Assembly (NCBI GenBank): GCA_977030845.1
Contig: OZ365109.1
Location: 52,204,001-52,268,000, forward strand
Direction of reading: 5' to 3'
Source: Fimbriosthenelais zetlandica
Taxonomy: Eukaryota
Length of the DNA stretch: 64,000 bases
In this document: piece by piece, positions 1 to 64,000 of the stretch
Numbering within the stretch: the first letter of the stretch is position 1
Layout of the letters: the number at the start of each line of letters is the position of its first letter
Translations under genes and position numbers: made by a program
Notes under the pieces: generated by a model
What the model was told of the DNA's origin: nothing
The model's database searches: none
Seen by the model: only the letters and a program-made list of their open reading frames with translations

Positions 1-912
1 TGAATGCAATGCACTGATCATACCTTAAACTAGATATGTATTCAAGTTGAGCTGCATAACTTAAATAACAAAGGTACTACTCAACATGCGAGTGCTGAAG
101 GATCGTGTGTGAAAAGGTTTATCACAAAGTGCACCAAACTTACCCCAATTCACCCTCACCCATATCTTAAATCTCACTTAATATTCTAAAACATGAACAT
201 ATCAAGGCCTCCACAATCCGGGGCAGAAATTTTGACCAACTAACTTAACATTTTCTCCATCGTTCAGGGACAGGTTCATAACTTCCCGCTTCCATGGAAC
301 AGCCACAACAATATGCATACATTGTATAGAGATAGAGAAGAGACTTCCCAACCACATCCTTTGATAACTTGACATTTAAGGCTCTTAATTAAAAAGTGGC
401 AACTCTTGCACATCAGCAGTGACATAATTTATTCAAATAATGCTGTGACAGTATATTATTATTACCAAAGGATGTTAACCCATGAGAAAAGAGGATAATG
501 AAATACACTGAAACAAAACAGACGGAATTCATTGACCTTCCCCGCCCAAAATGAGTCACCTCAAGGGGGCTGAAGATAATTTAGAATAACCTTATTGTTT
601 TTTACATATCATATTTAATGGTGATTTCATGGGATAACATCCAGATGGTAACATCAAATATCCTCAGTTTACATCCATATAAACAGAGAAGACACAGAGG
701 CAGTGTTTGACACACAGGTCAGTGCCAGTGCAAGTGTGTATTAAGAGAGATCTTAATAGGTGTGACAGAAAGTGGTGTCCACATTGAGTTTGGTGAGGCT
801 CGCGCAGGCACAAATAAACAGGCATACGCGTGATAGCCCTTTCTTGCGGGGTGCCACATAGGAGCCCGCAGTAGTATGCGAAACTTGCTTGGTTACGCCA
901 ACTTTACTTTAC

Positions 913-1070
913 CTTGGAAAGCTTTCATATGTGCCACGGCCAAGCGAAGAATGGTTAGTTTATCTGGTTTTCGAGCGAGGGTACTACATGCTGGTACCAT
1001 GTCACATAACTCATTAACATATGTTGACATCTTGCTACGTCTACGCCTTTCAATCTCACAGTGGCTTTCC
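913..1070 (-). CDS. ARNT: ARNT bHLH exon, copy b (divergent mutually exclusive variant)
   Basis: 158 nt; acceptor ...ttttgctattatag| at 1071-1072, donor |gtaaag at 912-911; phase 2 in, phase 1 out; encodes (R)[52 protein letters not shown](G). Confidence 0.9.
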
Positions 1071-1713
1071 CTATAATAGCAAAACAGGGCGCAGAGCTCT
1101 TTGTCAATAGCAATCACATCAATATTATAGTTGCCACCTATCTGTCATGCTTTAACCTGATGGGTGATGGTGGGCACTGCTCAGAACCCTTTTGTTCCTT
1201 GCTGGGTGAAGCAGTTGATGTGGGATTCACTGATGATACATATAATGGTAAGATTGCTGTAGAGAAAATGGAGACACACAGAAGTCAACAAGCATCGAGA
1301 CAGGAACATCACCAAGGGACGTCATGGATGAAAGAATTACTCCAAAAATTCTTCTTGAACAGAAGCCCCAATGAACCGTTTTATTCTGACAAGATGAAGC
1401 CCATGCAGTCTTTCCTGTCTCAATGCTTCATAGATTATATGTTTTATAATAATGCATTAAGGCTTGGCAACAGAAACAGGCAGAATCTAAAAACATGCTG
1501 TAAGATCAGCTACTTGCTCAGCAATCGCCCAGTCAGGGAGTCCAAAAAAGAGGGGTTAGAAGGGTCAGGGGCCCATATGCGGAAAAAAGACAATATGATG
1601 AAAAAAAATAATAAAAAAATTATGCAGAGGTAGCTGCGCAAAGAGTAGAATAGACTAGGAAAGCCCCAGTAGATGATGCCCATGTAGGTGGAGAATGGGC
1701 GCTTTGGTTTTAC

Positions 1714-1871
1714 CTCTCATGTTTTTCATATGTGATACTGCCATACGGAGTATAGTTAGCTTGTCGGGCTTGCGGGCCAAGGTGGAACAGGTGGGAACCA
1801 TGTCGCAAAGTTCGTTCATGTATGCTGTCATTTTATTGCGGCGACGCCGCTCTATTTCACAATGGCTCTCT
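1714..1871 (-). CDS. ARNT: ARNT bHLH exon, copy a (canonical variant)
   Basis: 158 nt; acceptor ...gtgtttctgtttgtag| at 1872-1873, donor |gtaaaa at 1713-1712; phase 2 in, phase 1 out; encodes (R)[52 protein letters not shown](G). Absent from the ORF track on the minus strand. Confidence 0.95.
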
Positions 1872-4343
1872 CTACAAACAGAAACACAACAACAACGATT
1901 AGGAGGAAGAAACAGGTGTGTAACACACGAAAGTTAGTCATTTTCTCAATGACATAGGTAAAGTGAATGATTAAAATGTTTTGTTTTATTTGGCGGGCCA
2001 AATCTTTTAGGAGGACAGATTATATTTCATTAAATATTTTATAACTAAGAAATATTTCAACACTAGATTTTTTTGACAAAACCCGAAGGCATATGGTGTA
2101 TTTGAAAGTAACTTTAATTCCTTATCGAAATGGGGAAACTTAGTCAAACAGGAAATTCAAAAGAAACCATTTCAGGTGAATAACCCCTCTGAGACTGAAA
2201 GAGAATAGGTGTGACTTATAAACAGAAGAAGTTGTTTCTTGAATTATTATGGCACAAAGAAACAGTTCATGCATCAAAGATACCAAGCATGTACAGGAGA
2301 AACAACGTGTCAGACACAAGGTATTATCCAAAACAGAGAAATATGAAACGATTAGATTAGTAGACAATCCAAGTGGGAAATCTGAAGTTGACAATAACAG
2401 CAAACTATAAGGGTCTATAATAAATATTCTAATCAGTAGTTTGAACATAATTCTGGTTTTTGAAAAATAACTGAGGATAGGCTACCTATGAAGAAACAGC
2501 AAATAGATGGCTGCAGGCAGAAATGTTTGCATTCTTCATTAGAAAAGACACTGGGTGAGTAAAATGGCAAAAAAATAAAGGAGGATATAAAGAGATGAAA
2601 GGCAACACTTGGCTCTATGAGACCGATAGCTAATTAAGATAGACATAAACAGTAACTGCCAATTGCTGGCCTTATATATGTATATATTGGAACCAAGTAC
2701 AAAATGATATTATTGAAATAATGCTTAACTCTTCTAAGTAGTTTTAACATCAGAGCCTATGCCAAGCATAGTTTCCAAATTAGGAAGAATAAACAGCAAT
2801 TTCTCTCTCAGGTGACCCGTTGATATTTTTTGGTTATGGGTAGAAATAATTAAACATGAACCTTGCTTTTAAAGGAGACCAGGGGAGCAAAATTAAGTTG
2901 GGATCCATGCAATGGAAATCACCGATTTTTTCTTTGGATGTTTCAATGAAGGCAATGCTCAATAAATCGTTTACATAGAAATGGGAGGTACTTAAATCTA
3001 TACTCACAATTTCCACTGTCTTCATTTATGAAATACAAAGGATACATTCTATATGAACAAGATTTTAAAGGGTAACGTTGATACTCTCCATAGGCAAGGA
3101 GGCTCATGATCGGGTGTGACCAAAAGCCTTAGCGGATTGAAATCAAAAGTTACATCAACGCTTCAGATGTGGTCAAATTTGAATTCTGTTGGTGGGAATG
3201 ATTTTTTATTGAACCGGCCGCTCATTTTTGTTTCATTTCAATAATATCATTTTGTATGCCTGAGATGGACTGGAGAATTGTGGACAGTACAATTTGGCGC
3301 TCTCAGATTAAAATACTGTGTGGATCTATATGTGGAAAATTATATTACAAGGGACCTTACTAAGTGTGTATATATATATGTTAATGAATCTAATACACAA
3401 CCCAGGAGAGATGGTGACTTGAGAAAGATTCATCATGCAAAGAGAAACCATTACTCCAGTAATCATGAGACATACAATACACAGGGAGAGAACATTGTGC
3501 CACGATGAGTATCTAGCGATTTCAGTCCCTGCTTGCCTCTAGATATCATAATTATTATTACACATACTTTCACCTACACTTTAAATATGTAATTCAATGT
3601 ACGATAACAAATACCAACACTAGGAGAGATTTTCTTTCAAAGAGATACGAAAGCAAATCTATAGATCTACGATATGTTTAAAGACATTAAATCAATAACA
3701 ATCTGTCATGGTTATTCGATAGTAAACTGCAAGTTATTCAATTAAATGAGTGCAGGACTGAATTCGTGCTTGACCATCAGGTCAAGGTAAAGGATGGTCA
3801 ATCCATATGTACAGTATCAGATCTTCTGGTCACATAATTATATTCCGGTCATTTAACAAAGCTTCAACAATGAATCCATAGACCATTATATCAGGTTTCA
3901 TAGGTAAGCTTTTGATGAGATTTATTAGCATTTTTGACCATCCTTCCTTTACAAATCTCTAGGTCAGTACAGGAAGAGCAGACCCACATTCAGGCCTGTA
4001 ATGATATTATCTTCTCGTGAGAAATATTGCAGAATCAAATTATCCTGTTCAAAAAGGTACACCCTCGAGAGAGGGGATACTCCGTAAAGTGTAAAGGTGT
4101 ATAAAACCAATTCCTTTCAAGACCATTAGATTTTCTTACCTATAGTTATTTCTGTAGTTGGGATTATACTGGAAAGGGGTTACCCATTTTTTCATAAAAA
4201 CGGCCCGCTTTTCCCGTTCAAACCATTGCTCCTATTGAGGAAGCTAAACTCACATATATGTGAAAATGCACGATGCAGTCTCAAAAATACCGAAAAGATG
4301 GCTGGCACCTACTTCAGGTGTTTCTATATTGCGCTGTACTTAC

Positions 4344-4355
4344 AAGTATCGCTTC
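4344..4355 (-). CDS. candidate 12-nt ARNT microexon (adds KRYL before the basic region)
   Basis: gtgtgctacctttcctaaag|GAAGCGATACTT|gtaagta; frame-preserving in the phase-2 intron; strong donor, weak AAG acceptor. Confidence 0.2.
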
Positions 4356-5219
4356 CTTTAGGAAAGGTAGCACACAACATCGGTAAACGGTCATCAATAC
4401 AGGTATTCTATATGCTTGTGCAGACACCATTTTCTCTAAAGGCTTTTGCGTTTTAACTTGAAATCATTCATTATAATAGTATGAGATTGGCATGTGGGAA
4501 AAATACACATTGGCGATATCGCCTATTTCACCCAAGGTTTCGTAAGTTTTTGTCTTTTTACTTAAAACATGCACGGCAAAATTCTTCTTTTACATAGCTA
4601 TATATCCTTACCTCGATTTAGGATTATATTCATACATACATACTGGATATTTGTTTTTCATTAGTGACATTCCTTTATACACATTTCCAAAAATATTGGA
4701 ACATAAAAACGGATTTATGAAGTAACCAATATGGTTTTTGTTTCCAGTGTTTTTCTTTCGATACTCCATTTACATAAATAAAACTGAACATAGCCAAAAC
4801 TCCTTTTCCAAAAGAACTGTAATAACTCACAAAAAGAAACAGAATACTTGTATTGTACAGGTAACATAGAAACTGAGTAGATGGCTCGATTACTGCTCTT
4901 TTGTTTTCTTTTTGTCAAACAAAAATGCCAAATGATTCACCGATTGCAAAGGCTGATGAAAAAAAATAAACCTTCAATGAATGGAATCTCTGCGCATTGT
5001 GAAGTTATTTTCCCACTTTTCGAAACACTTCCTGGCATTTAAACACATTTAATTAATGAAGAAAGGGTCCTGACATAATCATAGCACACTTTTTAATGTG
5101 TATCACCATCAATTTCTGAGGTTTCAGTACATAAGGTGTACAGGATTGGAAAGAGAAGTGAGTAATTTAAGTGATATTAAATTTGAGATGTTTTCAAATG
5201 GAAGGAGAATTCAACTAAC

Positions 5220-5297
5220 CTAGCCAGCCTCTCCTTGTCGTTAGGATCGTTCTCTCCACTCCCGTAGACTCCACCCTGGGACTCATCATCATCCGAG
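5220..5297 (-). CDS. ARNT: ARNT acidic pre-bHLH exon (SDDDESQGGVYGSGENDPNDKERLAR)
   Basis: 78 nt, symmetric phase 2-2; acceptor ...gattcag|, donor ag|gttagt; resembles the vertebrate ARNT SDDEQSSADKERLAR segment. Confidence 0.9.
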
Positions 5298-5299
5298 CT

Positions 5300-5352
5300 G
5301 AATCAATCAGTATCAATCAGTCAGTATAAATCAATCAACCAACCAATCTATC
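5300..5352. repeat. degenerate (AATC)n/(TGAT)n microsatellite forming the 3' splice region of the 5220-5297 exon
   Basis: aatcaatcagtatcaatcagtcagtataaatcaatcaaccaaccaatcta on +. Confidence 0.6.
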
Positions 5353-7522
5353 TATTCCTGGCACAAACATCACATATTAATAACTGATGAAAGGATAATC
5401 GATCAGTCTAAAATGTGTATTGTGAATTATCAGCATTTTCAAGGTAATAAAATAAAGAAAGATGAAGAAAATAAACTATATGTATGAGACAGCGAAAGTC
5501 AGGAACCTGGTGAATTTGGGGTAAGAAAGGTATCAAGAACGGAATTTGGATGAGCTTACTCATTACTGTGAAAGGAACTGAAGTTTATACCTCGTTGGAT
5601 TATGAACTTGGCACTCATTAAAAGTATAGTGCATCAGGTGTTAGATTCAATAGGCGATAAATGCATGAAGAACAAATGATTTAGGTTTTATATTGAACTA
5701 ACTATAGTCATGACGTAGGATAGGGTTAGATTTGAGAGAGATGTGTTCTGGTTGAATAGCCAATACAGGATTCCCAATGGGTTCACAGAGGCGTGAAGAT
5801 GATAAAACATGAACCTCTCCAGCCTGCTTCTATATTGGGAGTGTACAGGATTTGACACCCAATTCATAATGTTGGTCAAATAGTCAATGCTAATATATCC
5901 GGTACATATTTTTTCTCCGAAATGCTAAGTGTTATCCATACTGAGATACTTCATATTTCAGTATTTTACATGAAAATTAATGTCGAAATGCAATATCCAC
6001 TATCCATGTCTAAATCTAATACTATTTAACTTTAAAGGTATCCACAAAATTTATTCAACACATTCTCACTTATTTATGAGCTATCAGATGCTGTCATATG
6101 AACCTTCGGAGTTCTAGTTCAGTTCCATAATTCAGTTCCATCTCTTTTATCCAATTAGCCAAATTGCAATCATCTAAAACTTAGATGTAAAATCTCCCCT
6201 CTACACCACCCAAACGTGTCATGAAAGCTGTGGGGAGGATAAATACAAGTGTTGGTAATGGCCATGTTTAGTGAGTATATGTGTAGGAGAGTAACTATAG
6301 ATCGCACTTAGCATCTCCACATCAAACTCTGTGGCTGTGACCAAGAGTCAGTCATTGTCTCTTTTCCTTGACTATAATCCACATATCAAGCCACAGCTTC
6401 AGCCAGAAGATCTATGATCAAACATGTCAATTATCATGGTATATGTCCTCAAGTAGTGCCTCAGTTCGCACGTGTAGCAGGAAACTGGTACAATGATCAT
6501 CAAGGCATGAGGCTTTTGCAGACACACAGTATGTACTGCAGGATACCATGACTTATGTTAGGCATTCATTCATTCCGTTTTTAGCACACACATTACGTTA
6601 TTAGAATCCGACTTGGAAGACCTTTACCCGAACCATGTCTATTTTGTGGCAATTCTTTGTTTCGTATACAATCCTAAATAGTGAGTCATTCTTTCTTTCC
6701 AATTAGGGGGTCATACGGTGGCAGAATAAGGCAGAGAAAAGGCAACATAATACCAGCTAAACCGAAAATGAAACTTGTCGGCTTTTTTTCCACACTGAGT
6801 AAATTCTCAGTGGTGTTCATTTATTAAAAGCCAATATTTTCTCCTGCCTGTATACCTCACTAGGATTTTTCCATATATTACTTCCCATAAAGTTTCTATT
6901 TCACTCTAGGGATTTCAAGCCAAGACGTGAAATTTTCTCCCTTAAAAAAGGAAGTCGTGAGGAGGGAATACATTTTCTGGAGTAAGACAATTCCCGAGTT
7001 TATCAGTAGATTTGATTCCTGACTAACCATGTGGCCGCCTTAGTCAGGCTCCATCCCTCAGTCGTACTCTCTCCACGTGTGACACAATGAGTTGGAAACA
7101 AACACGCCCAGCACCTTCCCTACTCTGACACTTTGGACTTAAAGCTTTCAAAATGAGTGTTGTGCAAATAGCTATCAGCCATATCAGACACTCCGCTGTT
7201 GAGTTCTCATTGCTTTTGCCTTATCTATCATACTAGTTTTGAAATCTTTTTATAAATATTTTTCTCCCATACTAAATTAAGAGTATACATATTTCATGAT
7301 CTGGTGGTTCCTCTTATCGACAATGGCAGAAAGATATATTATTTATAGATCTGGCAATAACTCTTTATTTAATCTTTTCCACTGTGATTTTTGGTTGCTG
7401 TTTTCTTTCTTCAGAGGTTAACATGAAGGCTCGAATAGAATATGTACAAGACTTCACCTTGTGATTTCATTTATAAATCGGCTTTCTAATGAGATGTAAA
7501 AATCATCAATACATGTACTTAC

Positions 7523-7580
7523 TCTCGCCCACTGCCAGCACCGGGTATCTTCCTCTTGCGACCTTTGTCAGGAGTTGGTG
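7523..7580 (-). CDS. ARNT: ARNT exon with basic NLS-like motif (PTPDKGRKRKIPGAGSGR)
   Basis: 58 nt; acceptor ttttattcttttag|, donor ga|gtaagt; phase 1 in, phase 2 out; joins in frame to 5297 (GA|C = Asp). Confidence 0.88.
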
Positions 7581-9181
7581 CTAAAAGAATAAAACAAATT
7601 TGGATTAATAATGAACCCACACAAGTTAGAGTAAGAGGATTATATTGATTTATATGACAAATATTACTTTCTCCTTCCAGGATTCGGAAAAATACTCAGG
7701 ACAACTTTAGCTCACATTAATTTTGCAGCGCCTCCGGGGATTTAAATCATTTTAATATTTTAACTGATTTATTCGCATTTACTTTGGGACTGCGAACATG
7801 ATGTTTCATGGAAACATTATTTATATGTTGACTTGTATAAAGAAGCTATCATAAGTAATCAGAAAATATTGACGGTAACTGTACACTTGAGTACTGCACC
7901 TGTTAGGTTTAAATAATGAGAGTGGGCTAAACTAGCCCCGAGCTAACTTTCATCACCGGAGAGGATGACTATTTTATGTTTCCTGTGTATAAACCTGGTC
8001 AAATACCTTAATGTAACCAATTAAATATACATTAATCCAAGCCCCGAGCCACGGACGACAATGACCAGAGCATCAGATTGGATGCAATCAAGGTCGGCAC
8101 ATAATCTACAGATCCCATACAAACTACATCATATCATAGTACATATGTCAGTCTTCCTTCAAAATGCCCAAACAGAAGCTAATTATGAAATTTTAATCAT
8201 TCAACACCACAAAGAAATATTTCTATTAAATATAAAACAATTCCAAATAGAAATGTATTTGGACTTTCCTGACCGAATGTTACTTTATTGTCTAATGAAA
8301 GGAAGATGTGCATGTCTTTTACGTTTAGATTTTGTGAGTGTTTTTTTTAGATCTACATGTATTTGTAAATTTTATTGTTTTCAGATTATCATTGAAGAAG
8401 ATGCTTTCCCCTGATAGCAGTTCCTTTTCTCCGGTTATCTTTCAATTTGGAACTTTTAACTCGGAGAAGAATTGTTTCCCTGGACACTAGGTGCGGGATG
8501 GTGATATTTTGCATGTTATGCAGGGTGGGAGTTACCTGTACAGATGGAGGTGGTATGATGTCATGCATGGTAACTGATAGTGTTAAGGGATACCCTGGAT
8601 GGAAAGGGACCTGCAGGCTCCATCATCTTCCCTCTAACTCCCTGAGGCTGGCAACGGGAGAGGGAAGAAGGACTGAACTCCATCAAGCCCAACATTAAGG
8701 GCATAAATTTCATTTAATAATTAACTTGAGTGACTTGTCACTTCTAAAAATTTGAGTAGTTCTGAGCTTAGTACCGGTAGATAGTCATAAATCTGATTTA
8801 AATGCCTTATGGGATTTTGTTTATTAAAATGGTACATGAAAAATATATTTCTTAATGTTAATTTTCAGAAAAGCACCTGTGACATTCAGCTTGAACTGCC
8901 AATATGTAAATTGGGCTCTAAAGGTCGCTACAAATGAAATCCCTAGAATTAGCGAGATATTTTTTCATGTGACAATTAAAGTATTCATGATTCTCAGGAA
9001 GCTATTCAACCAACTTTAGTGATTCAGAGAATGCACTTCTACTTGATCTGACAATATATGACGGTCATATATTTTCATTTCTAATATCTAAAATAGCAAG
9101 GGGAAAATACTCCAATAGGAATATAGAAACCAAGCAGTATAGGACTTATTTTATGATATAGAAAAATATTGTTGAGCGTAC

Positions 9182-9430
9182 CATTGTACATGAGAGAGGT
9201 GGGTGGCATCATGTTGGCATGGTGATGGGTCACGTGGTGGGGGTTCCTCATACTAAGGTCCAGGGTATGATGATAGTAATGGGCACCAGGGGGCGCCATG
9301 CCTGACCCCAGGTGTGGGGGCATACCGCCAGGCGGCGTATTTAAAGAATAATCCATAGCATAAGATGAGCTTTGATCGTATGGATCTAACATATTCATGA
9401 TTCCTCCTATATTATCCAATCCACAAAATC
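9182..9430 (-). CDS. ARNT: alternative ARNT N-terminal exon, His/Pro/Met/Gly-rich (ATG at 9398)
   Basis: GC-richer open frame MNMLDPYDQSSSYAMDYSLNTPPGGMPPHLGSGMAPPGAHYYHHTLDLSMRNPHHVTHHHANMMPPTSLMYN with phase-1 donor aatg|gtacgc (9181); candidate acceptor ...aatatatag| at 9431-9432 gives a 249-nt phase 1-1 exon; in frame with exon 7523-7580. Confidence 0.7.
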
Positions 9431-9853
9431 CTATATATTACAAAGGGATTTATCAAACAATTTCCCCCTCCAATCCTTCAGACCGACACATATGGATAAC
9501 TTATTTTATACCAAGTATGTATTTTGTAAGGTTTGCTATACTTTCCCGTTGGATAATGATGAAACCATAGAAGTATATGGTCTATGAAGATACACAGATA
9601 AATTTCCTATGTAAGTTCGGTAAGAATCCAATACACACTGCACTAGTAAGTATAGGCTGAATAGAGGACTATATCAAAAGCCCAGATGCGTCCTCGAAAT
9701 CTCCACGAAAGCTCTTTTTGGATAATTCCACACAAAAAAAATATAATCCAGTCACTAAATATCCCCAACCAAACTGGTCACCGATTATCCTTTCTTCTAA
9801 GTAAACTATCTTCCCCACAAAGGATGTATAGTCTTATCCAGTCGGTTACTCAC

Positions 9854-10400
9854 TGACCAATTATCAGGTTAGAAGTTGCTAAGTGGTACTGAATGACCAC
9901 CGGAGAGACGCGTGGATTCAGAGGACGGGAGGCAATCCAGGTGAGAAGAGATGGCGGATAAGCTAACCTTCCACTCCAGCTGTTAACACTCACTTAATTA
10001 GCCTCCCCAGCACAAATATACACACAGACACTCCGTGTGACACCTAATAAGCTAAACCAATAGCTCAACAAAGCAACAATGGAATCCTAGATCACAAGTA
10101 AGTTACGATTACAAGCCAAAAACTTTGTAAGGTCCCTTATTGATACAAATGATCGTTATTTCTTATGGATCACAAGTATGAGTAATTGTTCCGCTTAGTT
10201 AATACTATAGGATCCGTGGATGGAGTAAGTGTTTTGGATCTGTTAACGGGATCCAGTCAAATGTGACCCAACTAAGGGGGGATGCTGCTGTTAACAGTGT
10301 GTTGGGATCGTGAGCTACTGAGCGTGTAGGAGTAGTGAGAGCGTGTGTTGGTGAGTGAATGAGTGAGTGTGAGGGAGAGTGGGCGTGTGTGTGTTATCAT
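9854..10400 (-). promoter_or_regulatory. putative internal ARNT promoter and non-coding first exon feeding the 9182-9430 exon
   Basis: Minus-strand Inr-like TCATTC/TCACTC repeats around 10350-10375; two GTGAGT donors at 9993 and 9853; no ATG in the 130 nt before the 9853 donor; more CpG than the flanks. Confidence 0.4.
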
Positions 10401-11135
10401 TGGGCCTAGTGATGCGTTCATTATGCAGCCAGATATGAAGGACATTCCGGAAATCAGAGACCAAGAGAGACACGATAGTTGGTTGTGTATTCATTAAAAT
10501 TATTAGTTCTCAACATAAAAGTACCAAGATATGAATGATATGAACTCAAATGTCAATCAAAAATCTTTTTTGATAGAATATAAAATCTCGAGCGTTTGTC
10601 ATCTTGTATCAGGTTTCAAGGCATCACTGTGGTAGGGCCGGATACACAGCCGTTTATGAAGGGAATGTTTTGACTGTCGAGGTTAAAATAATAAGATTTG
10701 TCATCAATTACATCCATATCAGACTGGTAGGGATCCAAAAATGATTTTTTTTTACTATATATGGGTATGCACAGAGAAGATGTCTGCATGTTATCCGCAT
10801 ACAAGAGTGCTAATGGCCCGGTTTTTTACTCAAAATTTATTGGAAGAAATTCGCTTGATTTCTGGTATCAAATGTTCTTGCAGGGCGACGTTTTGCAACA
10901 GAATAAAATATGCCTCACATTTTTTCGGAGGCCATGTGAGATATCTTTTCAAAAGAGGCCTGTTGGAATCAGGAAATTAACCATTGTCATTGATGTATTT
11001 GGGAAGTTTCAACGAATGGATACAAGACAGATACAAATGTTGGCAAAAGAAGGAAACGAACAAACCAGTGGGTGGGAACCAAGCCTCATGCCAAGACGCA
11101 AGAGAGGAAGTTGGGAACTACCCCCTACTACTCAC

Positions 11136-11363
11136 AGAGGAGAAAGATCCCGTGAAAAGGAAAACGTCGAGAGGGGCAACAATGATCAAAGGGCAGGACA
11201 CTGGGCGGGAACGGTGGAGGCAAATCCAGGGACAATATGAAGGGATGTAGGTAAGGATAGATGGAGGAACAGACGTATAGATATAGGACAGGGATGAGGT
11301 AATGCAGAAGGAGAGATAGAAGGAAACAGGGGTATGGGAACAGAAGCCATGAGTCCATGTTAT
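11136..11363 (-). CDS. candidate symmetric phase-1 ARNT exon encoding a hydrophobic stretch
   Basis: ttcttttag|...|gtgagt, 228 nt, open in the ARNT frame (MDSWLLFPYPCFLLSLLLHYLIPVLYLYV...); low-complexity CT-rich sequence, so the open frame may be compositional. Confidence 0.25.
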
Positions 11364-14300
11364 CTAAAAGAACAACTCTCCACCACCTCCTCCTCCTCCT
11401 ACGCTACGTCCACCTCATCGCACAGCAGCAGTAGAGTAGTCACGACCCAACCTCCACCAGATAACTCCCTCTATAACTCCTCCTACCTCTCCTCCCGCTC
11501 ATGCTATCTTATACATTAGTTACCACTACAGTTAAACACCCAAAATTATTCATAGCCTTGTCATTCTGATTTTTAAGTCACATAGCCTTGACTTTCTTGA
11601 TTTAAGTCTTATTAGAAGTTGGTAAAAGTCTAAATTTAGAAACCAGAAAGGTGTCTCTTCCGTTTTGGTCTTATGAACTTTTCCAAAAATTGACAACCTT
11701 GGGTATAAATAATTTCGGACTTAACTGTACATACTATTCCCGTTTAACAAGCATTTACAAGTCAGAAATTCCCCATCTCTCCCGCCAGTGGTTCAATTTA
11801 TTGATAATCTGACAATGTTTATTTTTTTTAAAGTTACAAACACTATCGAACCATGTGTAATGGCAAAAGACAACGTTCATGGGACGTCCCCATGATTTTT
11901 TCATATCTTCCTTGTCTCACACCATTATTATCAACAGTACACCACGAGGAGATAACGTTCATTTTTTTGTTTTTTCCGACAAATATTCTTTGTGTCAAAT
12001 GATGTGTCACTTATCACTGACTGAAATTAGCATTTACAAAGAAGCAGCCCATTTTCTTCATTAATTAGCCAGTATTTATAACCTCCAAGGATCTAAACGT
12101 CCCAAGTATCACAGGCTATTGACACCAAATTATAAAGATCATCCATCACGAACCACTCGTATCTACATTATCTTAAAGTGATAAAAATCTGTAGCTTGCC
12201 GAGCGTGACTTGATGCTAAGCATTTTCTCTACCGTTCAGACCAATCAAGGAAAGAATACCATTGGCTGACGACACATTTAATGTCACGACTCAGTCATAT
12301 CACAAATAAAAACCTTCAAGATGGTCAACATCAAGTAGAATACCTCTCATTGACCACACAGGTTCCCACGATCATTTTGAGAGTTCTGTCTCTAGCTATT
12401 CAATATGAATCTTTGGTTTATGTTATGGACAGATTCATCGAGCCTGCGGATAGTCATGTACAGCATAGTCACGCTGCCCCATGGTAGAAATACATTGTGT
12501 CTACTTATGATAGAAATGCCTTTAATTAACTTGTTACCAGCAAATCAAGGGTAAAGGTTTTGCAGTTCAAATAGAGGAAAAGTCTGTGTGTACATGACTG
12601 GAAGCACATATGGAGTCCCCAGCTTCCCCTCCACTACCAGATCTGAATTACGGGAATGTAACTGGCATCCGACACATAATAGAAGGGTGACAAAATTACA
12701 CATGCGCAATAAGCAAAACAATTGTCCCATATTTTCTTGTTTGTACCCAAAATAATTTTCCAGGTTGGTAACCATTATTTCACTGATCAATTTGGTAAAA
12801 TGGGTGCAGGGTAAAAGATGCTGGGGTTATCTGTACACGAACCATTGGTCGGATAAGTGAGCGTCGGCGAACTTTGAACCTGAGGATCAGGCTTGTAGCT
12901 TTGAGTCACTCTACAACATGGCCATCGCTCGTCTACAGTCAACATTCAACTCAGCCTGCTGACAGGGCTCCCTCTCACAAAAGGACAAGGTGGGGTGAGG
13001 TTTGTTTAGAGAGCCGGCTCTTTGTTCAATGTTTAATCTCTCATCTTGAATGCACGTTTTTATTGTATGCCCTTCCATTGAGCTGATGGGAAGGATGCGG
13101 GGTAGGGGTGTTGGGTGAGGGATACATCCAAGATACGAGCAAACCTAAACATTTTCACTCCGAGAAAAATTTATGATGACCTAATAGGTTTATCTTCAAG
13201 TAGATTATCAACTGTTACACAAAGTAAACGCCCAACATACATCACTGCAATATGACAATAGTATTTTTACTGCAGACAAACACTTTATTATGAGTTTATA
13301 ATTGTGGAAATGTCAAAATATTTTCACAATATGTTTGGGGCAAGCTCATGAATACAGACTTAGAAGGATGATGAGTTGGAACAGGTCCCAGTAATATGTC
13401 CCAGTATCGAGTAAAAGTATCACAAACCGACGGGAAAGGGAGCAAACAGTACACAAAGGGGCCACATTTTATTTATGTTCTTTATTATCTGATAGTCCCG
13501 ATATGACTGTTCACATCCAACTTCCTACTTCTACTCATAACCCAATAAAAATAAACCAGACACAATATCTTAAACAGGGCATTGGTCATGATTTATATCA
13601 AAGAATTCGGTGAGGCTGGGAAATAGGGGAGAAATAGAGGAAGGGATGAGGCTGGGAATAGGGCGAAGTCACGAGCTGTTACAAGCGAGTGGCTCTCCAC
13701 TGTAATGAAGGGTAGTAGCGAATTTGGACTTTCAAAGGCAGGAACACATCCTAAGGTATGTCAAAGATTTCTACACTGTTGTCTTCTCGTTCCAGGACCA
13801 TCTGGCACGTACTGTTTGAATGGGAAGTAAATCAATACCCTATGTCAAAAGTTAGTGGCAAGAATAATGTGCTATGTGTAGGCATATAAACCGCCTATAA
13901 ACGCAAAGAAAATGTAAATGATCTCAGCTAAAGTAAAAATACCTGTAGGAAATATAATTTGAAAGGATATTAAGGTATTCTTTTAAAATCTAAAGGGCAA
14001 TGCGTGGGGGGACGTGTCTGTGTACATTAGGAGATCTAGTCAGGAGGGTATCTTGTTCTCCTTGACTCCATTAAAGAATGAATATAGATAAAACACCAAC
14101 TTAAGGCTCATGTTACACACATATATAATTCTTATTCTTAACAAATGAGTTTGACTCTTGTTCCTAAACTTTGCCATTTCGAAAACTGAAGAAACCTACG
14201 AAATGAATATCATTAAAAAATACTCAGACGTTATGAAGTTGGGGTATCGATACTTGTAAAGGTCAGAACTAAATTGAGAGGCTAGATATATATCTCATTT

Positions 14301-16376
14301 TTATGTAAAAGACGTAACGAATATATGACATTATAATGATTAAATAAAAAATCTAATGATCAATATATAATACCCCGGTATATTATGTGTCAATATTAAT
14401 CAACGATAAAGTATTTATTTCTGGATAAGCAGGTGCGGCTCATTTCACAACACATTAACCTATATTTCCCTTGGTCCTTAATGCCCACACATACAGAGAA
14501 ACCCTATAGTCAATCCTAAGTGACAGTACAAAATCTCCCAGTCATTTTATTCTAATAAAAAAATTGTTTTTAAAGAAAATCAATTGATATAAAAGACCAA
14601 ATATCTCAAAATGTTGTGGGAAGAGGATGCACGACTTGGCCATCTTTTTGAGGTATCAGACGTTCAAGAGTAAACCCCGTCACACCTACAGATTACATAT
14701 TGCTAAGCAAAAAGAAGTTTTGCTTCACGTCAGGAGAAATCCTATTCCGCTCGTGTCGAAAGACAGAGGGTCATGGCGTTCTCAAAGTGCAGTGCTCCAT
14801 CAATGAAGGGTGTGTGGTGGGACGGTTCTATTCCATTCTTTATACCACATGGCCTAAACACATCCCCCTCTCTGTCTCTTCATCCAGGGCCTACACGCAG
14901 TTAACAGAACCAGGACCGAGCACAGTGATTTTCATAAAGATTCTATTATTTTATATAATGCTGGGATACGATCAGTTATGCCCAAGATTATTAAAGGTTT
15001 TCATAAAGCAATCAGGGTGGAACTGGACAAATTAAATTGGCCATTGTGAATTAGTCATGCAGTAAGTCTGTATATAACTTATTACATGTTCCTTTGAAAT
15101 ATATATTTGTTTTCCTATAAAATTCTAAATATTACGACCACTTCATAGGAGTTTAAAATAGAACATTTCTTTTGATTCATGGGAGATATTTTGTCCTTGT
15201 CAGCATTAACGAAAAAGGTTCTCACCTTGGTTCACCTTTCAGATTTTTTTTTCTTTCTCTCGAAACAATCAATTTGAACAAGGAGAGCCCACGTTATCCA
15301 GGACATTTATCATAACTTCCGCCGCCAATTACTAAAATACCAGGCCCAAATATCCAAAAGATGCCACATTGGGCGAGAGAATCGGCCAGTGAACGAGCCG
15401 AGAAATGGATCCAACATCACATCATTCATGCTTCCCATACTGAAACATGCGTAAACCACCCTCACTGCAGCTAAAACAAATCATTACTCAAATTTCAACA
15501 TCTGAATCTCCACAGAACTTTTTAACAAGGTTCTTTTCCTATCATCTAAAGCGGACTTTTGGGATGAATTCAGGAAAGGAATGAAAAATTTAGTATTGGT
15601 ATGTAAATGGGATTATAATTTAAACGTTCGGCATTTAAAAGGCCACTCATAATATCTTCTAAACTAGGACTGCATGAAATACAAAATTTCTATAGATTCC
15701 CATTAATTGGGAAAGAAAGTCAGTTTCAGAAATGTTAGGCAATTTTGTAGGTGTCTGGAGGAAAAATATGTACCTTTTATGTGACAAAAGATATTTTTGT
15801 GAAAGTTGAGATATACTTTACTAGAACAAATCTGACGATGTGATATAGGTAAGGATTAGATCTATGGATGTGAGTGGTAGGGGAGGGGGTGCGTTAGCTT
15901 GTTGTGATGCCAGGGCTGGAGGAACGACTCGGTTTACCAGCGTGGCATGCAGACAGGGGAAACCTAACCCATCTCCATTGTTCTTAACCAAGCAGATCAT
16001 AGGCTTCAGTGTTCCTAAGAAGGAAAAGGAAAACAGGCCGTGATTAGCCTGATCTCCTCAACCTAACCAGAGGTTACAGGTTGAAGCTGCTCGTATTCTT
16101 CAGATTACATGCGACGACAGGGGTGTGTGTGTGAGGTGCGGGGATGGTGAGTAGGGGGGGGGGGGTGATTATCTCATCTCACAGAGCTCACCTTCCACAA
16201 CTTGAACCACTGATATCAGGAAATTATGGCTAATACAGGGGAATACAAAATTACAATTTATAGTAAAATAAAAACACTTTTTTGTGCGGTATCAGAGCAT
16301 AGAGCGTCAGAGTGAAGTATATGTACAGTAACATATATTTCAACTGTCTGAGGCTCTGATTAACTGGGCTGGGTTT

Positions 16377-16409
16377 GGGGTGGGGTGGGGTGGGGTGGGG
16401 TGGGGTGGG
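16377..16409 (+). repeat. (GGGGT)n tract, G-quadruplex-capable
   Basis: Six or more GGGG runs separated by single T. Confidence 0.85.
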
Positions 16410-17534
16410 AGGGTAGGAGTTCATGTGGAAATCAATTTGTATCCAATGGATCATCCAGTGATCCAATTTAAAAACAATCCAACATCTACTGGCAACAATA
16501 TCTAATAGAGTTGCCAGTTTTGACACAGTAGCAATGAGAAGTAAGGTACGAGGGTTTGGTTTCAATTAAATCCCATTTCTATAAAGAGAGTAAGATGATA
16601 CTCAGTGATAATATTATGAGATGGGCGACAGATGGCAGTCTGAGTGACACTTGTGGACCTTTCTCTATACAGGGGTGAGACTGAGAGCACTTCCACCTTC
16701 ATATAATACCCCCTCCAATTAACCAATACCAAGATGGCCGGCGTCAGGTATTTCCAAGGCAGACCTAACTGTGATGCTGCCATCAGTTATTGAATACAGT
16801 TTAGAAACTTTTAAGTGAACAATCATTTGTCAAATACTCAATAGATACATAAACATGGGATTTGTCTTGCATGAATTTATACAAAGATGAGTTTCCATAT
16901 TAATGGTCCATATTACCTTCTGTGTATGATATTATCAAACGTATGAATTGAGCAAAATTAGGTGCATTTTTTTTTGTTATACATGGTGTAATATGATTAA
17001 AAGATCATCATCTCAAGAAGCATAAATTAAGTTTTTTTCATCCTCATAAACAATCTTCTTAGTAGAAGCAGGTAAAAGAGCTACATACTCACTACAATCT
17101 GATTATGCATTATGACACCAATCAGACTGTCACCAAATTGGAGGTTTGGTTTAGACAAGAGTTAGACAAGGCATTACTTAATACTTGGTAATGATGTGGC
17201 ATTATGCGCCAATATGCCAAGGCATGATTACCGGAGAAACCGGCGACGAGAGGCATAAGACACATCTGATAGAGTACTAGTGAGACAGAGAGGCGAGCAC
17301 TACCAGGTAATCATCTCCACTGTGTGTGTAACAAAGTATCATCATGTTCTAAATGCTCAGGAGCTTGTGAAAACAGCCAGTCAAGAAAGGAAGAGCAGCT
17401 CAGCAGGCCCCATTGCTACTTCTATGCCACATAGCGCCAGTTTACCGCTAAGAAGATGAGTTGACAATAGACATCATTATCACTTCCCTTCATACTCAGC
17501 TGGCCTCCTTCCCAGCCTCCCCAGGTCCAGCCTT

Positions 17535-17548
17535 GTTACCATGGCAAC
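17535..17548. promoter_or_regulatory. RFX X-box
   Basis: GTTACCATGGCAAC, exact match to GTTNCCATGGNAAC. Confidence 0.7.
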
Positions 17549-19156
17549 GGTAAAGTTGAGTAATTACAATGAAGCATGATATGAAAGTGTTGGTTTAGGG
17601 GCTGGGGGAGGCCTGAATCAGGCCACTATTCATCAGGCAAGAGATCGCATGTCACTGCTGGGATCCTCTATAGGAAGGAGGAGTGAATCCCCAGCCTGAT
17701 CAAGGCTGGGTAATACTCGGCCAGAAACCAGGTTGACATTGGTCAAGGCTTTCCACTCAAGTCTGAAAATACATCACTTATAAAGCTGGGGGTGGCCATC
17801 ATTACCACCTATAACTGAACTCGGAGGGTTTTTTTCAACAGGGGGAACTGATGACAAATCACAGTATAGACAAGTGTCCAATGACTGGTACTAAATTCAT
17901 GTGGTTACTGTAATATACACCTTAAATACTAACAGGAGTGAAGCTGCATTTCAGTGTTGGAAATTGCAATTCTAAGGCTGCCAGGTGATTGGAAAGAATT
18001 AATATTTACCTTTAATTTCCCTTTCAATAAAATCAGAGAAATCAATGGAAGAATACCTGTCTACAGGACATGATGTTCAGAACTACTCTTGTAAATATAC
18101 CATAAAAAAATAGCTTATGCATGCCATTCTGACTACATATGCAATATTTGTGCAGGATCATAGATTGATACAACCAAAACACTGGAACGACCCCAGTGGA
18201 AGCAAAAGGAATGACACCACATAGATAGTTTCACTGTGTGGCAGCACCTTCCAGTCAGAACTAAAATGCCATCCTTATGAGTTATCAAGCTCGAACCTTC
18301 AGAACAACGATTAATATGGATGAAACGGAAAAAAATATTCTTAGCCATCAAAGTAAAAAATAACCCCTTTTGTTTTCCAAAACGCATAATGGTGAAAACA
18401 AGCAACCATACAGAGATCTGACTTCACTGTCTCAAGTCGAGGTCTGATTCATACAGTTCCATGCTATTTGGGACCACACTGCTGAAGTCAACCTGAATCT
18501 CTGCACCATCAGGGGAGTGGTTCCTCCAGGCGCTGACAACAGTGGCGCCACCTGGATATGGAACCAAGAACCATCTGACGCCAATGTTTCTCACTAGGGG
18601 ACAGATTTATGCAATGATGAACAGGTTGAATTGAACAGGTTGAAAAGCAGCATCTTTTGTTCCTTATAATGAATTATTATAACGAAAAAGTCAAGAGAAT
18701 AGTTTAAAAACGAGATATCAGCTAAATCTATCAAAACTAGTATTTCTAGATGTTATTCTCACTCTGGGATTAGACAAGAAATCGTGTACATGTAAAGCAG
18801 TGTCATTCATGACTGATCGTTTGATAAAGGATAATTTAGGACCATATCCTTCATTCTCGTGTTATAAAACAGCAGAGGCAATGATGCTGCTTGCGGTTGG
18901 GAGCTGTGAGCCTGGTTCAGCATCGGGTTGGGGAGGAGGACAAGGGAGGGGAATATTTTCACTGAGGCCCGTGTAATTAAGCTTAGTCACGCGCGCCGAA
19001 CAGAGCGCCCCCTCCACAAACGCAGCCGCACTACTAGCGCTGGGTTCAAAACGTTAAAAGTTCAGACATAAACTGTACCAGTACATGAACCCATAAAAGC
19101 GGGACAATTTTATAGAAGGGTAGAGAACGACCACCAAAGCGAAGCCATGCCATGTG

Positions 19157-19170
19157 GTTCCCATGGTAAC
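19157..19170. promoter_or_regulatory. RFX X-box
   Basis: GTTCCCATGGTAAC, exact match to GTTNCCATGGNAAC; next to CpG-rich patches at about 18980-19050 and 19600-19720. Confidence 0.7.
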
Positions 19171-21734
19171 GTTATTATAACTATAATGGCACTATTGCCC
19201 TTGGCAAAGTTGTCTGTCCTTTGGAGGAGGTCATCATCTGCTGGCTCCTTTTCTTGGCATCATCTGCTTATCATAAACTAGATTACTCCCTCAGGCTTGA
19301 AAGGAAATAATTTGTTTTTAAAAATTCCCCCATCACTTGGTCATGGAATCCACCGCAATTCCAATATAGTTTTGTGGTAGAAATCTAGTGATCTAGTAAT
19401 GTTGGAACATATTACTTATTAGAGATACAGCTGGAATGCTCATCCCAGATCATTATCCCAGGTAATCCAATCAGCAATAGATTGAGACAGGAATGTTATA
19501 TCTAGATAGGTTCTATAATAGCAGTGGTATGTGAATTTGGGAGAGATGTGTGGGGAGGGGAGGGTGGGGAGGAGCAGACGGAGGGGATGAAGGAGGAGAG
19601 TGATGACCAGCCGGACTCAGTGTCCAGTCTTTGTAGCCTCCGGGCACAGCAACCTTCAAGGCCTGCCCGCCCGTCCGCACAGACAAGGCGGCCCTGGCCC
19701 AACCTTTACGTGACTAGAATACTGATATTTTAGACGAGCCACAAGCCTTCTGGCCATTCAAATTACAAGCTCCACAAATGACTTTCTTCTCATCTATGTG
19801 CCCGCAAATGTTCCCTCGTAAATGATCTGGAGCCTTTATAACTGTCATCATAATTTAAGTGGAGCTCAGATATAATCTATTTTGTGTTAAGTCATAAATC
19901 ACCCTTGGCATATCCATCGTGCTAATTATTTGTTCCAATGAATGATGATGATGACCATATAATAGGTAGGAGGGGCCTGGGACAAGTCTAGAATATTGCT
20001 ATTATTGATTTGCCAGGGGGAGGGAATGTGGCACAGGGGTTCAAGTGAAGCTGCAGGAAAAGGAAACGGTTGGACCTCTATAGTAGGTTCCACGTTTCTT
20101 CAGCAAAATAAAATGCCAAGGACATTGAAACTGACAGTCCTATATAGGGAACCACGGTCACATCAGTCCAAACTAGATATAAATAGAAGTGTCAATTCCC
20201 TGTCCTTCTACAGTGCAGGGTGGAAGGTAGGGAGGAGCTTCACGTCATAGCAGATGGGCAGATACTAATTCCTCAACAGTTGTCAGCCTGATAACTATCA
20301 ATCCATAATTAAAATGGATAGACAGATTATAATCAAATTTTGGCAACTGCCTAGAAGAAACAGTTAACTGTTGAACATTTGATCAATATTTGGTCGATAT
20401 CGACATCTTACAAAAGAAATTCAACAGAATAAAACAGATGACGATAGTATACGCGCTCAGCGAATCTAGGAGTTGACTACAAGACATTTGCACAAATAAT
20501 ATGATGCACTAAGCCATTTGGGACATAACCTCATCCATTGAATATTCAAACCATGGATGCTTAGATTCGCCTGCAAGGCTGGCTTTGATTTATCCATAAT
20601 ATTTCCCAGGTATAACAGAGAGTGCGGCGAGCAAGATGCTGCGGTGAAACCTTATTAAAAACTCATATCCCTCATATAATCAGTATTCCATGCAGCAGGC
20701 AGGCAGGAGAGCGGGGAAAATAAAGGCGGGTTGTATTAGCATTGACATTAGCAACAGCAACTGGGGGGTCAACCATGCAAGCATCCATACACGACCCCAT
20801 GACTTGACTCGAATATTGCACTCATAAATATCACCGTCATGTTTTCTAATGGTGAACACAGGTCCTGCCTTTGTCATTCACATCACCGATGTCCCATGGA
20901 ATTAATCTCAGGTAATCAATAACCTATTTTTAATGGTAGGGGGTAGTATGGGAGAGGGATGGAGTGATTTTGTAGAGAGAAAGGGGGGATGGCTATATAT
21001 ATTGTAACAGATGTAGCTGATGGTGAGAGGAGGTGGATGGGGGTGGACGGGTTGGTGGGGAGAGGGGGATAATTGTTGCGTGACAGAATCTCCAGTCCAC
21101 AGTAGCAGCACCCCAACTCACCCAGGCCTCAACTAGGGACCAAATCACCCTCCATTTCCATCTCATCTTCCTCCACCATTAACGAGGGTTAGCCCCCACT
21201 ACTCTGTCACAGACAACCGAGGTAAAATGAAAGTGGGGGAGAGGGGGTGGCCTCCCCATTTCTCCTTTTTCAGAAATATGAAGAACATTGTACAATATAA
21301 TAATATACTTCGCATGATACCGCATGTAAATGACACTAGGGTATTCTCACCACGATGTCAGAATCACTTATCAGGGAATCAAATTTTCAAACCAGATGAA
21401 TTAAATTTTTCGATTTGAGAACATGAGACTTGGATAGCTGAGGTATGCCTGATTCAAATTTCAAACGCTCAGAGAATCCAAATTTAATATTTGAAGTGGG
21501 CGTCAGAATTATTTTCTATGTCACTGTCAATATTTATTTAGACGGGTGGATTCGACAAGGCCCTCAAGAGGTCTCAAAGTATCTTGAGCCACTAGTGTGT
21601 ACACATGATTTTTCCGTATTCCATGACAAGCTTGTTTTAAGGCAAGCTGACACGATTCAACATCAAATATTATGTGCTTTACAGTCATCAGCATTAGAGA
21701 TACAACAGTAGTGAGCAGTCTACCCCCCACTCAC

Positions 21735-21765
21735 CGATCCCCCACATGATTTCCCACTTACCCAT
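21735..21765 (-). CDS. ARNT: alternative ARNT first coding exon with two in-frame phase-1 donors
   Basis: ATG G|gtaagt (donor 21761) and ATG GGT AAG TGG GAA ATC ATG TGG GGG ATC G|gtgagt (donor 21734); both phase 1, compatible with the 7580 acceptor. Confidence 0.5.
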
Positions 21766-22691
21766 GAGTTCGCCCAGAAACTGAGAGCGCTACAGACATG
21801 GCATGCGATCCACAAGCTGAACCATTGTCAGATAGCGTGCATGCAAACGTGCGCCACTCAAATAGGTCAGGTCTGCCTTCTCACAGGAGAAAGACACACA
21901 CATATACACACACCCTATCAAACCCCTTCCCCACATCCATCATTATGTATATAATCTATATTCCCAATACTGCTACTTTGCTCCTCTCACTATAAATGGT
22001 ACATGTACACTACACCAGTAGTACATGTATACATACTGATAATGTATTGAATCAGGTAAAATACTTGGTTCAAAACAGCACTTGTTTTTTCCATGTTGCA
22101 CTCATGAAATTCTATTAGAGATTTAATTTAATTTATGAGGACAAAATTGCAATACACAGGCACTCCAGCATTAAAATGGAAAAACGAGATTTTTAAATAA
22201 TCTCATGGATATTGGCGTCCCAGTAGGATCTCAGGTGAGTCACTTGAAGTGAACAGGAAAATCGATTTAGCAATGACAGTATGTACATCATTCCCATAGA
22301 AGTAATGGAGGCAACACTTCTTATCTAATATAACAAACACTTTGCTCCTTGTTAACAAGACAAGAAGACTTGAATAGATTGAGATCAATGAATTTTAAAA
22401 GTGACATATAGACGTATACATCAAGTACATGTATATGTCAAATTTAGTAACATAGAAGCTGGAGAGGAGGAGATGGAGGGTGGTAACTGCTTATACATGA
22501 ACAGTTAAAGTCAGCATCCAAGCTAGCATTCAGCTGCTTAAAACATACCGAAAGTGACCCGAAGCTAGGCAAATAAACGGTTTATTTGAGCAAGACAGTA
22601 GGTACGTGATTCTCCCTCTGCAGATGGGATTGCCATCATGGGAAGAGATGTAACCTGCAAGTTCCCACCGCTTTTCTTTCTATGGGGATGC

Positions 22692-22706
22692 GGGGGGGGG
22701 GGGGGG
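22692..22706 (+). repeat. poly-G (15)
   Basis: Homopolymer run. Confidence 0.9.
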
Positions 22707-24521
22707 CGGTATAGTGTTGCCCTGATTTTTTTCTTTGTGACCAGTCACATGATTAGAATATACTTTCATGATCACACTCCAACATAAAGTATTGTTTCCA
22801 AACCCCACAAGTATTGTATGAAAATCAGTAATTCCACTGAACCAGGACTAATTCCCACAAGAACAATAGTCAGTATATTATATACCCATAGGGACTAACA
22901 CTTCAGTTCTGAAAGGAATGCGATCAAATGTCTGGAAATGGAACAATAGATCACATATAGTATCAGGTATAAATGACAATATTGATTTAAAACCACTAAA
23001 AGACCCCTATCTTATGTACCAAAGAGTAATATACAGTGTAATCAGACCCCAAGATCATTGTCTTAAACATTTTCACATAACTTATCATTGTTATGTTACT
23101 AAACCTCTTTAGGAGTACATGTACTGAAAGTGTGAACTCACTCATCTGAAACATGGTTGATTCGTGATTGAAGAAGACTCAGGTATTTTTCAGAGATCAA
23201 AGGTTATTACGCAACTATCGTAGTATCTATAAATAGATCACCACATGTAACTACATCCGCAAAACATTGTGTTTCGCAGCAAATTTACTTCCGTAGTCAA
23301 CGAAGCATGACAGTGTCGTGACTTATGTTGGTGTGTAAAAACTGGGACACTTTACCTGATACAGATAGGTAAGATTCGCTAATAAGGAAGAACAGATTAT
23401 GCTTTTGAATACATTAAGGGTAGGGGCAAGTAGGATCGGAGTTCAAAAGAAGGGAAGTGAAATGAAGGTTTAATTAACTGAATGTCATCTTTAGTGAGGT
23501 TTTTATACAATGTGGGCGAATACACTAGCTGAACCCTTGGCTCTATCTTCACTGACTCAGTCTTGTTATGAGTTGGTAAATATCATGACGAAGAAAGGAT
23601 CAAGCACGACGAGTAACAGTTTGTTTCATTTGTTTGCTGAGTAAATTCTATAAAATTCTATTTTTCATTCATATATATATGATGTCTAGCCGGCATACAA
23701 TATTGAATAACCTCCCTTGAAAAACATGTCATTTCGTAGGAAAATATTGGCAAATATTGCAAGCATAGACATACTCTTGGTATCCTCGTCAAATATTCAA
23801 TAAAAATTATTCTATGCACATTATAAAATTAAAATAATCCCATGAATTTGCAGATCTATCATGTGCCCTGCCATATTCACTAGAACTGCTAGGATCTATC
23901 CGATCTGTATTTTCATTCTTGTGTTTCTGTCCAAAAATACATTACACCAATTTAGGCAATACACAGTTTAGCAAAGTCAATACACAACACTCATTCATTG
24001 TCACAAAATTAGGAATTTTATCCCAAGCCCCATTTTCATCCTCAATCAACATTACCAGGTACATTATGATATTACAATAAACTTCTTATCACATCTTTAT
24101 CCATCTTTAAATTAAAAGTTCTAAGGAAAGGGCTTCATATCTAGTTCAAGCCTTGATACGACTGACTGACTGGATGATAGGACAGTGTTGAGTCTGGCAA
24201 AGCAGCAGGGCCTGGCCTGAGGCTGAGGCTGAGCAGCGATGCCCGCAATAAACATCACTACTTCGGTATTCAAGAGCAAAATATTGCCGTTTATCTTACA
24301 AAAGACTGGCTATTAAATGAAGAAAATGAAAATTGGGCATTCTATTTTGGTATGTAGATCGAAAAATGCTTCAAAGTGCCCTTTGAAGACAACGGTAGAA
24401 GACCTAGATTTCGCCCCATATCAAACCCCCAGCTCCCGGTGCCGCTGTCGTAGAGCAGACTCGGTTGTCCCATTTCTTGCAGACAGACCCCACGGCCTCA
24501 CGAAAAAATGATGATACTTAC

Positions 24522-24564
24522 GCGTTTGTGATCCGCCTGGTGGTAATGCTGCGGCCGCCGCCAT
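24522..24564 (-). CDS. ARNT: ARNT main first coding exon (MAAAAALPPGGSQT)
   Basis: agaATGGCGGCGGCC... C|gtaagtat, phase-1 donor; short MAA-starting exon 1 like vertebrate ARNT; YY1-like AGAATGGCGGC overlaps the ATG; CpG-rich context. Confidence 0.8.
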
Positions 24565-24851
24565 TCTGTTTATATTCCTGAATATGTCTACGATCGTTTG
24601 GTGTGTTTAGTCGGAGTCAGAAATAACGAACCTTGTCTTAAAGACCTAGTTAATCGGTGATGACTTCGGGGAACTGATGTTACTTGGCCCGACCGTATCA
24701 ACAATGGTGGAAGTCTCGTAGGTAGACGAGAGAGGGCGAGACTCCGCGAGATTAACCTGCTTCTCCCAGTAAGCTTTGTGTTTCCGGTGACACTGGAGCA
24801 GGAGTGGTTTCTTGTTGATGTTTGGAATGAGGCGGTGAAATTAAGAGGAAA
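24565..24851. promoter_or_regulatory. putative bidirectional promoter between ARNT (-) and the plus-strand gene
   Basis: ARNT ATG points left at 24564; a plus-strand ATG GG|gtaagt points right at 24852-24862; CpG-rich with an ETS-like TTCCGG; no TATA seen. Confidence 0.5.
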
Positions 24852-24856
24852 ATGGG
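24852..24856 (+). CDS. candidate first coding exon of the plus-strand gene (ATG GG|, phase 2)
   Basis: aaaATGGG|gtaagtaa, consensus donor at 24857. Confidence 0.4.
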
Positions 24857-27483
24857 GTAAGTAACCTGAATTGCTTTATTTCGTTCACCTTGAATGATGT
24901 CCTTGCCTCTTTCTAGGTAATATATGAGTAGCGAAGGCTGAAAAGGCCATGTTTACATTCTGCTCCTGCTGTTGTTCCACGGTGCAAGCCAACGGCAACG
25001 CAGACAAATGAGTCGCTTCAGCCTTCATGAATGGCCTTGGCTTCGTGGTGGCCACTTTGACAGATGATATCGCTTCTTGGCTCTAGTTAAACCTAATTTA
25101 ATTCATGAAGTTTGGTGTTTGGTAGGAGCAGTTGAAGAATTGGGAGCAGGAAAACAGGTTGCCAATTTCCTATTACTCACCGTTATGCTTGTGATCTTGT
25201 GGCTTTTTGGCTGCAAATTTTTGGCTGCTCCTTTCACTGTTCACTTCAGCCACAAGTTGTAAGGGAAGGGTGACATGTATAAGAAATGAGGGGAGACAGT
25301 TGCAAGTACAGTCCTGAAATATTTATCACAAGAGCTCAGAAATATGATGAGTTATTGGCCGAATTACAGGAGACAGAATTTCGAATTTATATGTTTTAGC
25401 TACGGTATAGCAATTAATAATAGTCTAGATTCTCTAGGCTAAAATATATTAATTTGTTTACCCATAAAACAGCAAGATTCCAAGTCTAAGAAGGTTAAAT
25501 TACACCAAATTTCGGTGTAATTTCAGGATAGCAGAATTTAGACTAGATAATCAGGTGTCAATATAACTTTATGCTATTTCCTCTAATGCGATACAACTTG
25601 TATTAGATCATGGATGTAAGGTGGTGACTAATCAGTTTAATGTGCAGTTGCAGCTTTTCCTTTGATTCGAAAATGTTAGGTGCTACCGTATTTGTAACTA
25701 AATCTATTCAATATGGTTCCCTATTTCTGTAAATACCTCAGACCCACCTCTTTTATATTTAAGAGCTTTGTAAAAATAAATACTTAGCACAGAAGTGCTC
25801 CTCAAACTATGTGACATCAACCAAAGCATCAACTAAGATGGGGCTGTTCCTTTTCTTGGTTGTAGCTGAACACTTTTTTTATGATAAATCTTGTAGGCCT
25901 ACGTTTGTCACAATCCAGGTTTATCTGGAATATTTAAGCAATTTCCAGTACCAGTATATTGAATGACACTATTTAATGTATAATTTGTGACACTCCATTG
26001 ACATGAATTGATCAACCAGTAGGCCTGCTTGAATCAAATCCCCCCCTCCCACAATAACATAAACATTTGACATATTGTGAACATTTCACAAAAGCAAGGT
26101 TATGACTCATATTTCTGGAGGTTCATGTATCGTTCAAACAAATTAACCATAAGGCTTATAACACCCAGCAACGACTGGCTTCGTAAAGCTAGTTACACTG
26201 TAGTGCACCAGGCGGCGACACAGTGAAGGGCTTCTGCCGAACTGTTTCATGCAGTACTAGTCCAGTACCAATGTTCGCGTTACATTGCAGTCATTTGTTT
26301 GTATTGATAATCTATTGTTTATCTGTGGATGTAGGTATCTGTATATTCTCCGATTTCTATAAGTTCTTGGATTACGAAAATATAATTCAAATCTGAATAA
26401 CAAAGATCTTGATGTAGACCTACTCTGCTATGGCAAATGCTCATGATGTCCAGGAGTTAAACATCAGAGCATGCAAGACTTTGAGTCATACTGCTTCTAT
26501 ACTGATGACATCTTAATCCCGCATCATCCCTTAAGTCATCACTGCTGTAAGATTTGTCAGACTGTTAACTCAATGTTTTCTGATGATGACGGATTTCTTT
26601 GGGACCTGAGCCGCCAGAGAATGCGATATATCTAGATAATTTTGTTCTGGAGATCGTATCATGGTTTCAGTGGGCTTAATACTATACTGATCCCATGACC
26701 AACAAATGATGATGAAGTAAATATTAATATCTGAACCTAGATACCTAGATAATGTCATAACAACTTCAGTTTAGTGCTGGAGCCATTCTGGTAAATGACT
26801 TTATTTCGTGCTCTACATGGTGGTCATAGATTGATATGATTTCAGTTTATTTTTATTTCATCGATTTGTGGTATATCCATGGCATAATATAGTGTACACG
26901 AGATATTTTGTATGATCACCTTTAATAGAAAGTGGCTGAATATGGAGCTAAGATATAGATACTAACTTGTAGATTTTTTGTCATGGGCTAGAAGGACTCA
27001 GACATGCATCTTCCTCGATGCTGACCTTTGCCACTGATCGTTCCTCATTCACTGCACACAAAGTCTAGTTTACTATTTAAAGCCTTGAACAGAACCTTCC
27101 CATCAATGAAACTCCAAAACATGTGACTGACTGCTTTCCTGAAGGCCAAGTTTTTCTTGGACGCTTCAAAGAAGGAAGGTTTGAATCAGGTCAGTCCAAA
27201 TCTCACCCTTTTCACACAAGGGCTCATATAAATGTGATATTCAAACATTGTCTAATATTAGCAGATGAACTAAGTTACTTAATGCCCATTTAATATGCAT
27301 TATGGAAAGTTCAAACACTACATCAGATAGTAAACTAATGACTTGATTCAACCTCCAAAAAGGATAATTTTCCAGAGGTCGTAGCTCCAGAAGTTGTTGC
27401 CGGTCTTAACATATTTCTGTCACCCAGAAAACCCTTTAGGCATGGCTCCAACAGCTGCCTTATAACGAGCTGGAACTCCTGGA

Positions 27484-27623
27484 ATGGACTCAGACGCTCT
27501 CAGTTGTATTGGAACCAAGACTACAGTCCTGAGCAAAACCATTTTAGGAAGCGAGCCCATTGTACCCCGGCCAAACCATTCTCCCTCAGCTAATACCTGG
27601 CATTCTGCTAATGCATTCGGGCT
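27484..27623 (+). CDS. weak candidate alternative N-terminal exon, phase 2
   Basis: ATG GAC TCA...TTC GGG CT|gtaagg; MDSDALSCIGTKTTVLSKTILGSEPIVPRPNHSPSANTWHSANAFG; could instead be a decayed coding relic. Confidence 0.2.
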
Positions 27624-30544
27624 GTAAGGCCGATAGAGCTTCTCAATAAGGGGAGCGGGGAGGGTACTGCCTTGTTGATACTAAAACCTAGCCTGGCTAG
27701 ACTGAGTCATCCAGCGAGGAGACAATCAATAGCCGAGGCCACTCTCTCTCTCTCAGGAGAGATTAGTGTGATCCTCTCTAGCAAGAATCGGTCAGAACTA
27801 GCATCTAAATGAGAAAGTATGAGGAATCACTATAATAGTGAGCGGCAGCCCCCTCCCCAATCCTGCTCTCCAATCAACAACCCACGTCCCCAATTTTGTA
27901 TTATGTCCTTCAAGACATCAACATACTTTATGAACCCGACCCATAATCTGAAGAAATTCAAGTACACATATTAAATGATCTTGTAAACAGGAACGTTGAC
28001 GCTGAACCTGAAAAATGTTGAGATTGCATAAAAAAAATGTCACCTCCTACCCTAACACACCGCCTACTACACAGGTCTTGCCTTCCACTATCCATATTAA
28101 TTTCCCCCACCCCTTTTCCGGCTTTCTCCTTTCACCCGCCCAACCCTAACACCCCCACCCCTTTTCTTCCTAACCAGTCAAGAGCCAGCCAGACCACCTT
28201 AGGAATTGCGGTTGAGGATTTATCTAACCTGGCCGGTTGTGCTCACCCTCAGTCATATTGATCATTTTACATTGTGAAGAGCTGCCAGCCATATGACTGG
28301 TCATGAGGACTGCCTTCTTACCCCGCATCATATCTCCAGCCTCTCATCGATTATCGTTTTACACAGAATACCCTCTGTCAATGTGGCTACTACCCGGCAC
28401 TTCTATTGATGGTTGAATGGCTAGCTGGAATTGATCCCAGAATTTTTCTTCCGAGAGTAACTGACAGAAAAATGGCTTGTCCTTGTCTTATTTCCCTCCA
28501 TACATTGAATTGAATTGAATACCTTTCTCGAAATCTAAGAGTGGGACTACTTAGGTTATGCAGAGCGGGGATGCTTATACAATTTGCTATATAATATTAT
28601 TATGAATATCTTACATTATTTTCACATTAATATGTAACCATGACCTGACTAATTTGGTTACACACTTTGTGATCTTTTAGTTCATACTCTGTTTATCTCG
28701 TACCCGTGATTATATTTGGTCACTCTCTCATACCAATCTCGCCGCTGTACAGAGTGCATGTCTAATTGCAGAAAATAAATCTGCACGCTACACTCATTCT
28801 GTTAGGTTTAATGGACAATAAATGGATTCAGCTTAGATATATCTAGGCCATCTGAAAAAAAAGTATACAATTCTTAAGTCAGTTCACCTATAAATAGAGT
28901 GACCAAAGCTTAAAGTAGGTTCCATCAGTAATGAAGCTGGGGCTCAAGTTGCCACTAGTTGAAGCGATTGATTGAAGGTTAGGGCAGGGGGAGGGGCAAT
29001 GATGGGGGTTAAAGCGATGGTCCAGCTCCCCATCCAACCAGATATGTGCTTTTATACGAGCCAATGATATGGCGTGACTCATGCGTGTTAAGGTTTGCTC
29101 TGGGAGCTTTCAAGACTACTGCTGATGTCCTCTGTGAGAGATCTCCTGCACCAGGCAGGTGCCATTAAACTGTATAGTGGGAGACACTAGGGGAACAGGT
29201 GGGCATGAATGAAGGAGTCGCTGTGAGACAGATCTTCATTATACTTGATTGGATTTCTGGTACTCACTACCTGTCACGACACATGCATTACTGATAGATA
29301 TATCCAATGGATTAGAGATATTGAGACTTGGATTTATTCGTAAATTATCTGTTAATCTTTACAGGACAATATGTTTTGTGTTATCTGATACCAGTTATAT
29401 TTTATCACTGGAATTTGGCCCCTGGATGATTTTACCTGCGTTTAATTAGCAGTGCACTTTGGAATATATTATAACGAACTTATATGGATATTGGTCTAAT
29501 ACTACACTACACCTGAAGAGAACATCTGTATAAGTCATTATCCACTTTCAAAGAGAAGGCGTGGTCGGTTTTGGCATCAGTTGTACATAGAGGCACTGAC
29601 TACATAGGAGTGAATTAACTTACACAGGTGTTTTGGTAAACTTCCAGTGTTCCCTATAGCTGCCTGGTTTAAATACGGTTTCCAGGATATATGGGAATTA
29701 TCATAATGCCTGAAACCTGGACACATTGCTCACATTATCAGGAGCACCACAGGTATTTTAACTGAACGTGACACCCAAGGATAACACTGGGACCAACATA
29801 GGGAAGTTTTTATGGGAGTGATATACAACCAACACGAGGGTGGTGTGTCTGAATGGGCATTGAAAAGGGAAGAAAAGGGGAAGAAGGAAAGAAAAGGGAA
29901 ACATTCCTAATATTATTGCTGCTCTGGATTCTTTAATTTACATCACCCCTCTAATGCCCTAACAGTGATGTTGTTGAACCACAACTTAAATGGACTTTCC
30001 TACGTGAACTATATAGTGTAAAACTAATGTTTGCTCTTGTTAAGCCAAATTTAGGTGGACACATTGTATCCTTTCATCCCACAACCTGTCTAAAGCCTCT
30101 ATGCTGGCCTACCTGTGTCTTTGTGCTATAATAAGACCAGGTAATTATACTTTAATTAGCGTCAAGCCAGGCCAAAGCATCCCTAGATGGTCATTGTAAG
30201 AAGATAAAGCAGCCCAGCCAGGGTGTTCTATATTTAGATACTCTTCATATTGTGAGTGTCACAATCCCCATTGTATGTCCCTTCCCCCCTCTCCTCCCCA
30301 TCAACAATTGGCCACACTACGCATTTTCCCTCATTCACGTTTTCGCTGAGACGCTTTAAAAAAATCTTACTTTTTCCACATCAAACATCGACGATTTATC
30401 ACTGTTTATCAATCAGGAAATCTCTGTGTTTGCAGAATCCTTTGAAGGTCAGAGAGCCCGCCATATCTTTACCTAATTTTGCTTGTTGCCCTCAAGCAGA
30501 ACTGTATTTAAACCTACGCATCCAGACTCCTTTAATAGAGTTAG

Positions 30545-30561
30545 CCCCCCCCCCCCCCCCC
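30545..30561 (+). repeat. poly-C (17)
   Basis: Homopolymer run. Confidence 0.9.
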
Positions 30562-31000
30562 TCAGCCCCTCACAATCGCCAAAGGCGGAGGATTTCTTTG
30601 AAGAAGAGCAATTGACTGATAAGGACAATTTCTTCTGCAAACCCTTCACTGTTTACGACTGTCTCAAAATTTGAGTAACCTTCAATAGTAAAACCTGGTG
30701 TTCCTCCTCTGAACCCAAGCTATAGATCTACACTGTACAACCCACACTCAGTAATCGTGGGTATTATTCTGCCCTTTATAACTACTAGTGTGTAATAATA
30801 GTCCAATTTCAAGCCGCAACTGTATCACCCCTATTCAGATCAGAGTCCATTACTTCGCTGAATGCCTATCGGTGAACCATTGACACGCTTGACAAGCGAA
30901 ATATAGGATTAGATTTTCACAGACCTCTGCATTAGATGTTTGACAATCAATTCAATATTGCTGGACCCGTCTATGTAGTGGTGTCTACATTGTGTCAACG

Positions 31001-31014
31001 GTTACCATGGTGAT
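31001..31014. promoter_or_regulatory. imperfect RFX X-box upstream of the 31709 exon
   Basis: GTTACCATGGTGAT; perfect left half, two mismatches in the right half. Confidence 0.35.
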
Positions 31015-31708
31015 GAGGTGGTAACTTATTGGATGCAGGTACCAGGTGAAAGGGACAGTTTTGTTCAGGGGTTTGCATCAATATTTAATTTGCCAATACA
31101 CATTTTGGCATTCCTGCGTTCTATGACGAGCTTCTAAATCCATTATCCGTCCTGCACCAGTATCAAGTGATAGGGGGTTGGACTTCGGACCTGGACAAAT
31201 AGGAAGCTCTGGTGCAGAAGCATGTGGACCATGCTGTAAAACAGAAGACTGCGCCTACCTGCAGGGCATTCAGTGATTGGACCTATCTGGGCACGGAGTT
31301 GGCAGAGGCACAAAGTGCCCTCGTTTATCATCAAGTCTCATACGAAGGATCCACATTCACCTCACTTGTCTTGATCCCACTTCTACAAGGAGGACTATTT
31401 ATGGTATGGAATGATCATCAACAAGTGGCATTGAATAGAAAAGACTGATGCTAATGTATGCCCTTACTACCACAAAGATCTTAGATTAGCAAAAACTGGA
31501 GCAAGATTTAACCTGTACTGCCTCTTGTATGCACATACACAATGACTGAGATGCTCCAAGGAAGCTAACCCCAATGGACATGAAACTACTTGGAATGGAT
31601 CTAACCATTAGTTCTAAGGCACTGTGATTAGAGAATTATCCATACATATTAAGCATTCGTTGGCTTGGAACAGGCTGGTAGAGAAAAGACATAAAAGGTG
31701 GCATAAAC

Positions 31709-31860
31709 ATGTCAACTCTTTCTTTGAGTCGTCCGTTGGGAACTGGCAGGATGTCGGACAGGGTTCCCTCACCTGTGACGTCAGAGTTTGGGCCCCCTGG
31801 CGACCTGCATCAGGATTACTACGTCTTGAGGAGACCGGACGCCAGCATCTATTACCCATT
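31709..31860 (+). CDS. alternative N-terminal exon of the plus-strand gene, phase 2
   Basis: aacATG after an in-frame TAG; MSTLSLSRPLGTGRMSDRVPSPVTSEFGPPGDLHQDYYVLRRPDASIYYP + TT|gtgagt; 152 nt, GC-richer than the flanks; not in the ORF track (<60 aa). Confidence 0.6.
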
Positions 31861-33363
31861 GTGAGTTTTTAACTTCTCTTTAACATGTCTCATGTTAAAC
31901 ATGTATATTTCAACTTGATGTGCATTATACTGAAGTGCACTGGACTGGACTGGACTGATATTCACTGGACAATGCTTGCTCAGAGTAATGTCCAAATAAG
32001 TTAGACAAACTATGTTTTTTCACTACTGTAGTCCAATATTTCATTATGATTTGACACATTTAAATGTCCAGGACTGAATTAGCAATGTAGCCTACCTTCT
32101 CAGATTTTTAACATTCTGTTGAAATTAGCTAAATCAAGTAAAAAATACGGATGTAAATTCATATAAAACTTTTTCCCCGCTTTTATCCCAGTATTTTAAG
32201 TTCAGATGATGTTACAAAAGTATACATTGAAGGACTTTGAGGGAAAGAAGGTGTAAATTCTAAGTTGTACAAAGCCTTGGTAATCTATTGGGCATCTCCC
32301 ATTACCCAAGCTGTCCTCGATCATAGTATGAAGTAAGCAGAAGTTAAACATGGCCTTCACATCTCACATCATACAACTACATGATGCCACTTTTTTGTGT
32401 GGCCAACCTGGGCCAGTTTACCCCCTGACTGAAAAGAAATTGGCTTATTTAACATTCCAAGATGTACTTTCTCCAGTTTCATACTGCCATGAAAAGAAGA
32501 AAAAGATATGAGAATTTCCTGCTTTAGCGTCTTGATTTCCTCTTTCTCCATTCTTCATCAAATAAAGCTGTCCTGTTTATCCTTAGTTCAAACACAAACG
32601 CATGTGCCCTGCTGATATACACTACAGCTATTCCATGCTGCCAGGGGACTTTACCCTACGATCAGTTATAATACACAATGTTGTACAATCGTCATGTCAA
32701 ACCAAATAATGCCACAAGGAAATCTAGAAGAGAAAGCCAAAAAACACTAATTTCCAAATGGTTACCACATGCTCTCTTTCACCTGAACTTGATTGAAGAG
32801 ATATCTTCTTACCTTGGTATTTTGCAACAAACTTTTCTTGTTTTAGATTTTTTTTAAAATGCCACTGGCTGAATATACAGGGTTCTGATGATGTTTGCTC
32901 AAATGCAATGCCATGTATCATGCATTTTATTAGGAGCCTTTATGGGTATCATATGCAAACACACGTTTTTTGACTGTAAAGTACGGATGAGTGTGTAATA
33001 TGATATGGGATATCACATACCTTCAGCAATACTATTAAGTCGACTACAAATAAATGGGTAATTCAACCCTTAAATGCGAGTTGCCAATGAAAGTATATAC
33101 GACGCTAGATAAACCCAGAGAAAATGATTTCTTGTCCGAAGTTTTTAGCTTTCAACAAGCGCCTATCTCACTTAACCATCATTTCCGATAATATTGCTTC
33201 TGCATCAAGGGTCCGTTGCTTGGTAAGGCCTAAAGCATTGAGACTAGTTCTAAGAGAACCAAAAATCGGAGTTTCACGTCATCTATAATGTATAAAAGTT
33301 CCTTGTAGAGATCTCAAGCTGAAAGAGATAATGAACCAATCAGTAAATTAATTATTTAATTAA

Positions 33364-33422
33364 ATGAGAAAATCAGGTCATTTGAGGAGTTCTTATATGG
33401 GTTGCTCGCAGTTTATGCCTCT
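33364..33422 (+). CDS. candidate alternative N-terminal exon, phase 2; second ATG (33397) gives MGCSQFMP
   Basis: ATG AGA AAA TCA GGT CAT TTG AGG AGT TCT TAT ATG GGT TGC TCG CAG TTT ATG CCT CT|gtgagt. Confidence 0.4.
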
Positions 33423-36400
33423 GTGAGTAAACCATTTGATTGAGAAAATTATTTATTCATCAGAATTTATGAAGCATTCTGATGGGATGGTTTAAAATGC
33501 TTTTGAGCGCTCACTCTGATGTGTTGTTTAGCCCGCCAGTCGTATACAAACTTCACCCCTCTCCTCTCTTGCCCCTAGCAACATGTTGCATGCCACAGGT
33601 ATACCCACCCCAGGTCAAACTCCCAACCACGTTTCACAACTAAGATCATTGAAATTTTATATCTCATTCAAGCACTCAACCTCCCACGGAGCAATGACTG
33701 CATGCTCTTCAGGTATTAACCCCAAACTGACAAAATAGAGGTGTTATTTCTTCCCATACATTGTTTATTTCATGAAGAACTTTTCGTTTAAAAGAGGATT
33801 AGATGCCATTGATATAAACGGGCCCTTGTCCAAAGAGTTACTCGAGGGAGAGGGTGTGTGGTAAACCGAATCAAGTACAGTTTAATTTGTTGGGTCACTG
33901 AAGTATTGATCCCATCCTTAAGTGCATAGAAACCGTTGGATTTGATCTCCAACGAGGCTTACTCAACAGTTCTTTCTGTGCTGGGGTCTTCACTGCTGCC
34001 AAGGAGAATTGAAACACGGCCAGTGATAGAACACACTTAGCCCTAAAAAGTGGGCATTACGTTTGACACTTGTCTCTTCAATAGAAACCATAAGTGGGGA
34101 GACTTTTTTGATCAGTTTCTTGGAATATGCAATTTAAAATCTTAACGTCAGATCACCTGAATGTTACCCGGAGGGGAGTAAATAATCTCCCCTTTCAATA
34201 CTTGACGAGATCGAAAATTTGAATAACCTGGGGATATTTTGGGCGTGGAAATCCCTGTCAGTCTTGTAGACCTCGACCCAAAGTGGCAGTTAGTTGTATG
34301 GATGCCAGAATGGCTGTGCTGGGAATGGTACAAATTTCAGGGACTTGCCAAAGACCTGACTCATTCCATGAGACATCTAAATTTGTGCTTTAATTATCTC
34401 ACTTAGTGACTATTAATTTTAACCGTGGCTAATGGGTGGGAATCACTTATGTCAATATATCATTTAACTACTCATCACTTATTTTTTTTAAGAAATTCAC
34501 GATTAGTACATATAACTAGTAGATTATCCCCAGTTAAAATCCATAAAATGTTTGGAGAACTGATTAACTATAATCCAACCCCAGGGATGTCACCTCTGTA
34601 TTGTGCTAAAATGTCAACTGGGTGACTTTGAGGATCAGGGGTCACGCTTTCTTTCATTCCCCACTTCAATCATGACCATTATAGGGTGGCCAGGAGCCAT
34701 AAATATGTGGTGCGGACACACCTACTGGGGATGATTTGTTCTAGTCAGTTAAATCCCAAAATACATTAAATACCTCCTTACCAGTCTGACAAATATTTAT
34801 GATCATACTAACTACAGCATCCTACATTCATATCTTTCCCTTCGTTTGGTTATTATTAAGTTTATATGACAGTGGCAACTGTATGAAATCTCTACAATTT
34901 CTACAATTATTTTATATAGACCCTTCTAGGTCTGCTGCGTATGTAGCAAATCCCTAAATTACCTTGGCTCACACTTGAAGAAAACTTTTCTGGCCGTTGC
35001 TATGTTCCTGTTATTGAAAATGTTATAATGTTCAGGCTATTCATATTCTCGGATTCCAGCCACAAATATGTCCCCACGAATCATTTCAGGGGCAAGTACT
35101 GACTGGTCCAGTGCACAAAGGCATAATTAGAATAATGTACAAATATGCCACTACTTGTTCTTCGCTCTGCAAAACCAGAAAGCACACTTTTTCATTGATG
35201 TGGTTTCCAAAATTGTAACTTTACGTTGTGATCTTAATTTGTCTTCTATTGTCTGACTAAGCCTTGGGGAGAGTCCCTCCCACTCAGTTAAAACCACCGA
35301 CCACCCAGCAACCAAATGAAGTGATCACCCAAGTCATACTTCATATATATTTTTGTGTTAATTTGTTGCGCCTCTGGCAATAACTGCTGTATCTTACTAT
35401 GGGTATGCCCTGAGTATCTAATACACTTATGATCTATGTTGTTTGTTTCTCGGTTGCCCAAGTGAAGTCTGGTAAAAAAAATATTTTATGATATATTTAT
35501 TACCAGGCAGGCTTTGTCCATGATACACCAATATCATTGCACAGTGTATTCAGTTTAATTACTGTAGTCTAATACAGGAGTATGAAAATGAAAAAAAAAA
35601 TCGAGGCACATTAACACCTAGAACGGTCTTTATTTTTCTGTATTTTATCTGCCGTGAACTTCACATTATATATATAAACTCAGGAAGTACCTACCAGCCG
35701 GATACAGATCCAAAGTGATAATAAATGATACATCTGATATATTTATGATATGTTAAGGATCGCCAACACCCAAGAAATGCTTCATTTTAAATCGGACCTT
35801 TCCCCGGGCCCCCATTTCCCCACTCATTCATGAGTAAATTATGAATTGGGATTTTATGTTCTTATGCCCATTCATAACTTATATTTCATGCCAATGAATG
35901 TCAGTGGTCAATACCCTGGCCTGTATTGATCACTCATTTCAATACTGAACCAAGCAAACAAAGAAAGTGTTCATTGAGTGCGAAACTGCTACCGGGTTCA
36001 GTGGTTAATAATAGATGGCCTCTCTATCAGTGAGCCTGATTAAAAGTGTTCCTCCTGCTGCAGTCGAGGTGTGAGGAACCGCTTAACCACCTGGTCCACC
36101 AGTTGTGATAGACACATTTTGTCTGGATCTTTGACTAGTTTGAGTGTACTAACACACTCTATGCACTACTTGAGTCAGTACTTGGATAATTGAGGAGAAC
36201 CTGTTATTTACCTTTCTCATATTCTGATAAGATTTCTACTTGAATATTACTTACAATGACAGTTCTACACTCATTTCAAGTAACTGTAATAAGGGGACAA
36301 TGTTAAGCGGAAAGGTTTTTACCAGAACTTGAGTTTGTGAGAAATATTGCGTTGGATATATTTGTCATTTTCGCATGAAATTGCGATATATTGTCATATA

Positions 36401-39081
36401 GGTTCAAGCAAATACTGTGCGGTCCGAAATAGAACAATCATAATTCATAAACAGTCAAGATATAATTTTAAGCAATGATCCAATCCAGAGACTGAGTTAA
36501 GTGATGATATTAAAAACGGACATTTATTTGGGGTGTCTATATTTACTTCTACTGGGATGAGACTTCTCTTTTCTATTGCCATAACCATTTGGTTGCCACT
36601 CAATTCAATTATTCACTCAAATATAAAATATGTATGCGTCAGTCGCATGGCCTGGGCAATTCTGCGTTCATTAATCGGGGACTTGGGTATGGGGGCCCAT
36701 AATGGGCTTACTTTCAGAATGCCCATAATGGGTGTATTTTCAGAATTTATGCTCACAGTGGACCTTCTATAAGCCTAGCCATCAAAGGTTGAGTATATTT
36801 ACAAATCGATGAAGTCCAAAGCTTAAAATGACTGTTAAGTGTCGGTCTTTACGTTGACTACAGCTAATAATGACACTCCATATATGGAATTGAATTATTG
36901 ATTCCATCACCAGTGATCTGTAGCCTGGAAGGCTGGAGTTAACGATGCAGGAAAACAGTGGTACCCTCCACCCATCCATCATCCATCTCCTCATAATTAC
37001 CACCCATCCATTTTCCTGTCCAGCGCCTACTCTGCTTGGCAAACCTCTCCCTCTAGTAATACCTTCCGTGTGTTACTGTGCCTTTTGTCACACTCGTCTG
37101 TGATCACTGGCGCCCAAAGGAGCATTCCTGAACTATAGGTTATTCTAGCTTAATGACATGGGACTGATCCTTTATGGGCAAATGACGTGTGAAGTTCTTC
37201 CTGGAAAGGAAAAAAATACAGGATGGAAATAGTGTTCATATCATAAGAACATGGAGGCTCAGAAGCCTGAAATTATTTTCCTTCCACCTGTAAGTCTTTG
37301 TTCAGAGATTTTTGATCACAGGTCTTTTGCCTGTGATAGTTGTCAGGATTGTCATGAATTATGCTAATGGTGGTTAAACTACAAAGTTGGGCTCACACTA
37401 CTCTGCTTATCTCCTCACATTATCTCCTTTCATGTGTATATGGTCCTTTAAGAATTCTACTGTAGGGAATTTGTCAAATGTTGAATAGATTACAGGATTG
37501 TGACCAAAATTGTTTTCCTCAGAAGTGGTATGATTTAGAGTAATGTTATGGCAATATATTCTTACTCTGGTTGATTTGAATGGAGCTCGGCCTGTACAAG
37601 TATTTTCCCTGTCTACACTTATCTATAATCAGTCAGTCCTGTACCATAAGAGGAACGAAAATTGTAGGAGTGTAGCAAACTTCATTCAGTAGACTGAGGA
37701 GGATCTTATCCAATATTGAATGTTGACCTTAACAGGTGTTACCGTGTATGTGTATGCTGAGGCGACTGTTACTCAATACCCATATGTAATGGATTTCTTA
37801 GAAGGGAAGAGATTTGGTTATGTTCTCTTCAGCTTTTGGTCATTTTTAGTAAACGAAAAATAGCTGTGGGCAGAACATTTTTACAGTTTTTTTTCACATA
37901 ACTCATGTGTCACCAATAAATTGAACAGATTTGGGTAAATCAGGGCAAACGTACTACTTTTAGTAGAAGTGGAAAAATAGTGGATTCGTATTCCCTTGGG
38001 TTGAGCTCAATGTAACTTAGGTGGATGGGATTTATTACTGTGGGTTCCATTAAATGGATGCAGTGATTTTGTCTATGAGTTAATGGCGTAATGGAATAAG
38101 ATAACTGTTCCCCGGGGATGACCTTATAGTGGTCCATATTGTTGGGTAAATTGGTGCTCGTGTAAACAATCCTCCACATATAAACATGTGTGGCTACTAG
38201 AGTGTGTGCACTACATAATCATTATGGTTAGTAGGTAAATAGTTTCAAACCTCTACCATGTAGAACATTCATCCAACATGCTATCTCTCACCCATTACCC
38301 ATTTCACTGATGTGATGTTGTACTAGCCTATTTTTAAATTATGCCTTCCATATTATTTGTAAATTCCTGCCATAGTATACTAATCGGTGCCTTGTAATAT
38401 TACTAGGCCTAATTAATATCAAATTTTACACTTAATTGGTTGTATGTCAATAATTTCCTGAGTCATTTTGAAAGGAGTCTCTGCCTTTGGTATGTCTTGA
38501 TGGACATAAAAATGTTCACTATTGTACCTTTCCTGTCAACAGCTGGAAAAGTTAGACAAATTAGTTCTTTGTTTTTAATATTCCATTGGATCATTTCGTT
38601 GGTTTTCTTTATACATGGCAGTCGGGAACAGTGTATTAACTTCAAATCCTGTGATCTTTCTGAACTGCGGAATTTATGATTTTGTTTACTACTAAAATCT
38701 TTGATTTTTCTAAAAAGTTGAGAATATCTTCTGTTTGACCAGGCATTGAGGACCATGATCTATACAGATTGATCACAGGATACCGTGACTCTCACCTCGG
38801 ATTACATAGATAATTTCTGAAATCCGCTCCCGCACTCATTAACGGTTATAATAGGGTAATATAAAAGAGGACTATGTCTGATTTTGAGGGAGAATAAAAA
38901 TCAGAAGTGCTTTGACATGACCATGGTAGTGTCTGTCACCGAAGGCTTTCAGTCTCATACATGGATACATTGAAAGGTGGACAGTTTTACCTGTAATGAC
39001 ACTACGTCAGGGAAGTCTGTAAGGATTTACTTCTCTTGATCTGAGTGGATCTGATTTGGGATTCTCACATTTCTGCTCGTC

Positions 39082-39215
39082 ATGGAGGCATTATTAGAGG
39101 TAGAAGAAAATGGATTGTGGATGAGTGATGAAGAAACTGGGCTTGATGTTGAAAGTTATGAACAGATTCAGAAATGGGCTATTCTCAGTTCTGCCTTTAT
39201 GGATGGGGAGAAAAA
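39082..39215 (+). CDS. alternative acidic N-terminal exon of the plus-strand gene, phase 2
   Basis: gtcATGg with in-frame TGA at 39052; MEALLEVEENGLWMSDEETGLDVESYEQIQKWAILSSAFMDGEK + AA|gtaagt; 134 nt. Confidence 0.7.
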
Positions 39216-40102
39216 GTAAGTTCTAGACAACCACCTGCTCCCTTGAATGATAGGTTGTTATTCCCCGTCCCATAAAGGATCAGATTTTCCTATTTCGCCA
39301 GTAATTTGGGATCCTCTCACAATACATTCTGACTAAAATATATTTGTTATCTGATTGTCAGCAATTTGGGGTCCTTTCCATCTGGCTGTCAGATAAAAAC
39401 GCATGGTCATGAAATTTCTCTTTACATTTTAGCTGTTTGGATGTAGCCTCGTATTACTTTTCCAATTAGCCTTGAACGAAGAATAAAATACCTCTAGATA
39501 CTGTACAGGTTGTATATTGATACAAGAGCTGATACTTTCTCCCATTCACTTGTAATGTTAGCCATCTGTGTTATTTGACAATTCCACCAACTGTTTCTGT
39601 ATATATTGACATACACACGTGCAAGTAGACCATCATTTATAGACCAGTCCTGGTTTCTCAGGCACCTGCTACTCAGTCTGTCTCCCATAAATATTGGGAC
39701 TGGGCTATATTAATATATTGTGCCCTATCTAATAAACCTAAATGAGTTCTCGTATGACATGAGATTTCATAGCTAGGTAAATGGGTCGTTAAATCGATGT
39801 ACAAAAAGGGACACGAGCCATATAAACCAGCCGGCCTTAATGCTGCTGCTATGTTGATGATTTATGTAGTTATACAAGTTACCATCGGTACAGCAGCTTA
39901 AAATATAACCATACATAATTGAAGGTTGTCGGCGTTATTGAATGAATTTCGGCTGTACTGAAATCAATTTTTGTGTTCGTAGAAGGCAATCATACGCAAA
40001 ACTTGAATCATCAAGGGTGTGAGCTGGCTTCACCCAATAATATGGCTCTATAAAAATTCTAACTAAAAAAAATATATATTATCTCGGACCCATAACCATG
40101 AG

Positions 40103-40221
40103 TTTCATTTTAATCCTGTATTTCTCCCTTGTATTAATTTATGTATTTTTCCCTTTTCAGGTAAGTGTTTGACGTTTCTCTGGTAAGGTTTCACATGTTT
40201 TTCCTATGTATGGAAAGCAAG
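40103..40221 (+). other. recursive splice site (ratchet point) 1, AG|GT at 40160/40161, with candidate RS-exon ends at 40182 and 40221
   Basis: About 56-nt AG-free pyrimidine-rich tract ending tttttcccttttCAG|GTAAGT; downstream donors ctg|gtaagg (40183) and aag|gtatgt (40222). Confidence 0.7.
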
Positions 40222-43200
40222 GTATGTAATATAATATTTATTATACCAATTATTTATTATCATTGCACCCTCCATACAAAACCTGATGTATCGATGACAT
40301 GCATGGTTCTACTAAATGTACATGCTGACAGTCGAAATACACTTGCATGCCACCTAGTGTTGTGGATTCGTACTAAGCTGCTTCACCCACAGTGCCTGAA
40401 GCAGTGCCTTCTTTCTGAGGTCTACTCATGTTTATATGTACAGTAGAATATATTTCAACCAAACATTTTTCTGATATTTTCTATGATTTAAGAAGTTTAT
40501 CAATGAGTCCCTTGTCGTAATTCATTACATGTATTCGCAATTCATTACATTGATTTGATTTGAGATAGTGGACTCAGAGAGGCACAAGAAGTACGGTTGA
40601 CTTGTCATATAACATTTAATATAACAAGTGATAAAGATGTGTGTTATGTTTGGAGCAGGGTGTTGTGGTAGGAGCAGGAGCAGGGGGAGTGGTTTATGTG
40701 TCTGGTGGAGAGAGAAGCACAGAAATCAGCTTCATTCATCAGGTGGAGGAGTGACGCTACGGGTGATAGGGAGGAAAGGTCAGAGAGGGACGTGGTGGGA
40801 AAGAATGGTTAGGGAGAGAGGGGAAAGGAAGAGAGGGAGAAGGGGGATGGGAGGGGGAGACAGGGTATGCAAGATGGGGTGAGAGAGGAGGATATACAGG
40901 GTGAAAATATTGATGCTTCTGATTAACAGGACATGTTAGTTATGGTATGGCGTGTAGGAAGGCTGGAAAGCAATTTTTGGCCTCACATTTCCGAACGCAA
41001 ACTCATAAAGACTTATTTTGTTGAAATAAGACAGAGAGAAGATCCCCCTGATTAAAAAATTTGAGGGAATGCTTGGACTTCTAAGATTCGCTCAGCCATT
41101 GAAGAAATAACCCAGGAATAGGAGAAACTGGTGAAAATGAGAAAGAAGGGAGAGACAATTGTATATAGAGAGGCAATGTGAAAGGCGTAGGCCTGAAGAC
41201 AGACCGCCTTGCATGGAGATAGAATAATTGACAAAGACTGGCAGTGCTAGAAGTGAGCAGTTCAGACGGGTTAAGAGTGGGTGAGATAAGGGAAGGAGTA
41301 TGGTGCCAAGATTGGGCTGTATAGACCAGAGGGGACCTGGATATGGATCTCTTATTGCCTTCCGGAGAATAACACAGGCTAGCGTCTCTGGTGCCACACT
41401 GTCTCTCTGTCTGCTGGCCAATGGGAGAAATGCAATTATCTCCTTTAGGCCTCTTCTACATTGTATGTAAATCGGTTGGAGTTGTTTTATGCTGCTTTTC
41501 TTTTCCTCACACTGGGCATAAATGGATTGTCCTCCGATACATATCAGGTAATAAATCCACTTTCATTTGCACATACCTGATAAAAAGTGATTTGTTTATG
41601 ATTATGGTTTCCCAACTCATATAAACTGGAATGTATTTGATATGATATATTTTACCCAAGAAAATAATACACGAGTTGTATGGCAATACTGGGCTTTGTC
41701 TCTTATTGGATCAACAGGATGTTTTCCCCTAATAACATCTGTATCGTTATAATATTTTATGGTCCATATTCATTTTGCATTTAGATATATATGAATATGC
41801 ATGAAGCCTTGTAAATACCCCTGTTCCATATTATACATTGCTAATTATTCTTTGAATACACTGTGCAGCACTTCTACCAGTAGACCCTCCCCACTGGTCC
41901 CTATGGTACCGTTAGCCTCAGCTCCCACACTGCAATTTTCCCTGCAAAAAAGTGTGGTCGATTTATTCGAGGGGGCATGGTGCCATTGATTTTCATTAAC
42001 TTGATACGGGAGAAGGGGAAAAACCATGGCCACCCATGGGTGTATGTATATGACACTGTCATTTATTGGCGGAATAAATCTCCACTGAACTCCATATAGC
42101 CATCCTGAGCAGTGGCCTGATTTTCTATGTCATATACATGTACATGCATAATCTTAAGTGTTCAACGTTACTTCTCTGTGAATTTCCACCTGTAGAATCG
42201 TGGCTGAATCCAGTTAAACCTTGGTATAATTTTCCACCTTCCTCTCTCGTCCAAGAAGATAATAGCAAAAGCTCCCGGGTGATTAACCCACAATTGGTGA
42301 TCTGGAACTACCATCTAACTAAAACCTTGTCATCAAATTGAAATCCATTTCCGCCCGTCATTCATATCAGGATTCATTTCCACCGCACTCTATCCAATCC
42401 CACACAACCATCTCTTTTTTGTCTTTTTCAAATCCTGATCGATTTCCTCGAGATTCCTCCACTAGTTCCTGACTTGTTCCTCTACCTCCATCCCTCCTCA
42501 TTATTTAGGTTGATACCAAGAGATGGACATTCAGATAGGTCTGATCCATGTGAATAATTTATTGGTGATTATTGAAATTTTAAATTTGCTCTGAAGCAAT
42601 TTAAGTATCTGTAGAGCAAAGATCCATCGGGAATAATAGCAATCTTCTATTTACTGCTGCATCAAACCAAAAGTGGAAAATAACACGGTCATAAAATACC
42701 AAGTATGGCTAATAAAACAGGGCCTTTCTGAATGTTAAGAGACAGATATGAACACATTGATCATTTCTATGACAGGGAGTTTGTGTTTGCCTTTCATAAG
42801 GGTATCAGACTTCCACCCCAGCTTATTGAATCACTCAAGCCATTTGTTCCCTTGACTCGCTCGGCTTTGTGCTTAAAAAGCCAGATTTCATTGGGTTACA
42901 TTGATTCATTTTGAAACGCCATCCCGGATTATTGGATTCTGGACTCGGACGAGCACATCAGAGGAAGCAAGGTAATACATTGTGCTTTAACCAGTGGTTC
43001 AAAAGATGCTGTAGGCCTACATAATATTGAGGGATCATTGCTACAGTGCTCCAGACCTGACAGCAGGCCATTGCAGGGTATCTTTCGAAAAAAATTCGTA
43101 GTTGGAATAAAAGAATTTGAATGAACAAAAAATACCGAGCTGGAAGGAAGGTGAGCCCAAGCACCGTCTCATCTCTCACTGGAATCTATCCTCCTGTCCT

Positions 43201-46049
43201 TCTTAAAATTACGAAACACTGTAGTCTATATAGGAAAAAAATTATCAAAATAATCTGGTATGGCTTACATTTAAAGTCTGTCCATGTGTATTAATCCCAC
43301 AATTTACTCCCATTATCCGATATAAATTTGACAGTTAATTACGTGCGTTATTCGTTTCATGCTACATGAAGTCTTATTAAATCAGTGACTAAAGATTCCC
43401 CAATAAAAAGATGAAATATGGCCTCATTGACTTCAAATTCTGTCTGGCACATCTGCCATCAGTTATTAATGTGCATGATAATTATAATGGCATCGGCAGA
43501 CCTATACCTAATATATACTGTAAGCCGCCCCTCCACCCCCACATTTTACCAAGTTGATATATATATTTCAGTATAATTCCAGACTCTACCAGGATTTTAG
43601 AATTAGTATATTTAGAATGGTGTTCAATTAAAACTTTCAAATGAAACACGTTAGTCCATACAGAAATGTAATAGTTGACTTCCACCCAAGAGGATGTGCT
43701 CCCATTGTCCAGGAAGGGTAAAGATGTCAGGGAAGGGCACAAACTACATTTACCAATTAATCAGTTGCCTGGACTGGGAAGATTCTGGAACTGGTGGTTC
43801 TTTCATTACGCAGAATATTGTGACAGATAAGACATGGGGATGAGGACCATCTGGATGTCTAAGAACCGATATTAATCATTTTGATAAGTATAAATGACTG
43901 ATTTATGAGAGCTTGGATTTTTTTTGAGGATCAGTTCTTTACTCAGATGGCCACTAATGAGGCATATCTGTCTAGCTCTGCGTCTACTTTATAAAAATAT
44001 TAAATTGATTACAGAGTATTACATGTCTTCATTACGCCCATGTTATATTCATAAGGACAGTTATGGAGAAGATAAAACTTTAATGAAACAGGATCACCTA
44101 TAGCGTTATAGCGATACCGTGATCCATCTTTACTTTGTTTTTCCCTTTCCGTATTGTTGATGACAGTGAAGCTTAATACCTTACTGAGATTATATTTACA
44201 GCTACAGGGCCCCCTTGATTCATATTCTACATAAATTGTGCATCTAATTAAAATGCCATTGTCCATCTCCACCCAGTGCTCATAACTGGGATATCAAAGG
44301 AGCCATGTCTGCCACTGCCTATAGTTACTGTCTATGGTAAAAGACATGTTAAGAACCGTTATTCCGTAGGACAAGTTTTAGGAGTTTGAATCTCGCCTTA
44401 AATAAACCGCCTGGGAAGAATAAAAACTATTTAGAAATGGCCACAAACTTTTAGTCATGATGGAAGGTGGCTGTCGGGCTTCAAGTCTTAAGCAGGTCCA
44501 TTCATTCTCTGAGGGTCAAACCTGATAACCTTAGTGCTTAAAATCCTCATTTTTGTAGCCTTTGATGTTTTAAATTACTCTTATTTAGGGCCGGGCAGAC
44601 GGAAAAGTGCACTCTAAAGGGCCAGCTTGGACAAGCTGAGAAACAACATTTGAATTTAATCTTTAATTCAACAATCAATTAATAAGAAATGCAGTCTACT
44701 TAGGTGCTTCCTGCATACAGATTCAGTTTTCTGTTCATTTTGAAATTTTTAATTGAAACTAGGCTGAATTTTGTTAATTGAAAGTGATCTATTTGGATCG
44801 ATTGACGGCGATCTGAGTTAATTGCTTGTTTTAAATTGAATTAAAATATCGTATTAGTTTGATTTTAGGTTCTGGCAATATCTTATTTGGTGGGACTATA
44901 TTCTCGTGGTGTGGGTCTCAGCTGGACGCAGCAGACCAGCAATGATCGAGGGACATTAAAGAAAAATTGGATCCAATTACTCAGTGACCTTATATCTTCC
45001 CCAGACCTAGTATACTGATATCGCCTCATGTAAAAGTTTGACTTATATCTATTAACCGATTTCTTAGAGAGACAACTCCTCTAAATTATGTAGAATATTG
45101 GTCGTACAGACATCATTATGGATGTGCCGTATGATAGAAAAGGTCAAATCTATAAGATGTAATGTAGCTGAAGGTCTGCCCCATATTGCCTCACCGAATG
45201 GCCGGGAATAGGCACGCCTAGGACATAGCCAATATATTATTTCTGCCTGCCCACAGTGCCAGAGATAAATTGAATTTCCTATACCCCCGACACACCTAAA
45301 TCATTCAGAATCTTCTTGAACATCTCAACTTCAAAATCCTACTTTTATGAAAGTTGAGGAACCATTTTTATCATTTCCATAGGAAATCATTATCGTAATA
45401 TCTCAGGTTACCCCAGCTTCACATTTGCACTACTGAAAAAGCCAAGATTGCATCTGGCGTCTCCCTATATTTAGTTTAATTGGCTCCATCCATATAAAGT
45501 GAGAGTTTGGACTGAATCCCTCCCAGTATGGGATAAATGGGGAGATGTGATAAAAAGGTAGGTAGAAAGTGAATGATTGGGGCGCCAGCTGTGTGTCTGA
45601 GAGATCCCCCGGTTTACCTAGGTCTGATGAATGCTTTATATCAGCCCAATCACTTCTGCGTCTACTTGGCCTGCTTAGATGCTAAATCTTGGAAGGTAAA
45701 ACGCAGTGAAAAGTTATCCTGAGTATCAGGGGGCAGGAAGTGTCTAATTTGTTCATTCAGACTGCCAGTGAATGAGCTTACTTGTTACTTCTTCCTGTGT
45801 ATTGTAATAGGGTAAATTCACCTGCATGAACCCTAATCGAAAGGAAATATATTTCTCATGAAAATATAATGTCTCTATATTCATGTGTGGACACAATACT
45901 AATTGAATTTTCCATATCTTCTACGATAAACTCTGGAATTCATGATCTCTGAATATATTGCTTGCCATTTCATATAAAGTCTGAGCTTATTCAAGTCTTG
46001 ATTAGACTCATCATATTATTTTGGTCTTGAATTTGATATCCCATTTCGA

Positions 46050-47210
46050 AAGATACAGTTACTTGTGATAAATTGGATCGGATAACCATTGATGGACATA
46101 AAACCAGTGATGTGCCACAATATTGGAGGAAGTAAGAGACCATGCATGGGTAGACTTGGGTGATGAGGAATTCATGATTGAATCACCATGTCCTGCCCAT
46201 GTCTGGCTGAAGCTTCCGATAGGAGTCAGTCTGGACTCTCGGGGTCAGGTAGGGTCATTGCCTGGGATAAGGACCCCTTGTCTTGTACTACTAGTGCCCG
46301 CCCATACAACAAGCCCTTCCTCCAGTGGTATAGAAATTTGCCTGCTGCTACCAGACTCCAATGCTGCTCCACAATGCGGCAAGCCCAGCTGAGATATCGA
46401 GGCTTGGTGGCCAAGTGACAGCTCTATTACTGCCCACCCGCTTTATACCCCAGCCAGGCGATCTAACAACAAGGGGGTTCCCACCATCAAAAGCATTGCT
46501 GTTTCCTCACCCAGCACCCTGCGCACACTCACCATGGAGGAGGGGAACATGGGAGGAGGAGGCCGAGGAGATAGAGTGGGGATAGTGTCAGGCTAAGGAC
46601 AACAAGTTACTGGGACTTTGCTATAGCGGTAGAAGCAGAAGCAGCAGATAAGTCCTCCTTGAATGTTAGGCTTTGGAATTGGAAGTTTAATTTGTATTGT
46701 CACTCCCCTGCCTTGCTGCATTACTCCGCCTATTCATCAGGAAGGCAGTTAAGGGAAAGCGGAGGACCTGAAAGTTTATTCCTGCTCTCTGGAGGATGGG
46801 GCAAAGACAGCTGGTGTACATTAGGATCTGAAGTGCATGGTATACACTTGGCTTTATGGCTGAGTGTCCTGGAGGTACGGGAGGAAGAGGTGGTGTACAG
46901 TGTGCGGCTCCATCAATGAGTCGACCCTGAGGGTAGAACATCTAGAAGAGGCATGAGTATCTACATGTGTGGCAGCTATTATTGTCAGGCTCACACCGGC
47001 TGGGTATCTTGAAGGATATTACATTAAAACATCAGTGGCAGATATGCTCTTAGGTGGCCACCAGGAATCCAATGGTTGTGAAAGAAGAATCCCAGACGAT
47101 GGCTATCGTCTCCCAGGATGTCCACGATGTGCTGGTCACTGCTTGGCTCCACAGCCAGTTCAATTTCGGCAGAAAAAGGCAAGACTATTTAACTGCAACA
47201 TTACATAGGC
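46050..47210. other. GC-elevated island with broken reading frames (possible decayed TE or pseudogene relic)
   Basis: Visibly higher GC than the flanks; overlapping 60-90 aa ORFs in several frames interrupted by stops; no motif recognised. Confidence 0.3.
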
Positions 47211-50200
47211 CTAATTTCGATTTGCCTTGAGGCTTGATAAGATGTAGCCATCCCTTAATCTATATTCATATTTTTCTTCAAATTTTTACTATCAAGACCA
47301 TGACATTTAAACCTAGTAAACCTGAAACTATCAATGAAATCATTGATAATAAGCTTGTTCTATTTTTTATCTTTCATCCCTGAATAATTCATTCTTACTC
47401 TGATTGCATATCCATGAAATGATCTGAGATGATACGGATACCTCATATACGAGTCGTATAATACAAATCTCATCTAGCACTCAATCACTTTCTGTTATGC
47501 CCAGAAAGTAACTCGGATAAAGCCTGCTTTAAGTATTTAACTGATATTTACATCATGTTTTCAAAGCAAGGGAGCTCAGTTTATGTATAGGTTACAGTGG
47601 CATTATTTGCCTTTTAGTTTCATATCTGATCATAATGTGTGCTAGGAATCTTTCATCTCGCTCACATTTTAGATTCCATTTGACACTCGTGCAGGAACGT
47701 GGCTTGTCCAAGTTGCAGGACCTTTGTTATCTGAGAGGGCAAGGCACGAAAGATCGCTGGAAAATCAGGATGGAAAAAGATTTTACGAGTCAAAGCGGGG
47801 TTGTATTGCTTCAGAAATAGACACGAAGCATTCTCATTAAGCTGAGTGGCTTGAATCAGGGCCTGGGAGAGAATGTTGACAAAAGGAGATATCATTTGAG
47901 TGGCATTACTCTCATTTCTACTCAAGTACTTTGTGTCACCTTTTAATTTAAGTCTTTTTTACCCCTGATTAATTCCAGACTATTATTTATAGACCTCATT
48001 TAGTTAAAATGTGGAGCTTTTTATAGATGATGATGGTTCTATAGTGCTCACAATGTTCTCTTTTACCTCCTCTCTGACCTTTTTCGTTTGTTGGAATGGT
48101 CAATAAATCTGATTTAGGGTTGTGCCCTTGAAAGAAGCAATTCTCTGCCTTTTACAGTTCATCGTCTAGGGCCCTAGGTTCCGTAATTGAGCTATTTCAA
48201 GATCTTAGATCCTGAAGGCTTCAGGGATTCCAGGTCATAGATGCTTTCTTGATCTTTACAATTTTATTTCAATGATTGGCATTTCTGGATGACCTTGGCG
48301 ATTGTCCTTTTGTCCGATTGTGTATTCCAGATTACATCATTGCAATGTCTCGGTCACAAGAAAGATAATTTCTGTTCACCTATTTTTCACTGTTATATAT
48401 ACTGTACGAAAGAAACATGACAGAAAATCAAGATTAGAACAGGCTCACCCCATTTGTTTGAAAAAGGGATATAGATCCATTCAGGGCCGGTCCCTCTGTG
48501 GCCGTCATAGTGTCAACAACATTCGGATTTCATACACATAAGCCAATAGATAAATCACAAAGATGTCAAAACCTTCCTAGAAGTCAATATAGATTTACTT
48601 TGCCAACTCCTGTTGTCTTCGAGCTACAAGCTTGTTTCCAATTTAGATGAGTTGCTCCTATTTTGGATGCGTTTAATGGTATAAATGGATTTAATATTGG
48701 TAGATTAACTGCTTTAGCCTTTAGACTCCTGATATCAAGATTCACCGAATTTACTCTGTCCAAATACCGATAAACATACAATAAAAAATACAGAAATATT
48801 TACAGTGTATCTGAGGTCAAATTGCATGTCAAGACCGTTCCGTCAGTTCATTTACCTCATTCTATATTTTCTGTTATTAATGCCTTTTGTATTATACATC
48901 TCTCTCATGGCGCCTGATATATTGGCCCGGCGTGGACTCAATAAAGCGGAGAAAAGGCTCAATAATATGGCTGATGGTGGATGGAGGATGGAGAAACAAG
49001 TGATCTGAAAGATAGATGTGGGACTGAGGATCAGAAATGTCTGAAATATTTGATTGATGTCACTTAAGGGGAGACTTGGTTGGCTGCAAAACTGAGGCGT
49101 TGCTATTCAGGCGCACTGATAATGTATCCTATTATGTGAGGGTATTGGCAAACCACAGTCATGCTTGATGTTTGGGTGAATCCTTGTGGAAATGGGAATA
49201 ATGTAATAACTGTTATTGTCAGAAGGTCACATAGTTGTCCATGTGAAACACATTTCACATTGAGTTCAAATACAGTAAATTCCAATGCAAATAGTACGCT
49301 GCTTTTCTATCGACATTTTGATGAGGAATTAATTAATTGCTCTTACTTGTTCAGTCTTTTATATCAATATTGGGATAAAAGATTTATTTCAATAGTTTGT
49401 TTAATCAGAACCAAACATTTGGGAGAATTTGAAAATAGTAAGAGCCGGTATCTTCTCTCCACAGGCCTCTAGAATTCAATCTCGACCCTTAAAAAGTCAT
49501 CAGGACATGTCCAATCCCATCACCAATATTCATTTTCCATGGTCGTTGCACTTGTCTGTGCAATTGATACAAGATCTAATTTGCCAGGATAGAGCAGCAC
49601 AATTTCAATCAGATTCAGCAAATAAATGGTATAAAATAGGACTTGGAGCTGGTCATCTGTACAATGGATATGTTTGTGGATGTGGACACAGAAGGATTCC
49701 ACCAGTCCTGCACACACACTCTGACACAGACTGTCCACACAGTGATGTATTACATCCCACAGTCTCCCCTGAGGACGTCTATAGTTGACTTTGTTTTCTC
49801 CGCTCTTCCCCCTCTTCTCCTGTATTGAGGTAATTTCCTACATATCCTCTAAGCAAATGCCTGGTATATAGATCCCGGAGCCATGCCCAGCCCCTGCCTT
49901 ACTCTATTGCCATTTGTCTAGGAACTAAAGAAGTCTTGATGCAAATGCCGTATATTCATCTATGTCTATATATCATTCTATGATCTCAGTCTCCGAACAA
50001 TGAATCTATTTCTTTGGAAATATATTTGTCAATTTCTGAAGTGAACAGCCGTCTTTAGTAGGCCTAGATACAGATTCGCCTTTAGTTGTCATGATCACTT
50101 GACTGCTTACTCACTGCCTTCATGTGTCTTTATTCCAGGTTAAAAAATAAATTGCGTATTAAGAATTGTTTCAACTATTGTTCATGTATTAAGCCATCAT

Positions 50201-53200
50201 TGTATTACATTATAATACTGACAGTATTTTCTCTTTATATAAAGTTATACAATATTAGATTATGATATTCCTTTTAGTATATTATGGTACATTATACAGA
50301 ACCGGTCTATGCAGCCATATGCTGTCAATGTATTGTTATTCCACCTGGTCGAAGTTGCTCTAAGATGGAGTAGCTGTTGGAGCCATTTCTCCATATCCTT
50401 TACCCAGCACCAGTCTCATGACCATAAAAACACGTAGTAATGGCTATCTAGGGATGTCTCTCCCCACATTGACCTTCATACAAAGCGTATTCCCACTTCC
50501 CAAATTCTGCACATAACCAGTAGTTTATCAAGTAGGTATACGATGGAGCCCAGGCAACATACCCTAGAGTGCTTTGAGGCCCTCGCCATTATGCATTTAA
50601 CAGGGGGAACACCATTTAAAGTCCTTTGGTGTTAGTCCAGACTTGGCACTCTCTCTGTATACTTGTCGCTCATGTTTAAGTAGCTCATTGTTCTGCTTTT
50701 GAACACGCTGTTCTTGAGTTTCACAAGCTACAGCTACATGGTTGTTATTCCCGTACATTCCTAGAATTCCTGTATCATCTTTGAGATGCTGTTGCATACC
50801 AAACATCTGTGGTGAGGTTGACAAAAATTGTCGCACATCCATATTTATGTTTTATTATTCCAAGACATCCAAAATATTTCCTTGATGCAATAAAACACGA
50901 TGTCTTATGATGCACTATTCAAAGAGGTTTCATCCATTTGTAACTCTCCAGACAGTTTCCAAGCGTCTGCTAGGCAGGACCCAGTGGCTGTGTTTTGTTC
51001 CAGGCAGAAATGGTAAAAAGGTTAAGGTGTATAGCTTTCATAGCTTCCTATATAATATGCCCATCAGTTGCCTTTACACCATTGATTCTGTTCCCCTTTC
51101 ATCGTGGATTAGGGTGATAAATTGGAAAAGACGCCATTTAAAATGGAAGAGCTCCTCTTTATACCAGTTTTAGCCTTGATAGGCTCTTTTAAGTTTAACG
51201 CATTTTGAATTCATTTGAGTTCAGTATGACAAAAAATCTATGTAATTGTTTTGTTGATTTACAACTTAATGGAGGGACAATAAAATATTACAGGTGATTA
51301 TATCTACATTAGATTATGCTGAATAAATGTATCATGGAAAGGCCTGGAGAACACATTGCCAGCTTTATGTTTTCTCATAATATATAATGTAGGTTATAAG
51401 CATTATTTCCTCCAGGCAATCTCCCATTATCTGACGTAATTTTACATGCTAGTACATATGACGAGTTGTCATTCCTGTTTGTTTGTCTCCATCCAATCCA
51501 ACTCGGCTATAGCATTCATATGTTTCACCATCGCCTTCCCTGAATACAAACCATCTGAGAAATTTGTTCTTAAATCTTTGGTAATGATCATAAGAAAAGC
51601 TACCATGACATTAATGTTCATGTAATCAGGTGATTTCAGAGAAATAATTCAGGGCTCAGCATGACACCCTGCAATTCCCTGGATCCCACCTTTTTAATAT
51701 CCTTTTAATAATTTCAATTTTCCTGTAAGGTCTTTTCATGATATTTCAATTTTTGTTTTATCCTAGAAAATTAATTGAAAATCACAAATAATGTTTGCCT
51801 TTCGTGTGAAATTGTTGGTACGATTTTAGTGAAACTGTTGGAAGGCTGGCTAGGGATGGGTTTCAGGTCTGGCCAGACCTCCATGGTGTGTTAGATATGA
51901 TAGGGTGGGATGAGAGGAGGCTGTGGGTGGGGGTCTAAGGTTATAGGGTGACAGCCGGGGTGTTAGAGGATCTGGCCAGTACCAGGCTGACCCTCATAAG
52001 CATCTCGGAGTCTGAGGGGTTACTCTTGGCTTTTCCTTGGGGCTGCTTCAACTACAGAACATCTCAGTCAGGTCTTGTCAGGAAGAATTGGGTAAAATGG
52101 ACCAGCTTTTGTCAAGACAGACCATTGCTCCTGATCAAAGGCCATGTAAGACCTGGTCAATAAATTGCCTTCCTATAATCACACGAACATTGCCATTTGT
52201 AAGTTTCGTGAGGAAAAAATGGAGATCCATGGGAGAAAATGCATGGATGATATAGGCTAAAAATAAATTCATCTATTTGTCATAATAGCTCGTTGATGTC
52301 CAAATTTCAAGTTGTGCAAACGTGAAAAGAACTACGATACCTCAATTCAATGTAACATCATACCCGGGGGACTCAGACTGCTGTCTGGTTTCCAAAATTC
52401 CTTTGGAAGACCTTAGCTCACTTTTAGAATTGAAGCTACACTTTCTACTCTTACATTCCCCTCAGGTGAAGGCTGGATAGAGATTAAACAATATATGCCT
52501 GAGTGTTTTGTCCTGAGGAAAGGACCTGTCGTTCCTTTTTTGCCTGTTCTTTCGTCCCTTAACTTTGTTGCTTTTAGGCAAAGCATTTGCCATTGAAAAG
52601 CCATTAGTTCGTATATAGAGCCAGACTTTCTCGTCTCGAATTACATCGCTCGGGGGATGCATCTTCTTAGTGACCTATGATCCAGACAAGGAATCTCCTT
52701 GTGTCCCTGACTCTCAAACTTTATTGATAGTTTTTTCTTCGGTATTCAGAAGCAATAATAGAACAATAGGTTGAGTACCCCCTCATTGCTCTCTTAGTTC
52801 TCTTCCCTCCTTTACCGTTATTCTCTCACCTCCACAACTTCCATTGAGTGCCAAGGGTTGAAGCTGGATCTGAGGCCACCACTCCTTGTCGCCCACATGA
52901 GATTCCAAGCTCAGAGATGCCATCTCTGAGCACCCACTTGTTTGTGTGGCTCAATGGGGCGTCGAAAAAAAGTATTTAAAAAATGTGTATACAGAGGACA
53001 GGGGTAAATGGAAGGACAACCCTCATGTAGGAGTCTGAGGGACACACCCCCTTGGTTTATCATTATACCCTGACTCAACTACTGATGGTGTAATGTCCAC
53101 ATATCATATACAGGCTGATTATTCGGGAAAGGCTCCAAACTACATTGTCCAACAACATAGGTTGGTAGCACTTCATGTGCAAATCATATGTGGATGCTGG

Positions 53201-56200
53201 AAATAACAATACTCCAGGGAATGAAAGTTAGCAAGTTGCATGACTGTTTCACAGTCTGGCATAGACACAGGAAGGATGTAATCACCATTCCACTAGAGCA
53301 TAAAGTTGACATTGCCTTGAGGAGGCTTTGTTTTATACTGGAATGAACACGATGAGACTGACATTATTGGATTTAGTCTGTTTAATTGGATAAAGTGGGT
53401 TAACCGCCTCTCAGCAATGGATATTTTTACCTTCTGAAATCAATGAAGACATTGTGTTTGGGATTATGTTCTAATTTGGCAATTTACTCACATGATATCG
53501 TTAAAGCATTGCCTTGATGTTAATACAGGGATCGACATTGCTTATTCCTGTGATATGGAGCTGCTCTATCAATATTATGTCTTGAAACCAAAGCCTTCTT
53601 GTAGAGACATATCATGAGTTGAGTCAATAGTTATGTGTCAAAACGGCCCGTGGAATAATCCAAAATTGGAGACAAGTGGAATGGGTAGATCTGGGCCAAC
53701 AACCAGGTTACAGAAACAGGAGTCTGTTGATAAAACAGCGGTCTGGGGCTCTCCCCTATCGTCCTAAAGCATCCCCCAGTACGTGTAGGAGGGATAAATC
53801 TATATATAGCGTCCTAAGGTGCTCTTCTATAGGCTATATGGTCTAACTGAATGATAAATACGAAATAATGTTAACCGAGGGGATGAGTGGTTAGCCAAAA
53901 CTCATCCTGTTTTATCGTAGAGCTGCACGGGAGCATACTTCACTGTGAACAATGGGATTTTATTTGTTGTAATCATACAAGGAGTATTGGTGGTTAAATG
54001 AATGATAGTTGAGTCTTGATTGGGATTTACAGGATGGATAGAGATCCTAAGGACCCATTGCTTCTTCGGCCTCTTGTGTTCCACACGTAAGATTTGATTC
54101 AAGATTTTTTCCTCTCAAATAAAACTTGGTCAGCAAAATTATAAATGGGTGTGGCTTGCGCATCCCATTTACAGATAATACTTGACATACTGAAATTACT
54201 ATTTACAATATCGCTGTGGTATATTGATTTTATCGGATTATCGGATATAAATTGTTGTTATTGGTGTCACTAAGTGACAAAAAGGTACTTAATCATTATT
54301 GTATGCATTCACATCAGCTCAAATGATAAGATCTGAACATTTGCATGAGATAGGGGCACATGGCACTGTCATTCATATTAGTACCAATAGTGCATGTCAC
54401 ATACTATGAGTGACGAGATTACGGTTGTTATGGGCTATTTGTGGCTTACATTCAAAGTGAAGTTATGACTTCATACTGTGGTTGGAATGTTCGTTGCACC
54501 ACTTTTTTACCCGCTGCCGAGATGGAATAAGGTCAGAAATAGCTGTTTTAGTGATGAGGAAACTATGTAAACTTAACTTGATTGACCCATCATCAGTATG
54601 CTAACATTGACATATATCTGATTGGTAAGAGTTGCTCATTACTCCAAATGATATGAAAGGAATTTCTATCGTAGTCCACCCAGGATGCTTCAGTTTTGTA
54701 GGCCGCATCTCTCACAGATGGCTCTCTCACTCTCTTTTTACAAGGCTTCCCTCATCCAGGAACTATTGCTTGTTCTATAGACATGATGTTATGTCTGAAT
54801 CGGAAGGACTCATCCTTCGGGGGATCCCCTGTTTCTTTTTGAGATAACACGTACCCTGCTTCTGGGATCTTTTTCTATTGTTTTTTTTTGTATCCACAGG
54901 TTTATCCGTTTACTATTTCTGAACCTATTTTACTGCAAAAAAAACACTTATTACATGAATGAATGGAGGAGGGACCATAAGAAAATATATTTGACATCTG
55001 TCACCTCTATGCAACCACCTCTCGCCGACTCATTAGAATCAATGTCTGTCTTTTGTGTGCAATTTCTCCAGACTGTAAGGATCGAATACAGAACTTTCAT
55101 AAATGCCAACAATAAATAAATCGAGGGGAATTGAGGGCCTTTGTCTCCATTTCTCCACAGGGTTTTTCACAGCCCAACCAAACTCCATGTTATCTGTTTG
55201 ATCTATCTGAGGCACAATCAAAATATTTATGGCGTGCGGTTTTCCTCCCATTTCCCATGAAAATATCTGAGCCTTGCATTTATAGATCAGCTTTCTGGGT
55301 GCCCTACTATTGGCCTGGTATTGGATGAGAGGTTGTGCTCGGCAAATTGCTTCATACCTCTCTTTAGATATGGCACTGCTCCCTGCCAACCAATTTCACT
55401 CTACTTTAACAAGGCGACCCTGCTATCAGTGCTTTTTATCCATATGATCACAGAATTGTACAGGCCAGGTTTTCCCAATGTCAAAAGTTAAAAGTTTCTT
55501 CTTTCTGTATTATGGACCATTTTGGGTGGTATACATGTACATGTCCAAACCCATCAATAATATATTCGCCGGAAATCTAATTACATTGTATCGTTTACAA
55601 GTGAAACATAGTGATTCGCTTTCTGAAAGAAAGAAGCTCCAAACACCAAATTTATAAATATCTGTACATGTCACTCTTTGAAGACAGCCAAAGTTGACAT
55701 GCGTCAAAACAACTTTAGGAAAAACAATTTTAGGAAAATAATAATTACAAAACAATTTCCAAAGAAAAAACCCGGATCAATATGAGTATGCCCCTAAAGT
55801 GTAAGATAAGTATGTTGGTAAATATTAGATTTTACTTACCCATTATGTCCATCGTGTCAGAAGTCTGGTGATGAGGTGGATATGGATTTTACAGTAGTCT
55901 GTTGGCTGTGCATATGGTGTTCTCAGCATCCAAGTACATGTGATCATTAGAACAAACTGAGAGTCAATTATCAGTCAAGCTCTGATACAAATTATCCCGA
56001 AGATATCTGTGGTTCATCGTGGATTCATTAATCTTGATCACTGAATATTCATCAGCTAATATCATGGTTCAATGCGAAATCCGGGGTAAAAATACAATAG
56101 AGATGGTGTACATCTATTAGTGGATGAATTCATGAGCATCTGCAAGAAGTCGATTGGTATAAATTTTAAACCTGAATTATTTTGATAGATTCATAATTTA

Positions 56201-57559
56201 GAGTTGTCGATTTCAATAGAATTGACAGAGAAATGTTCATAGACACAGTTTGCTTTGGCATCTCTCCATCTCTTCCCTTCTCAAAAAGAAAACCTGTGTG
56301 CATTAGGCATCTGGTACAGGTCAGAAAGGTGAAAAACCTGTCACAGGCGCCATGCCAGCCTGGATTTTAGACCTAATTATCATTTAGTCTAAAGTGATAG
56401 AGATTATTAAATTGAAGACGGAGATCCACAGCTCAAAATTAAACGTCCCAGATGGTTTTATTAACTGCCAACTTTTCTGTGGTCCTCTGAGCATCTGGAG
56501 TTTGCCTGGGGGAAATCTGAGGTCTGTTGTGGTAGAGGATAATTACCTCTATACCCAGTTAGGAGGACTTGAAGGAAGCTCCTAATGAAACATCATCCCC
56601 TTGAGATCTTACATTCATATTAGGACCTCTAGGAGTTCTAAGCCCACATCCGGATAAAAATTTGATCACATTAATATTAAAGACTGTACATCAATTTAAA
56701 ATCTTTATGATTTTCTTTACCTAATAGATTTTTAAAATTCAAAATTTCTTTTGTTGGCATTCATATTTAGGCTAAACCAAGTTATTATACAAATGATTTT
56801 TTATAATTCTGTAGATTCCATTTTTTTTGCTTGGACCATTGCCTGGAAGAGAATATAAGCTGCAGGTTTCTTGTACATTTCAATGTCTCAGCTCCATGTA
56901 AATCACTCACTATTGTCACTCACCACATGTGACTCCCACAGGTGATGAACTTGGAGAAAGCTGTGCATTTTGAGATTTTCCCAGAGGCAAGACGGACACA
57001 ATTACATTTCCCTCCAAGGCTAGCACATACAAATATTACCAATAGAATATTCCATATAGGAAATATTTAATTTATTTCTTCTTTCTGGATGACATGCCCT
57101 TCTCAAGTCTTGCACTGATGTCTCAAATAGGCAATATTAATCTTCAGACTTGAAGATAATTTACAAGTTGTACCACAGGACAATGCCAGGAATTAATTCT
57201 TCTTTTACTGCCTAGTACTGGAAGTACTTCACTTCTGTTCCAGATCATATTTGTTGTTGGAGAAAAGTTCTGAGGAGATATTTTATACATTCACCATTTG
57301 ATTCTATTATTTTCCTGGAGAATTTCCTGCCTTTGGCCAAGCCGGACTTTATCAGATGCCTATCCTAATAATTATTACGTCGGGACATTCCTAGGAGATC
57401 CAATTAAACCTCTGCCATTAAATCTTATCAAATCTTGATTTACTCTTCAGGAAGCTGGCGCAGTAACAACCGCCAAACGCGGCTTGTTCATTCCCTTTTT
57501 ATACAGTGGAATATTTTTGCTCATTTTTCATTGGCCCGGGATTGAATGGTGTATCTTTA

Positions 57560-57590
57560 ATGATTCTGGGTGAGATAGGAATCGTTTGTG
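57560..57590 (+). CDS. candidate leader exon (MILGEIGIVC, phase 1) for the 58032 exon
   Basis: ATG ATT CTG GGT GAG ATA GGA ATC GTT TGT G|gtgagt; matches the phase-1 acceptor at 58032; CpG-rich patch at about 57450-57490 upstream. Confidence 0.35.
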
Positions 57591-58031
57591 GTGAGTGAAG
57601 GGAGGTAGTTTATATGCATAGTCTGATCAGCAGTGGAGAGCCTTCTACAGAGGACATTTATACGGAGGCTTGCCTTGGTAACACCCACCTCCATCCCTCC
57701 ATTACCTGCTGCTCCCACCCAACCTTCCCCACACCACTCCCAGGTGAAGTCCTATCACATTCTATGCTGGCCCAGCAGACCCAACTCAATTCACTCATTT
57801 ATCTCCGGTATGGAGAAATCTCACCTCTCATCATATCTCCCCGCTTGCTTGGAGACCTGGTCGTCGGGAAACATCAATAGTCAAGCAATCAGTGGTTCCG
57901 CTGCACCAATGTATTGGAATCATTTATAGCAGTGAATAGTTGCAAAGAATTGAATTTGATCATCAGCATTCAGTTCCTCTGTAATTATATGAATTTTGAC
58001 TTATTTCAGTAAATTTATTGAATCTTCATAG

Positions 58032-58626
58032 ATCAATTCATTTTGGACTTTAACATTATAAGATATTCCATAATGTTGGCCAGGGCAAGGAAAGCTTTGC
58101 AGGCTCGGAACGGAACCGAAGCTAATGGTTCAAAGCAAGGAGACTCCCCAAAGAAGGGAAGAAGACCCTCCAAGAAGGATATAACAATAGAACGGATCAC
58201 TATCGAAAAAGTGGAAGACCAGAATAATCTTAACAAGATGAAAGAGGAGAGCTCCGAGCCAGTTGAAGTTCCCGCTGGCAAGCCTGACAAAGAATGGAGC
58301 CAAAATAAAAACCATTCCTCCAGATTTGAAAAGGAATCAAATCATGTGAAGTTCGAGCTGCCTCCAGTACGCTGGGATGACCATGTTGATTTCATGGAGG
58401 AGGAGTTTGTGGGGCCAATACCTATCTGTGGAAGCCCACCCACTAGAGCCCCGAAGAGTCTTAGTTGCATGGACAGCGCTTGGGGCGCTGAGGACGAACC
58501 TGAGGGAAGTTGGGTGGGCAATCATAATGGGCCTGATTCTCTGATGTTGGAGGAAGACGGTAGGCGGCGTTACCGCTGGAGCACCAGTATATGTTATGAA
58601 AGGTTCATTCCCCCAAGGCTCTATGG
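58032..58626 (+). CDS. large N-terminal exon of the plus-strand gene, phase-2 donor (ATG at 58073)
   Basis: Acceptor aatcttcatag|, donor tatgg|gtgagt (58627); about 185-195 aa open frame with higher GC, charged and low-complexity (MLARARKALQARNG...RRRYRWSTSICYERFIPPRLY-G); no domain recognised. Confidence 0.75.
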
Positions 58627-60002
58627 GTGAGTGATGAGAATCAAAATCACCAAATAAGTTTAAGACCCAAGATAATGTAGTAAAAAATTTGATGAAAGTT
58701 AGCACAGTTTTAGCTTAGTTCTTTGTATATAAAGACCAGTATATCTTATAAACTTGTCTGGAACTGTATACATGTACATGTGAGAGTGAAGTGTCATTTT
58801 TCCTGCATAGAAAGTCGTAGAACATAATAGCTCCTAAAAGATTTATACTTCAACGTCCAGACATTCTTCTCCTTGCAATAAATGCAATTTGGCACTCTCT
58901 CAGCCAGGATCACTTTGTGTCAAGAAACCATTTAAAAATGATACGTTATAATTGATAGCGATGACAAAACATTCTTTTTAAAATCTCTTCATATATTATT
59001 TTCTTAACAATATTGCACCTACTAGTGGTAGGCCATCCCTCCCACTGTGTTAAAAGCTCAGATCAAATTATAGGCCTTTGCTGAAGGACACGTGTTGAAA
59101 ATTTGACCAACCTGTTGATTATACAGTGGGCCAGTCTGTTACCATTGTATGGGTCCACCATCCATCTACCCATCTATGCATCTCTCTTTATCTCCTCCCT
59201 TGACCAACCGCCATGCCACCTGGTATTAAACACCTGAGCCAGTCTGGTATAGCGATCTATACTACGGTAGGTCTGTAAGCTAAAACAAACATAAGGAGCT
59301 AAATTCAGACTTCTAATTTTACTTCTAAGGCCTTTGTTCCTTAAAGGACATTATGACAGAACTATCCCCAAAATTGGCAAGGTTATAAATACTTTCAGGC
59401 CTTACTGTGACTCAGGCTGGGAGTATAGGGGATCGTGGTGAATCTAATACTGGATGTGAAAGTGGCACTCCATCAACTCAGAGTCTGCAGTATCTCTTTA
59501 CCATAATTATTCCTTATAGATATACTTGATGCCAATCATTTACTCTGTATCCGCATCTTCCATCAACCACTTGATTGGTTTTCACATAATATTTGAATGA
59601 TGCCGTAAAGATTTATTAGATTGATATTTTCTATGAGTAGAGTACGGTAATATGTTATATACAATATGGGATAAAAATATTGTGATAGAATGGAGACCAA
59701 ATGCTTATGATTAATGAATTACTGCCGAATCAAAAAAAGCTCTGACAGGAAAGAATGGTTCTTTTTGTGGTATTAGTAAGATCTAATGTAAATAATGATA
59801 GTATTCAATTCCTATGGATATAATTCATGCTCTTCTGTATGTCAAGAAATAATCATAGTATTAAATGGCAGATCTGGTGATCTGGAGGATCAGCGATAAC
59901 TATAACGCATTTTTTAATGATCTTGCAAAATTCTTTCCCTACTTTTCAGATACCTGGCTTTAAGCCATGTTTAGCAATGTTTTTTTGTTGTTGATAACTT
60001 TC

Positions 60003-60027
60003 TTTTTTTTTTTTTTTTTTTTTTTTT
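60003..60027 (+). repeat. poly-T (25)
   Basis: Homopolymer about 95 nt upstream of ratchet point 2. Confidence 0.9.
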
Positions 60028-60048
60028 ATACATATATAGGCTTTATAG

Positions 60049-60154
60049 CCTTGTTACTTTGCCCATTGTTTTACTGCTGTCTGACATTGTTTAATATGAT
60101 GTATTGTCTTTGTCTTTCAGGTAAGTACCTGTAGCTTGGTGAGTCTTAAAGAAG
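60049..60154 (+). other. recursive splice site (ratchet point) 2, AG|GT at 60120/60121, with candidate RS-exon ends at 60138 and 60154
   Basis: About 70-nt AG-free tract with CTGAC branch-like motif (60081-60085), ending ttgtctttgtctttCAG|GTAAGT; downstream donors ttg|gtgagt (60139) and aag|gtaagg (60155). Confidence 0.72.
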
Positions 60155-63100
60155 GTAAGGTGTCTTTATAATATAGCTGAACACTCAGTGTCTGCTGGCT
60201 GTTGACTTATTGTATGCTTGCCACCTGGTATCTCCTGTTGTACCAACTGGACACTGCTTGACATTTGTCGGCCATCGCTATGTACACAAACATCCATCTG
60301 TCCCTAATTACTGAATACTGACACTTGTTGGTCTGTAGGTAATTACTACAAGGAATGTTCAGCAAATGAAATAGACATAAAATAATATTTTATTTCCAAG
60401 CTTAAATGGTTTAGTTTTAATCCCCAAATGGACAAATTCTCATAGATCCAGTATTCTCATAAAACCAGTTTCATATTTTATCAGAATATATGACAGAATC
60501 CATGTAAATAAGGTCATACGACATGATAATTGAGGGTTGTCTCCATTGTGGGTCATAAATAATCGGAAAAGTTAGCTCTGATCATTACTGAGCTGTTTGA
60601 TCTTTTTATAGGGTGTTCCTTGAATGAATAGTAGCTGCTTTATAATCAAAGGGGAATTATCAGGAAAGTTATATTGTGATCCCACCCTGCTCCAGATTTG
60701 TAGTATTTTCGGGGGCTCCCAGGACAAAGAAAGCTGTCTCTAAAATCAACCCCTGTATCAGAGAAGAAACTTTGATCTTTTCCTATGGGTGGTTCCCTGC
60801 TGTAGCTTGACAAATGAAATAATACTTGACCTATTTTGTGTGTCTTCAAATTATGTTTTTAGGACAGTTTGTACTGAAATTGATTACTCCCTTGAGGAGA
60901 TTGTATTACCTTCATCATATATTAGGATTGCATAAATTGTTAGAGACAAGTGTGATGCTTATCTTATATAGGAAGAATCAGTCATTTTGTATACATGTAT
61001 GTGTAAATGTCTTTCACTTTTTGAATGCCATGGCTTTAGCTGATTATTTCTTTTTCCATACCATTCAGCCATTGAGATTTATATTTTGAATACACATCAG
61101 TTCAATTAAAAACAATAAGACTAGAGGTTCTTCTAACGGAGAGAAACAATATATAAGGGAGTGAAATAAGATTTAACCTCCCCCAAAAACTGAAAATGGT
61201 AGTGAAAAAAGCGGAAAATGACATGAAAAAATTCAATGCAACAGGAAATCTCTTCTCATTTCATTGGTAAACCTGTCTAAGATAGAGGAGAATGTACCTT
61301 GCGATATATTACTCTGCAACCTGACCATGCTCAAACCGGATCGCGGTTTCATATGTCTTCAGGCTTCTATTCAAAACAAACTTTATATCTGTAGCTTAGG
61401 TTTAAAAAATGTGTCGATTACTTGCTCAAGACAGGTATTTTTTAGATTCAATCTAACTCAATTTCACGATTCAGTCTGGGAGCCTCAGTTAGTGAACACA
61501 AAAGTTTTTACTTTTTAACACCTTTAAATAATGTGAGTGTGCATGTATCATGATACCTTATCTTGGGATACTCTTCCTTCAGGAATAAAAGGTAACAAAG
61601 TATAGCCACAGGGAATCTATGTGATGTGTTTCCCAGATTACAGTCTCAGGTTCTACATATTTTACCTCAGGCCCTGTAGTAATTTAAACACAGGCCCTGA
61701 GGATCTAATAATGACCCTTTTGATGTAAAGTTTGGTGATTGACGCTGGAAAAGTTTCTTGTTCCTATAGATAATGATAATCGGTCCTATCCACTAGATTC
61801 TCTCATGCCAATCCTTCTGCTACGATATGGACAGGTTTTGAATCTGCATAGAATGGATTCATACTTGATTTACTATTTAAATTGGATTCCTGATATTTCT
61901 ATTGGATTTGTTTTAAAAAAAATGGGGAGCGTATCCTTCAGTTGTATTGACTTGAAAGGGTGAAGATAATTAGAAGGGATTTAGAAAGCCCTGATTTAGA
62001 AAAGGCCTGTCACTGAATTACAAATCATGATTTGGTGGTGGATTTTGAATCTGACACAGCCATAATGGCTACTTTCCAGTCAAATGTATGTATGTGTAAG
62101 GGACCAGACGTTTAAGGTATGAAGATTGGCCATTGAAGTGACACTAAAAAGGCAAGCAGGTGGGGGACCTGTGAGGTGAGGTCCTATATATTCAAGGCTA
62201 CCTGTGTGTGAAGATGTCAAGCATACCAAACTAGTGTAAAAGTGAGGTCAGGAATAAAGCGGCGAACTACCCTCTTATATATACCCCATGGTTGATATAA
62301 GGGTGAATATATATGGTCAGAGGGGTGTGCGGGGAGGTTCTGGGTGAATTTAGATATTCAGTTACAACAGACTATAGTGTAGATGCATGTGTGGAGGTAC
62401 CCCACAACCTGATGCTGGGGCACTTCTCAGGTGTGTGCATGTGTAGTCTGGCCAATGAATGTATTAGAATTCTGGGTCCATGGCCATGCAGTGCCATGTG
62501 GTGGTTCTGGCGGGCTGGCGGTGAGAGATGGACTATACAGGTATTCACATATATACTATACCTTCAAAACCAGAGTACTACATGACCGTGTAAAACATTG
62601 ACCGTTTACTCCACTCACCTCTCTGTGAATGGTGTTTGTGTTTCCTCACAATAACATGTTTTACATGGGACATGCTGGGGATGCCTCTATCCTGGCTCAC
62701 CTCAATGCATTGTTTCCCCACTGCCTGAAATATACACACCCGAGACAGAGATGTATTGTGGAAACCCACGTGTTACAATTACTAGTTTAACTGTGAAGAC
62801 CTATAACACCTACCTAAAACTTTCCTAACTACAGGTTTTCGCACCATCTCCTATACAAGTGGACCAAGGTGCTCATGATTTGTGTTTGGGTTAATTAGAG
62901 CGGGAAGATGGTGTTAGAAGCAACCAACCGTGTCACTAGACACTGAACTCTCAAATCAGCTTATAAGGTGAAAGGTATGCGATAAATATATCCTATCTTT
63001 AAATAGCACCTAATCCCAACCATTCTCCAAGGATTACCACCTGTTCCTAATCCACCGTTACTTTACAACACCAACATTGGCCAAGTGATATAACTGGATC

Positions 63101-63494
63101 CTACTCTATGGAAATGGATATAAATTGTGCATCTTTTCTAAAATTAAACCCAGGATGTGATCCAGGATAATATAGTTATAACCTGGTCTATACATGTGGT
63201 CTGGTAAACTTATCCTCTCTCAGGTAATTCTACTCTCTGGGTTCTTAGACTGATGAATGTCATCTTGTCCTGAACTCTCCCAAAACAGATTATAAATACT
63301 CAGACATCTATAAACTTACAGAATCACTATACATGGGACCTAATCTTTCCTGTGTCTGTATGAGTACGAATTTGGAAAGATAAAACCTAGATAGAGGGAC
63401 TCTTACGAAGTCATTCAAAGGCGCCTTACCATCTGGCCAATCTTGATCGCCCCAGGTCTATTTTTGAAGGGGATGGGTAGATAATCTTTTTCAG

Positions 63495-63516
63495 AATTCA
63501 CTTGTTGAAAAATCGA
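63495..63516 (+). CDS. candidate 22-nt microexon of the plus-strand gene
   Basis: aatctttttcag|AATTCACTTGTTGAAAAATCGA|gtaagt; open if entered in phase 2 (N-IHLLKNR), exits in phase 0. Confidence 0.3.
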
Positions 63517-64000
63517 GTAAGTTTCTACTTGAAAAATTATTCTAGATCCGCTCTATCAAGTCCATAGTACAATACCAATAGCACAGTACCCATCATTTGT
63601 ATAATTTAAAAAGACTATTAATTATCACTATGATACTATTTTAACAGGGGCTGTGTATGGCTTTCTATGTGTAGTTTATGTCCTCCAAATTATGGTCCTT
63701 TGCATATCTGTCATGGTGCATGATCAATGGCTGAGCTCAAAGCTTTGAAATTTATGCTGCTCTGGCACTTCAATAGCAACTTACCATTTGTAAATGGATA
63801 TGTAAGAAGTGGATAACTGAACCCAGTCAGAACATTGGTGGCATGGAAATTGTCTCTTCAACATATAAATCATGTCAAAGTTGTTGCTTATACCCATGTA
63901 GAACAACCGCTGAGTTAAAGTTATGTTAAATTACGACAAAAAATTATTATATTTTGGAATAGTTGTCCATCAGCCCCATTCTACCACCACTAATACACCC

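What the first reader, a model, noticed from the sequence alone, without database searches (positions are those of the whole stretch)
913..1871. ARNT has two tandem, apparently mutually exclusive bHLH exons (switchable DNA-binding/dimerisation domain)
Seen: two 158-nt exons with identical phases (2 in, 1 out), 643 nt apart. 42 of 52 full codons encode the same residue, but 30 of those 42 codons differ synonymously, so the duplication is old and both copies appear to be under purifying selection. Double inclusion (316 nt) or double skipping shifts the frame. The basic region ([11 protein letters not shown]) is invariant. The 10 substitutions are N>S, T>S, A>T, M>V (helix 1), T>A (helix 1/loop), M>L, S>A (helix 2) and NMR>AFQ (linker to PAS). 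Established: ARNT is the shared partner of HIF-alpha, AhR, SIM/Trh and NPAS proteins; mutually exclusive bHLH exons are known from TCF3 (E12/E47). I know of no such arrangement for ARNT but could not search. Inference: one locus makes two ARNT hubs with similar half-site recognition but different partner or homodimer preference. Copy a has the stronger 3' splice site, so copy b is probably tissue- or condition-specific.
Basis: partly seen in the sequence, partly recalled or inferred. Interest (0 to 1): 0.9.

Follow-up and report, generated by a model that had tools for sequence, protein, structure and literature searches.

The report
Two alternative bHLH exons in ARNT
This worm-like animal's ARNT gene, the shared partner of the hypoxia, dioxin and neural bHLH-PAS factors, carries two tandem versions of the exon for its DNA-binding and pairing domain and uses one or the other; the pair is older than the annelid-brachiopod split and has not been described in the papers I could search.

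Summary
Two 158-nt exons lie on the minus strand (1871-1714 and 1070-913). Both have AG/GT borders and the same phase. They share 42 of 52 residues, and 30 of those 42 codons differ synonymously.

No RNA run of this species was served. A relative's RNA assembly holds two 216-nt contigs, one per exon, with identical spliced flanks on both sides. That is direct evidence of one-or-the-other use.

The same a-then-b pair occurs in Owenia (annelid), Lingula (brachiopod) and a metagenome scaffold. Lingula RefSeq already lists equal-length a- and b-isoforms. Dimorphilus and Intoshia keep only b. Two molluscs and a schistosome have only a.

The b exons form one clade, and both copies are under strong purifying selection. 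Including both exons or skipping both gives early stops.

The DNA base-contact residues His, Glu and Arg are unchanged. Three positions separate a from b in every species compared: N to S/T/G/C, I/M to V, and M to L.

Different partner preference remains untested, and the claimed stronger 3' splice site of a is not supported.

A 2017 survey counted these extra bHLH copies as recent linked gene paralogs. A conserved 12-nt microexon sits just upstream.

Verdict: a real new member of a known kind, comparable to TCF3 E12/E47.

The parts
7523..7580 (-). Upstream ARNT coding exon (58 nt; ..PTPDKGRKRKIPGAGSGR-D), basic NLS-like stretch
   Evidence: tblastn match to the Owenia ARNT N-terminus; ttttag| acceptor and |gtaagt donor read; the frame joins exon 5297-5220
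5220..5297 (-). Exon just before the bHLH exons (78 nt; SDDDESQGGVYGSGENDPNDKERLA-R), ends in AG (2 nt of a codon)
   Evidence: the DKERLAR motif matches ARNT of other animals
3008..3019 (-). 12-nt alternative microexon ACAGTGGAAATT (adds QWKL between ..LAR and ESHC..), flanked by aag| and |gtgagt
   Evidence: Exact match to the 12 extra bases in the spliced flanks of both X3 contigs; absent from X4-X6 transcripts; inserts at the same position in other species
1714..1871 (-). bHLH exon a (canonical ARNT type: [24 protein letters not shown])
   Evidence: spliced into the relatives' mRNA contigs in all six runs
1071..1713 (-). 643-nt intron between exon a and exon b; holds a 17-nt hairpin (1290-1306/1412-1428)
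   Evidence: too long for steric exclusion; only about 25 nt upstream and 8 nt downstream of exon b align to a relative's unspliced contig (X4 record 8)
913..1070 (-). bHLH exon b (derived type: RRRR[STGC]KM..YV..VP[AS][11 protein letters not shown])
   Evidence: spliced 216-nt contig in relative's run X3 with the same flanks as the exon a contig; orthologous b exons in Owenia, Lingula, Dimorphilus, L001-L004

Best explanation
The window holds the 5' part of a lophotrochozoan (probably annelid) ARNT gene. Its single bHLH exon was duplicated in tandem before annelids and brachiopods diverged. The two 158-nt copies are spliced in a mutually exclusive way, giving two full-length ARNT proteins that differ only in the bHLH domain.

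Exclusivity is enforced at least by reading frame. 158 is not a multiple of 3, so transcripts with both exons or neither carry early stops and should be removed by nonsense-mediated decay. The choice itself is presumably made by splicing regulators, as in TCF3 (inferred).

Both isoforms keep the GTG half-site contacts (the equivalents of His94, Glu98 and Arg102). They differ at clade-fixed positions: the residue right after the last contact Arg (N versus S/T/G/C), a helix-1 core position (I/M versus V), a helix-2 position (M versus L), and usually the loop start (T versus A/S), S versus A in helix 2, and the last residue before the PAS linker (R versus Q).

The likely consequence is altered dimer stability, partner preference or DNA-backbone affinity rather than a new half-site (inference, about 50%). 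Exon a is the ancestral form and, in the samples seen, the major one. Exon b can serve as the only ARNT bHLH, since Dimorphilus and Intoshia retain only b.
For: - Anatomy and counts.
- Relative's RNA (run X3): a 216-nt contig on 912-1070 (depth 7.65) and a 216-nt contig on 1713-1871 (depth 19.9). Both have identical loose ends: upstream exon plus microexon on one side..GTGNTSTDG exon on the other. This is a bubble whose branches are exactly the two exons.
- Window versus that relative: exon a has at least 10 synonymous and 0 nonsynonymous codon changes; exon b has 14 synonymous and 2 nonsynonymous.
- Tandem a-then-b exons with matching borders are in Lingula L005 (6603-6758, 7262-7417), Owenia L007 (30282-30437, 30930-31085) and scaffold L002.
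- Lingula RefSeq XP_013385136.1/XP_013385138.1 carry a and XP_013385137.1/XP_013385139.1 carry b, with equal lengths.
- Full-length b-type mRNAs: P0008, P0156/P0274, P0193/P0273.
- b versus b across phyla shares 46-50 of 52 residues with pN 0.04-0.10 and pS 0.73-1.16 (synonymous sites near saturation). a versus b within a genome shares 39-42 of 52.
- The b clade has support 89/98.
- Base contacts H94/E98/R102 are cited from PMC9674253.
Against: - No RNA of the window's own species could be examined, so use of exon b here is inferred from a relative at about 87-91% exon identity.
- The spliced b form was assembled in only one of six runs. X4 shows exon b only in an unspliced contig.
- Contigs cannot exclude rare a+b transcripts.
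- No conserved docking or selector RNA structure was found, so the selection mechanism is unknown.
- All a/b replacements are conservative, and no binding data exist, so a functional difference is not shown.
- The downstream PAS exons lie outside the window.
Confidence: 0.82

Rival explanations
1. The two isoforms are biochemically equivalent. The pair is kept because the two exons are under different splicing or expression control (subfunctionalisation by regulation only), not because the proteins behave differently.
For: All 10 replacements are conservative and the DNA-contact residues are identical. Dimorphilus and Intoshia manage with b alone, and molluscs and a schistosome with a alone, so either form can carry all ARNT functions.
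Against: Three positions are fixed-different between all a and all b exons over more than 500 million years (N versus non-N, I/M versus V, M versus L). b orthologues are as conserved as a orthologues or more so. That pattern points to selection on the specific b sequence, not just on having a second exon.
Confidence: 0.3
2. Exon b is not used in this species. It is an intact but silent relic, or is used only at trace levels that are removed by decay.
For: No RNA of this species was available. In five of six relatives' runs only the a form was assembled as a spliced transcript.
Against: Exon b is intact with good splice sites. It shows 14 synonymous versus 2 nonsynonymous changes against a close relative. 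It is spliced in that relative at about 28% of ARNT contig depth and is conserved across phyla.
Confidence: 0.06
3. The two bHLH sequences belong to two tandem ARNT paralogous genes. This is how Bao et al. 2017 read the linked ARNT bHLHs of Capitella, Helobdella and Lingula.
For: PMC5381572 lists 4, 2 and 4 ARNT bHLHs in these species and calls them recent linked paralogs.
Against: Only the 158-nt exon is duplicated, 643 nt away, with no second set of flanking exons. Spliced transcripts share identical upstream and downstream exons. The Lingula isoforms come from one locus. The b exons are orthologous across phyla, so they are not recent.
Confidence: 0.02

Closest known systems
TCF3/E2A E12 and E47 (mutually exclusive bHLH exons in vertebrates; PMC6795145, PMC6120717)
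   Same: A tandem-duplicated exon encodes the whole bHLH of a shared dimerisation partner (class I E protein there, class II bHLH-PAS partner here). One of the two is chosen, giving isoforms with different DNA-binding and dimerisation domains.
   Different: It is a different bHLH family and an independent duplication in a different lineage (vertebrates versus annelids plus brachiopods). The regulators known for TCF3 (hnRNP H1/F, PTBP1) are not tested here. E12 and E47 have documented functional differences; ARNT a and b have none yet.
Lingula anatina RefSeq ARNT homolog isoforms X1-X4 (XP_013385136.1 to XP_013385139.1)
   Same: Orthologous a and b exons in the same order, about 500 nt apart. 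Automatic annotation already models a-only and b-only proteins of equal length.
   Different: It is a different phylum. It is an automatic gene model, not a described finding. I found no paper that discusses it.
Linked 'ARNT paralogs' of Capitella, Helobdella and Lingula in Bao et al. 2017 (PMC5381572)
   Same: The same taxonomic pattern as found here: extra ARNT-type bHLH sequences in annelids and a brachiopod, and one in each of five molluscs.
   Different: There they are interpreted as recent, lineage-specific gene duplicates. The evidence here shows one old exon duplication inside a single gene. That the sequences are the same was not checked directly, because the supplement is not held.
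Mammalian ARNT isoforms 1 and 3 (alternative 15-residue exon 5 next to the basic region; PMC8944900)
   Same: Alternative splicing next to the ARNT basic region tunes the shared partner. The 12-nt microexon found here lies in a comparable place.
   Different: That is a cassette exon outside the bHLH core, not a replacement of the bHLH. No homology to the microexon is shown.
Vertebrate ARNT and ARNT2 paralogous genes
   Same: Two versions of the common partner with almost the same bHLH and different tissue use. Heterodimers with NPAS4 differ in DNA affinity (PMC9674253).
   Different: Those came from whole-gene duplication and differ along the whole protein. Here only 52 residues differ, and the choice is made by splicing.

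Membership tests
ARNT (class II bHLH-PAS partner) | bHLH domain with the ARNT-type basic region, including the His/Glu/Arg that read the GTG half-site | tested here: met
   Both exons match Pfam HLH and solved ARNT chains at E about 1e-20. H, E and R lie at exon positions 3, 7 and 11 in both. Contact residues are from PMC9674253.
ARNT (class II bHLH-PAS partner) | [quoted passage not shown] | not testable with these tools
   The downstream exons lie beyond the start of the window. In relatives the exon joins to ..GTGNTSTDG.., and full-length a- and b-type proteins carry PAS domains.
ARNT (class II bHLH-PAS partner) | Groups with ARNT and not with BMAL/cycle | tested here: met
   In the tree both exons fall inside the lophotrochozoan ARNT group (94/87) and BMAL lies outside. 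Best named hits are ARNT homologues.
Mutually exclusive exon pair from tandem exon duplication | Adjacent homologous exons of the same length and phase with intact splice sites | tested here: met
   158 nt each, phase 2 in and 1 out, AG/GT borders, 66% nucleotide and 81% residue identity.
Mutually exclusive exon pair from tandem exon duplication | Mature transcripts contain exactly one of the two, between the same flanking exons | tested here: inconclusive
   Met in a relative (X3 bubble) and in Lingula gene models. Not testable in the window's own species, because no RNA run was served.
Mutually exclusive exon pair from tandem exon duplication | Joint inclusion or joint skipping is non-productive | tested here: met
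   a+b gives a stop inside exon b. Skipping both gives a stop after two codons, using the relative's next exon.
Mutually exclusive exon pair from tandem exon duplication | A known exclusivity mechanism (steric hindrance, U2/U12 incompatibility, competing RNA pairings) | tested here: not met
   The intron is 643 nt, so there is no steric block. All sites look U2-type GT-AG. No conserved docking or selector pairing was found. Only frame and decay remain, plus unknown regulators.

The most novel reading that the evidence does not exclude
In annelids and brachiopods the hub of the whole bHLH-PAS network exists as two splice-selected bHLH versions that have been kept apart for over 500 million years. 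On this reading the two versions partition the class I partners (for example HIF/AHR versus Sim/Trh/NPAS-type, or heterodimer versus homodimer). The choice would be co-regulated with a 12-nt microexon next to the basic region. This would be a splice-level equivalent of vertebrate ARNT/ARNT2 and a second, independent E12/E47-like switch in a different bHLH class.
Probability: 0.3. Interest if true: 0.75.

Novelty: new member of a known kind. Interest (0 to 1): 0.6.

Why it matters
ARNT is the obligate partner of HIF-alpha, AHR, SIM, TRH and NPAS proteins, so any change in its dimerisation and DNA-binding module acts on hypoxia, xenobiotic and neural programmes together.

An old, strongly conserved pair of alternative bHLH exons shows that some animal phyla diversified this hub by splicing rather than by gene duplication.

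It also corrects the count of 'ARNT paralogs' in lophotrochozoan bHLH surveys.

It offers a natural experiment: a-only, b-only and a+b lineages differ at three fixed positions, which can be used to find which bHLH residues set partner choice in bHLH-PAS dimers.

Tried and rejected
- RNA of the species itself: none was listed for 600-5400 or 913-1871. Only runs found by a related protein could be laid.
- Metatranscriptome runs X1 and X2 added only the a form.
- A third exon copy in the window: none.
- Docking/selector pairings: 13 inverted repeats in 1-5300, none linking the intron before a or b to a common site. Relatives' contigs show no conserved intron sequence beyond about 25 nt.
- A 190-residue ORF on the plus strand across the a-b intron (1061-1633): no Pfam match, treated as chance.
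- A divergent 'RRRR[VI]KMA.YF' group of ARNT bHLHs looked like a possible further exon type. These are simply rotifer ARNTs from Seison and Adineta.
- Tubulanus ARNT could not inform on exon structure because the locus is intronless.
- Crassostrea and Octopus isoforms were not on record for a locus look-up. Pinctada and Batillaria were used instead.
- Same-species a/b mRNA pairs among the fetched metatranscriptome proteins: none found.
- Literature searches for ARNT mutually exclusive exons found nothing. One call failed on term length.
- Structure prediction was not run. Only monomers can be modelled here, and the open question concerns dimers.

Full report
**What is there.** On the minus strand the window holds the 5' part of an ARNT gene.
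- Exon 7580-7523 encodes ..PTPDKGRKRKIPGAGSGR.
- Exon 5297-5220 encodes SDDDESQGGVYGSGENDPNDKERLA and ends with AG, two bases of a codon.
- Two 158-nt exons follow, at 1871-1714 (a) and 1070-913 (b). Each has a ..tag acceptor and a gtaaa donor, and 643 nt separate them.
- Their translations differ at 10 of 52 positions.

Synonymous sites are saturated and the nonsynonymous proportion is 0.146. Both peptides are clear HLH domains, and their nearest solved relatives are ARNT chains at E about 1e-20. There is no third copy in the window. The PAS exons lie beyond the window's start.

**Are the exons used one or the other?** No RNA run of this species was served. Six runs were offered through a related protein.

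In run X3, from a relative whose exons are about 87-91% identical to the window, there are two contigs of 216 nt.
- One lies on 912-1070 at depth 7.65; the other lies on 1713-1871 at depth 19.9.
- Both continue on one side into the same 30 letters, which read ..KEKLAR plus 12 further bases.
- Both continue on the other side into the same 27 letters, which read ..GTGNTSTDG, the start of the conserved ARNT linker.
- Two equal-length paths that leave and rejoin the same sequence exactly at the exon borders are what an assembler makes of mutually exclusive exons in mRNA. Genomic DNA cannot give them, because both flanks are spliced.
- By depth, b is about 28% of ARNT message in that sample.

In runs X4, X5, X6, X1 and X2 only the a form was assembled as a spliced transcript. 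X4 holds exon b only in an unspliced contig. So b is sample-dependent and, where seen, the minor form. Contigs drop rare variants, so its absence in those runs proves little.

Including both exons runs into a stop inside exon b. Skipping both gives a stop two codons into the next exon. Only single inclusion is productive.

**How old is the pair, and is it selected?**
- Against the close relative, exon a shows at least 10 synonymous and no nonsynonymous codon changes. Exon b shows 14 synonymous and 2 nonsynonymous changes, S to C at position 12 and L to M at position 21.
- A search of 1.84 billion representative proteins with the b peptide returned many b-type sequences. These include full-length proteins from metatranscriptomes and run assemblies (P0008, P0156/P0274, P0193/P0273), Dimorphilus gyrociliatus, Intoshia linei, and Lingula anatina 'isoform X2'.
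- Genomic loci show the same a-then-b arrangement in Lingula (about 500 nt apart), Owenia fusiformis (about 490 nt) and a metagenome scaffold (about 1.3 kb), with borders at the same codon positions.
- The Owenia b exon seems to use a donor 3 nt further on. The a exon of scaffold L002 has GC at the donor position.
- Dimorphilus has only b, fused to the upstream exon.
- The whole ARNT loci of Pinctada, Batillaria and Schistosoma mekongi hold only an a-type exon.
- b orthologues share 46-50 of 52 residues across phyla. a and b within one genome share 39-42. All comparisons have pN 0.03-0.16 against pS 0.73-1.16, at or near saturation.
- In a tree of 36 bHLH sequences the 14 b-type rows form one clade (ultrafast bootstrap 89, SH-aLRT 98). 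It lies inside the lophotrochozoan ARNT group, with Lingula b next to the annelid b's. With 52 columns the tree is coarse, but it agrees with the diagnostic residues.

The duplication therefore predates the annelid-brachiopod split. Whether molluscs and flatworms lost b or branched off earlier cannot be decided here. Notes from other windows of this genome suggest an annelid; I did not test that.

**What differs between a and b.**
- ARNT reads the GTG half-site through H94, E98 and R102 (PMC9674253). These are positions 3, 7 and 11 of the exon and are the same in a and b.
- Position 12, next to the last contact arginine, is N in the a exons of the paired genomes and of the mollusc and flatworm loci, except T in scaffold L002. 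It is S, T, G or C in all 14 b exons.
- Position 18 is I or M in a and V in b.
- Position 43 is M in a and L in b.
- Usually also different: position 27 (T versus A/S), position 46 (S versus A) and position 52 (R versus Q).
- By alignment with Max, recalled from memory and so only a lead, position 18 is a buried helix-1 core position of the four-helix bundle.

The most likely effect is on dimer stability, partner preference or backbone contacts, not on the half-site. This is inference and nothing here measures it. Lineages that live with only a or only b show that either form can carry the essential functions.

**How exclusivity is achieved.** The intron is far too long for steric exclusion, and all sites look like ordinary GT-AG sites. 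I found no pairing that could act as a docking and selector system, and no conserved intron sequence beyond the immediate splice-site neighbourhood. Frame incompatibility with decay of the wrong products is the only mechanism the sequence itself shows. Active choice by splicing factors, as shown for TCF3 (PMC6795145), is the expected rest.

**A second alternative element.** The 12 extra bases in the X3 flanks occur once, exactly, in the intron at 3019-3008, between aag| and |gtgagt. This microexon inserts QWKL between ..LAR and ESHC.., three residues before the first DNA-contact histidine.
- It is present in both X3 contigs and absent from the X4-X6 transcripts.
- Other species have 4-residue (RAAM) or 6-residue (NVQGLR) inserts at the same point. 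P0180 and P0276, from one 90% cluster, differ by it.
- A perfect 22-nt inverted repeat brackets it.
- The only run with the spliced b form is also the only one with the microexon. That hints at shared tissue-specific control but comes from one sample.

**What is known already.**
- Mutually exclusive bHLH exons are established for TCF3 E12/E47 (PMC6795145, PMC6120717).
- For ARNT I found no paper describing such exons in the held library. That library lacks most subscription journals.
- Lingula RefSeq carries isoforms X1/X3 with a and X2/X4 with b, of equal lengths.
- Bao et al. 2017 counted 4, 2 and 4 ARNT bHLHs in Capitella, Helobdella and Lingula against 1 in each of five molluscs. They described linked ARNT paralogs as recent, species-specific duplicates (PMC5381572).
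- The taxonomic pattern is the one found here. A second Lingula scaffold with a b-type partial model (P0269) would explain a count of four as two exons on two scaffolds. This is my inference; the paper's supplement is not held.

**Verdict.** The reading as mutually exclusive, selected bHLH exons is supported by transcripts of a relative, by gene models and mRNAs in other species, and by deep conservation. It is still unshown in this species' own RNA. The functional reading is open. It is a new, independently evolved member of a known kind (E12/E47-type switch), visible in databases but apparently not described.

Noticed in passing
window 3008-3019 (-), with arms at 2698-2719 and 3235-3256: A 12-nt microexon (adds QWKL just before the ARNT basic region), conserved base for base in a relative's mRNA and alternatively included. 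A perfect 22-nt inverted repeat brackets it and could loop it out, or could be transposon ends.
   Followed up: partly
L006 (Dimorphilus gyrociliatus) 2563-2718; P0022 (Intoshia linei): These reduced annelid-lineage genomes keep only the b-type bHLH. In Dimorphilus it is fused to the upstream exon (intron lost), so b can be the sole ARNT bHLH.
   Followed up: partly
L008 (Tubulanus polymorphus) 1001-2953: The annotated nemertean ARNT (650 aa, a-type) is encoded without any intron, so it looks like a retrocopy. Whether an intron-bearing parent gene with a and b exists was not checked.
   Followed up: no
L002 41-196 and L007 30930-31085: The a exon of metagenome scaffold L002 has GC instead of GT at the expected donor. 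The Owenia b exon appears to use a donor 3 nt downstream (161-nt exon, frame kept).
   Followed up: no
window 1290-1306 / 1412-1428: A 17-nt, 94% complementary hairpin lies inside the intron between exons a and b. Conservation was not testable.
   Followed up: no
window 1061-1633 (+): A 190-residue open frame lies antisense to the a-b intron and overlaps the start of exon b. It has no Pfam match and is probably chance.
   Followed up: partly
P0152 (Cordylochernes scorpioides 'ARNT', 1154 aa) and P0002: These gene models contain the whole N-terminal part twice with identical bHLH sequences. They look like assembly or annotation duplications, not alternative exons.
   Followed up: no
PMC5381572, Table 1: The same survey lists 2 E12/E47 bHLHs in Helobdella and in Lingula. 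This may be worth checking for exon-level duplicates as well.
   Followed up: no
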